A stretch of 64,000 nt of DNA, from positions 78,248 to 142,247 of the forward strand of contig JBFMAF010000041.1 of assembly GCA_040755995.1 (NCBI GenBank), read 5' to 3'. The notes beneath the pieces were generated by a model. That model saw only the letters and a program-made list of their open reading frames with translations, did no database searches and was not told where the DNA came from. This DNA comes from Acidobacteriota bacterium (lineage in GTDB: Bacteria > Acidobacteriota > CAIWXX01). This document shows positions 1 to 64,000 of the stretch, piece after piece; position 1 is the stretch's first letter; every line of letters starts with the position of its first letter. Made by a program: the position numbers and the translations under genes.

Positions 1-2
1 TT

Positions 3-557
3 GGGATACCTGGACGTCAAGTACTCCGTAATCGACGAGCACTCGCGCGCCGTGCGCCTCCCGCCGGCATCCTCGAAAAGCGCGTCCTCAGCATCCACGA
101 TCTCGACCCGGCCTCCTGCGACCACCAATCGCACCGGACGCTCTGACCTCCCGTCGATGATGAGATGATCCAGCCCTGCCCGTTTGAGTACGTTCGGGAA
201 TCGCCCTCCGCAGCTCGCATGAGTTATGAGGCCGTAGAGCGGCTGGTGATCCGGCACCCACGCAACCGGCTCGGGCGACCGCGTCATCGGGCTTATGAAC
301 GAGCATGATCCGCGGCCGGCCGTCGCGATCATGGTGTCGTTCGGAGCCGCCGAGCCGATGACGATGCGGTTCTGCGGTCCGAGCGGGTCCTTGATCGGCC
401 CGACCTTTTGGATGTGATCGAGGATCAATCGAGCCTGAACGCCTCGGCCTCCGACGTAGTCGCGACATAGCGATGCATCGGCCGCCTCGATGCTGACCGT
501 CCGATTCGTGAGATCGATGAGCGCCAACTTTCCCCGGTAGCCGCCTGTGGTTGCCAT
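3..557 (-). CDS. Aldehyde:ferredoxin oxidoreductase (W/Mo AOR family), N-terminal part; runs off the left edge
   Basis: Not in the ORF track. Hand translation from ATG 557 (GGAGG upstream): MATTGGYRGKLALIDLTNRTV...DYVGGRG...DPLGPQN...SPMT...ASCGGRFPNVLKRAGLDHLIIDGRSERPV, typical AFOR_N motifs. Confidence 0.85.
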   Translation of the reverse strand, partial: MATTGGYRGKLALIDLTNRTVSIEAADASLCRDYVGGRGVQARLILDHIQKVGPIKDPLGPQNRIVIGSAAPNDTMIATAGRGSCSFISPMTRSPEPVAWVPDHQPLYGLITHASCGGRFPNVLKRAGLDHLIIDGRSERPVRLVVAGGRVEIVDAEDALFEDAGGRRTARECSSITEYLTSRYP

Positions 558-605
558 CAGGAATCCTCCGTGAAGAGAAGCACCGACTCCGATTCGACTC
601 TGGGA

Positions 606-1631
606 CTAGCGGAGCGAACGATTGATGTCCAGGAGATCCGCCAGGATCGCAAACCCGGTTTCTCTGCGACCCGCGCCGGCTCCGACCACAGTCACCTCGC
701 CCAACAGATCTGTTGCGAACTGCACAGCATTGGTCGCGCCGGAGGCGGAGGTAAGGGGGTTCGACGCCGGCAGCGCCTCGGGCGCTACCGATCCCACCAC
801 TCGATCGCCGTCCCGGCGCAGCCGGCCGATCAGCTTCCACCGCTTGCCCTCGGAGGCTGCGCGCTTGATGTCGTCTGTGGTTATGCCGGTGATCCCCTTC
901 CTCTGTATCTCTTCCTTCTTCAGCTTGCCTTCCATGAACACGTTGGCGAGGATGAGCACCTTGCCCATGGTGTCGAACCCTTCGACATCGCCGGTCGGGT
1001 CGGCTTCGGCGTAGCCCAGCTCCTGCGCCTTCTTCAGCGCATCCGCGTACGAACCTCCTCGTTCCATCTCCGTCAGGATGAAATTGGTCGTGCCGTTCAG
1101 TATCCCACGGATCTCGGAGATCTGGCACCCCTCCAGGTTCTTCATCCCGAAAGAGAGTAGGGGAGTACCGGACATCACGGTCCCCTCGAAGCGGAACTGC
1201 AGGTTCCTGGCGACGGCCAGGTCCCTGAGCTCGGAGTAGTGGAGCGCCAGCGGCCCCTTGTTGGTGGTCACGACGTGCTTGCCTGTTTCGAACGCCGCCT
1301 TGATGTAGCCGGTGGCTGGCTCGCCGGTCTTCAGATCCGTGTAGGTCGCTTCGGCGACCACCGTTGCGTTGCTGTCTCGGATTACGGCGAGCGCATCGCC
1401 GCCCTTTGCACCGCCGGGATAGCTGTCCAGCTTCCCTCCGGGGAGCGCTGCCAGTATCTGCGGATCGAGCCCTTTCGGGTCCAGCAACGTTCCTTTGAGC
1501 ATGTCCGAGATAGCCACGATGTCGCACTCGAACCCGTGGTCCCGAACGAGTGCCTGCCTCTTCTCAGCAAGTATGGACACCAACCCCTGCCCGACATTTC
1601 CGAACCCAATCAGTGCCAAGCGATGTTTCAT
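606..1631 (-). CDS. hom: Homoserine dehydrogenase (short form, no ACT domain)
   Basis: LIGFGNVG, HVVTTNKGP, FEGTVMSGTP, GILNGTTNFIL, AQELGYAEADPTGDVEGFD, GAGAGRRETG; start after AAGGAGAGGAT. Confidence 0.93.
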   Translation of the reverse strand: MKHRLALIGFGNVGQGLVSILAEKRQALVRDHGFECDIVAISDMLKGTLLDPKGLDPQILAALPGGKLDSYPGGAKGGDALAVIRDSNATVVAEATYTDLKTGEPATGYIKAAFETGKHVVTTNKGPLALHYSELRDLAVARNLQFRFEGTVMSGTPLLSFGMKNLEGCQISEIRGILNGTTNFILTEMERGGSYADALKKAQELGYAEADPTGDVEGFDTMGKVLILANVFMEGKLKKEEIQRKGITGITTDDIKRAASEGKRWKLIGRLRRDGDRVVGSVAPEALPASNPLTSASGATNAVQFATDLLGEVTVVGAGAGRRETGFAILADLLDINRSLR

Positions 1632-1821
1632 ATCCTCTCCTTGATCTGTTCGAAGTTGCCTCCGAGTCGCCCGGTCGAGCGACATCGAGAGTGGAAGTCT
1701 ACCATCGCTGCACATCGCTGGCAACGCGATCGCGATCTCAATGCAGCGGGCAGGCTGATCCGGTCGATAACGTTAAGGCCGGATGCCCGGCCGCGCCAGG
1801 CCGCACTTGTACAGATGATCC

Positions 1822-2085
1822 CTACTTGCGGGTCTGCATCTGGTTTTCGATCATGGTCATGGCCTGCTGGATGCGGAGTATCTTGCGATTGCGCTGCTGC
1901 TGGGCCAAGACGTCGTCGGCCGGCGGTTGCGACGCGCGCGTGTCGCGGACGTTCTTCTCGAGCTCGAATCGCAGCTGCTGCATCTCCGGGACGGTCAATT
2001 TCCTCATCAGGGTGGGATTCAAAAGAATGTAGCCCTCGCTGATGTCACGGGCCATGGCGTAGGCGCTTCCTCCGAGAAAGCTCAA
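1822..2085 (-). CDS. Small helical hypothetical protein (87 aa)
   Basis: GAGGAGG RBS 5 nt before a TTG start; protein-like helical composition. Confidence 0.75.
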   Translation of the reverse strand: MSFLGGSAYAMARDISEGYILLNPTLMRKLTVPEMQQLRFELEKNVRDTRASQPPADDVLAQQQRNRKILRIQQAMTMIENQMQTRK

Positions 2086-2144
2086 TTGTACCTCCTCAGT
2101 TGTAAGGCATCAGAGAACATTCTGTATCATAGATGGGAGTGACT

Positions 2145-3527
2145 TCAACGGGCAGAGGGTGCTCGTTCGCCCGCGCGGCGGAATAGTGCGTATGCGGGGA
2201 GACCCGCAAGGATTATGCCGATGCCTATGAGAGATTCCCAAGGGGTCTCGACGAGGGTGTTGATCAGCAGCCAGACGCAGAGCAGAAGGAAAGCAGCGGG
2301 GACAAACGGGTAGCCCCAGACGCGGTATCCGTCGGATCGCATGCCGCGGTGCCTGAACAGGAACAGGGCCGCGACGCTCAGGCCGTAAAAGACCCACAGC
2401 GCGAAGATGGCGAACGTGAAGAGCTGCTCGTATGTGCCGCTGAGCGCCAACAGGGCGGACCAGACGCCCTGGGCCAGCAGTGAGAAGGATGGCGTGCCGA
2501 ACCTGGGATGGATACGCACCATGCTCCGCGGAAAAAGCCCGTCCTCGGCCTGGGCCTGGTACACGCGGGCTCCGGCGAGAATCATTCCGTTCACGCAGCC
2601 GAACGACGAGAGTATGATGGCTGCGGCCACCAGGTCGGCACCCCATGCACCAAGCACCGGCTGCACGGCTTCGGCCGCCACTCGTTCTGATGCCGCGATA
2701 CGGGCTGGTTCAAGCATACGCAGGTACGCGAGATTCATCAGGATGTAGATCAGGACTACGGCTCCAGTACCGAGCACCAGCGCTAGCGGGATGTTGCGGC
2801 GTGGATTCTTCGTCTCGGCCGAGATGAACGTCACGTTGTTCCATCCATCGAGAGCCCACAGGGCCGCAACCAGAGCCACGCCGAAGCAACCCCAGTAACT
2901 CGCTCCTGCCGGGCTCTGGCCGCCCGACATCAATTCAGACACCGGCCTCTGCCCCGCTACGACCGCCAGTGCCACAATGGCGATGCACGCCGCGGCCTTC
3001 AGGACCGTGAAGATATTCTGAGTGGCCGAGCCGTATTTCAGACCGAGGTAGTTGACGACACTCAGGAACAGCACGAGCAAGGCGGCACAGAGCTGGGTTC
3101 CCGAGATGACAACATGGACCGGGACCGAGAGCTCGATCACGGTGAAACCAAGGGGAATGAACTGCCCCAGGTATGTAGCGAAGCCGACAGCGACGGCCGC
3201 GATGGATCCGGACTGGGCGGCCAGAAAGAGGCTCCATCCGTAGAGAAACGCGCAGAGAGGGCCGTAGGCCTCCCGCAGGTAGACGTACTGACCTCCCGCG
3301 TTGGGAAAGATCGCGCCGAGCTCGCCGTAGGACAGCGCGCCGAAGAGGCTGAGCGCGCCGGCAGCGAGCCAAACAGCGAGCAACGATTCCGGAGTGCCCA
3401 TGGTCTTGAGGATATTCGACGGGACGAGGAAGATGCCCGAGCCGATCACGATGCCGACCACAATCGAGATCGCATCCCAGAGCGAGAGGCGCTTGGGTCC
3501 GGAGGCGATCGCTTCGGTCGGTCCCAT
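2145..3527 (-). CDS. APC-family amino acid permease
   Basis: VIGSGIF, GALSYGELG, GGQYVYLREAYG, AETKNPRRNIP; about 12 TM segments; start uncertain (3527 or 3548). Confidence 0.92.
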   Translation of the reverse strand: MGPTEAIASGPKRLSLWDAISIVVGIVIGSGIFLVPSNILKTMGTPESLLAVWLAAGALSLFGALSYGELGAIFPNAGGQYVYLREAYGPLCAFLYGWSLFLAAQSGSIAAVAVGFATYLGQFIPLGFTVIELSVPVHVVISGTQLCAALLVLFLSVVNYLGLKYGSATQNIFTVLKAAACIAIVALAVVAGQRPVSELMSGGQSPAGASYWGCFGVALVAALWALDGWNNVTFISAETKNPRRNIPLALVLGTGAVVLIYILMNLAYLRMLEPARIAASERVAAEAVQPVLGAWGADLVAAAIILSSFGCVNGMILAGARVYQAQAEDGLFPRSMVRIHPRFGTPSFSLLAQGVWSALLALSGTYEQLFTFAIFALWVFYGLSVAALFLFRHRGMRSDGYRVWGYPFVPAAFLLLCVWLLINTLVETPWESLIGIGIILAGLPAYALFRRAGERAPSAR

Positions 3528-3781
3528 CGTGGGGCCGATTCTACACATCGCCTATCAACTCCACAAGTGTGCGTCAGATCCAGGATGCGCCCACGGTTTG
3601 TGGGGTTGGTGGCTGAGGAGGTTATCCGACCCTGGGGCTCATAGTTGGCCTATTTTTCCGCAGATTGGTGTCCGTGCGCGTTACCGGTTTGCCACCTTCG
3701 GGAGGGCGAACGCTTACGGCCTCTCGCCTGCGTGCGTACGGGCGATCGGCCGGCCGCTCTGAGGCTCCGCCTCGCCGGGGC

Positions 3782-5335
3782 TCAGCGACTCTTGGCCGTG
3801 AAGTTCTGCTGCCGGTCTGAGGTCACGTTGTCGAAGTATGCGCTCGCCGGTTTGAAGCGGTATCCTGCCTTCTGGGGAGTCGCAGTGCCGGACCAGCCCC
3901 ACGGCACGACCCTGGCGTAGTAGCCTCGACGATTCGTCCTCGCCTGGCCTCCGCCGTTGCTGAACGCGACCTTGACTCCACCGACAGCCGTTCCTGACCG
4001 GGTTCTCACGTAGCCTGAGATCGTGACGTCGCCGCCCGAGCCGACCGTGAGATTCACTGTCACGGTGGCAGGGCTCCCGGAAGCGGCCGGGTCGCTCACG
4101 TATATGTGCGCCGTGTACTGTCCGTCGGCGAGACCCGAGGTCAGGTATGTGACAGTGATCGAGTCCGCCTCGCCCGCAGAGGTCCCATCAGCCGGGTCGC
4201 ACGAGAGCCAGGTCGCATCCCACGTGAGAGTGTACGCGAGGGTGCCGATCCCGGCATTCGAGACGGCGAAGGACTGTGCCGCTGCGTCCGTGCCGGACGT
4301 GCAGCTGGGGCTCAGCGACTGCGGGTTGACGTTCATCACGGGACCGACCGGCGGCGCGGCCTTGAACCGGTTGTACGCAACGTTGAGCAGCGGCAGAAAC
4401 TCGGCGGTCGCCTTCAGATTGCCGGCGCGGCTGGGGTGATCGTCACCTGACGGGTACTCGAGCACGTTGGGATTGCCGTCGTTGTCCCCGTCGGTCTTGT
4501 GCTGCACGGCACCGTTCCACCAACGGTGGTGGTTTCCACCCGACTGGTACAAGTCGTTGGTATTGGCGCTGCCGCCGTTGGTAGTGAGAACGTTGTAGAA
4601 GTCGAATACGAAGACGTTGTTGTAGGGGTATCCGTCGAGCCAATCGTTCACGAGCCACTGATTGAAGGCGCGCGCATTGCTCGCCCATGTCCCGCTGCTC
4701 AGCGGCGGCGCGCAGATGACGATGAAGAGCTTGTCCTGTCGCGAGAGGAAGTATTCGAGGATGTCGATGTAAATCCCTTTGGCATTGGCGACCGTGTGAG
4801 CGTCGCTGTAGCAGTCCTGCCCCCGGAGCGTATTGTTGTCGATGGTCGGCACTGCGGCGTTGGGGTTGCCCTGCAAAGCCGAGTTCGGAAAACAGGACTT
4901 GAACATTATGACTTCGTTCTCGCCCCCGGGGTTCGTGCCCATCCGCGAATACGAACAGTGCTGGTCGCTCTCCGCATACAGCTCGCCCAGATAAGCAGAG
5001 CTGCTGGGCCCGCGGAACCATGTCCACCAATGGCCGATATCTGTGGTGTCGCCGATAGAGTCGAGACCCCACCCGTAATTCGTGTCGCTCACGAAGTAGT
5101 TGTTGTCGCGCAGCGCCTCCCCCAGGCCGCCGTTCGAATCGTCGAGCCAGTTCTCTCCGGTCGAGTGATGGATGAATATGAGACGGACTGGGCTTGACGG
5201 TGGGCTTGGGGTATCGGCGGCTGGCGAAGCCAACGTCAGTCCGAGTACGCACGCTGCGACCGCTGCCGGCAAGGCACGAGCAGCGATCCTGGGCCGCCGG
5301 GCACATACGGAGTCCCCCTGCACCGCGTCACGCAT
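3782..5335 (-). CDS. Secreted protein with a putative SGNH-like catalytic domain, a BACON-like domain and a C-terminal beta-sandwich
   Basis: Signal-like segment ending ASPA; IFIHHSTG ... MFKSCFPNS ... GDDHP; FAVSNAGIGTLAYTLTWDATWLSC (BACON-like); alternative start 5446. Confidence 0.7.
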   Translation of the reverse strand: MRDAVQGDSVCARRPRIAARALPAAVAACVLGLTLASPAADTPSPPSSPVRLIFIHHSTGENWLDDSNGGLGEALRDNNYFVSDTNYGWGLDSIGDTTDIGHWWTWFRGPSSSAYLGELYAESDQHCSYSRMGTNPGGENEVIMFKSCFPNSALQGNPNAAVPTIDNNTLRGQDCYSDAHTVANAKGIYIDILEYFLSRQDKLFIVICAPPLSSGTWASNARAFNQWLVNDWLDGYPYNNVFVFDFYNVLTTNGGSANTNDLYQSGGNHHRWWNGAVQHKTDGDNDGNPNVLEYPSGDDHPSRAGNLKATAEFLPLLNVAYNRFKAAPPVGPVMNVNPQSLSPSCTSGTDAAAQSFAVSNAGIGTLAYTLTWDATWLSCDPADGTSAGEADSITVTYLTSGLADGQYTAHIYVSDPAASGSPATVTVNLTVGSGGDVTISGYVRTRSGTAVGGVKVAFSNGGGQARTNRRGYYARVVPWGWSGTATPQKAGYRFKPASAYFDNVTSDRQQNFTAKSR

Positions 5336-5715
5336 CGGTCCCTCCGCACCCAGTGGTGTGGTGCCTGCCTCGCCGCTGGCATGCCGTCCGCCGGTTGCAA
5401 ACATCCGAGCAGGCCTTTCAAGAATGCCGTTTCGCGTCATCGTCATGCCTCCCTTGGCTCTGAGCGTCGCCCCAATAGACCTCACCGGCGCCTGAACGTA
5501 CTAGTACATCGCATGTGCCGCTTCTCTGCCCTCATTATCGCTCCACAGTGGCCCAGAGAGGGTGAGATGCGTCACACCTGTCGACCAGGGCGAGGGCAGC
5601 GTCGCCCGGGGGCCACGCTTGCGGGCAGGGACAGTATTGCGCTACTGCCGGAACAAAGGCTCAGAGTTATTCAGTCAGGTCCACGGAAAGAACGCGTCAT
5701 GGCACACCAGGAGGA

Positions 5716-5745
5716 GAGAAACAGGGGGGCGGAATCCCGCCCCCC
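5716..5745 (-). terminator. Intrinsic terminator of paralog A
   Basis: 9-bp stem GGGGGGCGG/CCGCCCCCC followed by TGTTTCTC on the minus strand. Confidence 0.7.
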
Positions 5746-5759
5746 GCCACGTGAATCTC

Positions 5760-6230
5760 CTAGCAGATAATCTTCCAGGTGAACTTGCTCCAATAGGAGT
5801 ATATGTAGTAGGTCGCCGGACCCCAGTAGGTGTAGTCCCAGTAGTCCTCGGCGTACAGCTTGATGTAGCGCCCGTTGGTGTAGCGGCCCACGTAATACTT
5901 CCCGTTGCGGGTCACGTACCCCTTCCACCTGTTGTTGACGGCGATATAGATCCTGCCGCCGTAGGCGCACGCAAAGGCGCGGACGTTCCAGTACAGGCTG
6001 AACTTGCCCTGCGGCGAGCTCTCGATTGCCCTCTCTTCGGCTGCCGTGAGCGGCTTCAGTTCGGGCAGCGTGGCAAAGTCGGGCGGTTCGATCGGCCGGC
6101 CCGAACGGTCCGCGATCGCGTTCGCCTTGCTCGTCATCGTCTTGGTTGGCGCGGCTGCGGTAGCCGGAAGCGTCAGCATGGCTGCCGCCACCAGCATCAC
6201 TGTCGCGAGTGTGAAGAACCTCCGAGTCAT
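5760..6230 (-). CDS. Secreted Tyr/Trp-rich protein, paralog A (156 aa)
   Basis: AAGGAGG RBS, signal peptide MTRRFF...ATA; 23 differences from paralog B by manual count. Confidence 0.88.
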   Translation of the reverse strand: MTRRFFTLATVMLVAAAMLTLPATAAAPTKTMTSKANAIADRSGRPIEPPDFATLPELKPLTAAEERAIESSPQGKFSLYWNVRAFACAYGGRIYIAVNNRWKGYVTRNGKYYVGRYTNGRYIKLYAEDYWDYTYWGPATYYIYSYWSKFTWKIIC

Positions 6231-6463
6231 CTTGCCTCCTTGTGCAGACGTTGTTGTTGCTATGCCCCCAAAAATCAACCCAAGTCTAAGCGGCAGGCAC
6301 GCGACTACTTACCGACTCACGCGCCACTACGAACCCGATCTGCTCTACTGAAATATTGCGGGGCATGAGATTCGGCTCCCCCGAATCTCTCGAGATTCGC
6401 TACACGTTCACCAATCTCTCGAGCCCACTCAGGGGCCACCTACCCTCCTATCATCCTGTGTAC

Positions 6464-6492
6464 AAGATAAGAGCTGCGGGGCGAGTTGTCAA
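6464..6492 (-). promoter_or_regulatory. Sigma-70 promoter for paralog A
   Basis: TTGACA-17-TATCTT on the minus strand. Confidence 0.65.
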
Positions 6493-6547
6493 GGGTTCCT
6501 GGGACGAAGATGAAGGGATGAAGAGGAGAAGAGAGAACGAGGAGCGA

Positions 6548-6570
6548 GAGGGGGCGGATTCCACCCCCTC
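6548..6570 (-). terminator. Terminator-like hairpin of paralog B
   Basis: GAGGGGGTGG-AAT-CCGCCCCCTC, similar to the paralog A hairpin, followed by a pyrimidine-rich tract. Confidence 0.6.
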
Positions 6571-6583
6571 CAGCCCCGGTGAT

Positions 6584-7054
6584 CTAGCAGATGATCTTCC
6601 AGGTGAACGTGCTCCAGTAGGTGTAGACGTAGTACGTCGACGGACCCCAGTAGGTGTAGTCCCAGTAGTCCTCGGCGTACAGCTTGTAGTACTTTCCGTT
6701 GGTGAACTGGCCTACGTAGTACTTACCGTTGCGCGTTACGTAGCCCTTCCACTTGTTGTTGACGGCGATGTAGATCCGGCCGCCGTAAGCGCACGCGAAG
6801 GCCCTGACGTTCCAATACAGCCGGAACTTGCCCTGCGGCGAGTTCTCCAGCGCCCGCTCCTCGGCCGGGCTAAGTGGTTTCAACTCGGGCAAGTTGGCGT
6901 AATCAGGCGGCTCGGCCGGGCGTCCCGACCGGTCGGCCACGGCGTTTGCCTTCGTCGTCATCACCTTGGTTGGTGCCGCTGCGGTCGCGGGCAGCGTCAG
7001 CATGGCTGCCGCCACGAGCATCACCGTCGCGAATACGAACAATCTCCGAGTCAT
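6584..7054 (-). CDS. Secreted Tyr/Trp-rich protein, paralog B (156 aa)
   Basis: AGGAGG RBS; same length and architecture as paralog A. Confidence 0.88.
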   Translation of the reverse strand: MTRRLFVFATVMLVAAAMLTLPATAAAPTKVMTTKANAVADRSGRPAEPPDYANLPELKPLSPAEERALENSPQGKFRLYWNVRAFACAYGGRIYIAVNNKWKGYVTRNGKYYVGQFTNGKYYKLYAEDYWDYTYWGPSTYYVYTYWSTFTWKIIC

Positions 7055-7324
7055 CTTTCCTCCTAAGTTCGGTCGTTATTGGTGCTGGTGTTCGGAATGA
7101 TGGCTGCGTGCTCGATCCAAACCCGATTGACAAGTCTCCGCTCGCATCGCGATGCACAATGCGCCGGTCCTGGTATCATCTCGATGAACTGTCTAGGTGG
7201 GCGAAAGCGTAAGAGTCGCCCGGGGACGGACAATGCAGCGAGCCTTTGACAACGCCGTCCGAGCGCCTCACGTGCCGCATCTCCCCTCCCTCCACGGGTC
7301 GTCTTAATTCCTACTCTCAGACTA

Positions 7325-7353
7325 AGAATACAACTTCGAAGCATTTCCGTCAA
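7325..7353 (-). promoter_or_regulatory. Sigma-70 promoter for paralog B
   Basis: TTGACG-17-TATTCT with an A/T tract upstream (UP-element-like). Confidence 0.65.
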
Positions 7354-7448
7354 GTGTTTTGTGAAAAAAAAAGCGGTCGGAGCCTGTTCGAACACAGAGT
7401 CAGCGGGCAGGAGGTGGTGAGGCTGAAGCGCGCGGCTGACGGGGATCC

Positions 7449-7478
7449 GCTCACGTTGACGTCGACCTCCGTGTTCAC
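7449..7478. repeat. Degenerate hexamer array (GTNNAC type)
   Basis: GCTCAC GTTGAC GTCGAC CTCCGT GTTCAC. Confidence 0.5.
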
Positions 7479-7590
7479 GGACGCGGGGACCTTGTCGCAG
7501 GGCTCAGGGCAGGGGCACCAGCTCCAGCTCATCCTCATCCTGGATTTCGGTGGGCGCTTCGTTTATACTTCCGCATTTGAGAGAGTGGCG

Positions 7591-8067
7591 ATGAAAGAAA
7601 TCAGCAAACGGCTCGAGGAAGAGGTGATGAAGCTCGATTACGAGCTCAAGGTGGAGCTGCCGAAGGAGCTCAACAAGGCACTGGCACATGGGGATCTGCG
7701 TGAGAACGCCGAGCTTCAGGCAGCTAAAGACCGGAAGGACTTCGTGGAGGCGCGGATCATGCAGCTCAAGCGTCGCATGGCGGATCTCTCACTCCTGAAG
7801 CTCCAGGATCTGCCCGAGAACAAGGTTTCGTTCGGTTCCACAGTGGTGCTCTACGACCTGGACCGCGAGACCGACGTCACCTACCGCCTCGTCACCGCCG
7901 AGGAGAGCGATATCAGCAAGGGGTTGATCTCCACCACATCCCCCATCGGGCGCGGATTGATGGGACATGAAGAGGGGGACACGGTCGAGATCGCGATTCC
8001 ATCGGGCCGGAAGCGTTTCGAGATCAAGAAGCTGACCACCATACATCAGGAGTTGGGAGATGCTTGA
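7591..8067 (+). CDS. greA: Transcription elongation factor GreA
   Basis: HGDLRENAE, ISTTSPIGRGLMG; TATACT upstream. Confidence 0.95.
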   Translation: MKEISKRLEEEVMKLDYELKVELPKELNKALAHGDLRENAELQAAKDRKDFVEARIMQLKRRMADLSLLKLQDLPENKVSFGSTVVLYDLDRETDVTYRLVTAEESDISKGLISTTSPIGRGLMGHEEGDTVEIAIPSGRKRFEIKKLTTIHQELGDA

Positions 8068-8830
8068 GACGAAGACCATCCGGAAGACCTCGAAACAAGC
8101 GGTTGCGGTGGTTGAGACTGTGCAGGCAGCTCGTAAGCACGGTGTGCTGCGCGAGTACTTCGAGCTGATCGTGGTGACCGTGATCTTCACGCTCTTCCTG
8201 CAGACTTTCGTCGTTCAGGCTTTCCAGATTCCGAGCAGCTCGATGGAAGACAACCTTCTGGTCGGCGACCATCTTCTCGTCAACAAGAGCGTCTACTCTT
8301 CGTTTGGCGAGAGCGCTCTGGCATCGAAGATCCTCCCGTTCAAGGAGCCGCGACGCGGCGACATCGTGGTCTTCAAGTACCCTGAGGATCCTACGAAGGA
8401 TTTCGTGAAGCGCGTCATCGGCCTGCCGGGCGACACCGTCGAGATCCGGAGCAAGACCGTCTACGTCAACGGCAAGGCCTTCCAGGAACCATACAAGTAT
8501 CACAAGGACTCGCACATATTCTCCCCCTTCGACCTCAGCGCGCGGCCCGAGGCGGTGATGCGTGACAACTACGGGCCCGTGACGGTGCCGGCAGGAGATC
8601 TGTTCGTGATGGGTGACAACCGCGACAACAGTCACGATTCCCGATACTGGGGCTTCTTGCCGCGGACCAACCTGAAGGGGAAGCCCCTGATCATCTACTG
8701 GTCATACGCAGCCGACAAGGAATCGTACCTGTATGTAGACTACGGCAGCCGGCTGAAAAACATCTTGAACACGATCATCCACTTCCCAACTCGCACCAGG
8801 TGGTCTCGATTCTTCAAGATCATCCGCTGA
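8060..8830 (+). CDS. lepB: Signal peptidase I
   Basis: IPSSSMEDNLLVGD, FVKRVIGLPGD, MGDNRDNSHDSRYWG. Confidence 0.96.
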   Translation: MLETKTIRKTSKQAVAVVETVQAARKHGVLREYFELIVVTVIFTLFLQTFVVQAFQIPSSSMEDNLLVGDHLLVNKSVYSSFGESALASKILPFKEPRRGDIVVFKYPEDPTKDFVKRVIGLPGDTVEIRSKTVYVNGKAFQEPYKYHKDSHIFSPFDLSARPEAVMRDNYGPVTVPAGDLFVMGDNRDNSHDSRYWGFLPRTNLKGKPLIIYWSYAADKESYLYVDYGSRLKNILNTIIHFPTRTRWSRFFKIIR

Positions 8831-8911
8831 GGACGCGCGCGCCACGGTGACCGGGGAAGAGCCGGAGGCCGGTCGGGTGCGAACGGCGTCGCGAGGTCCG
8901 CAGAGGTTTCG

Positions 8912-10222
8912 ATGAGGAAGTTCCACATCGAGACGTTCGGATGCCAGATGAACGTCCATGACAGTGAGAAGATCGCCGGTCTGTTGTCGCTCGCCGGATA
9001 CGGACGCGCGGAGAGCGAGGAACAGGCCACGCTGCACGTCGTGAACACCTGCTCCGTGCGGGAGAAAGCGGAGAGCAAGCTTCACAGCTACCTGGGCAGA
9101 CTGGGCAGGCGCAAGAGGGAAGGGGACGACCTTGTGATCGGCGTGATGGGCTGTGTGGCCCAGCAGGAGGGGCGCGATCTGCTCTGTCAAGCCCCGTATG
9201 TCGATTTCGTACTGGGCACCCATCAGTTGTCCGCCGTCGGCGATGTCATGCGCCAGATCGAGGAGACGCGTGCGCCTGTGGTGCAGACAGCCATGGTTGC
9301 CGAGCTCGACGAGCTGGCCCCCTCGGTGGCGGAACGTGCCCACCCGGGACGCGCCTACGTGACGATCATGGAGGGGTGCAACAAGTTCTGCACCTTTTGC
9401 GTCGTCCCCTACACCAGAGGACGCGAACGGTGTCGATCTTTCGAGAGCATCCTGGCCGAGATCGAATACCTCGCGGGCTCTGGCGCGCGTGAGATCCAAC
9501 TGCTCGGGCAAAACGTCAATTGCTGGCGCGACGGCAATCGCCGGTTCATCGATCTCCTTCGGGCGGTCGAGGTTACCCAAGTCGAATGGCTTAGGTTCAT
9601 CACCTCGCATCCCGCGCACTTCGGAGAGGAGCTGGCCGAGTGGATGGCCCAGTCCACGAAGCTCTGCCCGCAGCTCCATCTGCCGCTGCAATCCGGGAGC
9701 GATGAGGTGCTGTCCAGGATGCGCCGTGAATACAACTGCGACGAGTTTCGACGGAAGATCTCGGATCTCCGCATGCGCATACCATCCATCGCGCTCTCAA
9801 CGGACATCATCGCCGGGTTTCCGGGCGAGACAGACGAGGACTTCGCAAGGACGATGGAGGTTTGCCGGGAGATCCGCTTCGACTCGATGTTCTCCTTTGT
9901 CTACTCGCCCCGGCGCTACACCGCCGCCGGGCGCTGGACCGATGACGTGCCGGCTGAAATCAAGCTGCTCAGACTGCGATCACTACAGGAAATGCAGAGG
10001 CAGATTCAAACGGAGACGAACCGTGCTCTCGTTCAGCGCGAGATGAGAGTGCTGGTGGACGGCAGGAGCAAGAAGAGCCCTCATGTATACTGCGGCCGCA
10101 GCGCGTGCAATCGAGTTGTGAATTTCGTTGCACCGGCCCCACCCAGGCCGGGGGATTTCGCGCGGGTGCGCATCACCAACTCGGGCCCGAACAGCTTGTT
10201 CGGTGAAGCGATGGGCAGTTGA
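8912..10222 (+). CDS. miaB: tRNA-2-methylthio-N6-dimethylallyladenosine synthase
   Basis: TFGCQMNVHDSE, NTCSVREKAE, GCNKFCTFCVVPYTRG, C-terminal TRAM domain. Confidence 0.96.
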   Translation: MRKFHIETFGCQMNVHDSEKIAGLLSLAGYGRAESEEQATLHVVNTCSVREKAESKLHSYLGRLGRRKREGDDLVIGVMGCVAQQEGRDLLCQAPYVDFVLGTHQLSAVGDVMRQIEETRAPVVQTAMVAELDELAPSVAERAHPGRAYVTIMEGCNKFCTFCVVPYTRGRERCRSFESILAEIEYLAGSGAREIQLLGQNVNCWRDGNRRFIDLLRAVEVTQVEWLRFITSHPAHFGEELAEWMAQSTKLCPQLHLPLQSGSDEVLSRMRREYNCDEFRRKISDLRMRIPSIALSTDIIAGFPGETDEDFARTMEVCREIRFDSMFSFVYSPRRYTAAGRWTDDVPAEIKLLRLRSLQEMQRQIQTETNRALVQREMRVLVDGRSKKSPHVYCGRSACNRVVNFVAPAPPRPGDFARVRITNSGPNSLFGEAMGS

Positions 10223-10386
10223 CAGTTGTCAGTTGACAGCGGGCGATGGTCGGCCGAGAGGCAGCGGCAGTCGAGTGACGGCTCCCTTTCGCTTGACTCG
10301 GCCGGGTTGTAGAGCCTGCGGCTCCTCCGCGGCCGACAACTGCTTCTCCGGCAACTGACAACCGACAACTACCGACTGCTACTGCT
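10216..10386. repeat. Inverted heptamer arrays (CAGTTGN)n ... (NCAACTG)n after miaB
   Basis: CAGTTGA CAGTTGT CAGTTGA overlaps the stop codon; GCAACTG ACAACCG ACAACTA from 10351, then a T tract. Confidence 0.7.
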
Positions 10387-10596
10387 CTTTTTCACTTGAC
10401 CCATCGGCGTTGTCGGCGATACACTGCCGCGCGTGGTGTGTGGTCGCAGTGGAGTCGACGAGCCTCGTGCTGCAGAGGCCGCGCCTCGCCGGACGATCGC
10501 ATCGCCTCACCAGGCGACCGCATCCCGGAGTTTTTCTCAAACAAAACCGTTCATACTGGTTCGGCTCTGAACCCCATCTCATAAGGAGTGTATCGC

Positions 10597-11883
10597 ATGG
10601 AGAAGAAGCCGTTCAACGCTTTCGAAATGGCCCAGCAGCAGTTCGACGCCGTGGCCGAGAAGCTCGGTCTCGACGCGCCCACCAAGGATCTCCTGCGGAA
10701 TCCGCTACGCGAGTACCACTTCATGATCCCAGTCCGCATGGACGATGGATCGTACCAGGTTTTCAAAGGATTCCGCGTCCAGCACAGCGACGCGAGAGGG
10801 CCGTGCAAGGGCGGCATCCGGTTCCATCCACATGAGACCGTAGACACAGTCCGGGCATTGGCCATGTGGATGACCTGGAAATGCGCCGTGGTCGATATCC
10901 CGCTGGGAGGCGGCAAGGGTGGAGTCATCTGCGATCCGCACAACCTGAGCGAGCGCGAGCAGGAGGGGATCTGCCGTGGCTGGGTGCGCCAGGTCGCACT
11001 GAACGTCGGCCCCGTGCAGGACGTCCCGGCCCCCGACGTGATGACGCATGGCCAGCACATGTTGTGGATGCTCGATGAGTTCGAGAGAATCCGCGGCGGG
11101 CGCTACCCGGGGTTCATAACGGGCAAGCCGGTCGGAATCGGCGGATCGCTCGGCCGCACCGAAGCCACCGGCTACGGCGTGATGTACACTGTGCGCGAGG
11201 CCATGGAGGAGCTTGGGATCGATATCAGCAAGACCGCGGCCGCTTTCCAGGGTTTCGGCAACGTCTCCCAGTACGCGGTGCGCCTGTACAAGCAGTACGG
11301 GGGGCGCGTCGTATGCGTGTCGTGCTGGGACCAGAAAGACCAGACTTCCTACACGTTCCGCCGTGAGTCGGGTGTGGATCCGGACGAGCTGGTCTCGATC
11401 ACGGACAAGTTCGGCTCGATCGACAAGGAGAAGGCGAGGGCCGGTGGCTATGAGATACTCCCCGGCGATGCGTGGATCGAGCAGGAGGTCGACCTCCTGG
11501 TTCCGGCTGCGCTCGAGAACCAGGTGACCGGAGCCCTCGTTGGCCGCATCCACAAGCGCGTGAAGATGATCGCGGAAGGCGCTAACGGCCCGACGACCCC
11601 GGACGCGGACACTGTCATCAAAGAACGCGGCATCTTCCTGATCCCCGACTTCCTGTGCAACGCAGGCGGAGTCACCTGCAGCTATTTCGAGCAGGTCCAG
11701 TGCAACATGAATCACTACTGGACTGTCGGCGAGGTGCTCGGCCAGCTGGATTCCAAGATGACCAGTGCGTTCAAGGCGGTTTCGGAAATGGCGCGTACGA
11801 AGAACGTGTACATGCGCGACGCAGCCTACATGATCTCGATCTCGCGCGTGGCCGAGGCGTGCCACCTGCGCGGTTGGGTGTAG
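10597..11883 (+). CDS. gdhA: Glu/Leu/Phe/Val dehydrogenase, probably glutamate dehydrogenase
   Basis: KGGIRFHP, MTWKCAVVDIPLGGGKGG, DVPAPD, GRTEATGYG, QGFGNV, EGANGPTT; AAGGAG RBS. Confidence 0.93.
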   Translation: MEKKPFNAFEMAQQQFDAVAEKLGLDAPTKDLLRNPLREYHFMIPVRMDDGSYQVFKGFRVQHSDARGPCKGGIRFHPHETVDTVRALAMWMTWKCAVVDIPLGGGKGGVICDPHNLSEREQEGICRGWVRQVALNVGPVQDVPAPDVMTHGQHMLWMLDEFERIRGGRYPGFITGKPVGIGGSLGRTEATGYGVMYTVREAMEELGIDISKTAAAFQGFGNVSQYAVRLYKQYGGRVVCVSCWDQKDQTSYTFRRESGVDPDELVSITDKFGSIDKEKARAGGYEILPGDAWIEQEVDLLVPAALENQVTGALVGRIHKRVKMIAEGANGPTTPDADTVIKERGIFLIPDFLCNAGGVTCSYFEQVQCNMNHYWTVGEVLGQLDSKMTSAFKAVSEMARTKNVYMRDAAYMISISRVAEACHLRGWV

Positions 11884-12089
11884 ACTCCGTGAGGGGGCGC
11901 CTTGAAGCGGGCGCGCCCTTCACCGATAATTGAGTGCGATGACACCGGGGCGGCGCCGGATACCTGGGCCGGCGCACGCCGGCGGTGCTCAGCCGTCTTG
12001 CCCGCTCGACCTCGCGGGCCATGGCAGTTCGATCTGGTCCTTCGCCGGCTCGCGAGAACGGGTGACCGCATGAGGAAGGGAGATCGGAG

Positions 12090-14843
12090 ATGGAGACACT
12101 CATCGATCAGGATGCGTTCCCCAGTGGCCCGCTGCGAGAGCGAGTCAAGGAGCTCAAATGCCTCCACGGAGTGATCGAGCTGACCGAGCGAACGGAGCTC
12201 TCCCGCGAGCAGATCCTTCAGGGCATCGTCGATCTCATCCCTGAGGGGTGGCAGTATCCGGAGGTATGCCGGGCCCGCGTGACGCTCCGTGATGTCTCCT
12301 TCAACACCGCCGGCTTCACCCTCACCCCCTGGCTCCAGCGCGCCTCGCTCAAGGTCAACGGCACGCCGATCGGCACGCTCGAGGTCTGCTATCTCGAGAA
12401 CCGGTCTGCCCATCGAGACGACCCGTTTCTCCTGGAAGAGAAGAAGCTGATCGAGCTCATCGGCAAGAAGCTCAGCCGCCGCATCGAGGAATGGGAGATC
12501 GGGCCCGCGCCGCGCCCTCCGAGCCAGAAGGAGTTGGCCGCGCTCAGGCCCGAGTGGCAGATCGTGCTCGATCTTCTGAAAGAAACCGACAGTGTTCTGT
12601 ACAAGCGCATCCTCCGCAGGCTCATGAACCACCTGGACCGCAACGGCGTGCCGGGCGTCCAGGGCCTCGTGCTCCAGTTCAACCCCGCCTACCAGGAAGA
12701 TGATTCCGGAGCGCGAGGCGACAACCAGCCTTTGCCGAAACGCGATGTGCTGACGCTGGAGAAGGTGTTCGATGAGGCCATCTGGATCGCCTCAATTGCG
12801 ATGCCCGACGACGAGATGTCGGCGCTGATCAAGAAATGGATGCGACAGGACAAGTTCGCGTACCTCATCTTTGCAACCGACAAGCGCGACATTTCGAGAA
12901 CAGAAATATCCGACATCCTTGGCCGGTTCTGCCGTGCCACGCGGCCCGATGAACAGTCTCTGTCGTCCTCGGGAGACCTCAATGTCCGCGTCGCCCTCAT
13001 ACGGCGATTTCTGAGCGAGCGGCTCTCGTTCATCCGGATCGCCAAGGAGTACATGACGATCCACGACTTCGGACGGATCTTGAGCCAGGTCCTCGGACCC
13101 ACACAGGGCACCGGCAAGCTCGGCGGCAAGGCCGCCGGGCTGGTGCTCGCCGAGCATGTGCTTCGCGACCGGGTCAGGGGCAACCATATCGCAGGGAAGT
13201 TCCGGGTCCCTCAGACACGGTTCATTACTTCGGACGGACTGATGGATTTCATACACAACAACTACCTCGAGGATATGCTCGGCTTCAAGTTCTCGGGCAT
13301 CGAGGAAATCCGGCACAATTTCCCGTATATCGAACAGCTGTTCAAACACTCCCATCCGTCCCCTGAGATCGTCAGCCAGCTGAAAGTTGCGATCGAGGAG
13401 CTGGGCGAGGGTCCTCTGATTGTGCGGTCCTCCAGCCTGCTGGAGGACAGCGAGGGCTCGGCGTTCTCCGGCAAGTACCGCAGCCTGTTCCTGCCCAACA
13501 TCGGAACTCGCGACGAACGCCTGGCGGCGCTCACCGATGCCATCGCGGAGGTGTACGCGTCGATTTTCGGTCCCGACGCCATCCAGTATCGCGCCGAGCG
13601 CGGTCTGTTGGACTACATGGAGGAGATGGGCATTCTGATCCAGCGGGTTGTCGGAAGGCGAGTTGGCAAGTACTTCTTCCCGGCGTTCGCCGGTGTGTCC
13701 TTCAGCACGAATGAATTCCGCTGGTCGCCGCGTGTGCGCCGCGAAGACGGCGTGCTTAGAATCGTCACCGGACTGGGGACTCGCGCTGTTGACAGGGTTG
13801 GCGACGACTACCCGGTGCTGATCAGCCCGGGGCAGCCGGGCATCCGCGTGAACGTCACGCCCCAGCAGGTCGTGCACTACGCGCAGAAGAACATCGACCT
13901 GATCAATCTCGAGAGCGGCCGCTTCGAGACGCACAGCATCGATGAGATTCTCAAGGAGGTCGGCGACCAGTTCCCGTGTTGGGATTGGGTCATGTCGGTC
14001 TATGACGGCACAACCGTGCGGAAGCCCAGCCGCGCGATGGTGCATCCGGGACGCGATCCGATGGTGGTGACGTTCGCCGGGCTGATCGAGAACACTCCGT
14101 TTCTGAAGCAGCTGAAGGAGATCATGCGAATCCTGCGGGAGGCCATGGGATACCCTGTGGACGTGGAATTCGCGCACGACGGCGCCGATCTCCACATCCT
14201 GCAGTGCAGGCCGCAGAGCCGGGCCGAGGATGAACAGCGAGTGACCATCCCGCAGTGGATTCCGGAAAAACGGAAGCTATTCTCCGCGCACAAGTACGTC
14301 ACGAACGCGCATGTCAGGGATATCAAGACGATTGTGTACGTCGACGCTGCCAGGTACGCACAGCTCGCGTCGCTCGGCGACATGGTGGCTGTCGGCGATG
14401 CTGTGAGCCGGCTCAACTCCATGCTCCCCCGCCGCTCGTTCATCCTCATCGGGCCGGGGCGCTGGGGCAGCCGCGGGGACATCCGGCTTGGAGTCCGCGT
14501 CACCTACTCGGACATCAACAACGCCGCCATGCTCATCGAGGTCGCCCGAAAGGTTGGCAACTACGTCCCGGATCTGTCGTTCGGCACTCACTTCTTTCAA
14601 GATCTGGTGGAAGCGCGCATCCGGTATCTGGCCTTGTACCCGGATGAAGAAGGGGCCGTTTTCGCCGAGCAGTTCTTCCATAAGGCGCCCAGCGTCCTGA
14701 CAGAGCTGTTGCCCGAATACGAGTACCTGGCGGATGTCGTGCGAGTCATCGACGTGCCGGCAGCCACCGGCGGTTGCGAACTGAACGTGGTGATGGACGG
14801 CGAGGGTGAACAGGCGCTGGCCTATCTGGTCGAGAAACACTGA
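12090..14843 (+). CDS. PEP/pyruvate-binding-domain (PPDK_N) family protein with an N-terminal GAF-like domain
   Basis: GKLGGKAAGL, PLIVRSSSLLED..FSGKY, GLGTRAV, PVDVEFA, LQCRPQ; C-terminal GPGRWGS...SFGTHFFQDL; N-terminal RERVKELKCL...GWQYPE. Confidence 0.88.
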   Translation: METLIDQDAFPSGPLRERVKELKCLHGVIELTERTELSREQILQGIVDLIPEGWQYPEVCRARVTLRDVSFNTAGFTLTPWLQRASLKVNGTPIGTLEVCYLENRSAHRDDPFLLEEKKLIELIGKKLSRRIEEWEIGPAPRPPSQKELAALRPEWQIVLDLLKETDSVLYKRILRRLMNHLDRNGVPGVQGLVLQFNPAYQEDDSGARGDNQPLPKRDVLTLEKVFDEAIWIASIAMPDDEMSALIKKWMRQDKFAYLIFATDKRDISRTEISDILGRFCRATRPDEQSLSSSGDLNVRVALIRRFLSERLSFIRIAKEYMTIHDFGRILSQVLGPTQGTGKLGGKAAGLVLAEHVLRDRVRGNHIAGKFRVPQTRFITSDGLMDFIHNNYLEDMLGFKFSGIEEIRHNFPYIEQLFKHSHPSPEIVSQLKVAIEELGEGPLIVRSSSLLEDSEGSAFSGKYRSLFLPNIGTRDERLAALTDAIAEVYASIFGPDAIQYRAERGLLDYMEEMGILIQRVVGRRVGKYFFPAFAGVSFSTNEFRWSPRVRREDGVLRIVTGLGTRAVDRVGDDYPVLISPGQPGIRVNVTPQQVVHYAQKNIDLINLESGRFETHSIDEILKEVGDQFPCWDWVMSVYDGTTVRKPSRAMVHPGRDPMVVTFAGLIENTPFLKQLKEIMRILREAMGYPVDVEFAHDGADLHILQCRPQSRAEDEQRVTIPQWIPEKRKLFSAHKYVTNAHVRDIKTIVYVDAARYAQLASLGDMVAVGDAVSRLNSMLPRRSFILIGPGRWGSRGDIRLGVRVTYSDINNAAMLIEVARKVGNYVPDLSFGTHFFQDLVEARIRYLALYPDEEGAVFAEQFFHKAPSVLTELLPEYEYLADVVRVIDVPAATGGCELNVVMDGEGEQALAYLVEKH

Positions 14844-14871
14844 CGACGCTTTACCACCTTCATTTCTCAAC

Positions 14872-14913
14872 GTGATCGTGAACGTGGACGTGAATGTCGA
14901 CGTCGACGTTCAC
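14872..14913. repeat. Palindromic hexamer array (GTGAAC type)
   Basis: GTGATC GTGAAC GTGGAC GTGAAT GTCGAC GTCGAC GTTCAC. Confidence 0.75.
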
Positions 14914-14957
14914 GGCCCCGATGATGGATCCGCAGGACACCGGTCCCACCGCTGTAC

Positions 14958-14986
14958 TTGACACTCCGGGGGGGTCAACCTATATT
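14958..14986 (+). promoter_or_regulatory. Sigma-70 promoter
   Basis: TTGACA-17-TATATT. Confidence 0.7.
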
Positions 14987-15011
14987 TGGTACATCAGGTT
15001 GGGAGAGCGAC

Positions 15012-15497
15012 ATGGAAATCGAGATGAAGATCAAGGGCCTCATGATAGATCCGATCACAAACATGCCCATCGTGATCCTGCGCGAAAAGGAAGGCAACAA
15101 GGTCCTCCCTATCTGGGTGGGGATTTTCGAGGCCAATGCGATTGCTCTTCAGATCGAGAACATCCAGACACCGAGACCGATGACCCACGACCTTCTGAAG
15201 AACGTCATCGTCGACATGAAGGCGTCCGTCAGCAAGATAGTAGTGAATCAGCTGCGGGAGAACACATTCTACGCGCTGATCTTTCTGGAATACAACGGCG
15301 AGCTCATTCGGATCGACGCTCGCCCATCCGATGCCATCGCTCTCGCGCTGCGCACTGAATCTCCGATATACGTCGAGGACGAGGTCATCGCAACTGCCAA
15401 GACCGCGGACATGGACCAGGAATCAAGCGAGACGGAACGCCTGCAGAAGTGGCTTGAGAACCTGGACCCGCAGGAGATGGGCAAGTACAAGATGTAG
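15012..15497 (+). CDS. Bifunctional nuclease family protein (DUF151)
   Basis: LPIWVGIFEANAI, PRPMTHDL, IDARPSDAIALALR. Confidence 0.93.
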   Translation: MEIEMKIKGLMIDPITNMPIVILREKEGNKVLPIWVGIFEANAIALQIENIQTPRPMTHDLLKNVIVDMKASVSKIVVNQLRENTFYALIFLEYNGELIRIDARPSDAIALALRTESPIYVEDEVIATAKTADMDQESSETERLQKWLENLDPQEMGKYKM

Positions 15498-15701
15498 TCA
15501 CGGCGGGCCGCCGGCCGAGAGATGTCGTTGGGCTGCCTGGGCACCGGCCGCGCGATCTGCCTGATCGGTGTGGTCTGGCGGATGCCGGCCAGCGGTCTGA
15601 TGGGGATGGCGACCCACCAAGGGCAAACGATCACACTGCGCATCCGCGCATCCGCCGGACTGTTGCGCGACGGCACCGAATCGCGGTATAGTTCTGCCGT
15701 C

Positions 15702-16457
15702 GTGATTATCAGCATCGCGAACCAGAAGGGCGGGGTTGGGAAGACGACGACGGCGGTGAATCTGGTCGCGGCCCTGGCATTCAAGGGGCATCGCAGTCTG
15801 CTCGTAGACATGGACCCGCAGTCCAACAGCACGATGAGTTTCGTCGATCCGCAGACCGTCGAGCGTTCCATGTATGACGTCCTGGTGGACAAGCAGTGCA
15901 CGATGGAGCAGGTGATCAGGCCCACGACCGTCCTCGGGCTCGACATCGCGCCGTCGAGGATTTCGATGGCGAAACTGGAGACGAAGCTCCTGGGAGAGGT
16001 CGACGGCCACTATAGGTTGAAGGACCGGCTCGACGAGGTCCGGCAGCGGTATTCGTTTGTAGTAATCGACACACCGCCGACACTCGGCCTGATCACCGTC
16101 AACGCCCTCGTGGCCGCGACGCACCTGCTCATTCCCATCCAGTCCTCGTACTTCGCGCTCGAAGGCACTGACGACCTGCTCGAGACTGTGGACAAGGTGA
16201 AGTCGCGCCCCAATCCAGGATTGAAGATCCTGGGCGTGCTCGTAACTCTGCACGACAGGCGTACTGCGATCGCGCGCGACAGCCTGGCCGCCATTCGCAA
16301 TCTCTTCGGCGACAAGGTATTCAAGACGGTGATCACGAAGAGCGTGCGGCTGGAAGAGAGCCCTGCATACAAGGAAACCATTTTCACGTACGCACCGGAC
16401 TCGTCGGGGGCCGTGGAGTACGATCAACTCACCGAGGAGATACTGAGCTGTGCTTAA
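15702..16457 (+). CDS. parA: ParA/Soj family ATPase
   Basis: NQKGGVGKTTT, DMDPQSN, IDTPPTLG, SVRLEESP. Confidence 0.93.
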   Translation: MIISIANQKGGVGKTTTAVNLVAALAFKGHRSLLVDMDPQSNSTMSFVDPQTVERSMYDVLVDKQCTMEQVIRPTTVLGLDIAPSRISMAKLETKLLGEVDGHYRLKDRLDEVRQRYSFVVIDTPPTLGLITVNALVAATHLLIPIQSSYFALEGTDDLLETVDKVKSRPNPGLKILGVLVTLHDRRTAIARDSLAAIRNLFGDKVFKTVITKSVRLEESPAYKETIFTYAPDSSGAVEYDQLTEEILSCA

Positions 16458-17313
16458 GAAGGCGGGATTGCCGACTCACCTGCGCTTGCGCCACGATTTC
16501 CATTTCGTGGAGGAACTGACAAAGAAGGGGCCCGCTCTGGTTGCACGTATGCTCCCGATCGACAGAATTGATCCCAACCCGAAACAGCCCCGCTATGAGA
16601 TCGGGGACATATCCGAGCTGACCCTGTCGATCAAAGAGAAGGGGATCATCGAGCCCCTGGTCGTGCGTTACGTGGAGGGGCGCTATCAGCTGATCTCCGG
16701 AGAACGTCGCTATCGGGCGGCGATCGAGGCGGGGTTGTCGGAAGTCCCGTGTGTCGAACGGGAGGCGGATGATCGCGAGGCCCTGGAACTGGCCCTGGTC
16801 GAGAACCTCCAGCGCAAGGACCTGACCCCGTTCGAGGAAGCCGACGGGTTCAGGACTTTGTGCGATCAGTTCGGCCACACACACGCAGACGTGGCGCGAA
16901 GCATCGGCAAGGCGCGTAATTCGGTGACGGAGACGATCCGGTTGAGCGATGTCCCGGAGCACATCAGGGAGCTATGTCGGCGCGCCGACATCACCGCTCG
17001 CTCCGCGCTGCTCCAGATAGCCAAGTGCACTACGCAGGAAGAGATGGCTGCGCTGATCCATCGCACAGCCAGCCAGCGTCTCACGCGTGACGGCATACGC
17101 GAGCTCAGAAGAGACCCCGCGCGGAAGTGGGGCTTCACCTATCATTTCAAGACGGACGACGGCAAGTTCTCGTGCCAGATCCGGTACAAGAAAGAGGGCG
17201 CGACGAAGGAAGAGGTGATCGCCCGCCTTCGGGAGTTGCTCGCGAGCATCGAGTCCGGCGAGGTCCGGCTCGCGGCCGAGCAGGGCGCACTGTTCGGAGA
17301 GACAGAGGAGTGA
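16450..17313 (+). CDS. parB: ParB/Spo0J family protein
   Basis: PNPKQPR, ISGERRYRA, LVENLQRKDL, HTH; overlaps the parA stop. Confidence 0.93.
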   Translation: MLKKAGLPTHLRLRHDFHFVEELTKKGPALVARMLPIDRIDPNPKQPRYEIGDISELTLSIKEKGIIEPLVVRYVEGRYQLISGERRYRAAIEAGLSEVPCVEREADDREALELALVENLQRKDLTPFEEADGFRTLCDQFGHTHADVARSIGKARNSVTETIRLSDVPEHIRELCRRADITARSALLQIAKCTTQEEMAALIHRTASQRLTRDGIRELRRDPARKWGFTYHFKTDDGKFSCQIRYKKEGATKEEVIARLRELLASIESGEVRLAAEQGALFGETEE

Positions 17314-17353
17314 GTGGAAGCGGGCGTGCCCGCATGAAGATTGAGTAGGCGAG

Positions 17354-19261
17354 ATGGGATTGCTCGGCAAGATCTTTGGAGCAAACAAGAAGACCACACG
17401 GCCGGCAGCGCCGCGGAAGGCTCAGCCCCTGAGCCTGTCGCGCTTGTCCCCCTCGGAGGCGCGGCTGCAGGAGCTCCTGGAGAAGACTCCGAAGGCTCGC
17501 GCCAGAGCAGCCAAGAGCCCGTCGCCATCGGCGCCGGCGGCGCCTCCTCCGGCGCAAGCCGCGCACTCTGCGATCTCAGCTCTCTTCACCGACAGCTCCA
17601 CGGACCACCTCAGCCGCTACGTGGGTGCCGGCGCGGTCTTCGAGAGAGAGCTGCGCGAGATCCAGGCAAATCTGATCGAGCTGGATGATCGCGAGCTCGA
17701 CGGCCGCATCACCCAGGTCATCGAGCGCCTGCAGGCATGCTGTGGCCCCGGAGTTCCAAATGGCGAACAGATCCCGGCGGATGCGCGCGGCGACCTGTAC
17801 GACCTCTTGCTCGATTCGCTGTCGATCGCCAAGTTCCCGAAGTCCCGAGCCTCGCTGAGGCCGCTGCTGGAGGTCGACCTGAGACAGGCTGTCCACGAGA
17901 CGCAGGGCCAGCTCTCCAAGAAGATTCTCTCGCACCTCAATTGCAGCAACATCCTCGAGATCGCGAAGCTGCGCGAGCTGCAACGGTTCTTTCGGCAAAA
18001 CCCGTCGCTCTCTGAACATGTGGCGATCGACAAGGTCTGGGAGTACCAGCTCACGCCGACGCAGTACAAGTTCTTCCAGATAGTCGGGGAGAAGTATCCG
18101 AGTCTTCGCGGGCTGCCCGAGATATTCCAGACGATGAGCGACGCCCAGATCTACTCGTTGACGCAGCACGTGTATGGGCGCCCCGAGGCTGAGTTCCGGG
18201 CGAATCTTGCCAAGATGCGGATCCTCCGCGACCGGCGGTCTCCTGAAGCCGAGCTCCAGAGGATCTTCACCGAACAGTTCGAGCGGTTCGTAGTCGGGCT
18301 GCCGGGGCCGCTGCAAGAGCGGCTGGCGGCGCTGCCGAGAGAGCCCCACGAGAGCTGGACGCGCGCCATTGCAGGAGTGATCGTCGAGCACATCGACAGC
18401 GTGGCCAGGCAGTCCGACGTAATCGATGCCAGCGCGCTGGAGAAGGATCGCTGGGCCGTCGCTCAGCTGGTCGAGAAGGGCATGTTCAATGCGGTAGCCG
18501 AGCTGCTCGAGAAGTTCACGACACGTGCCGCACAGCCCAGGGAGCTCGTCTTCGAGCTCCAGAAACGGAACACGCGCTACTTCTGCAGGCACGCACCTTA
18601 CTGGGTTGCGATCGTCGAGGTGATCGCGCGCAACCGCGACCAGGTGATCATCGACGGCAACCTGAGCGGCGAGGGGCCGCTTGGCGGCGTGCCGGTCGAA
18701 AGGGAGCGAATCAACGTATCCGAGAGAATCCGACTGAGCCTCAAGGACAGGGATTTCTCCTCGGTGAGCGACAGCGAGATCGCGGAGAAGACCGAACGCG
18801 GCGTTCAGATGCTCGGAAAGAAACTCTCACAGACCGGGAACTTCCTGAGTCTGTTCTACGAGACTCTCTACAGCAGCAAACCCCCGTCCATAGATGAGAT
18901 TGAGTATCTCCCACGATCGATCAGGGCGATTCAGACGGAGGGGCTCGAGGAAACGAATGCCGCGTTGGCCACGGATGGAAAGGAGCTGCGTCCGACCGAG
19001 GAAGAGATCTTCTCGACGCTCAACAACCTCGAACCTGTCCTTGATCTCTACCCGGCGCTTCGGGAGAAGGGCGGTCTTGATGCATATATCTACCAGAGGT
19101 ACGAGGCGACGAAGAAGGAACAGGTCACGCCGGCAGAGGCCGTCGCCAGGCGGCGCGAAGTTGCGGAGCGGCTGAACATTGCGATCAGCCAGGTGCTGAT
19201 GCCGTGGCTGAAGCGGTGTCGAGAGAACCTCGAGAGTGCGCTGGCCGCGGGGGAGACTTAG
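17354..19261 (+). CDS. Hypothetical, mostly helical protein (635 aa)
   Basis: Long ORF with protein-like composition; N-terminal MGLLGKIFG and Pro/Ala linker; no family recognised. Confidence 0.8.
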   Translation: MGLLGKIFGANKKTTRPAAPRKAQPLSLSRLSPSEARLQELLEKTPKARARAAKSPSPSAPAAPPPAQAAHSAISALFTDSSTDHLSRYVGAGAVFERELREIQANLIELDDRELDGRITQVIERLQACCGPGVPNGEQIPADARGDLYDLLLDSLSIAKFPKSRASLRPLLEVDLRQAVHETQGQLSKKILSHLNCSNILEIAKLRELQRFFRQNPSLSEHVAIDKVWEYQLTPTQYKFFQIVGEKYPSLRGLPEIFQTMSDAQIYSLTQHVYGRPEAEFRANLAKMRILRDRRSPEAELQRIFTEQFERFVVGLPGPLQERLAALPREPHESWTRAIAGVIVEHIDSVARQSDVIDASALEKDRWAVAQLVEKGMFNAVAELLEKFTTRAAQPRELVFELQKRNTRYFCRHAPYWVAIVEVIARNRDQVIIDGNLSGEGPLGGVPVERERINVSERIRLSLKDRDFSSVSDSEIAEKTERGVQMLGKKLSQTGNFLSLFYETLYSSKPPSIDEIEYLPRSIRAIQTEGLEETNAALATDGKELRPTEEEIFSTLNNLEPVLDLYPALREKGGLDAYIYQRYEATKKEQVTPAEAVARRREVAERLNIAISQVLMPWLKRCRENLESALAAGET

Positions 19262-19325
19262 CGAGGCGCGGCCTTGGACCGATGAATCTGCTGGGCCGCT
19301 CCGGTAACAGAGTGGGAGGGCGCGT

Positions 19326-19520
19326 GTGACGAAAAGGCAGAAAACCGCCGACGAGATCATCAAGGAGCGTGAAGAGGCCTTGGCCAAGAAGGGGGTTGCC
19401 GGCTCGGAGATCGACTCGCTGTACGGCCCCATCCGGAGGGAGTTGAGGTCTCTGAAGTCCCGCAAACAGCAGGTCGACGAGGAGATGGCCAAGCTCAAAG
19501 CCAAGCTCGGAAAGAGATAG
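19326..19520 (+). CDS. Small basic coiled-coil protein (64 aa)
   Basis: GGAGG before GTG; heptad-like C-terminus. Confidence 0.65.
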   Translation: MTKRQKTADEIIKEREEALAKKGVAGSEIDSLYGPIRRELRSLKSRKQQVDEEMAKLKAKLGKR

Positions 19521-19740
19521 CCCATGCCCCGGCCTGCTCAGAGGGACACCTAGTGGCTGCATCGACCGCCCGACTGTCTCATCCGCAGATCTCGCGGGTT
19601 CTGTGAGGCTCCACAGGTCGCGCCCGTGCTCGAAGCCGGGGGGCATGCTGCGCAATCCCCCGAGATCCGTGCGGACTGCGGATTCGCCCACCACTCGCGC
19701 ATGCACCAGCGCTGGGGTGGATGGGGATGGGGCGTGCAGA

Positions 19741-19769
19741 TTGACGCGGCCGCCGGCATCGGCTATACT
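19741..19769 (+). promoter_or_regulatory. tmRNA promoter
   Basis: TTGACG-17-TATACT. Confidence 0.8.
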
Positions 19770-19794
19770 GGATCAGATGAGGACAGCTTCGAAA

Positions 19795-20141
19795 GGGGGC
19801 GAAAGGGTTCGACGGGGATAACGAGGCCTTTAGCGGCATGCCAGGGCCCACCCACCCTGTCAAAAGGTGGAACACAAAACTGCTGACAATCAGCTAGCAC
19901 TGGCCGCCTAGAGCGGCCACGTCCGCGGAGGCCATCCTGCGGGTCTCCGACGGGCGTCACTCAGCAGGATAGCCCAGCCGAAGATGCTCCTGCGACGGCG
20001 AGGCGAATTCCCAGAGGAGCTGGTTGGACATGCCCGTCGGTCGGCGGAATGCCCGGCGAGAACAACATTGGCCGACTAAGCGTGTAGAAGTTATTGGCTG
20101 AAGATTTCCGGACGCGGGTTCAATTCCCGCCGCCTCCACCA
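19795..20141 (+). ncRNA. ssrA: tmRNA, tag peptide (A)ADNQLALAA*
   Basis: 5' GGGGGCGAAAGGGTTCGAC; 3' GACGCGGGTTCAATTCCCGCCGCCTCCACCA; tag ORF 19882-19911. Confidence 0.96.
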
Positions 20142-20159
20142 TCGCGTCACCTTCTGTCG

Positions 20160-20960
20160 GTGGCTGTGGGTTGTATTCTTGCCAGCCTCGTGCTGCCTCC
20201 CGATATGCAATGCGAGACACCTGGGCAGGCGCAGGGGGCTGCTCCCAGAACTGTCTGCATTGATCCGGGGCACGGTGGGGCCAACATCGGGGCTGAGGGT
20301 CCAACGGGGTTGCTCGAGAAGGATCTGGTGCTCAAGATCGCGCGGAAGGTGAAGTTCCTGTTGGAGGAGAGGCTTGGTGCCCGCGTCATCCTCAGCAGGG
20401 AAAGCGATGTCGATGTCAGTCTGGACGAACGGACTGCCGTTGCCAACCACAACAACGCAGATATCTTCGTCTCGATCCACTTGAATGCCAGTCGCAGGGG
20501 ATCGGCAGCCGGTAGCGAGACCTACTTCCTGAACCACCAGGCGACCGACAGCGACGCCAGGGCATTGGCCACTGAAGAGAACGGGGTATTGCCGGAGGAG
20601 GCTGCAAGGGGAGGGGACGGGAGCACCGATCTCCAGATGATTCTCTGGGAGCTGGCTCAGGCTGAATACCTGCAGGAGAGCAGCCAGCTGGCAGAGGAGA
20701 TACAGAACGAACTAAACGGTATCTACGAAATCGAGAACCGCGGCATAAAGCAGGCGCCGTTTCGCGTGCTGATGGGGGCGAGGATGCCGGCGTGCCTGGT
20801 AGAATTGGGCTTCATTTCCAACCGTGAGGAGGAGAAGCGTCTCGCCTCAGACGGCTTCCAGAACGCCCTCGCCGGGGCGTTGTATCGTGCCATTTCCGGC
20901 TTCCTTGTCGAGCAGACCAGGAAGTTGGCCCCGGCAGCCACAGGTCAGAATCCCGGGTAG
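20160..20960 (+). CDS. N-acetylmuramoyl-L-alanine amidase (Amidase_3)
   Basis: IDPGHGG, LEKDLVL, FVSIHLNA, ACLVELGFISN; start uncertain. Confidence 0.92.
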   Translation: MAVGCILASLVLPPDMQCETPGQAQGAAPRTVCIDPGHGGANIGAEGPTGLLEKDLVLKIARKVKFLLEERLGARVILSRESDVDVSLDERTAVANHNNADIFVSIHLNASRRGSAAGSETYFLNHQATDSDARALATEENGVLPEEAARGGDGSTDLQMILWELAQAEYLQESSQLAEEIQNELNGIYEIENRGIKQAPFRVLMGARMPACLVELGFISNREEEKRLASDGFQNALAGALYRAISGFLVEQTRKLAPAATGQNPG

Positions 20961-21136
20961 ACCGAGACCATCAGCCCAGACAATGGAGCCCCCCACTCCG
21001 CGGCTATTTCGCAACACCTTGATATCATTCACAAACCGCATACCGCGCTGGTTGCCCAACGTGATCGTGGTCCGGAACATGGACGGTGCAGCGTCCGGCC
21101 GGGACTCGGGCGACATGTCATGAGGAGCACGTTGCC

Positions 21137-21739
21137 TTGAGTCGCCTGGCGTACCTGCTCGTGGCGGTCTTGACATTTGCCACGATAATGTCCGGGCTGT
21201 ACTTCTTCGTCTTGCGCAAGCCGGTCACGAAGGGAAAACCTGACTCGACGAAGTACACGGTGACGTCCCGCCCTCTGTTCACCGCAACGGAGAACAGGAA
21301 GAAGGTCACGCTGTTCTTCCCATCTGCGAGCGGGTTTGCGCTGGTACCCGTGGAACGCGAGATCTATGCGACGAACTCGGCGGCCAACCAGATGAAACAG
21401 ATCGTGGTCGAGCTGATAAAGGGGCCAGACGAGGCGCGTGGTGTCGCTCTGGCAGCGCTGCCCGAGGCCACCAGGCTGCGCGAGATCTTCATGCGAGATG
21501 CGGTGGTATACGTGGACCTGACGAAGGAGCTCTCGCAGAACCTGGAGGGCGGTAGCGAGACCGAGCTGCTCACGATCTACTCGCTGGTGGATTCTCTCGT
21601 CTACAACTTTGCAGACGTCAAGCGGGTGAAGATTCTGATCGAGGGCGCGGAGGTCGAGACGCTCGCCGGCCACGTTGATCTCCAGCGGCCGCTTGAGAAA
21701 GACCTCGGCTACGTCCAGTCCAGGCTCCCCGGCACATGA
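21137..21739 (+). CDS. GerMN domain protein
   Basis: N-terminal TM; LVPVERE, ELIKGP, GGSETELLTIYSLV, ETLAGHVDL; GAGGAG before TTG. Confidence 0.9.
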   Translation: MSRLAYLLVAVLTFATIMSGLYFFVLRKPVTKGKPDSTKYTVTSRPLFTATENRKKVTLFFPSASGFALVPVEREIYATNSAANQMKQIVVELIKGPDEARGVALAALPEATRLREIFMRDAVVYVDLTKELSQNLEGGSETELLTIYSLVDSLVYNFADVKRVKILIEGAEVETLAGHVDLQRPLEKDLGYVQSRLPGT

Positions 21740-22539
21740 CGGACGGGGCGATCGGCGTTTTCGATTCGGGGATCGGCGGTCTCACAGTCTACGCGGAAAT
21801 ACGCAAGCGTTTCCCACGGCGTAGGATCCTGTACCTGGGCGACACAGCCCGGGTCCCCTACGGCATCAAGTCTACCCACACAATCATCCGGTACTCTTTG
21901 GAGAATGCCAGTTTTCTGATGAGACGGGGAGTCGAGACTATCGTGGTCGCCTGCAACACATCCTCCGCCACGGCTCTAAACACTCTCGAGAAGCAGATAC
22001 CGGTGCCTGTCATCGGTGTCATTCGGCCCGGAGCTGAGGCGGCTGTGCGCAAGACCCGGAGCCGGCGGATCGCTGTCATCGGAACCGAAGCGACGGTGCG
22101 CTCGAACGCGTACCTCAAGGCTTTGCGGGAGCTTGACCGTGGGGTCAAAGTTTTCTCCAAGGCATGCCCTCTATTCGTGCCGTTGGTCGAGGAGGGCTGG
22201 CTGGACCACGAGGTGACAAGGCGAGTGGCAGAGATCTACCTGCACGACCTGCGCGAGTCCAGGGTGGACACGGTGGTCCTGGGTTGCACCCATTACCCCC
22301 TGCTGAAACGCACAATCAGAAGCGTGCTGGGCGGAAAGGATGAGGTCGAGATCGTGGATTCAGCAGAAGCCGTGGCTGAGGAGGTTTGTAGAAAGGTGCC
22401 AGCAGACAACCCTGCGGAGCGGCAAGGGACAACGGAGTTCTACGTCACAGACTCCGCAGATCGTTTTCGGCGGGTCGCCGAGCTGTTCCTCGGCGGGCTG
22501 CACGGCGCAGTCGCGGAGGTCGACTTGCTCCGCGACTAG
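21736..22539 (+). CDS. murI: Glutamate racemase
   Basis: FDSGIGGLTV, VACNTSS, LGCTHYP. Confidence 0.97.
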   Translation: MTDGAIGVFDSGIGGLTVYAEIRKRFPRRRILYLGDTARVPYGIKSTHTIIRYSLENASFLMRRGVETIVVACNTSSATALNTLEKQIPVPVIGVIRPGAEAAVRKTRSRRIAVIGTEATVRSNAYLKALRELDRGVKVFSKACPLFVPLVEEGWLDHEVTRRVAEIYLHDLRESRVDTVVLGCTHYPLLKRTIRSVLGGKDEVEIVDSAEAVAEEVCRKVPADNPAERQGTTEFYVTDSADRFRRVAELFLGGLHGAVAEVDLLRD

Positions 22540-22632
22540 CAGCTCGCGGAGCCTGATGAAGAGGATGATGTCACAGCCAGGTCGAGCTACCTCGGCGACA
22601 ACCTGCCGAGAGCGGCACTGCCAGGGGCGGAG

Positions 22633-23370
22633 GTGAAGATGATTTCCAGAGCGAATGCGCGGGGACCAGCTGATCTCAGACGGGCGTCGATCACGCCTGG
22701 GTTCGTCAAGAACGCTCACGGGTCCGTCTTGATGGAACTTGGTGATACTCGCGTGATCTGTACTGCGTGTCGCGAAGACCGCGTGCCTCCGTTCCTCCGC
22801 AACTCCGGCAAGGGCTGGATCACCGCAGAGTATGGAATGATCCCGGGCTCCACGAGCACCCGTACGGCCCGCGAGTCGAGCCTCGGAAGACAGTCGGGCC
22901 GGAGCCACGAGATCCAGCGTCTAATAGGGCGGGCGTTGAGATCAATCGTCGACTTGCACGCCATGGGCGAACAGACTATCTGGATCGACTGCGATGTGAT
23001 CCAGGCAGACGGCTCGACGCGCTGCGCAGCCATCACAGGCTCGTTTGTGGCCATGGCGCTGGCCATGAAGAGAATGACCTTCCAGAACCACCTCAAGGCT
23101 GTGCCTATCAAAGATTTCGTGGCCGCGGCCAGTGTCGGCATCATCGCCGGCGACCCGCTGCTGGACCTGGACTACCAGGAGGACAGCATGGCCGAGGTCG
23201 ACATGAACGTCGTTCAGACCGGCCGAGGGAAGTTTGTGGAGCTCCAGGGCACCGCCGAGGGCAGACCGTTCGACGGTTCCGAGCTCCAGGCGCTCATCGA
23301 GCTCGCAGAGAAGGGAATCAAGGAATTGATCGGCCTCCAAAGGACGATCTTTCCCGACCTCTCTGTCTGA
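22633..23370 (+). CDS. rph: Ribonuclease PH
   Basis: GWITAEYGM, EIQRLIGRALR, DCDVIQADG, DMNVV, ELQGTAE. Confidence 0.96.
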   Translation: MKMISRANARGPADLRRASITPGFVKNAHGSVLMELGDTRVICTACREDRVPPFLRNSGKGWITAEYGMIPGSTSTRTARESSLGRQSGRSHEIQRLIGRALRSIVDLHAMGEQTIWIDCDVIQADGSTRCAAITGSFVAMALAMKRMTFQNHLKAVPIKDFVAAASVGIIAGDPLLDLDYQEDSMAEVDMNVVQTGRGKFVELQGTAEGRPFDGSELQALIELAEKGIKELIGLQRTIFPDLSV

Positions 23371-23498
23371 GACCGCCCCGCCTTTCGGACCGCCCACGAG
23401 GCTCGGACTTCAGACTCACACTCTTAGATTGCCCCGGCCTAGCGGCGCCCGATCCGATATCTGCAAACTGGGGCATGCACCTGACCCCCCCAGCGCGC

Positions 23499-25259
23499 CT
23501 ACTTCTTCTTGCCGGCCTGCTGCTTGTCCTTGGATGCGGGCCCCCCCAGCGCGGCCTGCAGCTTTTCGGCGAAGAGGCCGAACATCGGGGCCTCTTGCGG
23601 TGCCACTGGCGCTTCCGCCTGAGCCGCAGCCGCGGGCTTCTGCACCGGTGCGGCAACCCGCGGGCCCAGATCGAAACTAACCTTGCTCACGTCCAGGCGG
23701 AACATCCCTTCTGCCACGTCTTCGCTTCTCTGGTAGAACGCGGGGTAGGAGAGGAGCAGCCGAAGGTACTTTTCCCACGGAACGAATGCCAGAACGTCCA
23801 CCAAGTGATAGAGCTTCATCATGTTCATAGGGAAGCTCTTCTTCGGGTCGCCCAGGTGATGCATCAGCTTGGCAACCGCCTCGTACAAATCTCTCCGGCG
23901 GTGGATCTCGGGCTGGAGCGGCTCGATCCTCTGCAGCTCCTCGGTCGTCACCAGCGCCTCCGCCAGCGTCCGGCATGTAGATGAACGTCTCTCGTCGGCA
24001 GCCACTATGAGATCCTTCCTCTCATCATAGTGAAAGCCGATACCATCCACCGCCTTGTCGACCGTTTCGAACTGAAGCAAGTACCCGTCATCCTGCCGCC
24101 TCAGCTGCACAATGTCCCCTTGCCTGCACCTGGCGAAGAGGTCGCCGAACCCCAGCAACAGCCCGAACTCGGGGAAGAAATCAATCATGAACCGCTTCGC
24201 GCCTGCTGCTACCGGGATCTCCCGCTCCTGTGCAAAGAAGCCCGGAGGGAGATGCATCGGGCGCAGCGAGCCCGCAACGATGTCCCGGAATGACAATGCC
24301 ATGCGAATCGCCCGGTCGACAGGTTCGAGGAACGGTACCCCAACCCGCTCGCGCTTGCGAGCCAGGATCTCCTCTTCGCCCTCGATCGTCTCCACGAAGT
24401 CCTCCAGGCGCGCGCGGAGCGCCCGCGTGGAGTTCTTCTTGGCCTCGAGGTTCTCGGCGAGGTTCCATCGCCCCCACCCCTTGAAAGCCACGCACACGAA
24501 CTTCTTGCTGTAGAAGCTATCGAGCGTGTGGTCGAAAGAGATCGCCAGCGTGGGAAAGCGGACGTCGTCGGGAGTGGTCGAGAAGACCTCCGCCAGAATG
24601 TGCTCGGTGGCTACCGAACCCCTCCGGTCCCGAATCAGCTTCTCTGCGCGATGGATGATTGCCGGGTTTATCTCGATTCGGCGGTCCGCCAGGTACCATA
24701 GCTGCTGCCAGCGGAAGAAAGCTGGGGATGCTTCTACCTCCTGTGCAAGCGTCGCCTTGTACAGCTCGACCTCCTCGGCCGTCGGCTCGTCTTCCTTGAA
24801 GCGAGCGTCCTGCGCGTCGTCGACATACCGCGGCTCGATGGGAGCATCGTCCTGCGCGCACGGTATCAGCAGCTTCGCGCCGGTCTTGGCCAGGAATTCG
24901 GTATGCAGCTTGAAGCTGCCCCCGCCCTCGTACTTCACTTCGAGCATCGTGCATGGGAGCACAGGATGCCGGAACCTGTCGACGACGCTGAGCAGGATTT
25001 CCTCGCTGACATGCACCGTGCGCGTCTTGCCGGCGCGGAGGGCCTCGTCATACTTCTTGAGGACCAGGTCGCCCACCTCGTAATCGCAGCGCGGATCGAA
25101 GATCTTGATTCGTTTCCGCGCGAGCGACGCGAGCTTCCTATCGACCAGTTGTTGCTGGAGGGCAGCCATGGCGATCGGCTCCCCGGTTTCCTCGAGGTAG
25201 GCGTACGCGGCCCTCAGGTCGTCGGGTTGAAACTCCAGTCGCTTCTTCGTCTCTGCCAT
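23499..25259 (-). CDS. Hypothetical protein (about 586 aa)
   Basis: Long ORF; TTGACA-18-TAGCAT (25333-25304) supports the start at 25259. Confidence 0.8.
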   Translation of the reverse strand: MAETKKRLEFQPDDLRAAYAYLEETGEPIAMAALQQQLVDRKLASLARKRIKIFDPRCDYEVGDLVLKKYDEALRAGKTRTVHVSEEILLSVVDRFRHPVLPCTMLEVKYEGGGSFKLHTEFLAKTGAKLLIPCAQDDAPIEPRYVDDAQDARFKEDEPTAEEVELYKATLAQEVEASPAFFRWQQLWYLADRRIEINPAIIHRAEKLIRDRRGSVATEHILAEVFSTTPDDVRFPTLAISFDHTLDSFYSKKFVCVAFKGWGRWNLAENLEAKKNSTRALRARLEDFVETIEGEEEILARKRERVGVPFLEPVDRAIRMALSFRDIVAGSLRPMHLPPGFFAQEREIPVAAGAKRFMIDFFPEFGLLLGFGDLFARCRQGDIVQLRRQDDGYLLQFETVDKAVDGIGFHYDERKDLIVAADERRSSTCRTLAEALVTTEELQRIEPLQPEIHRRRDLYEAVAKLMHHLGDPKKSFPMNMMKLYHLVDVLAFVPWEKYLRLLLSYPAFYQRSEDVAEGMFRLDVSKVSFDLGPRVAAPVQKPAAAAQAEAPVAPQEAPMFGLFAEKLQAALGGPASKDKQQAGKKK

Positions 25260-25372
25260 GCGCAATGCATCCACCGCCGGATCCGTTGCCAGAATGGACT
25301 CTGATGCTACCACCAGCCTCGTCCGACTGTCAAGGGTTGCGCGCGGCAACTCCGTCAGGTAGGCTGCGCTGC

Positions 25373-25999
25373 ATGAAGAAGAAGGTAGATCTGCTCGTTG
25401 CTACTTCCAACCCGGGGAAGATCCGTGAGATCCGGCGTCTTCTGAAGGGCACTGGGCTGAGGGTGGCATGGCTGCAAACGCTCGGGGACGCCTGCCCTCC
25501 GGCCCCGAAGGAGACAGGCCGGACGTTTGCTCAGAACGCACGACTCAAGGCCCGGTCCTACGCGACCCGCTGCGGTTTCGTGACCTTCTCCGAGGACAGC
25601 GGATTGTGTGTGGAAATGCTGGGTGGAGCGCCGGGGTACCTTTCGGCGAGATACCTCGGAATGGGGGCGTCCTACGATCAGCGGTGCAGGCACGTCCTGA
25701 GGCTGCTCGAAGGAAAGCCCCGGCGGCTCCGCCGAGCCTCCTTCCAGGCCGCGGGCGCGGTGGTTGATCCTGCGGGGCGGGTGCTCTTTGAAGCCACGGG
25801 AAGGTGCCCTGGACTGATCGCGTATGCCATGTCGGGCCGCCGGGGCTTCGGGTACGATCCCATATTCTACTACCCTCCGGCCCGGAAGACCTTCGCGCAG
25901 ATGGCCGCGGCCGAGAAGAACGCGGTGAGCCACCGGGCGCGACTCCTTGCGAAGCTTCGCCGATTCCTGGTCAGAAGTTCCGCTCGTTCTGGTTCCTGA
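25373..25999 (+). CDS. rdgB: Non-canonical purine NTP pyrophosphatase (XTP/dITP)
   Basis: ATSNPGK, EDSGL, GFGYDPIF, KNAVSHR. Confidence 0.94.
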   Translation: MKKKVDLLVATSNPGKIREIRRLLKGTGLRVAWLQTLGDACPPAPKETGRTFAQNARLKARSYATRCGFVTFSEDSGLCVEMLGGAPGYLSARYLGMGASYDQRCRHVLRLLEGKPRRLRRASFQAAGAVVDPAGRVLFEATGRCPGLIAYAMSGRRGFGYDPIFYYPPARKTFAQMAAAEKNAVSHRARLLAKLRRFLVRSSARSGS

Positions 26000-26489
26000 A
26001 AATGCCTCGGTATGACGCGCGTCCAACCGTTCGCTGGAAGACGAACTGGCATATCGGCAGGCCCGGCTTGAGGTAAATCGGGATGGGGCTGAAGTTGCTG
26101 ATCTCGAGGCATTGTTTGTTGGATATGCCGGGCTGCATGAAGCTTGCCGATATGTGGACGAGCAGCCCGAGACGCGCGAAACGACTTCGGCCCTCCAACC
26201 AACCGCAGATGTCGGGCGCAAGGCGGATGCTCTCCAGGGTGATGCCGAGCACAGTCTCTTGCGGCATCAGCATCAATCGATCCCGGACCCGCACCTTCTC
26301 GGTAACCTGCTCATAATTCAGACTCTCGCTTATTTCCAGTACGTTGTGCCCTTTCTTGAAGACTCGGAACTCCTTGCCCAGGTGCAAATCGACTGACGCA
26401 GGCCCCACGCAACCAGGATCGAACGGGCGAATCCGGATGTTACCGCGCTTGATCTCCTTGAGTATCTCCTGCTGTGTCAGGATCGACAT
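25971..26489 (-). CDS. dcd: dCTP deaminase
   Basis: PASVDLHLG, LEGRSRFARLGL, LEISN, PICQFVF. Confidence 0.9.
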   Translation of the reverse strand: MSILTQQEILKEIKRGNIRIRPFDPGCVGPASVDLHLGKEFRVFKKGHNVLEISESLNYEQVTEKVRVRDRLMLMPQETVLGITLESIRLAPDICGWLEGRSRFARLGLLVHISASFMQPGISNKQCLEISNFSPIPIYLKPGLPICQFVFQRTVGRASYRGIFRNQNERNF

Positions 26490-26660
26490 GGTCTTGTCGT
26501 AGTTCCTTTCGTCGCTGAAAGTCCCCATGCGACGGACGCGTGGGCGTGATGATAGCCATGCCCGTGAGCCTGCATGAAACGCCCTTCGACATTGTGAGGG
26601 GAGATGCGAGGATACACTTCCCCTCCCGAGCGTGGGCCGGCGGCATTCATAGCCGCGGAG

Positions 26661-27656
26661 CTAGTTGTTGTTTGCGAGCGCGCTGAGTCCTTTCCACTGG
26701 CTGGTGTGCCGCAGCTTGCGCAACGCATTGGCCTCGATCTGTCGAATCCTCTCGCGGGTGACACTGAACGCCCGTCCCACCTCGTCCAGCGTGTAGCGCC
26801 GCGGCTCGTCGATCCCGAACCGCATCTTCAGGACGCGCTCCTCGCGAGGCGACAGGCAATGCAGGTTCTCACGGACCTGTCTTGCCATGTCCTTGGTCAG
26901 CATCTCAGCGATCGGCGAAACCGCATTGACGTCGTTGATGAAGTGCGCCAGCGTGCTCTCCTCCTCCTCCCCAATTGGCTTCTCCAGGGGGACCGGAGCG
27001 TTTGCGACCTTCAACGCTTCAACGACCTTGTCCACGGGCAGTCCGATCCTGCGAGCGATTTCGGAAGGGGTGGCTTCGTGCCCCGCCTCCTGCGTGATCT
27101 CACGCGCATGCTTGACCACTTGGTTGTATATCTCGATCATGTGCACCGGGATCCGAATCACTCGACCCTTGTCAGCTATGGCACGTATCACCGCCTGCTT
27201 GATCCACCACACAGCATACGTGCTGAACTTGTTGCCCATCTGAAAATCGTACTTCTCAACGGCGCGGATCAGACCGAGATTGCCCTCCTGGATCAGGTCC
27301 ATCAGGGACAACCCGCGATTGACGTACTTCTTCGCGATGTTGACCACCAGCCTCAAGTTCGACATTATGAGCTCTTGCCTGGCCCGCTCGGCGTCACGCT
27401 CGATTTCGGCCACTTTGAGAGCCAGATGCCGCCGCTGCTGCAGCGCGATCTTGTCCTTGCGCTCCCGCAGCTTCTCTATCCGCCTCCGGTCCTTATCCAT
27501 CCACTTGGCCCGCTCGATCCGCTTGGCGATGCTGAGCTCCTCTTCTCGCGATAGCAGAGGAACTTTCCTGATGTCACGCAAATATGTCTTTAGCGTCGAG
27601 TCGGACTCTTCCCAGCTCGACCTCGCTGCTTCACCGTATCCCATGCTTGCTTCCAT
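26661..27656 (-). CDS. RpoD-like sigma-70 factor lacking region 1.1 (group 2-like)
   Basis: YLRDIRKVPLLSREEE, NLRLVVNIAKKY, DLIQEGNLGL, FSTYAVWWIKQ, VTRERIRQIE. Confidence 0.92.
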   Translation of the reverse strand: MEASMGYGEAARSSWEESDSTLKTYLRDIRKVPLLSREEELSIAKRIERAKWMDKDRRRIEKLRERKDKIALQQRRHLALKVAEIERDAERARQELIMSNLRLVVNIAKKYVNRGLSLMDLIQEGNLGLIRAVEKYDFQMGNKFSTYAVWWIKQAVIRAIADKGRVIRIPVHMIEIYNQVVKHAREITQEAGHEATPSEIARRIGLPVDKVVEALKVANAPVPLEKPIGEEEESTLAHFINDVNAVSPIAEMLTKDMARQVRENLHCLSPREERVLKMRFGIDEPRRYTLDEVGRAFSVTRERIRQIEANALRKLRHTSQWKGLSALANNN

Positions 27657-27953
27657 GATGCTACTTACGCCCTCCTCACTCCCAGCATATAACGCTCAAC
27701 ACCTCAAAACCGATTCTGCCCACCTGATTACCTCATACCTACTTATCGACAGAATCGAAGAAACCGTTAGGGTCGCACCCGCGCCAGCCTAGACCTCCGG
27801 CCGACCGCCTGCACCGACACACGCCCCGAGATTCGATCGAACTACATCCCGCGCAACGACGCACGGCTGCGCAACGCGATCGGCTTCACTTCTTCATTCT
27901 TCAATGCCATCGACCCCCAGACTACTCACGATTCCCCAGTACTGCCCCGGTAC

Positions 27954-27982
27954 AATATAGGACGCAGAGGCCAGTTTGTCAA
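27954..27982 (-). promoter_or_regulatory. Sigma-70 promoter for the sigma factor gene
   Basis: TTGACA-17-TATATT on the minus strand. Confidence 0.7.
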
Positions 27983-28119
27983 AGGCAGCCCGGGGGGCGG
28001 GGGCGGGGGCGGGCCGGTGGCTGTATCGCTGGGCCCTTGGCCAGCGGCTGGACCCGCCAGAGGCCCGGATCGTGGCAGCTTCCTGAGGCGGAATCCGTGT
28101 CTTGACCGGCTGGGTGAAA

Positions 28120-28196
28120 TGGCGCGCCTGGCTGGATTCGAACCAGCGGCCCTCTGCTTAGAAGGCAGATGCTCTGTCCAACTGAGCTACAGGCGC
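28120..28196 (-). tRNA. tRNA-Arg(TCT)
   Basis: Cloverleaf, anticodon loop CTTCTAA, encoded CCA. Confidence 0.97.
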
Positions 28197-28212
28197 GTAC
28201 CTGGCATGCATA

Positions 28213-28290
28213 TGGTCGGGACGAGTGGATTTGAACCACCGACCTCCTGCTCCCAAGGCAGGCGCGCTAACCAGGCTGCGCTACGTCCCG
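28213..28290 (-). tRNA. tRNA-Pro(TGG)
   Basis: Cloverleaf, anticodon loop CTTGGGA, encoded CCA; promoter TTGACA-18-TACATT at 28337-28308. Confidence 0.97.
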
Positions 28291-29091
28291 TTCTTGCTCG
28301 CGTACTCAATGTACCAGACTTCCGCACAACCTGTCAAAACATCGACGAGTAGGGTGGGACTCTATCTGGATGGGTCCCCGGTCTCACTGAGCCCGAGCCA
28401 AGCAGAGTGGCGCCTGGGATTCACGGCTGCCCGGCAGAGGCAGCGCAAGGCGCTGCCAGGAGAGAGAATGCAGAGGCGGCCCTTGGCGCGATCAATGGAA
28501 TTGCACTTCTGAACGGCCCAGGGCTGCCATCAAGCACGAAACCCTGCCGGCGAGAAGCCACAGCGGGAGAGTCCAACGCGGAGCCGGTCTGTCTCGGCGA
28601 AGCCACAGCGGGAGTCTCGCCCTGCGTGCTGCTGCGGTTCTATGCATTGAAAGTTGACATAATAATACTTATGCGACGCAACCAATCGGTCCGCGAAGCG
28701 GTCCGCCTCTAGCTTCGCAGCACCGCAGACAGCTTCCCGTCCCGCTTCACTTGCCTTTGGTCGGACCCTGCAACACGGAGCCATGAATCACGGTGCCCCC
28801 CAACCCGCTGTGGCAGCCCGCCGTCGCGGCAGATCTAAACGCAGCGGTTCTCGAAGGGAGAAGTGCTGCTTCGTTTCAGTCTTCACCCTACATCGTTCCC
28901 ACGTCGCCTATCCACGTCACCGACCGCGCCTGGCAACCAATCACGCAGAGCATGCGCCAGCAGTGGATTCACGATTGCAAGAGCGGTGCCGCCGGTCTAC
29001 GCTCGTCTATCCGACCTTGCACTATTACTTCCTCTAGTGCTATAGTCCGGGCATTGAGGCTAGCTGCGCGTGGCGCGTGCGGCTGAAGGTC

Positions 29092-29505
29092 ATGAGCGAA
29101 GAAGAGAGAGTCAAAGTAACTGATCGCCGGTCGTTCACAGCCGATGGAGATGCGCGAGAGGACGCGCCCAGAGCGGAGGCGGAAGAATCGGCAGGAACGG
29201 CCGCGCAGCCGGTCGAAGCCGATCGGAGTCCCCTGAGTTTCTATGACATCATTTTCTCGTTTTACCAGCAAGCTCTGGCGAGTCTGGGCCTCCTGCGGGC
29301 GCATGGTGAGCCGGGAAGCGAGGGATCGCCTCCTCCGGTCAGCCTGGAAGCTGCACAGTACATGGTGGACGTCCTGGGGGTGCTTCAAGAGAAGACGAAG
29401 AACAACCTCACGGCGGATGAGGACAGGTTTCTGGCGAATGTGTTGTTCGAGCTGAGGATGGCGTACGTCCACGTCCTCAAGAGCGCGGCGAGAGCAAATG
29501 AGTAG
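29092..29505 (+). CDS. DUF1844 domain protein
   Basis: KVTDRRSF...QALASLG...VDVLGVLQEKTKNNLT.DE..FL..VLFELRMAYV. Confidence 0.88.
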   Translation: MSEEERVKVTDRRSFTADGDAREDAPRAEAEESAGTAAQPVEADRSPLSFYDIIFSFYQQALASLGLLRAHGEPGSEGSPPPVSLEAAQYMVDVLGVLQEKTKNNLTADEDRFLANVLFELRMAYVHVLKSAARANE

Positions 29506-31465
29506 CGGTTTCGCGCTCTCGTGCAGCCTTGTGTTGCTGGTCGCACTGAGCGCACCGGGCGCGCGCGCCCAGGAGTCGACGGCGGGGGCTTCTTCCGCCG
29601 AGTCCACGGGGCGAGACTACTCACAGGCGACCGTAATCCGGGTGAATCCGGCTGCGCTGCCTCGCCGGCCGCAAGAAGAGGACCTCTCAGACAAGTGGTT
29701 CCGGTTCAAGAACTACATTGCCAATGGCCTCATGGATGAGGCGGCGGCCGAATTCTCAGAGATCGTGGCCCTCCAGAAGCAGTCGGGTATCCCGCGCGCG
29801 GTCGACATCGCCGATGCGATGGTCTACGAAGGTGAGATGTACCTCCAGACTGGCGACCTTGCCAAGGCCAGGATACTTCTCAGTTCGGCGACGGTCATGG
29901 ACAAGTATCAGGGAGAGGCTTACGCCGCGCTGGCCTGGACGGCGCTACGCACGGACAAGATGGCGTTATGGACGTTTCTGAAGAACAATATTGTCGCTCT
30001 GAAGTGCTCTGTCAAGGATTTCTGGGATCGTTTCGCCCTGCTTGCCAACGTCGGCATCGCCTTCGGGCTCTCGTTGATGATCGCCTTCGTGATTTTCGGA
30101 ATCATCATGATGGTCAAGTACGGCTTGCTGTTTCGCCACGACTTGCAGGAGTGGCGGGCGACCTCCAACGGCACCCTCTGGTTTGCTCTGGCTGTGTCGG
30201 CGCCTTTGCTACTGTGGCTGGGCGTGTGGTGGGTGGCCTGCTACTGGGTGACGGTTCTGTGGGTGTACCTGTCGTGGCAAGAGCGGGCAATTTCCGCGGT
30301 CATGCTGATCTTTGCGGTCGTGTTGCCGCTGGCAATCCCTGTCTACCAGGTTTTCTATGCGGCCTACCGCAACCCGGCCATTCAAGCCCTGGTGGCCAGC
30401 CGCGCGAAGAGCCAACCCATGCAGCTGATCGAACGACTCGATCAGTATTCGTCCGAGCATCCGAACGATGTGGACATCGCGTTCGTCCTGGGAAACATGT
30501 ATTACCAGGTAGGCCGTCTCGACGAGGGTCTGGCAGTGTTCAACAAGGTGATCGAGCGCGACCGCGGCTACCAGATGGCTTATGTAAATGCCGGCAACAT
30601 CTTCTACCAGCTGCGCGATTACGAGAACGCGATCAAGAACTACTTGCGGGCGCTGGATGTCGATCCGAAGTCGGCGTTGATTAACTACAACATCAAGGTG
30701 GCCTACTCTGAGCGGTTTGACTTCGGAAAAGCGGAACAGTACTTGCGGAGGGCGAAGGAGATCGACTCGGCCGCGACCGAGAGGTATCTCGCCGGCACTG
30801 AGGCGAAGGTCGTCACGGAGGAATTCACTTCGCGCAAGATCTGGACTCGGATGCTGTCGGGGCGAGTCTCACCGGGTACTGAGCGAGACCCGCCGCTCTG
30901 GCCGCTGCTCTTCAGTCGTCCGGAGGTTCGCAGATCGCTGGCATCGATCTACTACCCTATGCTGGCGCTCATGTTGGTAGGCGGCGTGGTTTATGGAGTG
31001 AGGAGGACCAAGGATTCGATCGCGTTGAGCTGTGTCAAATGCGGGAGGGCGTTCTGCCGCAAGTGCCAGCGCGGAGTGGGGCGCGACCGGTATTGCTCGC
31101 AGTGCGCACACATCTTCCTCGTCAAGGACGGCATCTCAGAAGACGCCCGGATCAGGAAGTTCAATGAGATCCAGAAGTTCGACGCGAAGCTTGCCCGAGT
31201 CTACTGGGCCATGGCTCTGGTGCTTCCGGGCTCCGAGCGGATCCTGGGTGAACGCCCGGTACGCGGCTTCCTCGGCATGACCGCCTGGCTTTTTCTGATC
31301 TGCGTGGCGTTTGTCGAAGCATGGTTCTTCCAGCGAATCGTCCCGTTCGAAGAGTACACGGCCCGTTTCGTCTCCGCACTCCTGGGCGCGGCGATTCTGC
31401 TATTTTACGGCGCTTACAACTGGCGCAATCTGGCGCACCCGATGCGACTGGGCCCCCAAGGATAA
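29498..31465 (+). CDS. Membrane TPR protein with a Cys-rich zinc-finger-like region
   Basis: Signal peptide, TPR-like repeats, TM blocks, CVKC...CRKC...CSQC. Confidence 0.85.
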   Translation: MSSGFALSCSLVLLVALSAPGARAQESTAGASSAESTGRDYSQATVIRVNPAALPRRPQEEDLSDKWFRFKNYIANGLMDEAAAEFSEIVALQKQSGIPRAVDIADAMVYEGEMYLQTGDLAKARILLSSATVMDKYQGEAYAALAWTALRTDKMALWTFLKNNIVALKCSVKDFWDRFALLANVGIAFGLSLMIAFVIFGIIMMVKYGLLFRHDLQEWRATSNGTLWFALAVSAPLLLWLGVWWVACYWVTVLWVYLSWQERAISAVMLIFAVVLPLAIPVYQVFYAAYRNPAIQALVASRAKSQPMQLIERLDQYSSEHPNDVDIAFVLGNMYYQVGRLDEGLAVFNKVIERDRGYQMAYVNAGNIFYQLRDYENAIKNYLRALDVDPKSALINYNIKVAYSERFDFGKAEQYLRRAKEIDSAATERYLAGTEAKVVTEEFTSRKIWTRMLSGRVSPGTERDPPLWPLLFSRPEVRRSLASIYYPMLALMLVGGVVYGVRRTKDSIALSCVKCGRAFCRKCQRGVGRDRYCSQCAHIFLVKDGISEDARIRKFNEIQKFDAKLARVYWAMALVLPGSERILGERPVRGFLGMTAWLFLICVAFVEAWFFQRIVPFEEYTARFVSALLGAAILLFYGAYNWRNLAHPMRLGPQG

Positions 31466-31479
31466 CAGACCGAGGCGCT

Positions 31480-32715
31480 ATGGCTCTTGCAGGCACACTT
31501 CGCGATTTCAGTCTGGCTGACATCTTCCAGCTGATCAGCTTCCAGCGCAAGACCGGAGTCCTCATGCTCAAGAGCGCCACCGCCACCGTCACGGTCTCGG
31601 TCATCAATGGGGCGATCGTATCGGCCGACTCGCTGCCGAAACGCATCGATGATCACCTTGGCCAGGTCCTTGTGAAGAAGGGGCTGATAACCTCCGACCA
31701 GCTCGAGAAAGCTCTGGTGACTCAGCAGGAGACGATGCAGAAAATGGGCTACATCCTGACGCGGTCGAACTTCATCACGACCGAGGCGCTGAAGGAAGCC
31801 TTGCAGACCCAGATTCTGCAGATCATCTACCGCCTCTTCAAGTGGGACGACGGCGAGTACGAATTCACTCAGGCTGACTCGGTCGAATACGACAAGGAAT
31901 TCATCTCGCCCATCCAGATCGAGAACGTGCTGATGGAAGGCATGCGGATGCTGGATGAGTGGCCGATCATCCGCAAGAAGGTGTCATCGCTCGACATGGT
32001 CTTCAAAAGGGAGATCGGTGCCGGTGACTACGTGGTCGAGGGAGGAGACGATCTCGACTTCTCTCACGGCCCTCAGGCGGGCGGGAAGCTCAGGCTGTCT
32101 CCCAACGAGCACCTCGTGTTTCAGCTCGTCGATGGAATCTGCTCCGTGCAGGTTATCATCGACAAGAGCCGGCTCACCGAATTCGACACCTGCCGGGCGC
32201 TCTATGACCTCCAGAGCCGCAATCTCATCTCGGACACGGGTGCGCAGATGGCCGTCTCATCGGACAGAGAGAAGGCTGTGGAATTCGCCGTGGAGGCCAG
32301 GCGGGACTACACACCCGTCCTCACCTGGATCATCGCCGGCGTCTCGGTCCTCTCCTTCTTCGTCGGGCTCACGAGACCGTTCGGTGTCTTCTACGCCCTC
32401 ACACCACCGATGCTCAACTTCCAGGAGGCGCACAGAACAGCGCGCTTCTCGGAGATGATGCGGATAGCCGAGTCGGTGCGCGTATACTACCTGCATATAC
32501 ACAGCCTCCCCACCAACCTCGTCAGCCTTCAGGAGCTCGACCTGGTCACTGCTGACCAGCTCCTCAGCGATGGCCGGCAGAAGTACGATCTCGATATTCG
32601 GGATGGAACAGTCATCCTGCGCGAGCACGGGGTCGAGAATCCACTTTCGGTCGAAGTGACAATCACTGCGCGCACCCCTGCCCAGCCGCCGAATGAGAGT
32701 CCACCGATCCCTTGA
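31480..32715 (+). CDS. DUF4388 (PatA_N-like) domain membrane protein
   Basis: MALAGTLRDFSLADIFQLI..RKTGVL, FKWDDGEYEF, LMEGMRMLDEW, one TM. Confidence 0.88.
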   Translation: MALAGTLRDFSLADIFQLISFQRKTGVLMLKSATATVTVSVINGAIVSADSLPKRIDDHLGQVLVKKGLITSDQLEKALVTQQETMQKMGYILTRSNFITTEALKEALQTQILQIIYRLFKWDDGEYEFTQADSVEYDKEFISPIQIENVLMEGMRMLDEWPIIRKKVSSLDMVFKREIGAGDYVVEGGDDLDFSHGPQAGGKLRLSPNEHLVFQLVDGICSVQVIIDKSRLTEFDTCRALYDLQSRNLISDTGAQMAVSSDREKAVEFAVEARRDYTPVLTWIIAGVSVLSFFVGLTRPFGVFYALTPPMLNFQEAHRTARFSEMMRIAESVRVYYLHIHSLPTNLVSLQELDLVTADQLLSDGRQKYDLDIRDGTVILREHGVENPLSVEVTITARTPAQPPNESPPIP

Positions 32716-33679
32716 GAGCCCGGACCTGCCGCGCGGCAGGGTGATCGCTCTCGGCAACTTCGACGGCTTGCACCGCGGCCACCGGAGAATACTATGCGAG
32801 GCGCGTCGCCTCGCGGATTCGATCGGCCGGGCCTGCCTCGTGTTCACCTTCCATCCTCACCCGGTCAAGGTTCTGCGCGGCGAAGCCGCCGTCAGGCTGC
32901 TGCAATCGACCGGCCAGAAGCTGAGGACGCTGGAACGGTGGGACTTCGACGAGGTCCTGCTCTTCCCGTTCTCTCACGAGTTCTCGCTGCTGACGCCCGA
33001 GGAGTTCATGGAGCGAATCCTGCTGCAGCAGCTGCGGCTCGCGGGGGTCGTGGTGGGCACGCTGTTCAACTTCGGACACGACCGGAAGGGCAATGCCGAG
33101 ACCCTCGCGGAGTTCGGCCGCGCGAATGCGTTCCCGGTCGTCGGGGTTCAGCCGCTGCGGCACAGGGGTCACGTCGTCAGCTCAACGTGGATCAGAAGGT
33201 GCATCGAACGTTCCGATCTGGTTGAGACGGCTGAGCTGTTGGGCCGGCCATACTCTATCGACGGAGTCGTCGCAACCGGGGATCGACGTGGAGCTTCCAT
33301 AGGCTTTCCGACGGCCAACGTCGTAGCGGAGCAGGAGATGATCCCGCCGCCTGGAGTCTACGTCACAGCGTCCGTGTGGCGCGACCAGCTCTGGCATTCG
33401 ATGACCAACATCGGCTACCGGCCGACCTTCGGCCTGAACCCGTCGCTCACAATCGAGAGCCACCTGCTCGACTTCCCCTTCCGCGAGCTGTACGAGGAGA
33501 GGCTGGAGATCTTCTTCCTCTCGAGACTCCGGGACGAGACGACTTTCAACTCGGTCGAATCCCTGAAGCAGCAGCTCGCCGCCGATCGGGCTTCCGTGGA
33601 CGCCTGGGTGCGAGACCATCCAGTGGCCCTGGCACGCTGCCTGCCTCCCCTGGTCTGCTCCGACGAGCAGCCGCATTGA
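32693..33679 (+). CDS. ribF: Bifunctional riboflavin kinase/FAD synthetase
   Basis: GNFDGLHRGH, VSSTWIR, IGFPTAN, NIGYRPTF, IESHLLDF. Confidence 0.96.
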   Translation: MRVHRSLESPDLPRGRVIALGNFDGLHRGHRRILCEARRLADSIGRACLVFTFHPHPVKVLRGEAAVRLLQSTGQKLRTLERWDFDEVLLFPFSHEFSLLTPEEFMERILLQQLRLAGVVVGTLFNFGHDRKGNAETLAEFGRANAFPVVGVQPLRHRGHVVSSTWIRRCIERSDLVETAELLGRPYSIDGVVATGDRRGASIGFPTANVVAEQEMIPPPGVYVTASVWRDQLWHSMTNIGYRPTFGLNPSLTIESHLLDFPFRELYEERLEIFFLSRLRDETTFNSVESLKQQLAADRASVDAWVRDHPVALARCLPPLVCSDEQPH

Positions 33680-33706
33680 CCATACCCACGCACGTTCCCT
33701 GTACTT

Positions 33707-33730
33707 CTGACAACTGACAACCGGCGACTA
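33707..33730. repeat. Heptamer array (CTGACAA)n
   Basis: CTGACAA CTGACAA CCGGCGA CTA, includes the stop codon of the small gene. Confidence 0.65.
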
Positions 33731-34015
33731 CTTCTTGAACAGGTTGTCGAACGCGGCGCGGGCGCCTTGAGCGTCGCCCCTCCCCTCCCCTACGGCGCGG
33801 TCGCCGAGGGTGAAATACTCGCAGAAATTGGCCTTCTCTTTGTCCCTCACCCATTCAGCTGACGGCTCGCTGCAGTTGTTGTGCGCGGATGGCGAATAGA
33901 ACCGGCAGTTGCGGCAACAGTGCACCGCGGCGTGACAGCCGGGGCATGTCATCTCTCGCGGGACCTTGCCTTCGACGGCTAACTCTTTTCGGCAACGATA
34001 ACACGCAGTCATCAC
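33728..34015 (-). CDS. Small Cys-rich, putative Zn-binding protein (95 aa)
   Basis: CYRC, CPGC, CRNC, C...ANFCEYF; C-terminal FDNLFKK. Confidence 0.82.
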   Translation of the reverse strand: MMTACYRCRKELAVEGKVPREMTCPGCHAAVHCCRNCRFYSPSAHNNCSEPSAEWVRDKEKANFCEYFTLGDRAVGEGRGDAQGARAAFDNLFKK

Positions 34016-34049
34016 GGATCATTTAACACCACCGTAGAGGTCGGGGGCA

Positions 34050-34079
34050 AGTTGTCAGTTGTCGGTTGGCAGTTGTCAG
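34050..34079. repeat. Heptamer array (AGTTGTC)n
   Basis: AGTTGTC AGTTGTC GGTTGGC AGTTGTC. Confidence 0.7.
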
Positions 34080-34204
34080 GTGGAGGTGAACCACTGCCCG
34101 TGGCCCACACACGCCCAATGGCAATGGCCCATCGGTCTTTGCATCAATCGCAGTGGGTGTGCTAAGGTTCCAGGCCATCGATGAGGAAAAGAAAGGAGAC
34201 CCAG

Positions 34205-34867
34205 ATGAAGTCGAGAATCATCACGACGTTGAGCATCGTTTGCATGCTCGGTTGCGCTGCCATGGTTGCCGCCCAGATCACCGAACCCAAGACCGGCAAG
34301 ACGTTCGACACGAAAATCAGCCTCCCCGGAGCCTCCGAACCGACTCTCAGATGCGTGGGTGCCGGTTTGAGGACCAAGTTCGTGGTGAAGGTTTACGCCG
34401 GCAGTCTCTACCTCGACGAGCAGTCCGCCCCGCAGGTCCTCGCTTCCTTCAAGGGCGTGAGTGTCGCAACGCTGCAGGGTTCGCCCGAATTCTACAAGGC
34501 CATCATCACTTCCACTTCCCCCAAGGCCATCCTCATGAAATTCGTGCGCGACGTCGGAAAGGACAAGATACGCGAAGCCTATGCCGAGGGCCTGGAGAAG
34601 ACGCTCGGGGAGATCGAGAAGTCGCCCCTCAAGGCCGACGCCGAGAAGTTTCTGGCCATGTTCAACGACGACATCCTCGAGAACGATCAGATCGCCCTAT
34701 TCGGCAAGGGCAGCGCGGTCAACGTCTGGGTGAAAGGCAAAGAGAAAGGAACGGTCGACAACACGAAGCTGGCCGAGGCCATCTGGTCTATCTGGCTCGG
34801 CCCGAAGCCCGTCACCGAGGACCTCAAGAAAGGGATGGTCTCTCAGGTCGACTGGGCCGTCAAGTAG
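34205..34867 (+). CDS. Secreted chalcone isomerase-like protein
   Basis: Signal peptide, GAGLRTKFVVKVYAGSLY, IWSIWLGPKPVTEDLK; AAGGAG RBS. Confidence 0.88.
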   Translation: MKSRIITTLSIVCMLGCAAMVAAQITEPKTGKTFDTKISLPGASEPTLRCVGAGLRTKFVVKVYAGSLYLDEQSAPQVLASFKGVSVATLQGSPEFYKAIITSTSPKAILMKFVRDVGKDKIREAYAEGLEKTLGEIEKSPLKADAEKFLAMFNDDILENDQIALFGKGSAVNVWVKGKEKGTVDNTKLAEAIWSIWLGPKPVTEDLKKGMVSQVDWAVK

Positions 34868-34882
34868 AAGGTCTCATTCGCC

Positions 34883-34924
34883 GTTCTGGTTCCCCGTCGC
34901 GGCGAATCGACCGGGAACCAGAAC
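34883..34924. terminator. Strong hairpin between convergent genes
   Basis: 12-bp inverted repeat GTTCTGGTTCCC/GGGAACCAGAAC. Confidence 0.6.
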
Positions 34925-34985
34925 AGCGCGATCTCAGCGACTCGTCAGGCGCGTCAGCGCCGATTTCGCAAGGCTGTCCCCGCTA

Positions 34986-35921
34986 TCAGCGCTTGCCGAG
35001 CAGGAGGCCCTCCCAGTTTCCGACAGCCACCGGCTGCGCTCTTTCGCGCGCCCTCTCCAAGGCGAACTGCGCCATCGACTCGACCGCCCACGGGAAGTGT
35101 GCCTCCTTGAGCGACCTCAGATCCAGGTCGCAGACGTAGTTGGTCAGATCGATCCCGTAAAGCTCGCCGCCCCTGACCGCGAACTCCACGGCGTTCATGT
35201 CGTATCCCAAGAACTGATTCAGCCTGATGGCCGCCTCTTCCGATCGTTGCCGAAGCTCGGGAGATACTGCGTCGAAGTCCTGGACATATTCGCCCTGTCC
35301 GCCCGGCCTCGGTACGTACCGGATCGCACGCGCGTACTTGCGTCCGATCGTGGGCACGCGAATGTAGTCCTCCCACTCGATGAATTCCTGCAGCAGCATT
35401 GTGAGCTGGCCGCTCTCGTTGTAGCGGGCGACTAGCTCTTCGACCGTGTGGACCTTGCTGACGCTCTTCCAGCCGCCGCCGAAGGCCGGTTTCAGAATTG
35501 CGGGCGCTCCGGTCTTCTCCAACGCCCCGGCGAAATCGATCGGCCACAGATTTCGAAGAGACTCCGGTGAGACGTCTTCGACGTATTCCCTGTTCGGCAG
35601 CACGATCGTCTTCGGCTCCTTGATGCCCAGCCTCTCGGCTGCGCAGTACCCAAAGAACTTGTCGTCGGCGCTCCGCCAGAACGGATTGTTGATCACATAG
35701 GTTCCCTGCAGCATCGCGGCCTTGACGTACACCTGGTAGTACGGCACCTCGTGCGACATCCGATCCAGAATGACGACGTAGGGACACGGCTCGTTGAGCC
35801 ACGTGCCGCCGAGCTGGATGTACTCGGCCGAGATTTGGCCTCCGCCAAGCTCATTGACGCGCGCGATGAACGCATCCGGGAAAAAGTTCTCACGACCCCT
35901 CAGGACTCCGATTCGCATCAT
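34986..35921 (-). CDS. ATP-grasp protein (RimK/glutathione synthetase-like)
   Basis: VINNPFWRSADDKF, LKPAFGGGWK, LQEFIEW, MNAVEFAV. Confidence 0.85.
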   Translation of the reverse strand: MMRIGVLRGRENFFPDAFIARVNELGGGQISAEYIQLGGTWLNEPCPYVVILDRMSHEVPYYQVYVKAAMLQGTYVINNPFWRSADDKFFGYCAAERLGIKEPKTIVLPNREYVEDVSPESLRNLWPIDFAGALEKTGAPAILKPAFGGGWKSVSKVHTVEELVARYNESGQLTMLLQEFIEWEDYIRVPTIGRKYARAIRYVPRPGGQGEYVQDFDAVSPELRQRSEEAAIRLNQFLGYDMNAVEFAVRGGELYGIDLTNYVCDLDLRSLKEAHFPWAVESMAQFALERARERAQPVAVGNWEGLLLGKR

Positions 35922-36132
35922 AGCCCGCTCCTCCCCTCCTCTGCTGAGGTGCATGACTCTACACGTTCTCTGTACGGAGTGCAATGCGCGGCAACGGCAA
36001 TTGTCCGACTGTCCGCCCGCGTAGACAGTTGACCTCCAGGAAGCACAATCCCTCGTCGGTGCACCGCCTGAATCAGCTCGTGCGAGGAGGCACGGAAATT
36101 GCTAGACTCAGGGGTATGGAACGAGCAAGGAG

Positions 36133-36813
36133 ATGCGCATGAAGAAGAGTCTGCTGGTTCTCGTGTCCTCAGTCCTTTTCGCCGGCGCGGCCGGCGCCGG
36201 AAGCGTGTCATTCAAGGTCGGCTACTACATGCCGAACGCCGACAGCGACCTGTGGGCCCAGAACATGGAGATTCTCACGCTGGAGAAGGATGATTTCGAC
36301 CAGTTCACATTCACCGTCGAGTCCGACTTCTTCGTCGGGAACTACGTGAACGTCTGCCTCGGGACTGGTTACTACGAGAAGAGTGTCGACACCGTCGACC
36401 GTGATTTCGTATGGGAGGATAATGGGGCTCCAATCCGCCAGACCCTCTCGCTACGGATCGTGCCGCTGGAAGGATCGATCAAGCTCTACCCGGCCGGACG
36501 TGAGAGACCCTTGATTCCGTACGTGGGCGCCGGCGTGGGGGCGTATTTCTGGGAGTACGTCGAGATCGGCGATTTCGTGATCTACCGCGACACGAATCCG
36601 ACGCTCGTCTCGGGAGCGTTCTCCACCGAGACGGTGAGTCCGGGCTACAATCTACGGGTGGGCTTGCAGGTGCCCGTGGGACGCTCGACGGTGGACGCGG
36701 AGGTGAAGTACGTCAAGGTGGATGGAGACCTGTCGACGGCGTTCGATCCGGAGTTCGAGCCGTTCGACTTGAGCGGCCTGCAGGTGAACTTCGGCTGGAG
36801 CTACTGGTTCTGA
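36133..36813 (+). CDS. Outer membrane beta-barrel protein
   Basis: Signal peptide, IPYVGAGVG, C-terminal YWF. Confidence 0.82.
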   Translation: MRMKKSLLVLVSSVLFAGAAGAGSVSFKVGYYMPNADSDLWAQNMEILTLEKDDFDQFTFTVESDFFVGNYVNVCLGTGYYEKSVDTVDRDFVWEDNGAPIRQTLSLRIVPLEGSIKLYPAGRERPLIPYVGAGVGAYFWEYVEIGDFVIYRDTNPTLVSGAFSTETVSPGYNLRVGLQVPVGRSTVDAEVKYVKVDGDLSTAFDPEFEPFDLSGLQVNFGWSYWF

Positions 36814-36928
36814 AGAAGAACCTCGTTGCGGTCGCGAGCGGCGCGCGTCTTCCGTCTCACGCTTGGAGGCTCCAGTCGTGGCGGCCCTCGTCGCTTTGAG
36901 GGACAACCTTCCTAGCGAGCTCAATTGA

Positions 36929-37003
36929 TGGAGGCGGCGATCGGAATCGAACCGATGTGTAAAGGTTTTGCAGACCTCTGCCTTACCGCTTGGCTACGCC
37001 GCC
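36929..37003 (-). tRNA. tRNA-Cys(GCA)
   Basis: Cloverleaf, anticodon loop CTGCAAA, U discriminator plus CCA. Confidence 0.96.
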
Positions 37004-37030
37004 TCTGCTCGTCCTTTCCCTGGTAAAGAA

Positions 37031-37105
<75 letters not shown>

Positions 37106-37270
37106 TCAGCCATCGCTAATCTAAAACATCCCAGCCTGACTGTCAAGCAATGACGAAGCGAGTGTCGCGTGAGACGTTGCGGGTGCTCGGTTTCCAACTG
37201 ATGGCTGCAGTGGTGCGCTTGCAGCCTACGATTCTAGACCGCTCCTCTGTGTGGTATGATATGACCCGCT

Positions 37271-37345
37271 TGGGGCGTAGCCAAGCGGTAAGGCACGGGT
37301 CTTTGGAACCCGCATCCGATGGTTCGAATCCATCCGCCCCAGCCA
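37271..37345 (+). tRNA. tRNA-Gln(TTG)
   Basis: Cloverleaf, anticodon loop CTTTGGA, CCA; usual position before prs. Confidence 0.97.
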
Positions 37346-37408
37346 ACGGTTGACACGGTGCAATTCTCTCTCTAGGATTATGCACCTTGCGACGGAGGGT
37401 GGTGGACA

Positions 37409-38347
37409 TTGCCTGAGCTGAAGATTTTCGCGGGGAGCGCGAATCCGGACCTGGCCGAGGAGATTTCGAGCTATCTGGGGATTCCTCTGGGCAAGCAGAT
37501 CCTGCGCCGGTTCTCCGACGGAGAGATCCACTATCAGATCGCCGAGAACGTGCGCGGGGCCGACGTCTTTGTGCTGCAGCCGCTCTGTCAGGACGTGAAC
37601 ACGCACATCATGGAGCTGCTGGTGATGGTCGACGCGTTCAAGCGAGCATCGGCGAAGCGAATCGCCGCGGCTCTCGCCTACTACGGCTACGCCCGGCAGG
37701 ACCGCAAAGACAAGCCTCGCGTGCCGATCACGGCCAAGCTGCTGGCCGACCTGATCTCGGCCGCCGGAGTCCACCGGGTCCTTACCATGGATCTGCACGC
37801 TCCGCAGATCCAGGGCTTCTTCAACGTGCCCGTGGATAACCTCTTCGCCGCGCCCGTGATGCTCGACTACGTCGAGAACATGGGCATCGAGAGCATCACG
37901 ATGGTGTCGCCTGACATGGGAGGTGTCGAGCGCGCGCGGGCGTACGCAAAGCGCCTCAACGCCAATCTGGCGATCGCCGACAAGCGCCGGACAGCACCCA
38001 ACGTGGCCGAGGTCATGCACATCATAGGCGAAGTCCAGGACAGGACCACCATAATCGTCGACGATATCGTCGACACGGCAGGCACACTCTGCCAGACCGC
38101 CCAGGCGCTGGTGCGCGAGGGAGCCAAGCAGGTATATGCCTGCTGCACGCATCCCGTGCTGTCCGGCCCGGCACTCGAGAGACTCGAAGAGGCCCCGATC
38201 GAGAAAGTGATCGTCACCAACTCGATCCCACTCTCGCCCGAAAAGAAGAAGTGCCGGAAGATCCTCCAGCTTTCAGTGGCGGCGCTCCTCGGCGAGGCCG
38301 TCAAGCGCATCCACGAGGAGACGTCGGTGACGTCGCTGTTCGTGTGA
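37409..38347 (+). CDS. prs: Ribose-phosphate pyrophosphokinase
   Basis: RFSDGE, YARQDRK, DLHAPQIQGFF, VDDIVDTAGT; promoter TTGACA-17-TAGGAT at 37350-37378. Confidence 0.97.
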   Translation: MPELKIFAGSANPDLAEEISSYLGIPLGKQILRRFSDGEIHYQIAENVRGADVFVLQPLCQDVNTHIMELLVMVDAFKRASAKRIAAALAYYGYARQDRKDKPRVPITAKLLADLISAAGVHRVLTMDLHAPQIQGFFNVPVDNLFAAPVMLDYVENMGIESITMVSPDMGGVERARAYAKRLNANLAIADKRRTAPNVAEVMHIIGEVQDRTTIIVDDIVDTAGTLCQTAQALVREGAKQVYACCTHPVLSGPALERLEEAPIEKVIVTNSIPLSPEKKKCRKILQLSVAALLGEAVKRIHEETSVTSLFV

Positions 38348-38455
38348 GCTGAGCCGTGCGATTTGTTCCGAGCGCCGCAGAACAAGCTCTCCGGTCGGTT
38401 CTGCTGCCGGAGGCGGCCTCGACGCGTTGAATGTTTTTCCCATGGAGATAGTTGA

Positions 38456-39127
38456 ATGAAAGAGATCACGTTGACTGCAAAACCCCGCGATGAGCGAGGG
38501 AAAAATGCCGCGAGAAGAATGAGACACGCCGGCATGATACCGGCGGTGCTTTACGGCAGTCGCGAGGGCGCCTCGTCCATGTCCGTGAACCCGTCCGATG
38601 TGCTGGCGATTCTCAAGTCCGATCAGGGAGAGAACACGGTGTTCCAACTCAAGCTGGGCGAGCAAGCGCCTGTGCAGGCCATGATCCGCGACTACCAGCT
38701 CGATCCCGTGACTCACGCCCTGCTCCACGCGGACGTCCTGCGCATCGCCGCCGACCGCGCGCTGAAGCTCGACGTCCAGCTCGAGCTTACGGGCACCCCA
38801 GCCGGGATCAAGGATGGCGGCGTGCTCGAGCACGTGCTTCGCGAGATCGAGGTGGAGTGTCTCCCGGCGGACATCCCTGAGAAAATCTCCGTCGACGTCT
38901 CTGGCATGGGAATCGCGACCGTCCTGAGACTCCGCGACGTCGACCTGCCGCCGCGCGTCAAGGTGCTCACCGATCTCGACCTCGTCATCGCCGCGGTAGC
39001 GGCGCCGAAGAAGGTCGAAGAAGAGGCTGCCCCAGTCGAGGCCGCGGCGGCCGAGCCGGCCGAGCCCGAAGTCGTCAGGAAGGGCAAAGCTGCAGCCGGA
39101 GAGGAAGAGGAAACCGAGAAGAAGTAG
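38456..39127 (+). CDS. rplY: 50S ribosomal protein L25/Ctc
   Basis: GKNAARRMR..GMIPAVLYG, QLDPV..LLHAD, ECLPADIPE. Confidence 0.95.
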   Translation: MKEITLTAKPRDERGKNAARRMRHAGMIPAVLYGSREGASSMSVNPSDVLAILKSDQGENTVFQLKLGEQAPVQAMIRDYQLDPVTHALLHADVLRIAADRALKLDVQLELTGTPAGIKDGGVLEHVLREIEVECLPADIPEKISVDVSGMGIATVLRLRDVDLPPRVKVLTDLDLVIAAVAAPKKVEEEAAPVEAAAAEPAEPEVVRKGKAAAGEEEETEKK

Positions 39128-39146
39128 TCGGACGGCGCAGCGGCGC

Positions 39147-39782
39147 ATGGAAGAGCCACGGCCTGCGCGCATCCGGGCGGTCTGCGGCCTGGGTAACCCA
39201 GGGCCGGAGTACGAGCTCACTCGTCACAACATTGGCTTCATGGTCGCCCGCCGCCTGGCGGCCGAGATCGGGGCCCGGCTGACGCGCAAGGAATGCCAGT
39301 CGCACAGCACGCATCTGGTGCGCGTATGGGGGGGCGATGTCCTCGTGTTTACACCCATGACATTCATGAATCTTAGCGGCGAGGCGGTCCGCGCGATGTC
39401 GCGCAAGTACGGGTTCGATCCCGCCGAGCTGATCGTTGTGCACGACGACGCGGACCTCCCATTCGGTCAACTGCGCATCCGCGCGCGAGGCGGGAGCGCC
39501 GGGCACCGCGGCATCGTATCGATCATCGATGCCCTGGGAGCCGACCGGTTCGCCCGCCTGCGCCTTGGGGTTGCCAATCCGAATCGCGACCGCAATCTGC
39601 GCGATTTCGTCCTGGACGAGTTCGACACGGGCGAAGTGTCGGAATTGGAGCGGTTCCAGAGCGCCGCATTGGAGGCGCTGCGTGTGGTAATCACCGAGGG
39701 TCTCACCACGGCGATGAACCGCTTCAACAGGAAAGCGCCCAAGCGACTCACAACCGAGCCACCCCCCGCCGCGACGGAATGA
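39147..39782 (+). CDS. pth: Peptidyl-tRNA hydrolase
   Basis: GLGNPGPEY..TRHNIGF, TFMNLSG, VHDD, GSAGHRG. Confidence 0.96.
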   Translation: MEEPRPARIRAVCGLGNPGPEYELTRHNIGFMVARRLAAEIGARLTRKECQSHSTHLVRVWGGDVLVFTPMTFMNLSGEAVRAMSRKYGFDPAELIVVHDDADLPFGQLRIRARGGSAGHRGIVSIIDALGADRFARLRLGVANPNRDRNLRDFVLDEFDTGEVSELERFQSAALEALRVVITEGLTTAMNRFNRKAPKRLTTEPPPAATE

Positions 39783-39850
39783 CGAGCCTTGTTTTTCCGC
39801 TCCGGCGGTTGATATAATCCGCGGCGGAGCAGAGGACGTTCTCGCCTCGT

Positions 39851-39905
39851 GACTCCTTGCTCCGAGCCGACACAGGGCCGGGGCTTGACAGCCATAAGGA
39901 GGTCT
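39851..39905 (+). promoter_or_regulatory. S6:S18-binding rpsF leader RNA
   Basis: CTCCTT pairs with the AAGGAG RBS, inner GCTCCG/CGGGGC hairpin, unpaired CCA motif; extended -10 TGATATAAT at 39810-39818. Confidence 0.75.
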
Positions 39906-40328
39906 ATGAGACAGTACGAAGTCGTGTTCATTCTGGCGCCGCACCTTTCGGAAGAGGAGGCGGATGCAATGGCTCTCGCCATGCAGCGGACCGCCGAGAA
40001 GAAGGGTGCCACATTCACGAAGGTGGACAAGTGGGGGAAGCGCCGCCTGGCCTACAACATCGAGAAGCAGAGGGAAGGATACTATTTCCTGTTCGCCATC
40101 GACACGAATCCCGATGCGATCAACGAACTCGAGCGGAAGTTCAAGCAGACCGACGAAGTGATTCGCTTCATGACGGTCCGGACGGACCTCGAGCAGAAGG
40201 CTCTGGCCAAGCGTCTCAGCCTGCGCCAGCGGGATGAGGCGAAGAAGGCGGAGAAACGTGGAACAGCGCAGCCATCGGCCGAGACGCGGGATCGCGAGAG
40301 CTCCGGCATGAGTGGCGGCGAGGAGTAG
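39906..40328 (+). CDS. rpsF: 30S ribosomal protein S6
   Basis: [25 protein letters not shown]. Confidence 0.96.
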
Positions 40329-40342
40329 GAGGAGTACAAGAG

Positions 40343-40609
40343 ATGCCGATGGGAAGACGATACGCGAAGGACGGCCCACAGACGGGGAAGCGGACGTTTG
40401 GGCGCCGGAGAAAGGTCTGCAAGTTCTGCGTCGAGAAGATCGATTTCATCGATTACAAGGACATCAAGCTGATCGGCTCGTACGTCCCGGAGCGCGCCAA
40501 GATCCTGCCGCGCCGCATCTCCGGCACCTGCGCTCCGCACCAGCGCGAGCTGCAGAAGGCTATCAAGCGGGCCCGCCATCTGGCCCTGCTCCCGTTCGTC
40601 GGCGAGTAG
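40343..40609 (+). CDS. rpsR: 30S ribosomal protein S18 (Zn-binding type)
   Basis: [25 protein letters not shown]. Confidence 0.97.
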
Positions 40610-40646
40610 GCGCCGCGGGCGGAATCAATCGAACAGGAGGAGTGCC

Positions 40647-41105
40647 GTGGAGGTCATTCTCGTCGAGGATGTGGAGAAGCTGGGACGCAAGGGCGACGTC
40701 ATCAAGGTAGCCGAAGGCTACGGGCGCAACTTCCTGGTCCCCAAGAAGCTCGCGATCCAGGTGACCCCGTCCAATCTGAAGCAGATAGAAGACGCCAAGA
40801 AGAAGATCGCCAAGAGGCTTTCGAAGGAGCTGGAGGACGCGCGCAAACAGGCCGCCCTGCTCTCCGAGCTCATGCCCGTTTTCGAGCGCAAGATCAGCGA
40901 AAAGGGCCAGCTCTATGGGTCCGTCACGACTCAGGAGATCGCGGACTTCATCAAGTCAAAGGGATTCGACATCGACAAGAAGCGAATCCGCCTGGACGAG
41001 CCCATTCGCCAGCTCGGTGAACATCCAGTCCAGATCAAGCTGCATCCCGAGGTAACCGCGGAGGTTCGGGTCTCTGTGGTGCAGGCGGAGGAAGGCGGCG
41101 CTTAG
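40647..41105 (+). CDS. rplI: 50S ribosomal protein L9
   Basis: VAEGYGRNFLVP, LYGSVT, KLHPEV. Confidence 0.97.
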   Translation: MEVILVEDVEKLGRKGDVIKVAEGYGRNFLVPKKLAIQVTPSNLKQIEDAKKKIAKRLSKELEDARKQAALLSELMPVFERKISEKGQLYGSVTTQEIADFIKSKGFDIDKKRIRLDEPIRQLGEHPVQIKLHPEVTAEVRVSVVQAEEGGA

Positions 41106-41108
41106 GCG

Positions 41109-41143
41109 GTGGAGAGTGGAGAGTAGAGAGTAGAGAGTGGGAG
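41109..41143. repeat. Heptamer array (GTRGAGA)x5
   Basis: GTGGAGA GTGGAGA GTAGAGA GTAGAGA GTGGGAG just after the rplI stop. Confidence 0.8.
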
Positions 41144-41198
41144 CGCGGTCGACGCAGCCTCGCATGCTTCATCGCCGTGAGGCCGCGCTTGGCCAGTC

Positions 41199-42542
41199 AT
41201 GAGCACGACGCCATACGCGGTGCAGGCGGCCCTGCCGCAGAATCTCGACGCGGAGAAGTCCGTGCTCGGCGCGCTGATTCTCGACAACTCTCATTTCAGC
41301 ACCGTTGTCGAAATCCTGACGCCCGACGACTTTCTACTCGATGCGCACCAGCGCATCTTCCGCGCGATCATCGGGATGCTGGACCGCAACCAGCCGGTGG
41401 ACCTGGTGACGCTGGCCGAGGAGTTGAGGAAGGAGCGCTCGCTGGACAGGGTGGGGAGCGCCACCTATCTCGCCGGCCTTCTCGACGGCATCCCCAAGGT
41501 GATCAACGCCGTGCACTATGCCCGCCTGGTCAAAGAGAAGTCGGTGATGCGGAGCCTGATGCAGGTGGGCCAGCGGATGCGCGACGGCGCGGCGCAGGGA
41601 GACCGGACGGCGGAGGAGCTGGTCGAGGAATCCGTCAGCACGCTGTTCCAGATATCGGAGGGGCGCGCGGCGAGCGGGTTTCTATCGCTGGGCGACATCA
41701 TGCACTCCACCTACGGCGACGTCGAGAGCCTCTATGCGCACGAGAAGAGCGTCTCCGGTATCCGCACCGGCTACGAGAAGCTGGACGAGATCACCCTCGG
41801 GCTTCACCGCGCGAACCTGATCGTGATCGCAGCGCGCCCTTCGGTCGGCAAGACGGCCTTCTGCCTGAACGTGGCCGAGCACAGCGCCATCAACGATCGG
41901 AAGACGGTGGCGATATTCTCGCTGGAGATGTCGCGCGGTGAGCTCGCCCTTCGCCTGCTCTGCGCAAACGCTCAAGTCGACCTCAGGCGATTGCGGCGCG
42001 AGGCGATCGAGGAGACGGACATGGCGCGCCTCTCTATGGCCTTTGCCGCCCTCGCAGACGCACCGATCTTCATCGATGACTCACCCACGATCACGGTGAC
42101 CGAGATGCGGGCCAGAAGCCGCCGGCTGAAGATGGAGCGCGGGCTGGATCTCTTGATCATCGACTACCTGCAGCTGGTCTCCGTGCGCGGGCGGTACGAC
42201 AACCGCAACCAGGAGGTCTCCGCCATCACGCGGTCTCTGAAGGCGCTGGCCAAGGAGCTGGATATCCCGCTCGTCTGCGTGTCTCAGCTGTCGCGCGCGC
42301 CCGAGAGCCGCAAGGATCACCGCCCGCAGCTGTCGGATCTGCGCGAAAGCGGTGCGATCGAGCAGGACGCCGACCTGGTATGCTTCCTCTACAAGCCGGA
42401 AGAAAAGGAAAGGGCGGACGAAGGGGTGATCGAGCTGATGGTCAGCAAGAACCGCAACGGCCCCGCAGGCCAGCCCGTCGACCTCGTCTTCATCCCTCAA
42501 TTCACGAAGTTCGTCAGCTATGGTCTTGACTACCGTTTCTGA
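41199..42542 (+). CDS. dnaB: Replicative DNA helicase
   Basis: AARPSVGKT, FSLEMS, IDYLQL, LSDLRESGAIEQDAD, KNRNGP; no intein. Confidence 0.97.
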   Translation: MSTTPYAVQAALPQNLDAEKSVLGALILDNSHFSTVVEILTPDDFLLDAHQRIFRAIIGMLDRNQPVDLVTLAEELRKERSLDRVGSATYLAGLLDGIPKVINAVHYARLVKEKSVMRSLMQVGQRMRDGAAQGDRTAEELVEESVSTLFQISEGRAASGFLSLGDIMHSTYGDVESLYAHEKSVSGIRTGYEKLDEITLGLHRANLIVIAARPSVGKTAFCLNVAEHSAINDRKTVAIFSLEMSRGELALRLLCANAQVDLRRLRREAIEETDMARLSMAFAALADAPIFIDDSPTITVTEMRARSRRLKMERGLDLLIIDYLQLVSVRGRYDNRNQEVSAITRSLKALAKELDIPLVCVSQLSRAPESRKDHRPQLSDLRESGAIEQDADLVCFLYKPEEKERADEGVIELMVSKNRNGPAGQPVDLVFIPQFTKFVSYGLDYRF

Positions 42543-42587
42543 CAACTCATCCGGAGAGATCGCGCGCGTGCGGCTCGGAGGTGCACG

Positions 42588-43412
42588 GTGACTGTTCGAG
42601 AGCTCATGACGAAGCTCACCGACCCCGAGTACCTTCTCAAGCACAACATCCTCACCTTCGTCCTCAAGAAGCTGCTCCTCTTCACGGGGCAGCTGGGCGA
42701 GATGGTTTCGCTCGCGGGAAAGACCGCGAAATGGATGGTCCGCCCGCCGCTCGACCTCAGGCTCATCGTGAAGCAGATGGAGGAGGTGGGGTACAACTCC
42801 ATCCCCGTCGTCCTGATCACATCCATTTTCACCGGCATGGTTTTCGCGCTGAACAGCTTCGAAGGGTTCAAACGCTTCGGCGCAGAGAGCCTGACCGGCA
42901 CGGTCGTGGGGCTCGCGATCGTTCGCGAGCTGGCTCCGGTGTTGACCAGCCTGATGGTGGCGGGCCGGGCCGCTTCGGCGATGGCCGCCGAGATCGGGAC
43001 GATGAAGGTGACCGAGCAGATCGATGCCCTCTACACGCTCGCCACCGATCCCGTGAAGTACCTTGTGGCGCCGCGGGTACTGGCGGGGCTGATCATGGTG
43101 CCCACCCTGACCGCATGCGCCGACTTCTTCGGGATCGCCGGCGGCTACCTCGTCGCCGTGAGGCTGCTCGGGGCCAATCCCTACATCTACATCAACTCCA
43201 CCAAGAGCTTCCTGGAGAACAGCGACATCGTCGGAGGCCTGGTGAAGGCCGCGGTCTTCGGCCTGCTCCTCGCGCTCGTCGGCTGCTACAAGGGGCTCAC
43301 AACCGAAGGAGGAGCCGAAGGGGTGGGCCGATCAACCACCGGTGCCGTGGTGATCGCCTCGATGTGCGTTCTGATCACGGACTTCTTCCTTACCAGGATC
43401 CTGCTGGGCTGA
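42588..43412 (+). CDS. mlaE: MlaE-family ABC permease
   Basis: RELAPVLT, AEIGTMKVTEQIDAL, GGAEGVGRSTT. Confidence 0.92.
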   Translation: MTVRELMTKLTDPEYLLKHNILTFVLKKLLLFTGQLGEMVSLAGKTAKWMVRPPLDLRLIVKQMEEVGYNSIPVVLITSIFTGMVFALNSFEGFKRFGAESLTGTVVGLAIVRELAPVLTSLMVAGRAASAMAAEIGTMKVTEQIDALYTLATDPVKYLVAPRVLAGLIMVPTLTACADFFGIAGGYLVAVRLLGANPYIYINSTKSFLENSDIVGGLVKAAVFGLLLALVGCYKGLTTEGGAEGVGRSTTGAVVIASMCVLITDFFLTRILLG

Positions 43413-43415
43413 GTC

Positions 43416-44186
43416 GTGGCCGAAGACATGCTCATCCGAATCGCCGATGTGCACAAGGCCTTCGGCCCGAAGAAGGTACTGCAGGGGGTCGATCTGGACA
43501 TCCTGCGCGGCGAGACGATGGTGGTGATCGGGGGCAGCGGCACTGGCAAGAGCGTTCTTCTGAAGCACATCATCGGCCTGTTGACGCCCGACTCGGGCGA
43601 GGTCTACGTGGACGGGCAGGCCGTGACCACGCTCGACGAAAAGAACCTGAATCTCCTGAGGCGGCGGTTCGGGATGCTCTTCCAGGGGGCTGCTCTGTTC
43701 GACTCGATGAACGTCGAAGACAACGTCGGCTTCGCTTTGGCGCGGCACTCGCTGCTATCTCCGTCGGAAATCAAGGATCGCGTGGCGGAATGCCTCGACA
43801 TGGTCGGCATGCCGGGCATCCAGAAGCTTCGCCCATCGGAGCTATCGGGCGGCATGAAGAAACGCGTCGGGCTGGCCCGCGCCATCGCGCTTCAGCCCGA
43901 GATCATCCTGTACGACGAACCTACGACGGGTCTTGATCCTGTCATGGCCGATGTCATCAACAACCTGATCATTGAGATGCAGACCCGGCTCAAGGTGACT
44001 TCTATTGCCATCACGCACGACATGGTGAGCGCCTACAAGATCTCCAACCGGATCGCCATGCTGTATCAGGGGAAGATCGTGGAGATCGGCACGCCGGACG
44101 AAATCAAGAACACGCGGAACCCGGTGGTGTTGCAGTTCATCCGGGGGGAGTCCACGGGGTATCTCCACCAAGGAGGTTCGAATTGA
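43416..44186 (+). CDS. mlaF: MlaF-family ABC ATPase
   Basis: GGSGTGKS, FQGAALFDS, LSGGMKKRV, YDEPTTGLDP. Confidence 0.92.
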   Translation: MAEDMLIRIADVHKAFGPKKVLQGVDLDILRGETMVVIGGSGTGKSVLLKHIIGLLTPDSGEVYVDGQAVTTLDEKNLNLLRRRFGMLFQGAALFDSMNVEDNVGFALARHSLLSPSEIKDRVAECLDMVGMPGIQKLRPSELSGGMKKRVGLARAIALQPEIILYDEPTTGLDPVMADVINNLIIEMQTRLKVTSIAITHDMVSAYKISNRIAMLYQGKIVEIGTPDEIKNTRNPVVLQFIRGESTGYLHQGGSN

Positions 44187-45592
44187 GCAGCGAACTCAAG
44201 GTCGGCATTTTCACAGCGATCGCACTGGCCATTCTCGCGTACATGATCATCGTTACGGGATCGTGCGGCGACTGGCTCCGCAAGAAGGAAGGCCAGCGCG
44301 TCACGGCGCTGTTCGACAGCATCGCCGGCCTCGAGAAGAAGGCGGCCGTGCGCGTGGCGGGCGTGAGAGTCGGCGAAGTCTCCGACATCAAGCTCAATCC
44401 GAATGGAGTTGCGGAGGTCGCGCTGGTCATCTCCGAGAACGTCTACCTGCACCAGGATGCCACTGCGGCCGTGACTTCGTTGGGGCTGATGGGCGAGAAG
44501 TATGTGGAGGTGTTCCCGGGAACCGGAGCTTCGCCACACGTAGGAGACGGCGCGGTCATCGAGGGCAAAGAACCTCTGTCGATAGACCAGATGGGCTCTC
44601 AGATCGTCGCTATCTCGACAGACATTCGCCAGCTCACCTCCTCGCTGTCGACCGTCTTCGGGAGCGAGGAAGCCCGGGGGAAGATGCGGGAGATCATCGG
44701 CAACTTCGCGGAGTTCAGCGAACAGCTTCGCAACATGATCTCCGGAAACCGCGAGGGGCTCGGGCGGTTGCTCAAGGATACATCGGCGCTGCCGGCCGAG
44801 ATCCGGGGCGACCTTGAGCGCGTCAGCAACAAGCTCGACCAGCTCCTCACCACCCTCGACTCGACCGTGGCCGAGAACCGCGGGAGCTTGCGGTCCACAA
44901 CCACGGACATGGCGGTCGTGATGCGGCAGCTCGACGAGACCACGCAGCTCCTGAACGCCATTCTGAAGAAGGTAGACTCCGGAGACGGCACTATCGGCAA
45001 GCTGATCAACGAGCCGACCACTCACGACAAGCTCAACAACGTGCTCGATCAGATGGATCGAAGCCTCAAGGACGTCAGCTCCGCCGTCGGCCACCTGGGC
45101 ATGCCCAAGACCAAACTCGGCCTGCGTACCGAGTACTTGACCGACAGCGACAGGGCCAAGACTTATCTCTCGCTCGGCGTGAATCCGCAGGGAAAGCGAT
45201 ACTTCCTGTTGGAACTGGTCAACGACCCGACCAGGACCCGCAAGGAGACAACGACGCGGATTGTGCTGAACGGAGAGGAGACGGTGACGACGGAGAAACA
45301 GAAAGAGAGCTTCACAGTCACCGCGCAAGGGGGCATGCGATTCGGCCAGCTCGGAGTCAGAGCGGGGTTCACCGAGTCGACCGCGGGCCTCGGACTCGAC
45401 TACTCGCTCGGCAAGGACCGTTTGAAGCTCACGTTGGACGGTTACGATTTCGGCCGTGACGAACAGCCGCGTCTGAAAGCGGGCGCCAGGCTCGGAATCT
45501 ACAAGGACTTCTATCTTACCGTCGGTGGCGACGACCTGCTGCTCTCGGACAGAAAGCAGGTCTACGTTGGGGTTGGGGTCGGAGGGAAGTAG
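44183..45592 (+). CDS. mlaD: MCE/MlaD-family protein with a helical region and beta-rich C-terminus
   Basis: ELKVGIF, VRVAGVRVGEV, GLMGEKYVE, GDGTIGKLI. Confidence 0.88.
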   Translation: MSSELKVGIFTAIALAILAYMIIVTGSCGDWLRKKEGQRVTALFDSIAGLEKKAAVRVAGVRVGEVSDIKLNPNGVAEVALVISENVYLHQDATAAVTSLGLMGEKYVEVFPGTGASPHVGDGAVIEGKEPLSIDQMGSQIVAISTDIRQLTSSLSTVFGSEEARGKMREIIGNFAEFSEQLRNMISGNREGLGRLLKDTSALPAEIRGDLERVSNKLDQLLTTLDSTVAENRGSLRSTTTDMAVVMRQLDETTQLLNAILKKVDSGDGTIGKLINEPTTHDKLNNVLDQMDRSLKDVSSAVGHLGMPKTKLGLRTEYLTDSDRAKTYLSLGVNPQGKRYFLLELVNDPTRTRKETTTRIVLNGEETVTTEKQKESFTVTAQGGMRFGQLGVRAGFTESTAGLGLDYSLGKDRLKLTLDGYDFGRDEQPRLKAGARLGIYKDFYLTVGGDDLLLSDRKQVYVGVGVGGK

Positions 45593-45632
45593 ACGCGGTG
45601 ACCCCTGAGACAGTGGCAATCTCCATGGAATC

Positions 45633-45718
45633 GTGAACGTGGACGTCGATGTGAACGTGAACGGGTCTTCGTCTGGGGCACCGTCCACGTCTACGCTCAC
45701 GTTCACGTCCAGGATCAC
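45633..45718. repeat. Inverted hexamer arrays forming a long hairpin
   Basis: GTGAAC-type x5 ... GTTCAC-type x6. Confidence 0.8.
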
Positions 45719-45746
45719 GACCAGCAGTCAAGTCTGAGAGCGCTGC

Positions 45747-47114
45747 ATGAAAGACCGCATCGTCTTCGTCTGCGAGAGCTGCGGTGCCAGCTTTCCGAAG
45801 TGGATGGGGCGGTGCACATCCTGCAACGAATGGTCGTCGCTGGTCGAGTCGGTCGAGAGGGAGAAGAAGAAGCCGCCGGCCAGGACGCCGCACGATGCCG
45901 CAGTCTCGTACGCGGAGGTGGACGTTTCCCCCACTGATCGCCTGCAGACCGGGTTGCCCGAGGTGGACCGCCTGCTCGGCGGCGGTCTGGTCCCCGGTTC
46001 ACTCGTGTTGATCGGCGGCGATCCAGGGATAGGCAAGTCTACGCTGGTTCTACAGCTCGCAGACGGCCTTCAACGAGCCGGGCGGCGAGTGCTATACGTG
46101 TCGGGCGAGGAATCTGCGGCCCAGGTGAAGCTCCGAGGGCAACGGTTGGACGTTGCAGGTCAGGCTCTCTTCCTGCTCGCCGAGCGCGACCTCGATGGAA
46201 TCGAGGCCGAGATAGTGCGGCTCGATCCCAACGTGCTGATCGTCGATTCCATCCAGACCGTCCATGACCCCGCCATGATGTCCACACCCGGAAGCGTAGC
46301 GCAGGTGCGAGGGGCGACGACGCGCCTGCTGGCATCGGCCAAGAGCCGCGGAATGGCCTGCTTCATCATCGGCCACATCACCAAGGAGGGGGCGATTGCG
46401 GGGCCGAAGTCGCTCGAGCACATGGTCGACACCGTCATGTACTTCGAGGGCGACCGGCAGCATGCTAACCGCGTCCTGCGGGTACAGAAGAATCGTTTCG
46501 GTTCGGTGTCCGAGATCGCGCTGTTCACCATGGACGAGACAGGGCTCCGGCCTGTTCCCAATCCGTCCACCGCGCTGCTGAAGGAACGCCCGGCGGGCGC
46601 GAGCGGCAGTGTCGTGACATGTTGCGTGCAGGGCAGCCAGCCGTTGCTTGTCGAGGTCCAGGCTCTCGTCAGCAGCGGCTTCCCCGGAAACCCCAGGCGC
46701 ATGACCACCGGCGTGGATCACTCGCGAGTGGCCATGCTGCTGGCAGTCCTGGAGAAGCGTGTATCCTGCCAGCTGGCCAGCGAAGATGTATTCGTGAATG
46801 TGCCGGGCGGCCTGTACCTCGATGACCCCGGGATCGACCTCGCTGTGGTGGCAGCTGTCTGGAGCAGCGTGCGGCGCAGGCCCGTGCGGGCATCCACGGT
46901 TGTATTCGGGGAGGTGGGGCTGGCCGGGGAGGTGCGGGCCGTCACGGCCTGTGCCCGGCGAGTGGCTGAGGCGAGCGCGCACGGCTACCAGCGTATTCTG
47001 CTCCCCGCTGGCAACGTCGATGGGCTCGGCACGATCAAAGGGGCCGAGTTGCTCGGGTCAGCGTTCGTAAAGCAGGCGCTGGAGAATCTCTTAGAAACCA
47101 GGAACGAGCCCTGA
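45747..47114 (+). CDS. radA: DNA repair protein RadA/Sms
   Basis: C4 zinc finger, GDPGIGKSTL, KNRFG. Confidence 0.97.
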   Translation: MKDRIVFVCESCGASFPKWMGRCTSCNEWSSLVESVEREKKKPPARTPHDAAVSYAEVDVSPTDRLQTGLPEVDRLLGGGLVPGSLVLIGGDPGIGKSTLVLQLADGLQRAGRRVLYVSGEESAAQVKLRGQRLDVAGQALFLLAERDLDGIEAEIVRLDPNVLIVDSIQTVHDPAMMSTPGSVAQVRGATTRLLASAKSRGMACFIIGHITKEGAIAGPKSLEHMVDTVMYFEGDRQHANRVLRVQKNRFGSVSEIALFTMDETGLRPVPNPSTALLKERPAGASGSVVTCCVQGSQPLLVEVQALVSSGFPGNPRRMTTGVDHSRVAMLLAVLEKRVSCQLASEDVFVNVPGGLYLDDPGIDLAVVAAVWSSVRRRPVRASTVVFGEVGLAGEVRAVTACARRVAEASAHGYQRILLPAGNVDGLGTIKGAELLGSAFVKQALENLLETRNEP

Positions 47115-47188
47115 TAGAATTGAAAATGTGCATTCTTAGTTGGGGGTAGAATGGGGAATGCGCATTCATTGATGAATTGAGGAGTTTC

Positions 47189-48268
47189 ATGGCAATCTTA
47201 TTGCTTCGCGCATTCTTCCTTGCCTTGTTGGGAGCCGTGGGGTACTTCTACCATCCGGCCGAGCTCAACGCCTTCCCTCGTCTGGGTCCGATTCTCGGGG
47301 CCGTCCTCATGACCACGATGGGGCTCGTCGTGATCTTCGCCGAGTGGCATGTGCGCCGCAGCTCGTTCAAGACGATCTGGGGCGCGACACTCGGCACCTT
47401 CTTCGGCGTGCTGATCGCGGACGTGCTCATCCTGTCGATCGATCTGCTCCGCATCGACCCGATCACATCCAAGTTCCTGCACATCTTCTTCATGATCGTC
47501 CTCCCCTACACCGGCTTCATCGTCGGGTCGAAGAAGGCGGAGTGGTTCGATCCTGTGACGCTGCTCACGTTCTTCAAGGAGCGCAGCGCCGGACGCAGCT
47601 ACAAGATCCTCGACACCAGCGTGATCATCGACGGGCGCATCGCCGACATCTGCGAGACGGGCTTTATCGAGGGGACGTTGGTGGTACCCCAGTTCGTGCT
47701 CAAGGAGCTCCAGCAGGTGGCTGATTCGAGCGACTCTCAGAAGCGCGCCCGCGGGCGCCGCGGGCTGGACATCCTGCACAAGATCCAGAAGATGTCGGAC
47801 GTGATGGTACAGGTCTCCGAGCTCGACTTCCCCGACGTCCGCGACGTCGACATGAAGCTGATCGAGCTCGGAAAGCAGCTCGACGGCAAGCTCGTCACCA
47901 ACGACTTCAATCTCAACAAGGTGGCCCAGCTTCGCGGCGTCAAGGTTCTCAACATCAACGAGCTCGCCAACGCGATGAAGCCGGTCGTGCTCCCCGGCGA
48001 GGCCATGAAGGTGTTCATCCTGAAGGAGGGGAAAGAGCCGAATCAGGGCGTCGCCTACCTCGACGACGGCACGATGGTAGTGGTCGACAACGCCAAACGC
48101 TTCATCGGGAAGAACCTGGATATCGCAGTCACCTCCGTGCTGCAGACGACGGCCGGCAAGATGATCTTCGGACGCTTCAGCGAAGCCGAGGAGGATTACA
48201 GGCGCCGCCCGGCTCCGGCTCACCACGCCGAGGAGCGGGTCAATTCCAAGGGGTCTTCCTCGGGCTAG
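47189..48268 (+). CDS. PIN/TRAM domain membrane protein (YacL-like)
   Basis: LDTSVIIDGRI, RGRRGLDIL, TNDFNLNK, YLDDGTMVVV. Confidence 0.94.
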   Translation: MAILLLRAFFLALLGAVGYFYHPAELNAFPRLGPILGAVLMTTMGLVVIFAEWHVRRSSFKTIWGATLGTFFGVLIADVLILSIDLLRIDPITSKFLHIFFMIVLPYTGFIVGSKKAEWFDPVTLLTFFKERSAGRSYKILDTSVIIDGRIADICETGFIEGTLVVPQFVLKELQQVADSSDSQKRARGRRGLDILHKIQKMSDVMVQVSELDFPDVRDVDMKLIELGKQLDGKLVTNDFNLNKVAQLRGVKVLNINELANAMKPVVLPGEAMKVFILKEGKEPNQGVAYLDDGTMVVVDNAKRFIGKNLDIAVTSVLQTTAGKMIFGRFSEAEEDYRRRPAPAHHAEERVNSKGSSSG

Positions 48269-48383
48269 CGAGGCTGTGCCTCAGACCCTCCAGGCGTGTC
48301 ATGGTTGCCGCGGCGCAACATCACGTCGAGAGTGACAGCGCCCGGGCGTTCGAGGCCATACGGTTGACTCAGGAGCTCCACAA

Positions 48384-49076
48384 GTGAGACTGCATGCCAT
48401 CTTCCCTGCCGCCGGGCACGGGGTCCGCATGGGCAAAGCGGCCTCGCTGCCGAAAGCGCTCATCCCGCTCCACGGCATCCCGATGCTCATCAGGAGCCTT
48501 CGCGCCATCGAGGCCGCGGTGGTGGTTGACCAGGCCGTGGTGGCCGTTCCACCGGACCACGTCGACGCCGTGACGAGTGCACTTGCAGGGCAGTCGCGCG
48601 CGGCTTTGCTGTGCGTGCTTGGTGGAGCAACGCGCGAGGAATCCGTTCACAACGCCTTCCTTTCGCTGCAGGCCGCCCCGGAGGACCTCGTGATCATTCA
48701 CGACGCAGACCGGCCTCTGGTGGAGCCCGAGCTGGTCAAGCGAGTGGTCGACAGGGCGGCGGCCGAAGGCGCCGCGATCTGCGCTGTCGGGCTGACAGAT
48801 ACCTTGAAAGAGGTCGCCCAGGACGGGCACGTGATCCGCACACATCCTCGCGAGCGCTTCTACCTCGCCCAGACTCCACAGGTCTTCCGCCATGCCATCC
48901 TCGATCGAGCCTACAGCCTCCGGCGGCGCTTCGAGATTCCCGCAAGCGACGAGGCGGCGATCGTCGAGCAGGCCGGCTTCACCGTGCACGTCCTGAACGG
49001 CTCGCTTCGAAACATCAAAGTTACCTTTCCCCAGGACCTGGACATGGTGGATCGGTGGATCGGGACCGGAGCGTAG
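48384..49076 (+). CDS. ispD: 2-C-methyl-D-erythritol 4-phosphate cytidylyltransferase
   Basis: AAGHGVRMG, GGATREESV, IHDADRP, QTPQVF, NIKVTFPQD. Confidence 0.93.
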   Translation: MRLHAIFPAAGHGVRMGKAASLPKALIPLHGIPMLIRSLRAIEAAVVVDQAVVAVPPDHVDAVTSALAGQSRAALLCVLGGATREESVHNAFLSLQAAPEDLVIIHDADRPLVEPELVKRVVDRAAAEGAAICAVGLTDTLKEVAQDGHVIRTHPRERFYLAQTPQVFRHAILDRAYSLRRRFEIPASDEAAIVEQAGFTVHVLNGSLRNIKVTFPQDLDMVDRWIGTGA

Positions 49077-49080
49077 CGCG

Positions 49081-49560
49081 ATGGATGTCCGCAGCGGCGT
49101 CGGCTATGACATCCACCGGCTGGTCCAGAACCGGGCGCTGGTACTGGGAGGTGTCGCGATCCCCTACTCGCTCGGCCTCGACGGCCATTCCGACGCCGAC
49201 TGCCTGCTCCACGCACTCTGCGACGCGCTGCTCGGAGCCGTCGGGGAAGATGACATCGGCTCTCATTTTCCCGACGACGACCCGGCCAACGCCGGCGTGT
49301 CGAGCGAACGATTCGTGATACGGGCCCTGGAGCTGGTGCGCGGAGCCGGCTATGCCGTCTCGAACGTGGACTGCATTCTCTTCGCGGAAAAGCCGCGCCT
49401 GGGAGAGACCAAGGCCGCCATCCGCGAGAACCTCGCCAGGATCCTGGCCCTGCCCCGCGATCGCATCGCAGTCAAGGCCAAGACGGGAGAACGGCTCGGC
49501 CCCATTGGAAGAGGCGAGGCAATCGCAGCACTGGTCTCGGTGCTGGTGACGAGGGAGTAG
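49081..49560 (+). CDS. ispF: 2-C-methyl-D-erythritol 2,4-cyclodiphosphate synthase
   Basis: GYDIHRL, GHSDAD, HALCDALLGA, DIGSHFP. Confidence 0.96.
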   Translation: MDVRSGVGYDIHRLVQNRALVLGGVAIPYSLGLDGHSDADCLLHALCDALLGAVGEDDIGSHFPDDDPANAGVSSERFVIRALELVRGAGYAVSNVDCILFAEKPRLGETKAAIRENLARILALPRDRIAVKAKTGERLGPIGRGEAIAALVSVLVTRE

Positions 49561-49609
49561 GTTGAGGCTGCGAACCGGCACAATCGCAGATCCAACCGGC
49601 TTTTCTTGT

Positions 49610-49693
49610 GCCGCCCCCGGGGCTTCGAAAGCCTTCGCTTGCAGACCCAGGGCTTGCGCCCCGGGCTACGCGTCTCTCGCCCTGCCGGGGCTC
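49610..49693. repeat. REP-like tripartite palindromic element
   Basis: CGCCCCCGGGGCT ... CCCAGGGCTTGCGCCCCGGGCT ... CGCCCTGCCGGGGCT. Confidence 0.65.
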
Positions 49694-49852
49694 GCGCTGA
49701 TGCAGGAAGAATGGCTGCTCATTGAGGATGCATCCGGCTTCGCTGAATCAGTTGATAATTCGGCTCTCATGGATGAGAATGGATCGGGGCCGATGGCTGG
49801 TTTTGCCAGGCAGCCCGATTGATCGGGGTTCGCGTGTCAAGGATGGGGAGAA

Positions 49853-50716
49853 ATGGAGCCTTCAGGATTCACTAGCGGGAATGTAATCTTCGGCTACCAC
49901 GCCGTCCGAGAGGCGCTCCAGATGGAGAATACCCGTGTGGAGAAGATCCTCCTCTCGCAGGGACGCCGGGATGCGCGCGCCGACGAGCTGCTCGGTATGG
50001 CGCGCATGCGCGGCGTGCCGATCACGATCCTGAGCTCTCCGCTGTTCCACAAGATGTTCGGCGTGAAGGGGCACCAGTCTCTGGCCGCCCAGGTGGCGAC
50101 GTGCCCATACCAGGATGCGGATGCATTGATCCGAACGGAGGCGGAGGTGCCGCTCTTCCTCGCGCTCGACGAAGTGATGGACCCCCGAAACCTCGGGAGC
50201 ATCCTGCGGTCGGCCGCAGCCGCCGGCGTGCAGGGCGTCTTCCTCCCATCTCGACGGACCGCCCCCTTGTCGGCCACGGTGGAGAAGGCTTCGGCCGGGG
50301 CGGTCAACCACGTGCGTATCGCCCGCGTCGGCAACCTGGTGAATCTCCTGCGGACCTTGAATGAACGGACTATTCAGACAGTGGGGCTCGTTCCCGACGC
50401 GCCGCTGTGCTACTACGATTGCGACTTCCGAGGTCCTACGGCGTTGGTGCTGGGCGGCGAGGCGAAAGGCATACGCCGCCTGGTGCGCGAGACGTGCAGC
50501 GTCCTTGTCTCGATACCGATGGCCCAACATGTCGAGTCGCTCAACGTGTCGGTGGCCGCGGCCGTGGTTCTGTACGAGACGTTGCGGCAACGGCGCGCGG
50601 CGCGGCTGGAGGCGCAGGAGCTGCTGATGGCCACGTCGAGCAGGCAGGGCGAGGCCGGGTTCGGAAGGCAGCGTCCCGATGAGGCGGGGCCGGGGCGACG
50701 GCGTGCGCGTGACTGA
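49853..50716 (+). CDS. rlmB: 23S rRNA Gm2251 methyltransferase
   Basis: DPRNLGSILRSA, KASAGA, GGEAKGIRRLV, ESLNVSVA. Confidence 0.93.
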   Translation: MEPSGFTSGNVIFGYHAVREALQMENTRVEKILLSQGRRDARADELLGMARMRGVPITILSSPLFHKMFGVKGHQSLAAQVATCPYQDADALIRTEAEVPLFLALDEVMDPRNLGSILRSAAAAGVQGVFLPSRRTAPLSATVEKASAGAVNHVRIARVGNLVNLLRTLNERTIQTVGLVPDAPLCYYDCDFRGPTALVLGGEAKGIRRLVRETCSVLVSIPMAQHVESLNVSVAAAVVLYETLRQRRAARLEAQELLMATSSRQGEAGFGRQRPDEAGPGRRRARD

Positions 50717-50861
50717 GGGGATGCTCCGGCTCGTGAGTTGGTGAGAGTCCGGTCGCGTCCGCGTCAACGCCCACATTCAGGTGTGATGACCCTTTCTGCC
50801 TTGAGGATGGCCGCCGCGAACGATCGTGGGTTCTGAATTGACGGCAGGTGTTGAGGATCAG

Positions 50862-53654
50862 ATGACATCGGCGGGCTCTCCCGGCTCACGCCACGCTTCC
50901 ATCCGGATCTCCGGCGCGCGTGCGCACAATCTGAAGAACATCAGCATCGAGCTGCCGGCGCAGAGTCTCGTGGTGGTCACGGGTGTGAGTGGATCCGGGA
51001 AGTCCAGCCTCGTGTTCGACACGCTGTATGCCGAGGGCCAACGCCGGTACGTAGAGACGCTCTCGGCGTACGCGCGACAGTTTCTGGAGCGCATGGACAA
51101 GCCCGACGTCGACGCCATCACCAACATCTCCCCTACCATTGCGATCCAGCAGAAGGCGCCAAGCCGCAACCCCCGCTCCACGGTGGCCACAGTCACCGAG
51201 ATCCACGACTACCTGCGACTTCTTTATTCGCGCATCGGCACCGTGCTCTGCTCGCAATGCGGACAGGCGGTGAAATCGGATTCCATAGACACCATCACCG
51301 ACAGGCTGCGGCGGGAGGCGCAGGGGGAGGTAGTGGCCATTACCTACAGCCGTGACGTTTCAGACGGAAGCTCCTTCGAACAGGTCCGGGAAGAGCTGCT
51401 GAAGCGCGGCTTTCGAAAGGTCTGGACCGAAGCCGGCGCAACGCCGATCGAGGCGCTGCCTGCGGGCACGAGCAGCCTGAGGGTCCTGGTCGATAGGGTC
51501 GAGGCTGACCTGGGAGACCGCGAACGGATGGTGGACTCCATCGAGATGGCGTTGCGCGAGGGCGGCGGGCACATGGAGGCAATAACGGGAAGTGGCACGT
51601 TGCGCTTCTCCGAGCGCTTCGAGTGCGCGCGCTGCGGGATCGAATACGTAAGACCCGACGTGCAACTTTTCTCGTTCAACAGCCCGCACGGTGCCTGCCC
51701 CCGCTGTCACGGCTTCGGCAACATCATCGAGATCGATCCCGATCTGGTCATACCGGACAAGCAGCGCTCGATCGTCAACGACGCGATCGATCCGTTCCGG
51801 CTCCCGTCCTTCTCGGAGTACTTCGAGGAGTTCCTGTCGATGGCGAAGTCGCGCGGAATTCCGATCGATGTCCCTTACGAGGAGCTGCCGGATCAGGCGA
51901 GGCGCCTGCTTTGGGATGGGGATGGCGAGTTCCCCGGTGTCATGGGGATTTTCGAGTGGCTGGAGACCAAGAAATACAAGGTCCATGTCAGGGTATTGCT
52001 GAGCCGCTACCGCTCGTATCGCACCTGCCATGCGTGCAAGGGGCAGCGGCTAAAGCCCGAGGCGCTTCGCGTGCAGGTGGGCGGCCGGAGCATCGGGGAG
52101 CTCTGCGCCATGACGGTGCAGGAATGCCTCGCCTTCGCCGGAGCCTTGTCGCTCGCCTCCGAGGAGGCGGCGGTGGCCGGCAAGGTCGTGGACGAGATCG
52201 TCAAGCGCCTGCGCTATCTGAGCGACGTGGGCCTCGACTACCTCACGCTGGATCGATTGACCTTCACTCTGAGCGGCGGGGAGGCTCAGCGAATCCACCT
52301 CGCCAGCTCAGTTGGTGCCGCCCTGTCAGGCGTCCTGTACATCCTGGACGAACCGAGCATCGGCCTGCACTCGCGCGACACCCGGCGGCTCATCCGGATT
52401 CTCCGCCGCCTCGTCGATCTCGGCAACACCGTGATCGTCGTGGAGCACGACCCGGAGATGATCGCCGCCGCAGATCACATCGTGGACCTCGGGCCCGGGG
52501 CCGGCGAACGCGGAGGACACCTGGTCTACTCCGGAACCCTCGACGGCCTGCTGGAATCACGCGAGTCTTCCACGGGCGGCTATCTCTCCCGGAGGATCCG
52601 AATTCCGCTGGCAGACCGCCATCGTGAGCCGGATGGATTCCTCCGCTTCCGGGGCGTCCGCAAGAACAACCTCAAGTCGATCTCCCTCGACATCCCGCTC
52701 CGACTGGTCACCGTCATCACCGGCGTCTCCGGGTCAGGCAAGAGCACGCTGCTTTATGACTGCATCTACGAGGCGGTGCGATCTCACGTGACAGGCAGGC
52801 CTCCTCGTGAGCTCACCTGGGAGAAGGTCGACGGGCTGGCGTCGCTCTTCGACGTGGTGCTCGTCGACCAGGCAGCCATCGGCAAGTCCCCGCGGGCGAA
52901 TCCGGCCACCTACCTCGGATTCTTCGACGAGATCCGCGCCCTGCTTGCATCGACACAGGCCGCCAGGCGTATGGGGCTGGCGCCGTCGTTCTTCTCGTTC
53001 AACGTGGGCGGCGGCCGGTGCCCGACATGCGAGGGATCCGGCTACATACGCGTCGAGATGCAATTCCTCTCGGATGTCTACCTGACGTGCGAGAACTGTG
53101 AAGGTCGCCGGTACAAGCCGCAGGCGCTCGACATCAGGTACCGGAGCAAGGATGTGAGCGAGATCCTGAATCTCACCGTGAACGAGGCGATGCTGTTTTT
53201 CTCGGACAATGCTCAGATCAGGAACAAGATGGCGTTCCTCGACAAAGTCGGCCTCGGGTACCTCCGCCTCGGACAGCCGCTCAACACACTGAGCGGCGGC
53301 GAGGCTCAGAGGATCAAGCTCGCGTATCACCTGTCCAAGGGATCCCAGACCGAGACGCTCTTCCTTTTCGACGAACCGACCACGGGACTCCACTTCGAGG
53401 ACATCGGGAAACTCGTCGCGAGCTTCGAGCATCTGCTCCGCCAGCGCCACACCATCGTCGTAATCGAGCACAATCTCGAGATCATCAAGCAGGCTGATTG
53501 GATAATCGATCTGGGCCCTGAAGGCGGTGAAGCGGGCGGGAAGGTGCTGTTCTTGGGGCGGCTCGAGCAGATGCTGCGCATGCACTCATCGGGCAGACTC
53601 GCGCAGTCCCACACCGCTCGCTTCTTGAAGCGCACTCTATGCCGTGCGACATGA
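50862..53654 (+). CDS. uvrA: Excinuclease ABC subunit A
   Basis: Two GVSGSGKS, FDTLYAEGQRRY, two LSGGEAQRI, zinc fingers. Confidence 0.95.
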   Translation: MTSAGSPGSRHASIRISGARAHNLKNISIELPAQSLVVVTGVSGSGKSSLVFDTLYAEGQRRYVETLSAYARQFLERMDKPDVDAITNISPTIAIQQKAPSRNPRSTVATVTEIHDYLRLLYSRIGTVLCSQCGQAVKSDSIDTITDRLRREAQGEVVAITYSRDVSDGSSFEQVREELLKRGFRKVWTEAGATPIEALPAGTSSLRVLVDRVEADLGDRERMVDSIEMALREGGGHMEAITGSGTLRFSERFECARCGIEYVRPDVQLFSFNSPHGACPRCHGFGNIIEIDPDLVIPDKQRSIVNDAIDPFRLPSFSEYFEEFLSMAKSRGIPIDVPYEELPDQARRLLWDGDGEFPGVMGIFEWLETKKYKVHVRVLLSRYRSYRTCHACKGQRLKPEALRVQVGGRSIGELCAMTVQECLAFAGALSLASEEAAVAGKVVDEIVKRLRYLSDVGLDYLTLDRLTFTLSGGEAQRIHLASSVGAALSGVLYILDEPSIGLHSRDTRRLIRILRRLVDLGNTVIVVEHDPEMIAAADHIVDLGPGAGERGGHLVYSGTLDGLLESRESSTGGYLSRRIRIPLADRHREPDGFLRFRGVRKNNLKSISLDIPLRLVTVITGVSGSGKSTLLYDCIYEAVRSHVTGRPPRELTWEKVDGLASLFDVVLVDQAAIGKSPRANPATYLGFFDEIRALLASTQAARRMGLAPSFFSFNVGGGRCPTCEGSGYIRVEMQFLSDVYLTCENCEGRRYKPQALDIRYRSKDVSEILNLTVNEAMLFFSDNAQIRNKMAFLDKVGLGYLRLGQPLNTLSGGEAQRIKLAYHLSKGSQTETLFLFDEPTTGLHFEDIGKLVASFEHLLRQRHTIVVIEHNLEIIKQADWIIDLGPEGGEAGGKVLFLGRLEQMLRMHSSGRLAQSHTARFLKRTLCRAT

Positions 53655-53736
53655 GTCGCGCGGTATGCGTGACGCCCGGCACGGCTAACGCGCCAGACCC
53701 TTGCGCCCGGCCCTTGCCGAGCAGCAGGGTAGCGGC

Positions 53737-54225
53737 TCACTCGTAGTTGCCGAGGAACACCACCTCGATCTCTCGGAGGCCCCGAGGCAGCGAGTCGAGG
53801 TCGGCGTGCCAGGCGCCCGGGCGGCTGTCGCCGAACGTGAATCCGCCGAGCTCGTGCGAATAGCTCAACCTGCCGCCGCTGTCATATCCACGCACCTCCA
53901 CGCTGAATACCAGCAACGCCAAGACGATCTCGTCCGGGCGCACTGCCCTGCGCACTCGCATCTGAAGCGAAACACCCGATTTCCTGCCGCAGATTGACAG
54001 CGAGCATCTGGCCGTGCCACCGCCGAAGCTCTGGTCGTGCAGCTTCAGCGTTACACCGTCGGCGCTCTGTCCCAGGAGAAACCGATACTGTTCGAGGATC
54101 GTGTCACTCGCGTAGCAGCGCCGGTCAATCGGCGTATCGATAAGAAGGACTCCCACCGCCGCCACGACGATGCACCATTTCGTGACACCTGGCCTGATCA
54201 AAGAGAAGCTACCCCTTCTCGACAT
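53737..54225 (-). CDS. Hypothetical exported protein
   Basis: Hydrophobic N-terminal segment and beta-rich C-terminus; start uncertain. Confidence 0.55.
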   Translation of the reverse strand: MSRRGSFSLIRPGVTKWCIVVAAVGVLLIDTPIDRRCYASDTILEQYRFLLGQSADGVTLKLHDQSFGGGTARCSLSICGRKSGVSLQMRVRRAVRPDEIVLALLVFSVEVRGYDSGGRLSYSHELGGFTFGDSRPGAWHADLDSLPRGLREIEVVFLGNYE

Positions 54226-54340
54226 CTCGTGCCTTTTCGTTCCCTCCGGTCTCTTTCGTCCGTTGTCACGAGCCTCGGCGCAGTCTCGACCGCAGTCCTC
54301 CATCTCTCTTTCGCCTTTCCCCTTGTCCCTTCTCTGGCTC

Positions 54341-54949
54341 TCACTTGCAATTACTCGTTCGCACGGTGGTGAACGCGACCGTGATCGGCCCGCTGTTCGT
54401 CTCGAATGTGGTCTTCACCAGCGAACCGAAAACGTCTCGCGCTCCGTACGTAGAATTCCCATAGAAGTCCCCGATGTCATCGTTCCAGAACTGGATGATC
54501 TTCTTCTTGAATTCGACCCAGAGGCCCGCGTCCAGAAGAAAGCGCTCGCCGCGCCTGGTGCGGCTGAAGAAGCAGTTGCCCTTGAGCGCCGCCTCGAAGT
54601 AGCTTCGGATTTCGTGAATACCTGCGGCCTTCCGATCTGCAAAGGGGTCCTGCACCTCGTTGCCATCCGAGTCGAGCACGTTGATCTTGACCTGTATCCC
54701 ACCGAAGTCGTAATCGGTCACCAGAATCGCCGCCAGAGCGGTCGCCACGTCATCTTTGCATCCGCGGACGTCGATTTCGTAGTGGCTCTCGTCAATCTCC
54801 TTCACGTCGCTCACGTCGACACACGGATTCGCTCCGAAAGAGTACTCGATCTCCCGGCCGAGTCCATACTGTGGCGGGCTCAACGCGAAGGCTGATGGAG
54901 ACAGGAGCAGCAGGCTTGCCGGCAACAACAGCGCTGGTCTTGAATTCAC
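54341..54949 (-). CDS. Hypothetical secreted protein
   Basis: AAGGAGG before GTG; signal peptide ending AFA; LSPP...FG...VEFKKKIIQFWNDDIGDFYGN. Confidence 0.75.
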   Translation of the reverse strand: MNSRPALLLPASLLLLSPSAFALSPPQYGLGREIEYSFGANPCVDVSDVKEIDESHYEIDVRGCKDDVATALAAILVTDYDFGGIQVKINVLDSDGNEVQDPFADRKAAGIHEIRSYFEAALKGNCFFSRTRRGERFLLDAGLWVEFKKKIIQFWNDDIGDFYGNSTYGARDVFGSLVKTTFETNSGPITVAFTTVRTSNCK

Positions 54950-55024
54950 GGGATGCCTCCTTCTCAGCGGGTATTCATCAGGTGGAGCTGCGGCATCGCT
55001 CACCGGCCGACTCCGGATCCTCAC

Positions 55025-55528
55025 CTACTCCCAGGGGTAGTACGTACGCGTCACGCAGTGCTGTCCCGAGGGCTGTGTTGACAGGTCGACTGTGAAATCG
55101 AGCTCGAGGTCCGAGGCCTGGACATACGGCTCGACGACCTGGATCCTGTACGGTCCAGGCTCCAGGTTCTCGAACTTGTAGGTGAGATCGAACAGGCACA
55201 GGCAGCTGCATCCTGCCTCTCTCTCCTTCTCCCGGATGGTGATCACCTTGTTCTCGACCGTGATGTCGGCGGTGAGCTCGCCTGGACAGCAGTTGAATCC
55301 GGCGTTGACGTGGTTGATCTGAAGACTGTCCTGGCCGTTGTACTGCCACACGAGGCAGTCCTGGCTTGCTGCCGCCGCCCGCGGCAATTGGGAAAGCGTC
55401 TTGCAGTCGGTGTGATTCACCATCGCTCCCATCACGCCGATCGATTCTCGTTGATCGCCGCATCCGCTGAGAGCGTGAATCGCCGCGAAGATGGCCAAGA
55501 CAACCACTGCCCGACTCATCCGGACCAT
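55025..55528 (-). CDS. Cys-rich lipoprotein
   Basis: AAGGAGG RBS, lipobox LSGC, HVNAGFNCCP, CSCLC. Confidence 0.8.
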   Translation of the reverse strand: MVRMSRAVVVLAIFAAIHALSGCGDQRESIGVMGAMVNHTDCKTLSQLPRAAAASQDCLVWQYNGQDSLQINHVNAGFNCCPGELTADITVENKVITIREKEREAGCSCLCLFDLTYKFENLEPGPYRIQVVEPYVQASDLELDFTVDLSTQPSGQHCVTRTYYPWE

Positions 55529-56058
55529 GATAACCTCCTTGCTCTTGAGAAGATGATAGCCGATTCCTCCGGGCGAAGCCCAGCCTCGCCACACTCTGCG
55601 CAGACAGCCGAGAGTCGAGCGCCAGACCACGACCCGATTCCCAGGACTGACCGAATCTCGCTCCAAAGACCTCCGCCTCTTCCAAAGCGCCTTCACCGCA
55701 CCATGCGCTCTACTCTCGTTCCGTCTGCGTAATTGGACCCAGCAAGAAGCGTGCCGCCGACGCACAGACCACTCAGTGTCTGTGCGAAGGCGTTGAAAGG
55801 CAATGCGAAAATGTGGAGAAGCCGCGGCGAATCAGCGCTCCGAGCGGCAGGCGCGGGTTAGCCCTGTCTATCCGTGCGGCCGCGCGAGTTAGCTTTCCCT
55901 AACTCCACGCGGCTGCTGCCATCAGAGCCTGACCTGCCATACCGGCAGACGGATCTTGGGGGTACGAATCGAGCCACGATCGTGGCATCATTGGCGTGCC
56001 GCTTGCATTAGCGAGGTTTGGCGGATACGCTGGTGCTCGTAGAAACCTGGGGTGGCAC

Positions 56059-57405
56059 ATGGTGAGCCTTCGTGTTTTGATCGCGATCCTCTCGTTGTCA
56101 GCTCCTGCACTGCTCACCGCGTCCGATTACTCTGAGCCGGCCTTCCTGATCACGGGCATAGAAATCAGTGGAACCCATTGGGTGTCGAAGGATCTCGTCC
56201 GTACTGAGACCCGACTCGACTTGGGCCGCGCCTACTCCGAGCGCGATCTCATTCTGGCACTGCGGCGAGTCTCGAGACTGCCGTTCGTGCTCTCGGCGGA
56301 CTTCTCGCTGGCCAAGGGCCTCACATACGGCACCTACACGCTCGTGATCGAGGTGCGCGAGACTTATCCTTTGTTTGTTCAATACGAGAAGACCGTGGTG
56401 AAGACCAGCCCGACGGAAGACGCCAGAGCGCTGGGGTACGGGCCGGCCCCCGAGGTTACTGGAACCGGACAGAACATCGCATTGGGTGGGCGCTTTTCAG
56501 TCGGAGCCTACGGCTTGGGCTATCTCGTAGTGAGCCGAGAGGCTGCGCCGGACGCTCAAGAACGGCTGCCTGCGACCGGCCTCAACGTGGGATTCAGCCA
56601 CTATCGGCTGACGCGGAAGAACATCTTCCTCAACGTAAATCTCCAGGTGACGGCAAGGCGCACAGGGGAACGAATGGACGACCTGGTGTGGTCCAGCGGC
56701 ACGATCACGATAGACCGGCCCGTCTCGCCGTCGCTCACCGTATCCATGCCGGTTCTCAAGAATCACTGGATCTCGTTCGACGCAAGCTACCTTAGAGAGC
56801 GCCAGGCTTACGATTTCGCCTCCTCCGATCTGCCCTTCCAGGATCGCATGACCGACAGCCGGCTGCAGATGAACCTGAGCTGGTACTACGACACGACCGA
56901 CGATCTTCTTCTGCCCCGGCGCGGGGTGCGGTGGGAGGCGGGCCTGAGCTACATTCGCCAGAGGTCGGAGTATCAGACCCGGTTCTTCGCTACTGATGAT
57001 GTCCCCTTTGAAACCGAGCTGAGCTCGCAACTGTCCGAGGTCACGCAGCTCTACGCCACGGCCGTGAAGAACTGGCCGATCTCGAGACGGCTTTCAGTCC
57101 ACGCCGGCGGCCTCGCCACATATCGGCTCCACGAGGGAGGCACCTATGCACTCGACTCTCAGTATCGCAAGCTGGAACTGCAGGGGGGGGGCAGCTGGGA
57201 CGTTTGGGGACGCCGCATGACCGAGCGCGTGGGGGACTTGCGACTCGAGCTACTGGCCCGCTACCGGAACGCGGACGCCCGGTGGTACGGATCGAACGCC
57301 GAGACCATCGAGGCCGGCCTGGTCTTTCGCAGCCAGTGGGGACTGTTCAGCTTCAGCTATCGTCGCACGTGGGAAGCGTCCAGTGTTGTCTACGGGGGCT
57401 CGTAG
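56059..57405 (+). CDS. Outer membrane protein, single POTRA plus beta-barrel (Omp85-like)
   Basis: Signal peptide; ITGIEISG...RLDLGRAYSE..L...LVIEVRE (POTRA); YDTTDDLLLPRRG. Confidence 0.72.
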   Translation: MVSLRVLIAILSLSAPALLTASDYSEPAFLITGIEISGTHWVSKDLVRTETRLDLGRAYSERDLILALRRVSRLPFVLSADFSLAKGLTYGTYTLVIEVRETYPLFVQYEKTVVKTSPTEDARALGYGPAPEVTGTGQNIALGGRFSVGAYGLGYLVVSREAAPDAQERLPATGLNVGFSHYRLTRKNIFLNVNLQVTARRTGERMDDLVWSSGTITIDRPVSPSLTVSMPVLKNHWISFDASYLRERQAYDFASSDLPFQDRMTDSRLQMNLSWYYDTTDDLLLPRRGVRWEAGLSYIRQRSEYQTRFFATDDVPFETELSSQLSEVTQLYATAVKNWPISRRLSVHAGGLATYRLHEGGTYALDSQYRKLELQGGGSWDVWGRRMTERVGDLRLELLARYRNADARWYGSNAETIEAGLVFRSQWGLFSFSYRRTWEASSVVYGGS

Positions 57406-57456
57406 ACTTCCTCGCGTCGTGAAGCCAGTGCCGGCCAGCGGCGCACACAGCGACCT

Positions 57457-58170
57457 GTGTCTCACCCGCACAGCCGGAGCCGTACGAGCAGGGTCTGGAA
57501 TCTCAAACTCCGCTCAAGGCGGGCAATGACAGCAACGGCGTTGCTGTTGGGGGTGGCACTCGTCGCACAACAGGGCTCGCCCACCATGCATCGCACCGAT
57601 GACGGGTACCTCGTGCTGTACTTTCCCGCCGGCCCGCTCCAGGAAAAGGATATACAGCGGCGCCTGTTATCGGGCCTGACGGCGACAATCGAGCTCACCA
57701 CGAAGGTGAAGGTCGCAGGCCGAGGAGACACTCTGGAATCGTTGTGCCTTCTGGATATCCGCCATGAAGTCTGGGAAGAGATGCTCCTCGTCCGGCGCCT
57801 GGACGCGACGGGCGCGGAATCGTCCCACTCGTTCAAGTCGTTCGAGCAGCTTTCGCAGTGGCTCAGTACCGATCCGATCCGAGTCGCCCTGGTGAAGGAA
57901 TTTCCCGCACCTATGAACGTGAAGATCGCCTGCCGCATCATCCCCTTCTCCAAGGGCGAGGAGGGCGACACGAGGGATTGGTTTTCGAAGCTGCTGAACG
58001 TCCCCGACCCTGCGCGGCTCGGGCGCGGGGACAGGAATCGCCAGCCGTCGATCGGCGGCGAGCCGTCGTCGAACAGCATCTTCTCGTCGTTGATGAGCAC
58101 GGGCATCGAAAGGCAATCGGTCCGCGACTACTCGTGGGAGTGGACCGCACCACCGAGGTTGAACCCATGA
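57457..58170 (+). CDS. Periplasmic protein, DUF4390-like
   Basis: LLSGLTATIEL...IRHEVWEE; coupled to the kinase by an ATGA overlap; start could be 57526. Confidence 0.6.
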   Translation: MSHPHSRSRTSRVWNLKLRSRRAMTATALLLGVALVAQQGSPTMHRTDDGYLVLYFPAGPLQEKDIQRRLLSGLTATIELTTKVKVAGRGDTLESLCLLDIRHEVWEEMLLVRRLDATGAESSHSFKSFEQLSQWLSTDPIRVALVKEFPAPMNVKIACRIIPFSKGEEGDTRDWFSKLLNVPDPARLGRGDRNRQPSIGGEPSSNSIFSSLMSTGIERQSVRDYSWEWTAPPRLNP

Positions 58171-59360
58171 CCTTCAGACAACACCTGGTCTCTCTCTGCA
58201 TCATGAGCGGGCTCTGCCTGGCCTTCTTCCAGGCTTCGCATCGATGGATAGCGGATGCGTGGATGAGGATGGCATTGAACCCGGAGATCAACGATCTGCT
58301 GCTGCAGGCGATGCTGAGTCAGAAGAGACTGGCCGAACTCGAGCCGGACAAGACCGCCGACTACAGGCGCCAGTACGACCAGACACGGGCCCTGCTGGCC
58401 CACCTCGAGGTGCTGCGCACCAGCCGCCAGCCGATCCTGACCCGCTTCCAGGCGGTGCTTGTCGCGCTCTTCGCAGTAAGCCTGCTTTCGATCGTCTCGA
58501 TCCAGCTTTGGGGGCACAGGCGGTTGGACCAGCGGCTGACGAGACTGCGCGGCAGCCTCCAGCGGCTCGCCGCTGGCGAGCCGGTCCGGATCGACACCAC
58601 CCGCGGTGACCTCATCGGCAAGATCGAGAAGATGATCGAGGACACCTCGCAGGTCTGGGGCAGACGGCTCAAGATGCTGGAGACGCTGGAGCGCTGGCAG
58701 GAGTCGTCTCGCCGCCTGGCTCACGAGATCCGTACGCCGTTGACCGCGATGCAGATCGAGCTCAAGAAGCTCCATGCTGCGTGCAAGACCAGATGCACGC
58801 AGTTCGAGAACGGGCCGGCGCACTCGATTGAGAGCATCTCGGAGGAGCTCGGCCGCCTGAGCGAGTTCACGGAGGAGTTCACCGCTCTTGCGAAAATCCG
58901 CCAACCGTCGCTCAAGCGCGAGAGCCTGGCGCGATTCGTCGACGAGTTCCGAGAATCCTATGCGAATGTGTGGCCGAATATCGGCCTGGCCGGCGAGGCG
59001 CCCGCCGGACCGAGCCCGGAGGTGTTCATGGATCGCCGGATGGTCCGTCAGGTTCTGGTGAACCTCTGCGATAACAGTTCCGCTGCGATCGGATCGCGGA
59101 AGGGAACCGTCAGCCTCCGCACGCTGAAGGAGGCCGGGGTCGTTGTTCTGTCGGTCAAGGACAATGGGCCGGGGATATCGGATTCGCTCAGGGACCGCCT
59201 GTTCGAGCCGTACGTGACCACAAAGCCCGTCGGCGAGGGCATGGGGCTGGGGCTCGCGATCGCGAAGAAGATCATGCTGGACCATCGCGGCGATCTGGTT
59301 CTGCACGAGACGGGCCTGGACGGCACGGAATTCCGCCTTCTGTTTCCGGTGACCGATTGA
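58167..59360 (+). CDS. Sensor histidine kinase (NtrY-like)
   Basis: Two TM, RRLAHEIRTPLT, NLCDN, DNGPGI, FEPYVTTK, GMGLGLAI. Confidence 0.92.
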   Translation: MTFRQHLVSLCIMSGLCLAFFQASHRWIADAWMRMALNPEINDLLLQAMLSQKRLAELEPDKTADYRRQYDQTRALLAHLEVLRTSRQPILTRFQAVLVALFAVSLLSIVSIQLWGHRRLDQRLTRLRGSLQRLAAGEPVRIDTTRGDLIGKIEKMIEDTSQVWGRRLKMLETLERWQESSRRLAHEIRTPLTAMQIELKKLHAACKTRCTQFENGPAHSIESISEELGRLSEFTEEFTALAKIRQPSLKRESLARFVDEFRESYANVWPNIGLAGEAPAGPSPEVFMDRRMVRQVLVNLCDNSSAAIGSRKGTVSLRTLKEAGVVVLSVKDNGPGISDSLRDRLFEPYVTTKPVGEGMGLGLAIAKKIMLDHRGDLVLHETGLDGTEFRLLFPVTD

Positions 59361-59445
59361 GCACCGCCGGCGTTACAATGGCTTGAGGCGAGAGACATGT
59401 TGACTTCGAGTCGAGCTTGTGGAGCGGCCCGTCATTGCCCTGAAT

Positions 59446-59480
59446 CCGTACCCGTTCCCGTTCCCGTACCCGATCCCGAC
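59446..59480. repeat. Hexamer array (CCGTWC)n
   Basis: CCGTAC CCGTTC CCGTTC CCGTAC CCGATC. Confidence 0.7.
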
Positions 59481-59560
59481 CGGCTGCGCACACGGGTGCG
59501 CGTACCGGCCTTGGGCCTGGGCACGGCCAGGCGCAGCCTCGCCAAGGGTGGAGGTACGCA

Positions 59561-60943
59561 ATGGCCGTGATTCTCGTGGTCGAGGACAACGCGAAGATCC
59601 AGGCGCACATCCTGTCGGTCCTGCGCGACGAGGGTCACGATGTGACGGGCATGGGATCGGCCGAGGAGGCGCTTGGGTTCCTGACCGGCGATGCCGGGTC
59701 GAAGACGGACCTGCTGTTGCTGGACATACGGCTTGGAGGGATGAGCGGTGTGGATCTCATCAACCGGCTGGGCAGTTCTCTCCTTCCGCCGACGATCGTC
59801 GTTTCGGGTGAGGCCACGATGGCAGAGACAATCGAAGCGCTGCGGCTCGGCGTCAGCGACTTCGTCGAGAAGCCGTTCTCGGATGAGCGTCTCTGCATCT
59901 CCGTCAATAACTGCCTGGAACGTGTGGCGCTGCACAAGCAGCTTCGGCAGTTGCAGCGGCAGATTCAGCAAGGCCAGGTGATTCTCGGCGAATCGCGCGC
60001 GATCAGGGCGGTCATCGAAAAGATACAGAAGCTCGCGGCCACCAACGCCCGGGTCCTGATCACAGGCGAGAGCGGCACGGGCAAGGAGCTGGTTGCCACC
60101 ACCCTCCACCAGCTCAGCCCGCGAAGCGACCGGCCCTTCATCAGGATCAACTGCGCGGCCTTTCCGGTGCATCTGATTGAGGACGAGCTTTTCGGCCACG
60201 TCAAGGGGGCGTTCACGGACGCCCACCAGCACAAGACGGGTCTCTTCGAGGCGGCCAACGGAGGGACGCTCTTTCTGGACGAGATCGGCGACATGGACTA
60301 CGCTCTACAGTCGCGCCTGCTTAGAGTGCTGGATGACGGGCGCCTGCGGCGCCTCGGCGACACGAAGGATGTCCAGGTGGACGTGCGCACTCTGGCTGCG
60401 ACCAACTGCGACCTGGAACAGCGGGTCAAGCAGAACCGGTTCCGTGAGGACCTCTTCTACCGGTTGTCGACGGTGCCGATCCACGTCCCCCCGTTGCGGG
60501 AACGGAAGGAGGACATCGCGCTGCTGGCTTCCTACTACGTCTCGCACTTCTGCGCGTTGCATCAGATCAGACAGAAGCAGGTGGAGGCCGCGGTGCTTTC
60601 GCAGATGGAGCTCTATGCATGGCCCGGGAATGTGCGGGAGCTCAAGAACCTCTGCGAACGACTGGTGATATTCGGCGGAGACCCGATCGCGGCGAGCGAT
60701 CTGCCGTCAGATCTCTTCGCGCCCGAATCGCAGACGGAATGCGGAGTTGTGCGAATCCCGGACGTTCACCCGATGCCTCTCAGGACGTTCAAGAGCCAGT
60801 GCGAAAAGGAATACATCGAGGCGATGCTCCAGCGCATGAATTGGAACTACGTCAAGGTGGCGGAGCTCCTCGACATCCACAGGTCCTACTTGCACCAGAA
60901 GATCACGGGTCTGGGCATTCAGAGGCGAGCCGGCGCTGAATAG
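59561..60943 (+). CDS. Sigma-54-type response regulator (REC-AAA+-HTH, NtrC/NtrX-like)
   Basis: LLDIRL, GESGTGKE, GAFTDA, FLDEIG, WPGNVREL. Confidence 0.94.
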   Translation: MAVILVVEDNAKIQAHILSVLRDEGHDVTGMGSAEEALGFLTGDAGSKTDLLLLDIRLGGMSGVDLINRLGSSLLPPTIVVSGEATMAETIEALRLGVSDFVEKPFSDERLCISVNNCLERVALHKQLRQLQRQIQQGQVILGESRAIRAVIEKIQKLAATNARVLITGESGTGKELVATTLHQLSPRSDRPFIRINCAAFPVHLIEDELFGHVKGAFTDAHQHKTGLFEAANGGTLFLDEIGDMDYALQSRLLRVLDDGRLRRLGDTKDVQVDVRTLAATNCDLEQRVKQNRFREDLFYRLSTVPIHVPPLRERKEDIALLASYYVSHFCALHQIRQKQVEAAVLSQMELYAWPGNVRELKNLCERLVIFGGDPIAASDLPSDLFAPESQTECGVVRIPDVHPMPLRTFKSQCEKEYIEAMLQRMNWNYVKVAELLDIHRSYLHQKITGLGIQRRAGAE

Positions 60944-62828
60944 AGCTCCGGACTGGTGAACCACGCGAAGCCGGTGGCCTGGGGTCTATGGACGGCGCGA
61001 TGTAGCACTGAGCGGGAAGCCGCTTGCCGTCTAGCGTCCGCACCAGCACAGGACAAGGCAGGTAGGTGCAGGCGAGCACATCCTTTGTGTGCGCGTACAG
61101 CCTGGCAAGCTGCTCGTGCGTGCCCGGCGCCACGATTCTTGTGATCTCGAGCAGGAAGGCGACACCGGTGAGATCGGGTGCCGGCGTGAAGGTGACCTGA
61201 GCGCCAGCTGTCGAGAGCTGCCCTGTGACCGGTCCTTCAGATGTGCGCACGGTGACGCTCTGAGCGGTCACGGTCGCTGCATCTACGTCGCGTGAGAACG
61301 TGACCGTGACGAGGTTTCCGGCGTATGCGGCATCGGCGACGGCGATCGGCCCAGTCTGCTGCTGCGTGTCACCTTCGATGCGATGCGTGCGATTGCCCGA
61401 AGGGTCGGCCGCCGAGACGCTGAAGTGATTGCGCCCGCCGGGTGTGAGCGGCACCGGTATGCTGAACCGGCCCGATTTGTCGGCGACGGCCGCCCGCACC
61501 CCCACATACACGCGAGCGTCAGACTCAGCGCGGCCCCTGATCGTGACGCTTTTGCGCGAGGTGGTCGGGGGTACAGGATCGAGCACCAGCTCGCGCGGCG
61601 GCGTGTTGTCTACAGTGCGGAAGCGCGCGTCGACGGGAGTTGGCAGCTCGTTGCCGGCGAGGTCTCTCAGCCCCGAGGCGCGCAGGTGAATCTCGGCGCC
61701 ATCGGGAAGCGGCGATGTGGGCGTGAAGATGACGTTCTCGCCCTGCACCTTGAATCTGCCGGGAGCGGGCTTGCCGTTCTCCAGCGTCACGCTCGCCGTT
61801 CTTAGTGAAGACGGCGAGATCGGCTCGCTGAATTGCAGCTTGATAGGCCATTCCATGGGGATCGTGGTGTTTCCGGCGACCGGGTCCATCGCTACGAGCA
61901 CCGGAGGCTTCGAATCGAGGATGACATCGACGGATGTCTCGCTTGTGTGGCCAGCCTTGTCGCGCGCTGCCAACGCGAGCGTGCTCTTGCCCTGAGCCGC
62001 GAGCTGATGCGTGAAGCAGAATCGTCCCCGTGCGTCTACCGGGGTAGGCTTGCCGTTCACCGTGAGCGTCGCGCCAGACGCATCCTCGACGCGCCCGGTC
62101 ACAGTGAGAGCGCTCTTGCGCACGAGCGCCCCCGAAAGCGGCTCCTCCACGATGATGCGCGGTGGCGTCGCGTCGACCATGAGATCGACGGTCGCCTCGC
62201 TGGTATGCCCCGCTGCATCGGCAGCCTCGATGAAGATTGCGTTGGCATCTTCCCGCAGCACTACGTCTGCTTCGATCCGGCCATCCGACACAAGTGCCAC
62301 CTGCCCGTTCACGCGCACCGAAGTGGGTGTGGCATCAATGATCGTGCCCGAAACGCACGCGCGGAAGACAGACAGAAGCGAGCCCGGGGCCGGCTCGGCA
62401 ATCATGATCCGCGGAGCCGTCAGGTCGCAGGTGACATCCACGGCCGATTCGACAGCTTGGCATGCCGCGTCCGTGGCAACGACCGCGAGGCGATTCGCTC
62501 CCTCTTTCATAGGAATATCTTCAATCGTGAATCGCTCGCCGAAGACGACTCCAGCCTTGCCGTTGCACGAGACCGAGGCGAGCTCCGAGCCCGAGGCGCT
62601 CTCGCACGTGCCGGACACCGTCACCAGAGAGTCGCCGATGATCGCGTTGGCCGAGGGCTGCACGAGCGTGAGGCCAGGCTTGACCACCGCACGCCCTTGG
62701 GCAGCCGCGTGTGCCGTCAGCCACAGCAGTGAGCATGCGAGCAGCAATGCCCAGCCCACCTTCGTGCAGCGCTCCATTCTCAACGGCATCAGCACTTGGT
62801 CATTCCCCATCCGTATGGTCCGGGACAT
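60903..62828 (-). CDS. Secreted multi-Ig-domain protein, probably truncated or chimeric at the C-terminus
   Basis: Repeated A.D.AG....V.V..D..PP Ig units, Big_5-like FSEPI...GLRDLAGN; last domain incomplete; start uncertain. Confidence 0.75.
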   Translation of the reverse strand: MSRTIRMGNDQVLMPLRMERCTKVGWALLLACSLLWLTAHAAAQGRAVVKPGLTLVQPSANAIIGDSLVTVSGTCESASGSELASVSCNGKAGVVFGERFTIEDIPMKEGANRLAVVATDAACQAVESAVDVTCDLTAPRIMIAEPAPGSLLSVFRACVSGTIIDATPTSVRVNGQVALVSDGRIEADVVLREDANAIFIEAADAAGHTSEATVDLMVDATPPRIIVEEPLSGALVRKSALTVTGRVEDASGATLTVNGKPTPVDARGRFCFTHQLAAQGKSTLALAARDKAGHTSETSVDVILDSKPPVLVAMDPVAGNTTIPMEWPIKLQFSEPISPSSLRTASVTLENGKPAPGRFKVQGENVIFTPTSPLPDGAEIHLRASGLRDLAGNELPTPVDARFRTVDNTPPRELVLDPVPPTTSRKSVTIRGRAESDARVYVGVRAAVADKSGRFSIPVPLTPGGRNHFSVSAADPSGNRTHRIEGDTQQQTGPIAVADAAYAGNLVTVTFSRDVDAATVTAQSVTVRTSEGPVTGQLSTAGAQVTFTPAPDLTGVAFLLEITRIVAPGTHEQLARLYAHTKDVLACTYLPCPVLVRTLDGKRLPAQCYIAPSIDPRPPASRGSPVRSSIQRRLASECPDP

Positions 62829-63001
62829 GGAACATGGTGATGGGCTGTGGGCAGTGTGGGAAGGCGAAGCCTTTCCACATCGCCGGCAGGCGCGGTGCTG
62901 TCCACAGCCTTCTGCCTCCCGATCACGGCCCCGGCCGGTTGGAACAACACCGGACGCTGTGGGATAATGCGCGACGACACTACATCATTCGCGGAGTGTG
63001 C

Positions 63002-64000
63002 GTGATACAACAAGCTGAACTTGTCTCCTGGGCGCTCAACCTCGTCCTGAAGTCTGTCGTGATATCTGCCAAATGGGCTGCTGTCAGCAGATCCCGTTTG
63101 ATCCACGCGTGCCTCGCCTCGGACGGTGATCGACTCGTCCGGGAGAATGTGCTCTTGCGCCAGAAGGTGGCCGAGATCGAGGGACTCGTCTTGATCCTCC
63201 GCAGCCAACTCAAGGCTGGTGCACCGCGCAGGCACTTGAGGGTCAAAGAGCGGGTGTTCGTCCTGTGGCACATGGAATTCTTCAAGATCCCGAGGCGCCG
63301 CGCAAAGGAGTACTACGGCATCGCGTGTTCGACCATCTATCGGTGGCTCACGCGAATCGATCACGCAGATGTTGGTGGGAATGAACCGGCCAACAAGACA
63401 CCCACCGACATCCTCAAGCTTGTGTGGAAGATAGCCACGGCCAACCCGACGTTTGGGAAGCTGCGAATCTCGCAGCAGCTCGCCCTCCTCGGGATCTTCC
63501 TCTCGGCATCCACTGTGCGGAACGTCCTCAATGGGCCGAGGCCCGCAGATGGCACCGAGGAGCCTCAGGCGCCGGAGGCACAGCCCAAGCGCGAGTCGCC
63601 GAAACACATTCGCGCCGAGCACCCGAATCACGTCTGGAGCGCCGATCTCACCGCGGTCCGTACCTGGGTCTTCTGGCGCACTGATGTCCTGGCGGTGATC
63701 GATCACTTCTCCCGCAAGCTCGTGGCGCTGGTTCCGCTGAGACAGCCTGACACAGCCTCTATCGTCGCAGTCCTGGGGAGCGCTTTCCGGCTTCAGGGCA
63801 GTCCAAACCACATGGTGACGGACAAGGGCCCTGTGTTCACGGGCGCGGATTTCAGAGGCTTCCTCGCCAAACACAACGTCAAGGCTCGAACCGGTGCCGT
63901 GGGCAAGCACGGCTCGGTCTCCATCACAGAGCGAGTGATTGAAAGCCTCAAGTACGAGTGGCTCCGACGGGTGTCTCTGATTCGCGGCTTCGACCATCTC
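63002..64000 (+). mobile_element. DDE transposase/integrase (HTH plus rve core); runs off the right edge
   Basis: Not in the ORF track. Hand translation: STIYRWL...NPTFGKLRISQQL...STVRNVL...PNHVWSADLT...VIDHFSRK...VTDKGPVF...ERVIESLKYEW. Confidence 0.88.

Follow-up and report, generated by a model that had tools for sequence, protein, structure and literature searches.

The 64,000-nucleotide window analysed here, from an Acidobacteriota bacterium, carries a glutamate dehydrogenase (GDH) gene followed by the gene for a dikinase-like protein, and together they form a real, widespread and undescribed module. The dikinase-like protein, P0001 (917 aa, 12090..14843, + strand), has the order GAF, helical, ATP-grasp and predicted His-swivel domain. 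We put the chance at about even that this GAF-bearing dikinase, which has no built-in acceptor, phosphorylates its own His834 and then passes the phosphate to, or docks on, the neighbouring GDH, switching its activity. GDH as the partner and the GAF domain as the input are assignments that we infer from genomics only.

Linkage of the dikinase-like gene to gdh

The gdh gene (P0002, 428 aa, 10597..11883, +; Pfam ELFV_dehydrog(_N)) belongs to a partner-linked clade and lies on the same strand as the P0001 gene, separated from it by a 206-bp spacer (11884..12089, +). A consensus scan, the sole method used on the spacer, found no terminator-like site on its + strand and a weak promoter-like site at 11902-11930 (9/12). 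The pair is flanked on the left by a miaB-like gene (8912..10222, +; Pfam UPF0004/Radical_SAM/TRAM) and on the right by bfn (BFN_dom, 15009..15497, +), with a sigma70-like site ahead of bfn at 14958-14986 (11/12, again by consensus scan only). In 14 of 19 relatives, both same-family genomes included, miaB and bfn are directly adjacent, suggesting that the pair arrived as one unit. Repeat tracts also flank the cassette, ACTGACAAC-like upstream (10350-10385) and a GTGAAC/GTGGAC/GTCGAC hexamer tract downstream (14865-14915); other parts of the genome hold weak copies of each. Elsewhere in the window, two tandem, highly similar small ORFs (5760-6278 and 6584-7054, both -) have signal-peptide-like N-termini and aromatic-rich C-termini, and the one that was scanned had no Pfam match; a 635-aa ORF after parA/parB (17354-19261, +) also had no Pfam match.

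P0002 was matched best by the NCBIfam model GdhA_Arch, at a score below the model's cut-off, and its closest PDB sequence was 1euz. All eight catalytic and substrate residues checked were intact (K71, K95, K107, A145, D147, R187, V359 and S362), completing the glutamate-specific set of three Lys, Arg, Asp, Ser and an Ala/Val pocket; these residue roles are those given in the GDH literature. Residues particular to the clade, namely H154, an insert at W244-Y252 and C361, are candidate sites for the partner's action. The P0002 clade was monophyletic in a tree against three outgroups.

The first-pass annotation had stated that this family often sits next to gdh, and the linkage was borne out in both directions. 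Among GTDB loci picked on the dikinase alone (the best 80 of 601), a GDH was present in 65 of the 80. Where 5 kb or more of upstream sequence was available (53 loci), 50 had a GDH, and 48 had a P0002-clade gene upstream in the same orientation. All other neighbour families stayed at 10 or fewer of the 80 loci. The hosts, going by record titles, span more than 10 bacterial phyla plus Thermoplasmata. In the reverse direction, 69 of 70 genomes with the P0002 clade also had the C-terminal His domain of P0001, against 144 among all 301 genomes sampled in the window's phylum (lists compared by eye); the sole genome without a match, G225, is incomplete in sequence. The best 29 other GDH loci included 22 with a family gene within 1.5 kb.

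We also hand-picked 40 loci among the 150 matches listed, choosing long contigs and varied genera before the neighbours were seen. Receiver-fused members of the family lay beside an NADP-type GDH in 16/16 cases and P0001-type members beside the P0002 clade in 22/24, with both misses at a contig edge. The NADP-type GDH is about 30% identical to P0002, and the N-terminal halves of the two kinds of dikinase are unrelated (hhalign Prob 0.2). We count these two subfamilies, with unrelated N-terminal inputs and each paired with its own GDH clade, in favour of a switch acting on GDH. GDH and partner trees were correlated (rho 0.625, n=82, permutation maximum 0.17), a value inflated by kinship, and shared 21 of 38 supported splits.

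Bacteroidales gave a similar picture. Adjacent gdh was found in 50 of 55 Bacteroidales-like metagenome loci with 1.8 kb upstream and in named Parabacteroides and Phocaeicola records, and the receiver-fused member lies between or beside two gdh genes; in a Prevotella record no gdh adjoined the family member. According to its title, the report of Baggio and Morrison (1996) concerns one or more genes that lie downstream of gdhA in Bacteroides thetaiotaomicron and affect GDH activity in trans. The likeness to our family is a neighbouring gene near gdhA, and its membership in the family is putative.

Variant cassettes and catalytically dead GDHs

A second cassette is present in the same genome on contig C31 (L001:5772-13760), with two gdh and two dikinase-like genes. 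The gdh genes encode a divergent NADP-type GDH and a pseudo-GDH with K95E and K107N; the dikinase-like genes encode a 586-aa member that has no input domain at its N-terminus and a paralog, about 1,060 aa long, that ends in a Pol-beta nucleotidyltransferase. Such tails were found in 69 A-type ORFs in the examined loci; P0001 lacks the tail and has a single partner. A short and a long member can also be joined in one protein of about 1,500-1,650 aa with two ATP-grasp domains (P0123, P0124, P0126, P0275-P0289), suggesting that they may form heterodimers where they are separate genes. In genomes of family f19, the dikinase gene is followed by two further genes of the GDH fold whose pockets are altered (L129:9709-12316 and L130:9781-12316).

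K107 was lost in 6 of 85 clade GDHs and in one diverged copy (L063), all full length, and their dikinase partners retained the His motif as well as most motifs of the ATP-grasp. An intact clade GDH was found elsewhere in 4 of 5 tested genomes with a K107-less GDH, and the window's genome likewise has an intact clade copy separate from the dead GDH on C31. The retention of intact partners suggests that the partnership can outlast GDH catalysis, which would point to an interaction at the protein level rather than a step in a pathway.

The same observations would also fit control in the opposite direction, in which GDH or a dead paralog would bind the dikinase and gate it in response to glutamate, 2-oxoglutarate or NAD(H), with another protein receiving the phospho-His. 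The K107-less copies stand ahead of intact short-B plus A cassettes and most of the tested genomes hold an intact copy elsewhere; in Thermus thermophilus, GdhA is a regulatory GDH subunit without catalytic activity (PMC9570180). We consider this reversal unlikely, as the dikinases already have GAF or receiver inputs of their own, no third gene was conserved as a target in the examined loci, and a dead GDH is equally explicable as a subunit of a regulated hetero-hexamer. The T. thermophilus GdhA/GdhB/APRTh system resembles the module proposed here in that partner proteins, including the inactive subunit, control GDH; it differs in working allosterically, through Leu and AMP, and without a dikinase (PMC9570180).

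Similarly improbable in our judgement is a small-molecule dikinase of glutamate-family metabolism that phosphorylates or activates a metabolite made or used by GDH and leaves GDH itself unregulated. RPH and the two-component HpeHI act on small molecules with the same two domains, having the same ATP-grasp residues as P0001 and the C-terminal swivel His that is predicted for it (PMC4844700; PMC12167813), and near the His domain the invariant GPGRWGS loop and E817 might make up an acceptor site. RPH and HpeHI, however, have a dedicated small-molecule-binding domain (PMC4844700; PMC12167813), whereas the members of the P0001 family have no substrate-binding domain in common, and the family carries sensor domains. 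Retention next to dead GDHs further disfavours a simple pathway step, as do the sensor fusions and the Pol-beta nucleotidyltransferase tail of many paralogs.

Domain anatomy of P0001 and the predicted swivel fold

P0001 had at least 8000 homologs at E<=0.001. It had been described at first pass as a GAF-like segment, a helical region, a PPDK_N domain and a short end containing SFGTHFF, with no room for the C-terminal PEP/pyruvate barrel, and this anatomy was confirmed. The N-terminal segment has a GAF fold (compact domain, residues ~10-142, 12117..12515, +), a subtype missed by the Pfam scan, which reported PPDK_N as the sole domain. The same compact GAF module occurs in a hybrid histidine kinase of this genome, after its first receiver domain (L002:4212-7025, G000:C37). 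The middle region is all-helical by DSSP of the structure model (residues ~146-331, 12525..13082, +) and is a candidate GDH-docking domain.

The PPDK_N ATP-grasp domain (residues 343-722, 13116..14255, +; Pfam E 3e-51) carries the motifs GGK347, R446SS, E693F and Q705xR707, which are also present in PPDK_N proteins of the same genome. These residues are nearly invariant among 133 homologs (K347 in 132, R446 in 133, E693 in 132, Q705 in 131 and R707 in 130). K347, R446 and E693 match K22, R117 and E297 of RPH by motif, as numbered in PMC4844700, and the R446 region was aligned to RPH. The ATP-positioning Lys/Arg/Glu of swivel-His phosphotransferases of the RPH, VadK and HpeHI type, mapped by motif, are thus present in P0001. 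With ten proteins that have a swivel domain and many with PPDK_N, the genome is unusually rich in dikinase-like proteins.

The His domain (residues 715-917, 14232..14840, +) directly follows PPDK_N, and the central small-molecule-binding domain of RPH and PigC is absent. It is predicted to be a swivelling beta/beta/alpha fold with two inserted loops, GPGRWGS (14451-14471, +) and SFGTHFF, the latter containing the predicted phosphoacceptor His834 (14589..14591, +) at the N-terminal end of a helix flanked by two strands. Conservation of this His had been set as a check, and it was retained in 129 of 133 homologs and 231 of 236 non-redundant domains. The structure model of the domain was confident, and a fold search with it against 48,161 chains returned phosphohistidine swivels as the top two matches, the RPH swivel first. 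Most of the remaining top matches are members of the same swivelling fold. His834 starts its helix, and the gap-free register to the next strand is the same as in the ten true swivels of the genome. The proposed equivalence with the swivel His (His825 in RPH) is one of a predicted swivel-type fold with the same topological position and register. In sequence the signal was negative or weak in profile tests, and none of the ten PF00391 matches in the genome fell in the P0001 His domain. The model predicts a divergent swivel domain disguised at the sequence level. The ESM Atlas holds a 344-member cluster of proteins of about 218 aa that consist of the His domain alone, either stand-alone genes or fragments.

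This missing sequence signal, and the many non-catalytic domains that share the fold at similar Z, would also fit a protein in which the His domain is no phosphocarrier, P0001 being an ATP-grasp ligase or ATP/AMP sensor with His834 structural or a general base. We regard this as quite improbable, given that the PPDK_N-type ATP-grasp leads straight into a domain of predicted swivel fold whose near-invariant His opens a helix, as in RPH and VadK.

P0001 is not a member of PEP synthase, PPDK or RPH. It shares with PEP synthase and PPDK the PPDK_N domain and the predicted swivel-type fold but lacks their barrel, which was absent from all 45 proteins scanned (44 of them family members), and NCBIfam PEP-synthase, RPH and PigC models gave 20-55 bits where the cut-offs lie at about 600-1700. 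A conventional PEP synthase or PPDK with its barrel in trans, as the source name 'pyruvate, water dikinase' would have it, is very improbable, as PEP synthase models reach 46-55 bits against cut-offs of 598-883, no barrel occurs in P0001 or among conserved neighbours, and the genome has a separate 930-aa swivel-plus-barrel PPDK-type protein.

A putative phosphohistidine switch for GDH

ATP-grasp and His domain are the only parts common to all versions of the family, so the acceptor site must come in trans. In the switch acting on GDH that we favour, a signal at the GAF domain would gate ATP-dependent phosphorylation of His834, with transfer of the beta-phosphate and conversion of ATP to AMP + Pi by analogy with RPH, PPDK and VadK. 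The swivel would then hand the phosphate to, or dock on, the cognate GDH and switch its activity. Of the original interpretation, the anatomy, His conservation, GAF fold, predicted swivel-type fold and gdh linkage stood, while the sensor-gated action on GDH is the part that we infer. The refuting conditions set at the outset did not arise wherever they could be checked.

VadK (Rv1127c) is a barrel-less PPDK that autophosphorylates on a His and binds metabolic enzymes (PMC13400623). Like P0001 it combines an ATP-binding domain with a His domain and lacks the PEP barrel, and its proposed role as a regulator of the central-metabolic enzymes it binds resembles the role proposed for P0001. VadK, however, is a PPDK in truncated form, and its His was located by overlaying it on structures of PPDK, whereas the P0001 His domain is unrecognisable by sequence; P0001 also has extra GAF and helical domains, and its genomic partner is GDH where VadK is linked to methylcitrate-cycle enzymes (PMC13400623).

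The family had been called uncharacterised, in agreement with our literature search, which found no paper on a GDH-paired dikinase family and no dedicated bacterial GDH kinase system. We know of no such system either. The His domain ranges over many phyla beyond the window's own, archaea and gut Bacteroidales. Taken jointly, and as a tentative proposal, the data may describe a widespread His-phosphorylation system for GDH, overlooked until now, in which each GDH clade would be controlled by its own swivel kinase of PPDK descent, sometimes via dead GDH subunits, with inputs (GAF or tandem receivers) and outputs (an added nucleotidyltransferase, B-A pairs that are heterodimeric or fused) that can be exchanged, and which may include the B. 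thetaiotaomicron trans-acting GDH factor.

Family members regularly carry the label PEP synthase in annotations, and metabolic models accordingly assign their hosts a reaction that the protein probably cannot do. With His834 and the cognate GDH clade identified, two purified proteins are enough to test the hypothesis. GDH is an enzyme of the carbon/nitrogen junction, and if the proposal is true the module would be to GDH what GlnE/GlnD control is to glutamine synthetase, with a range that reaches from archaea to gut Bacteroidales.
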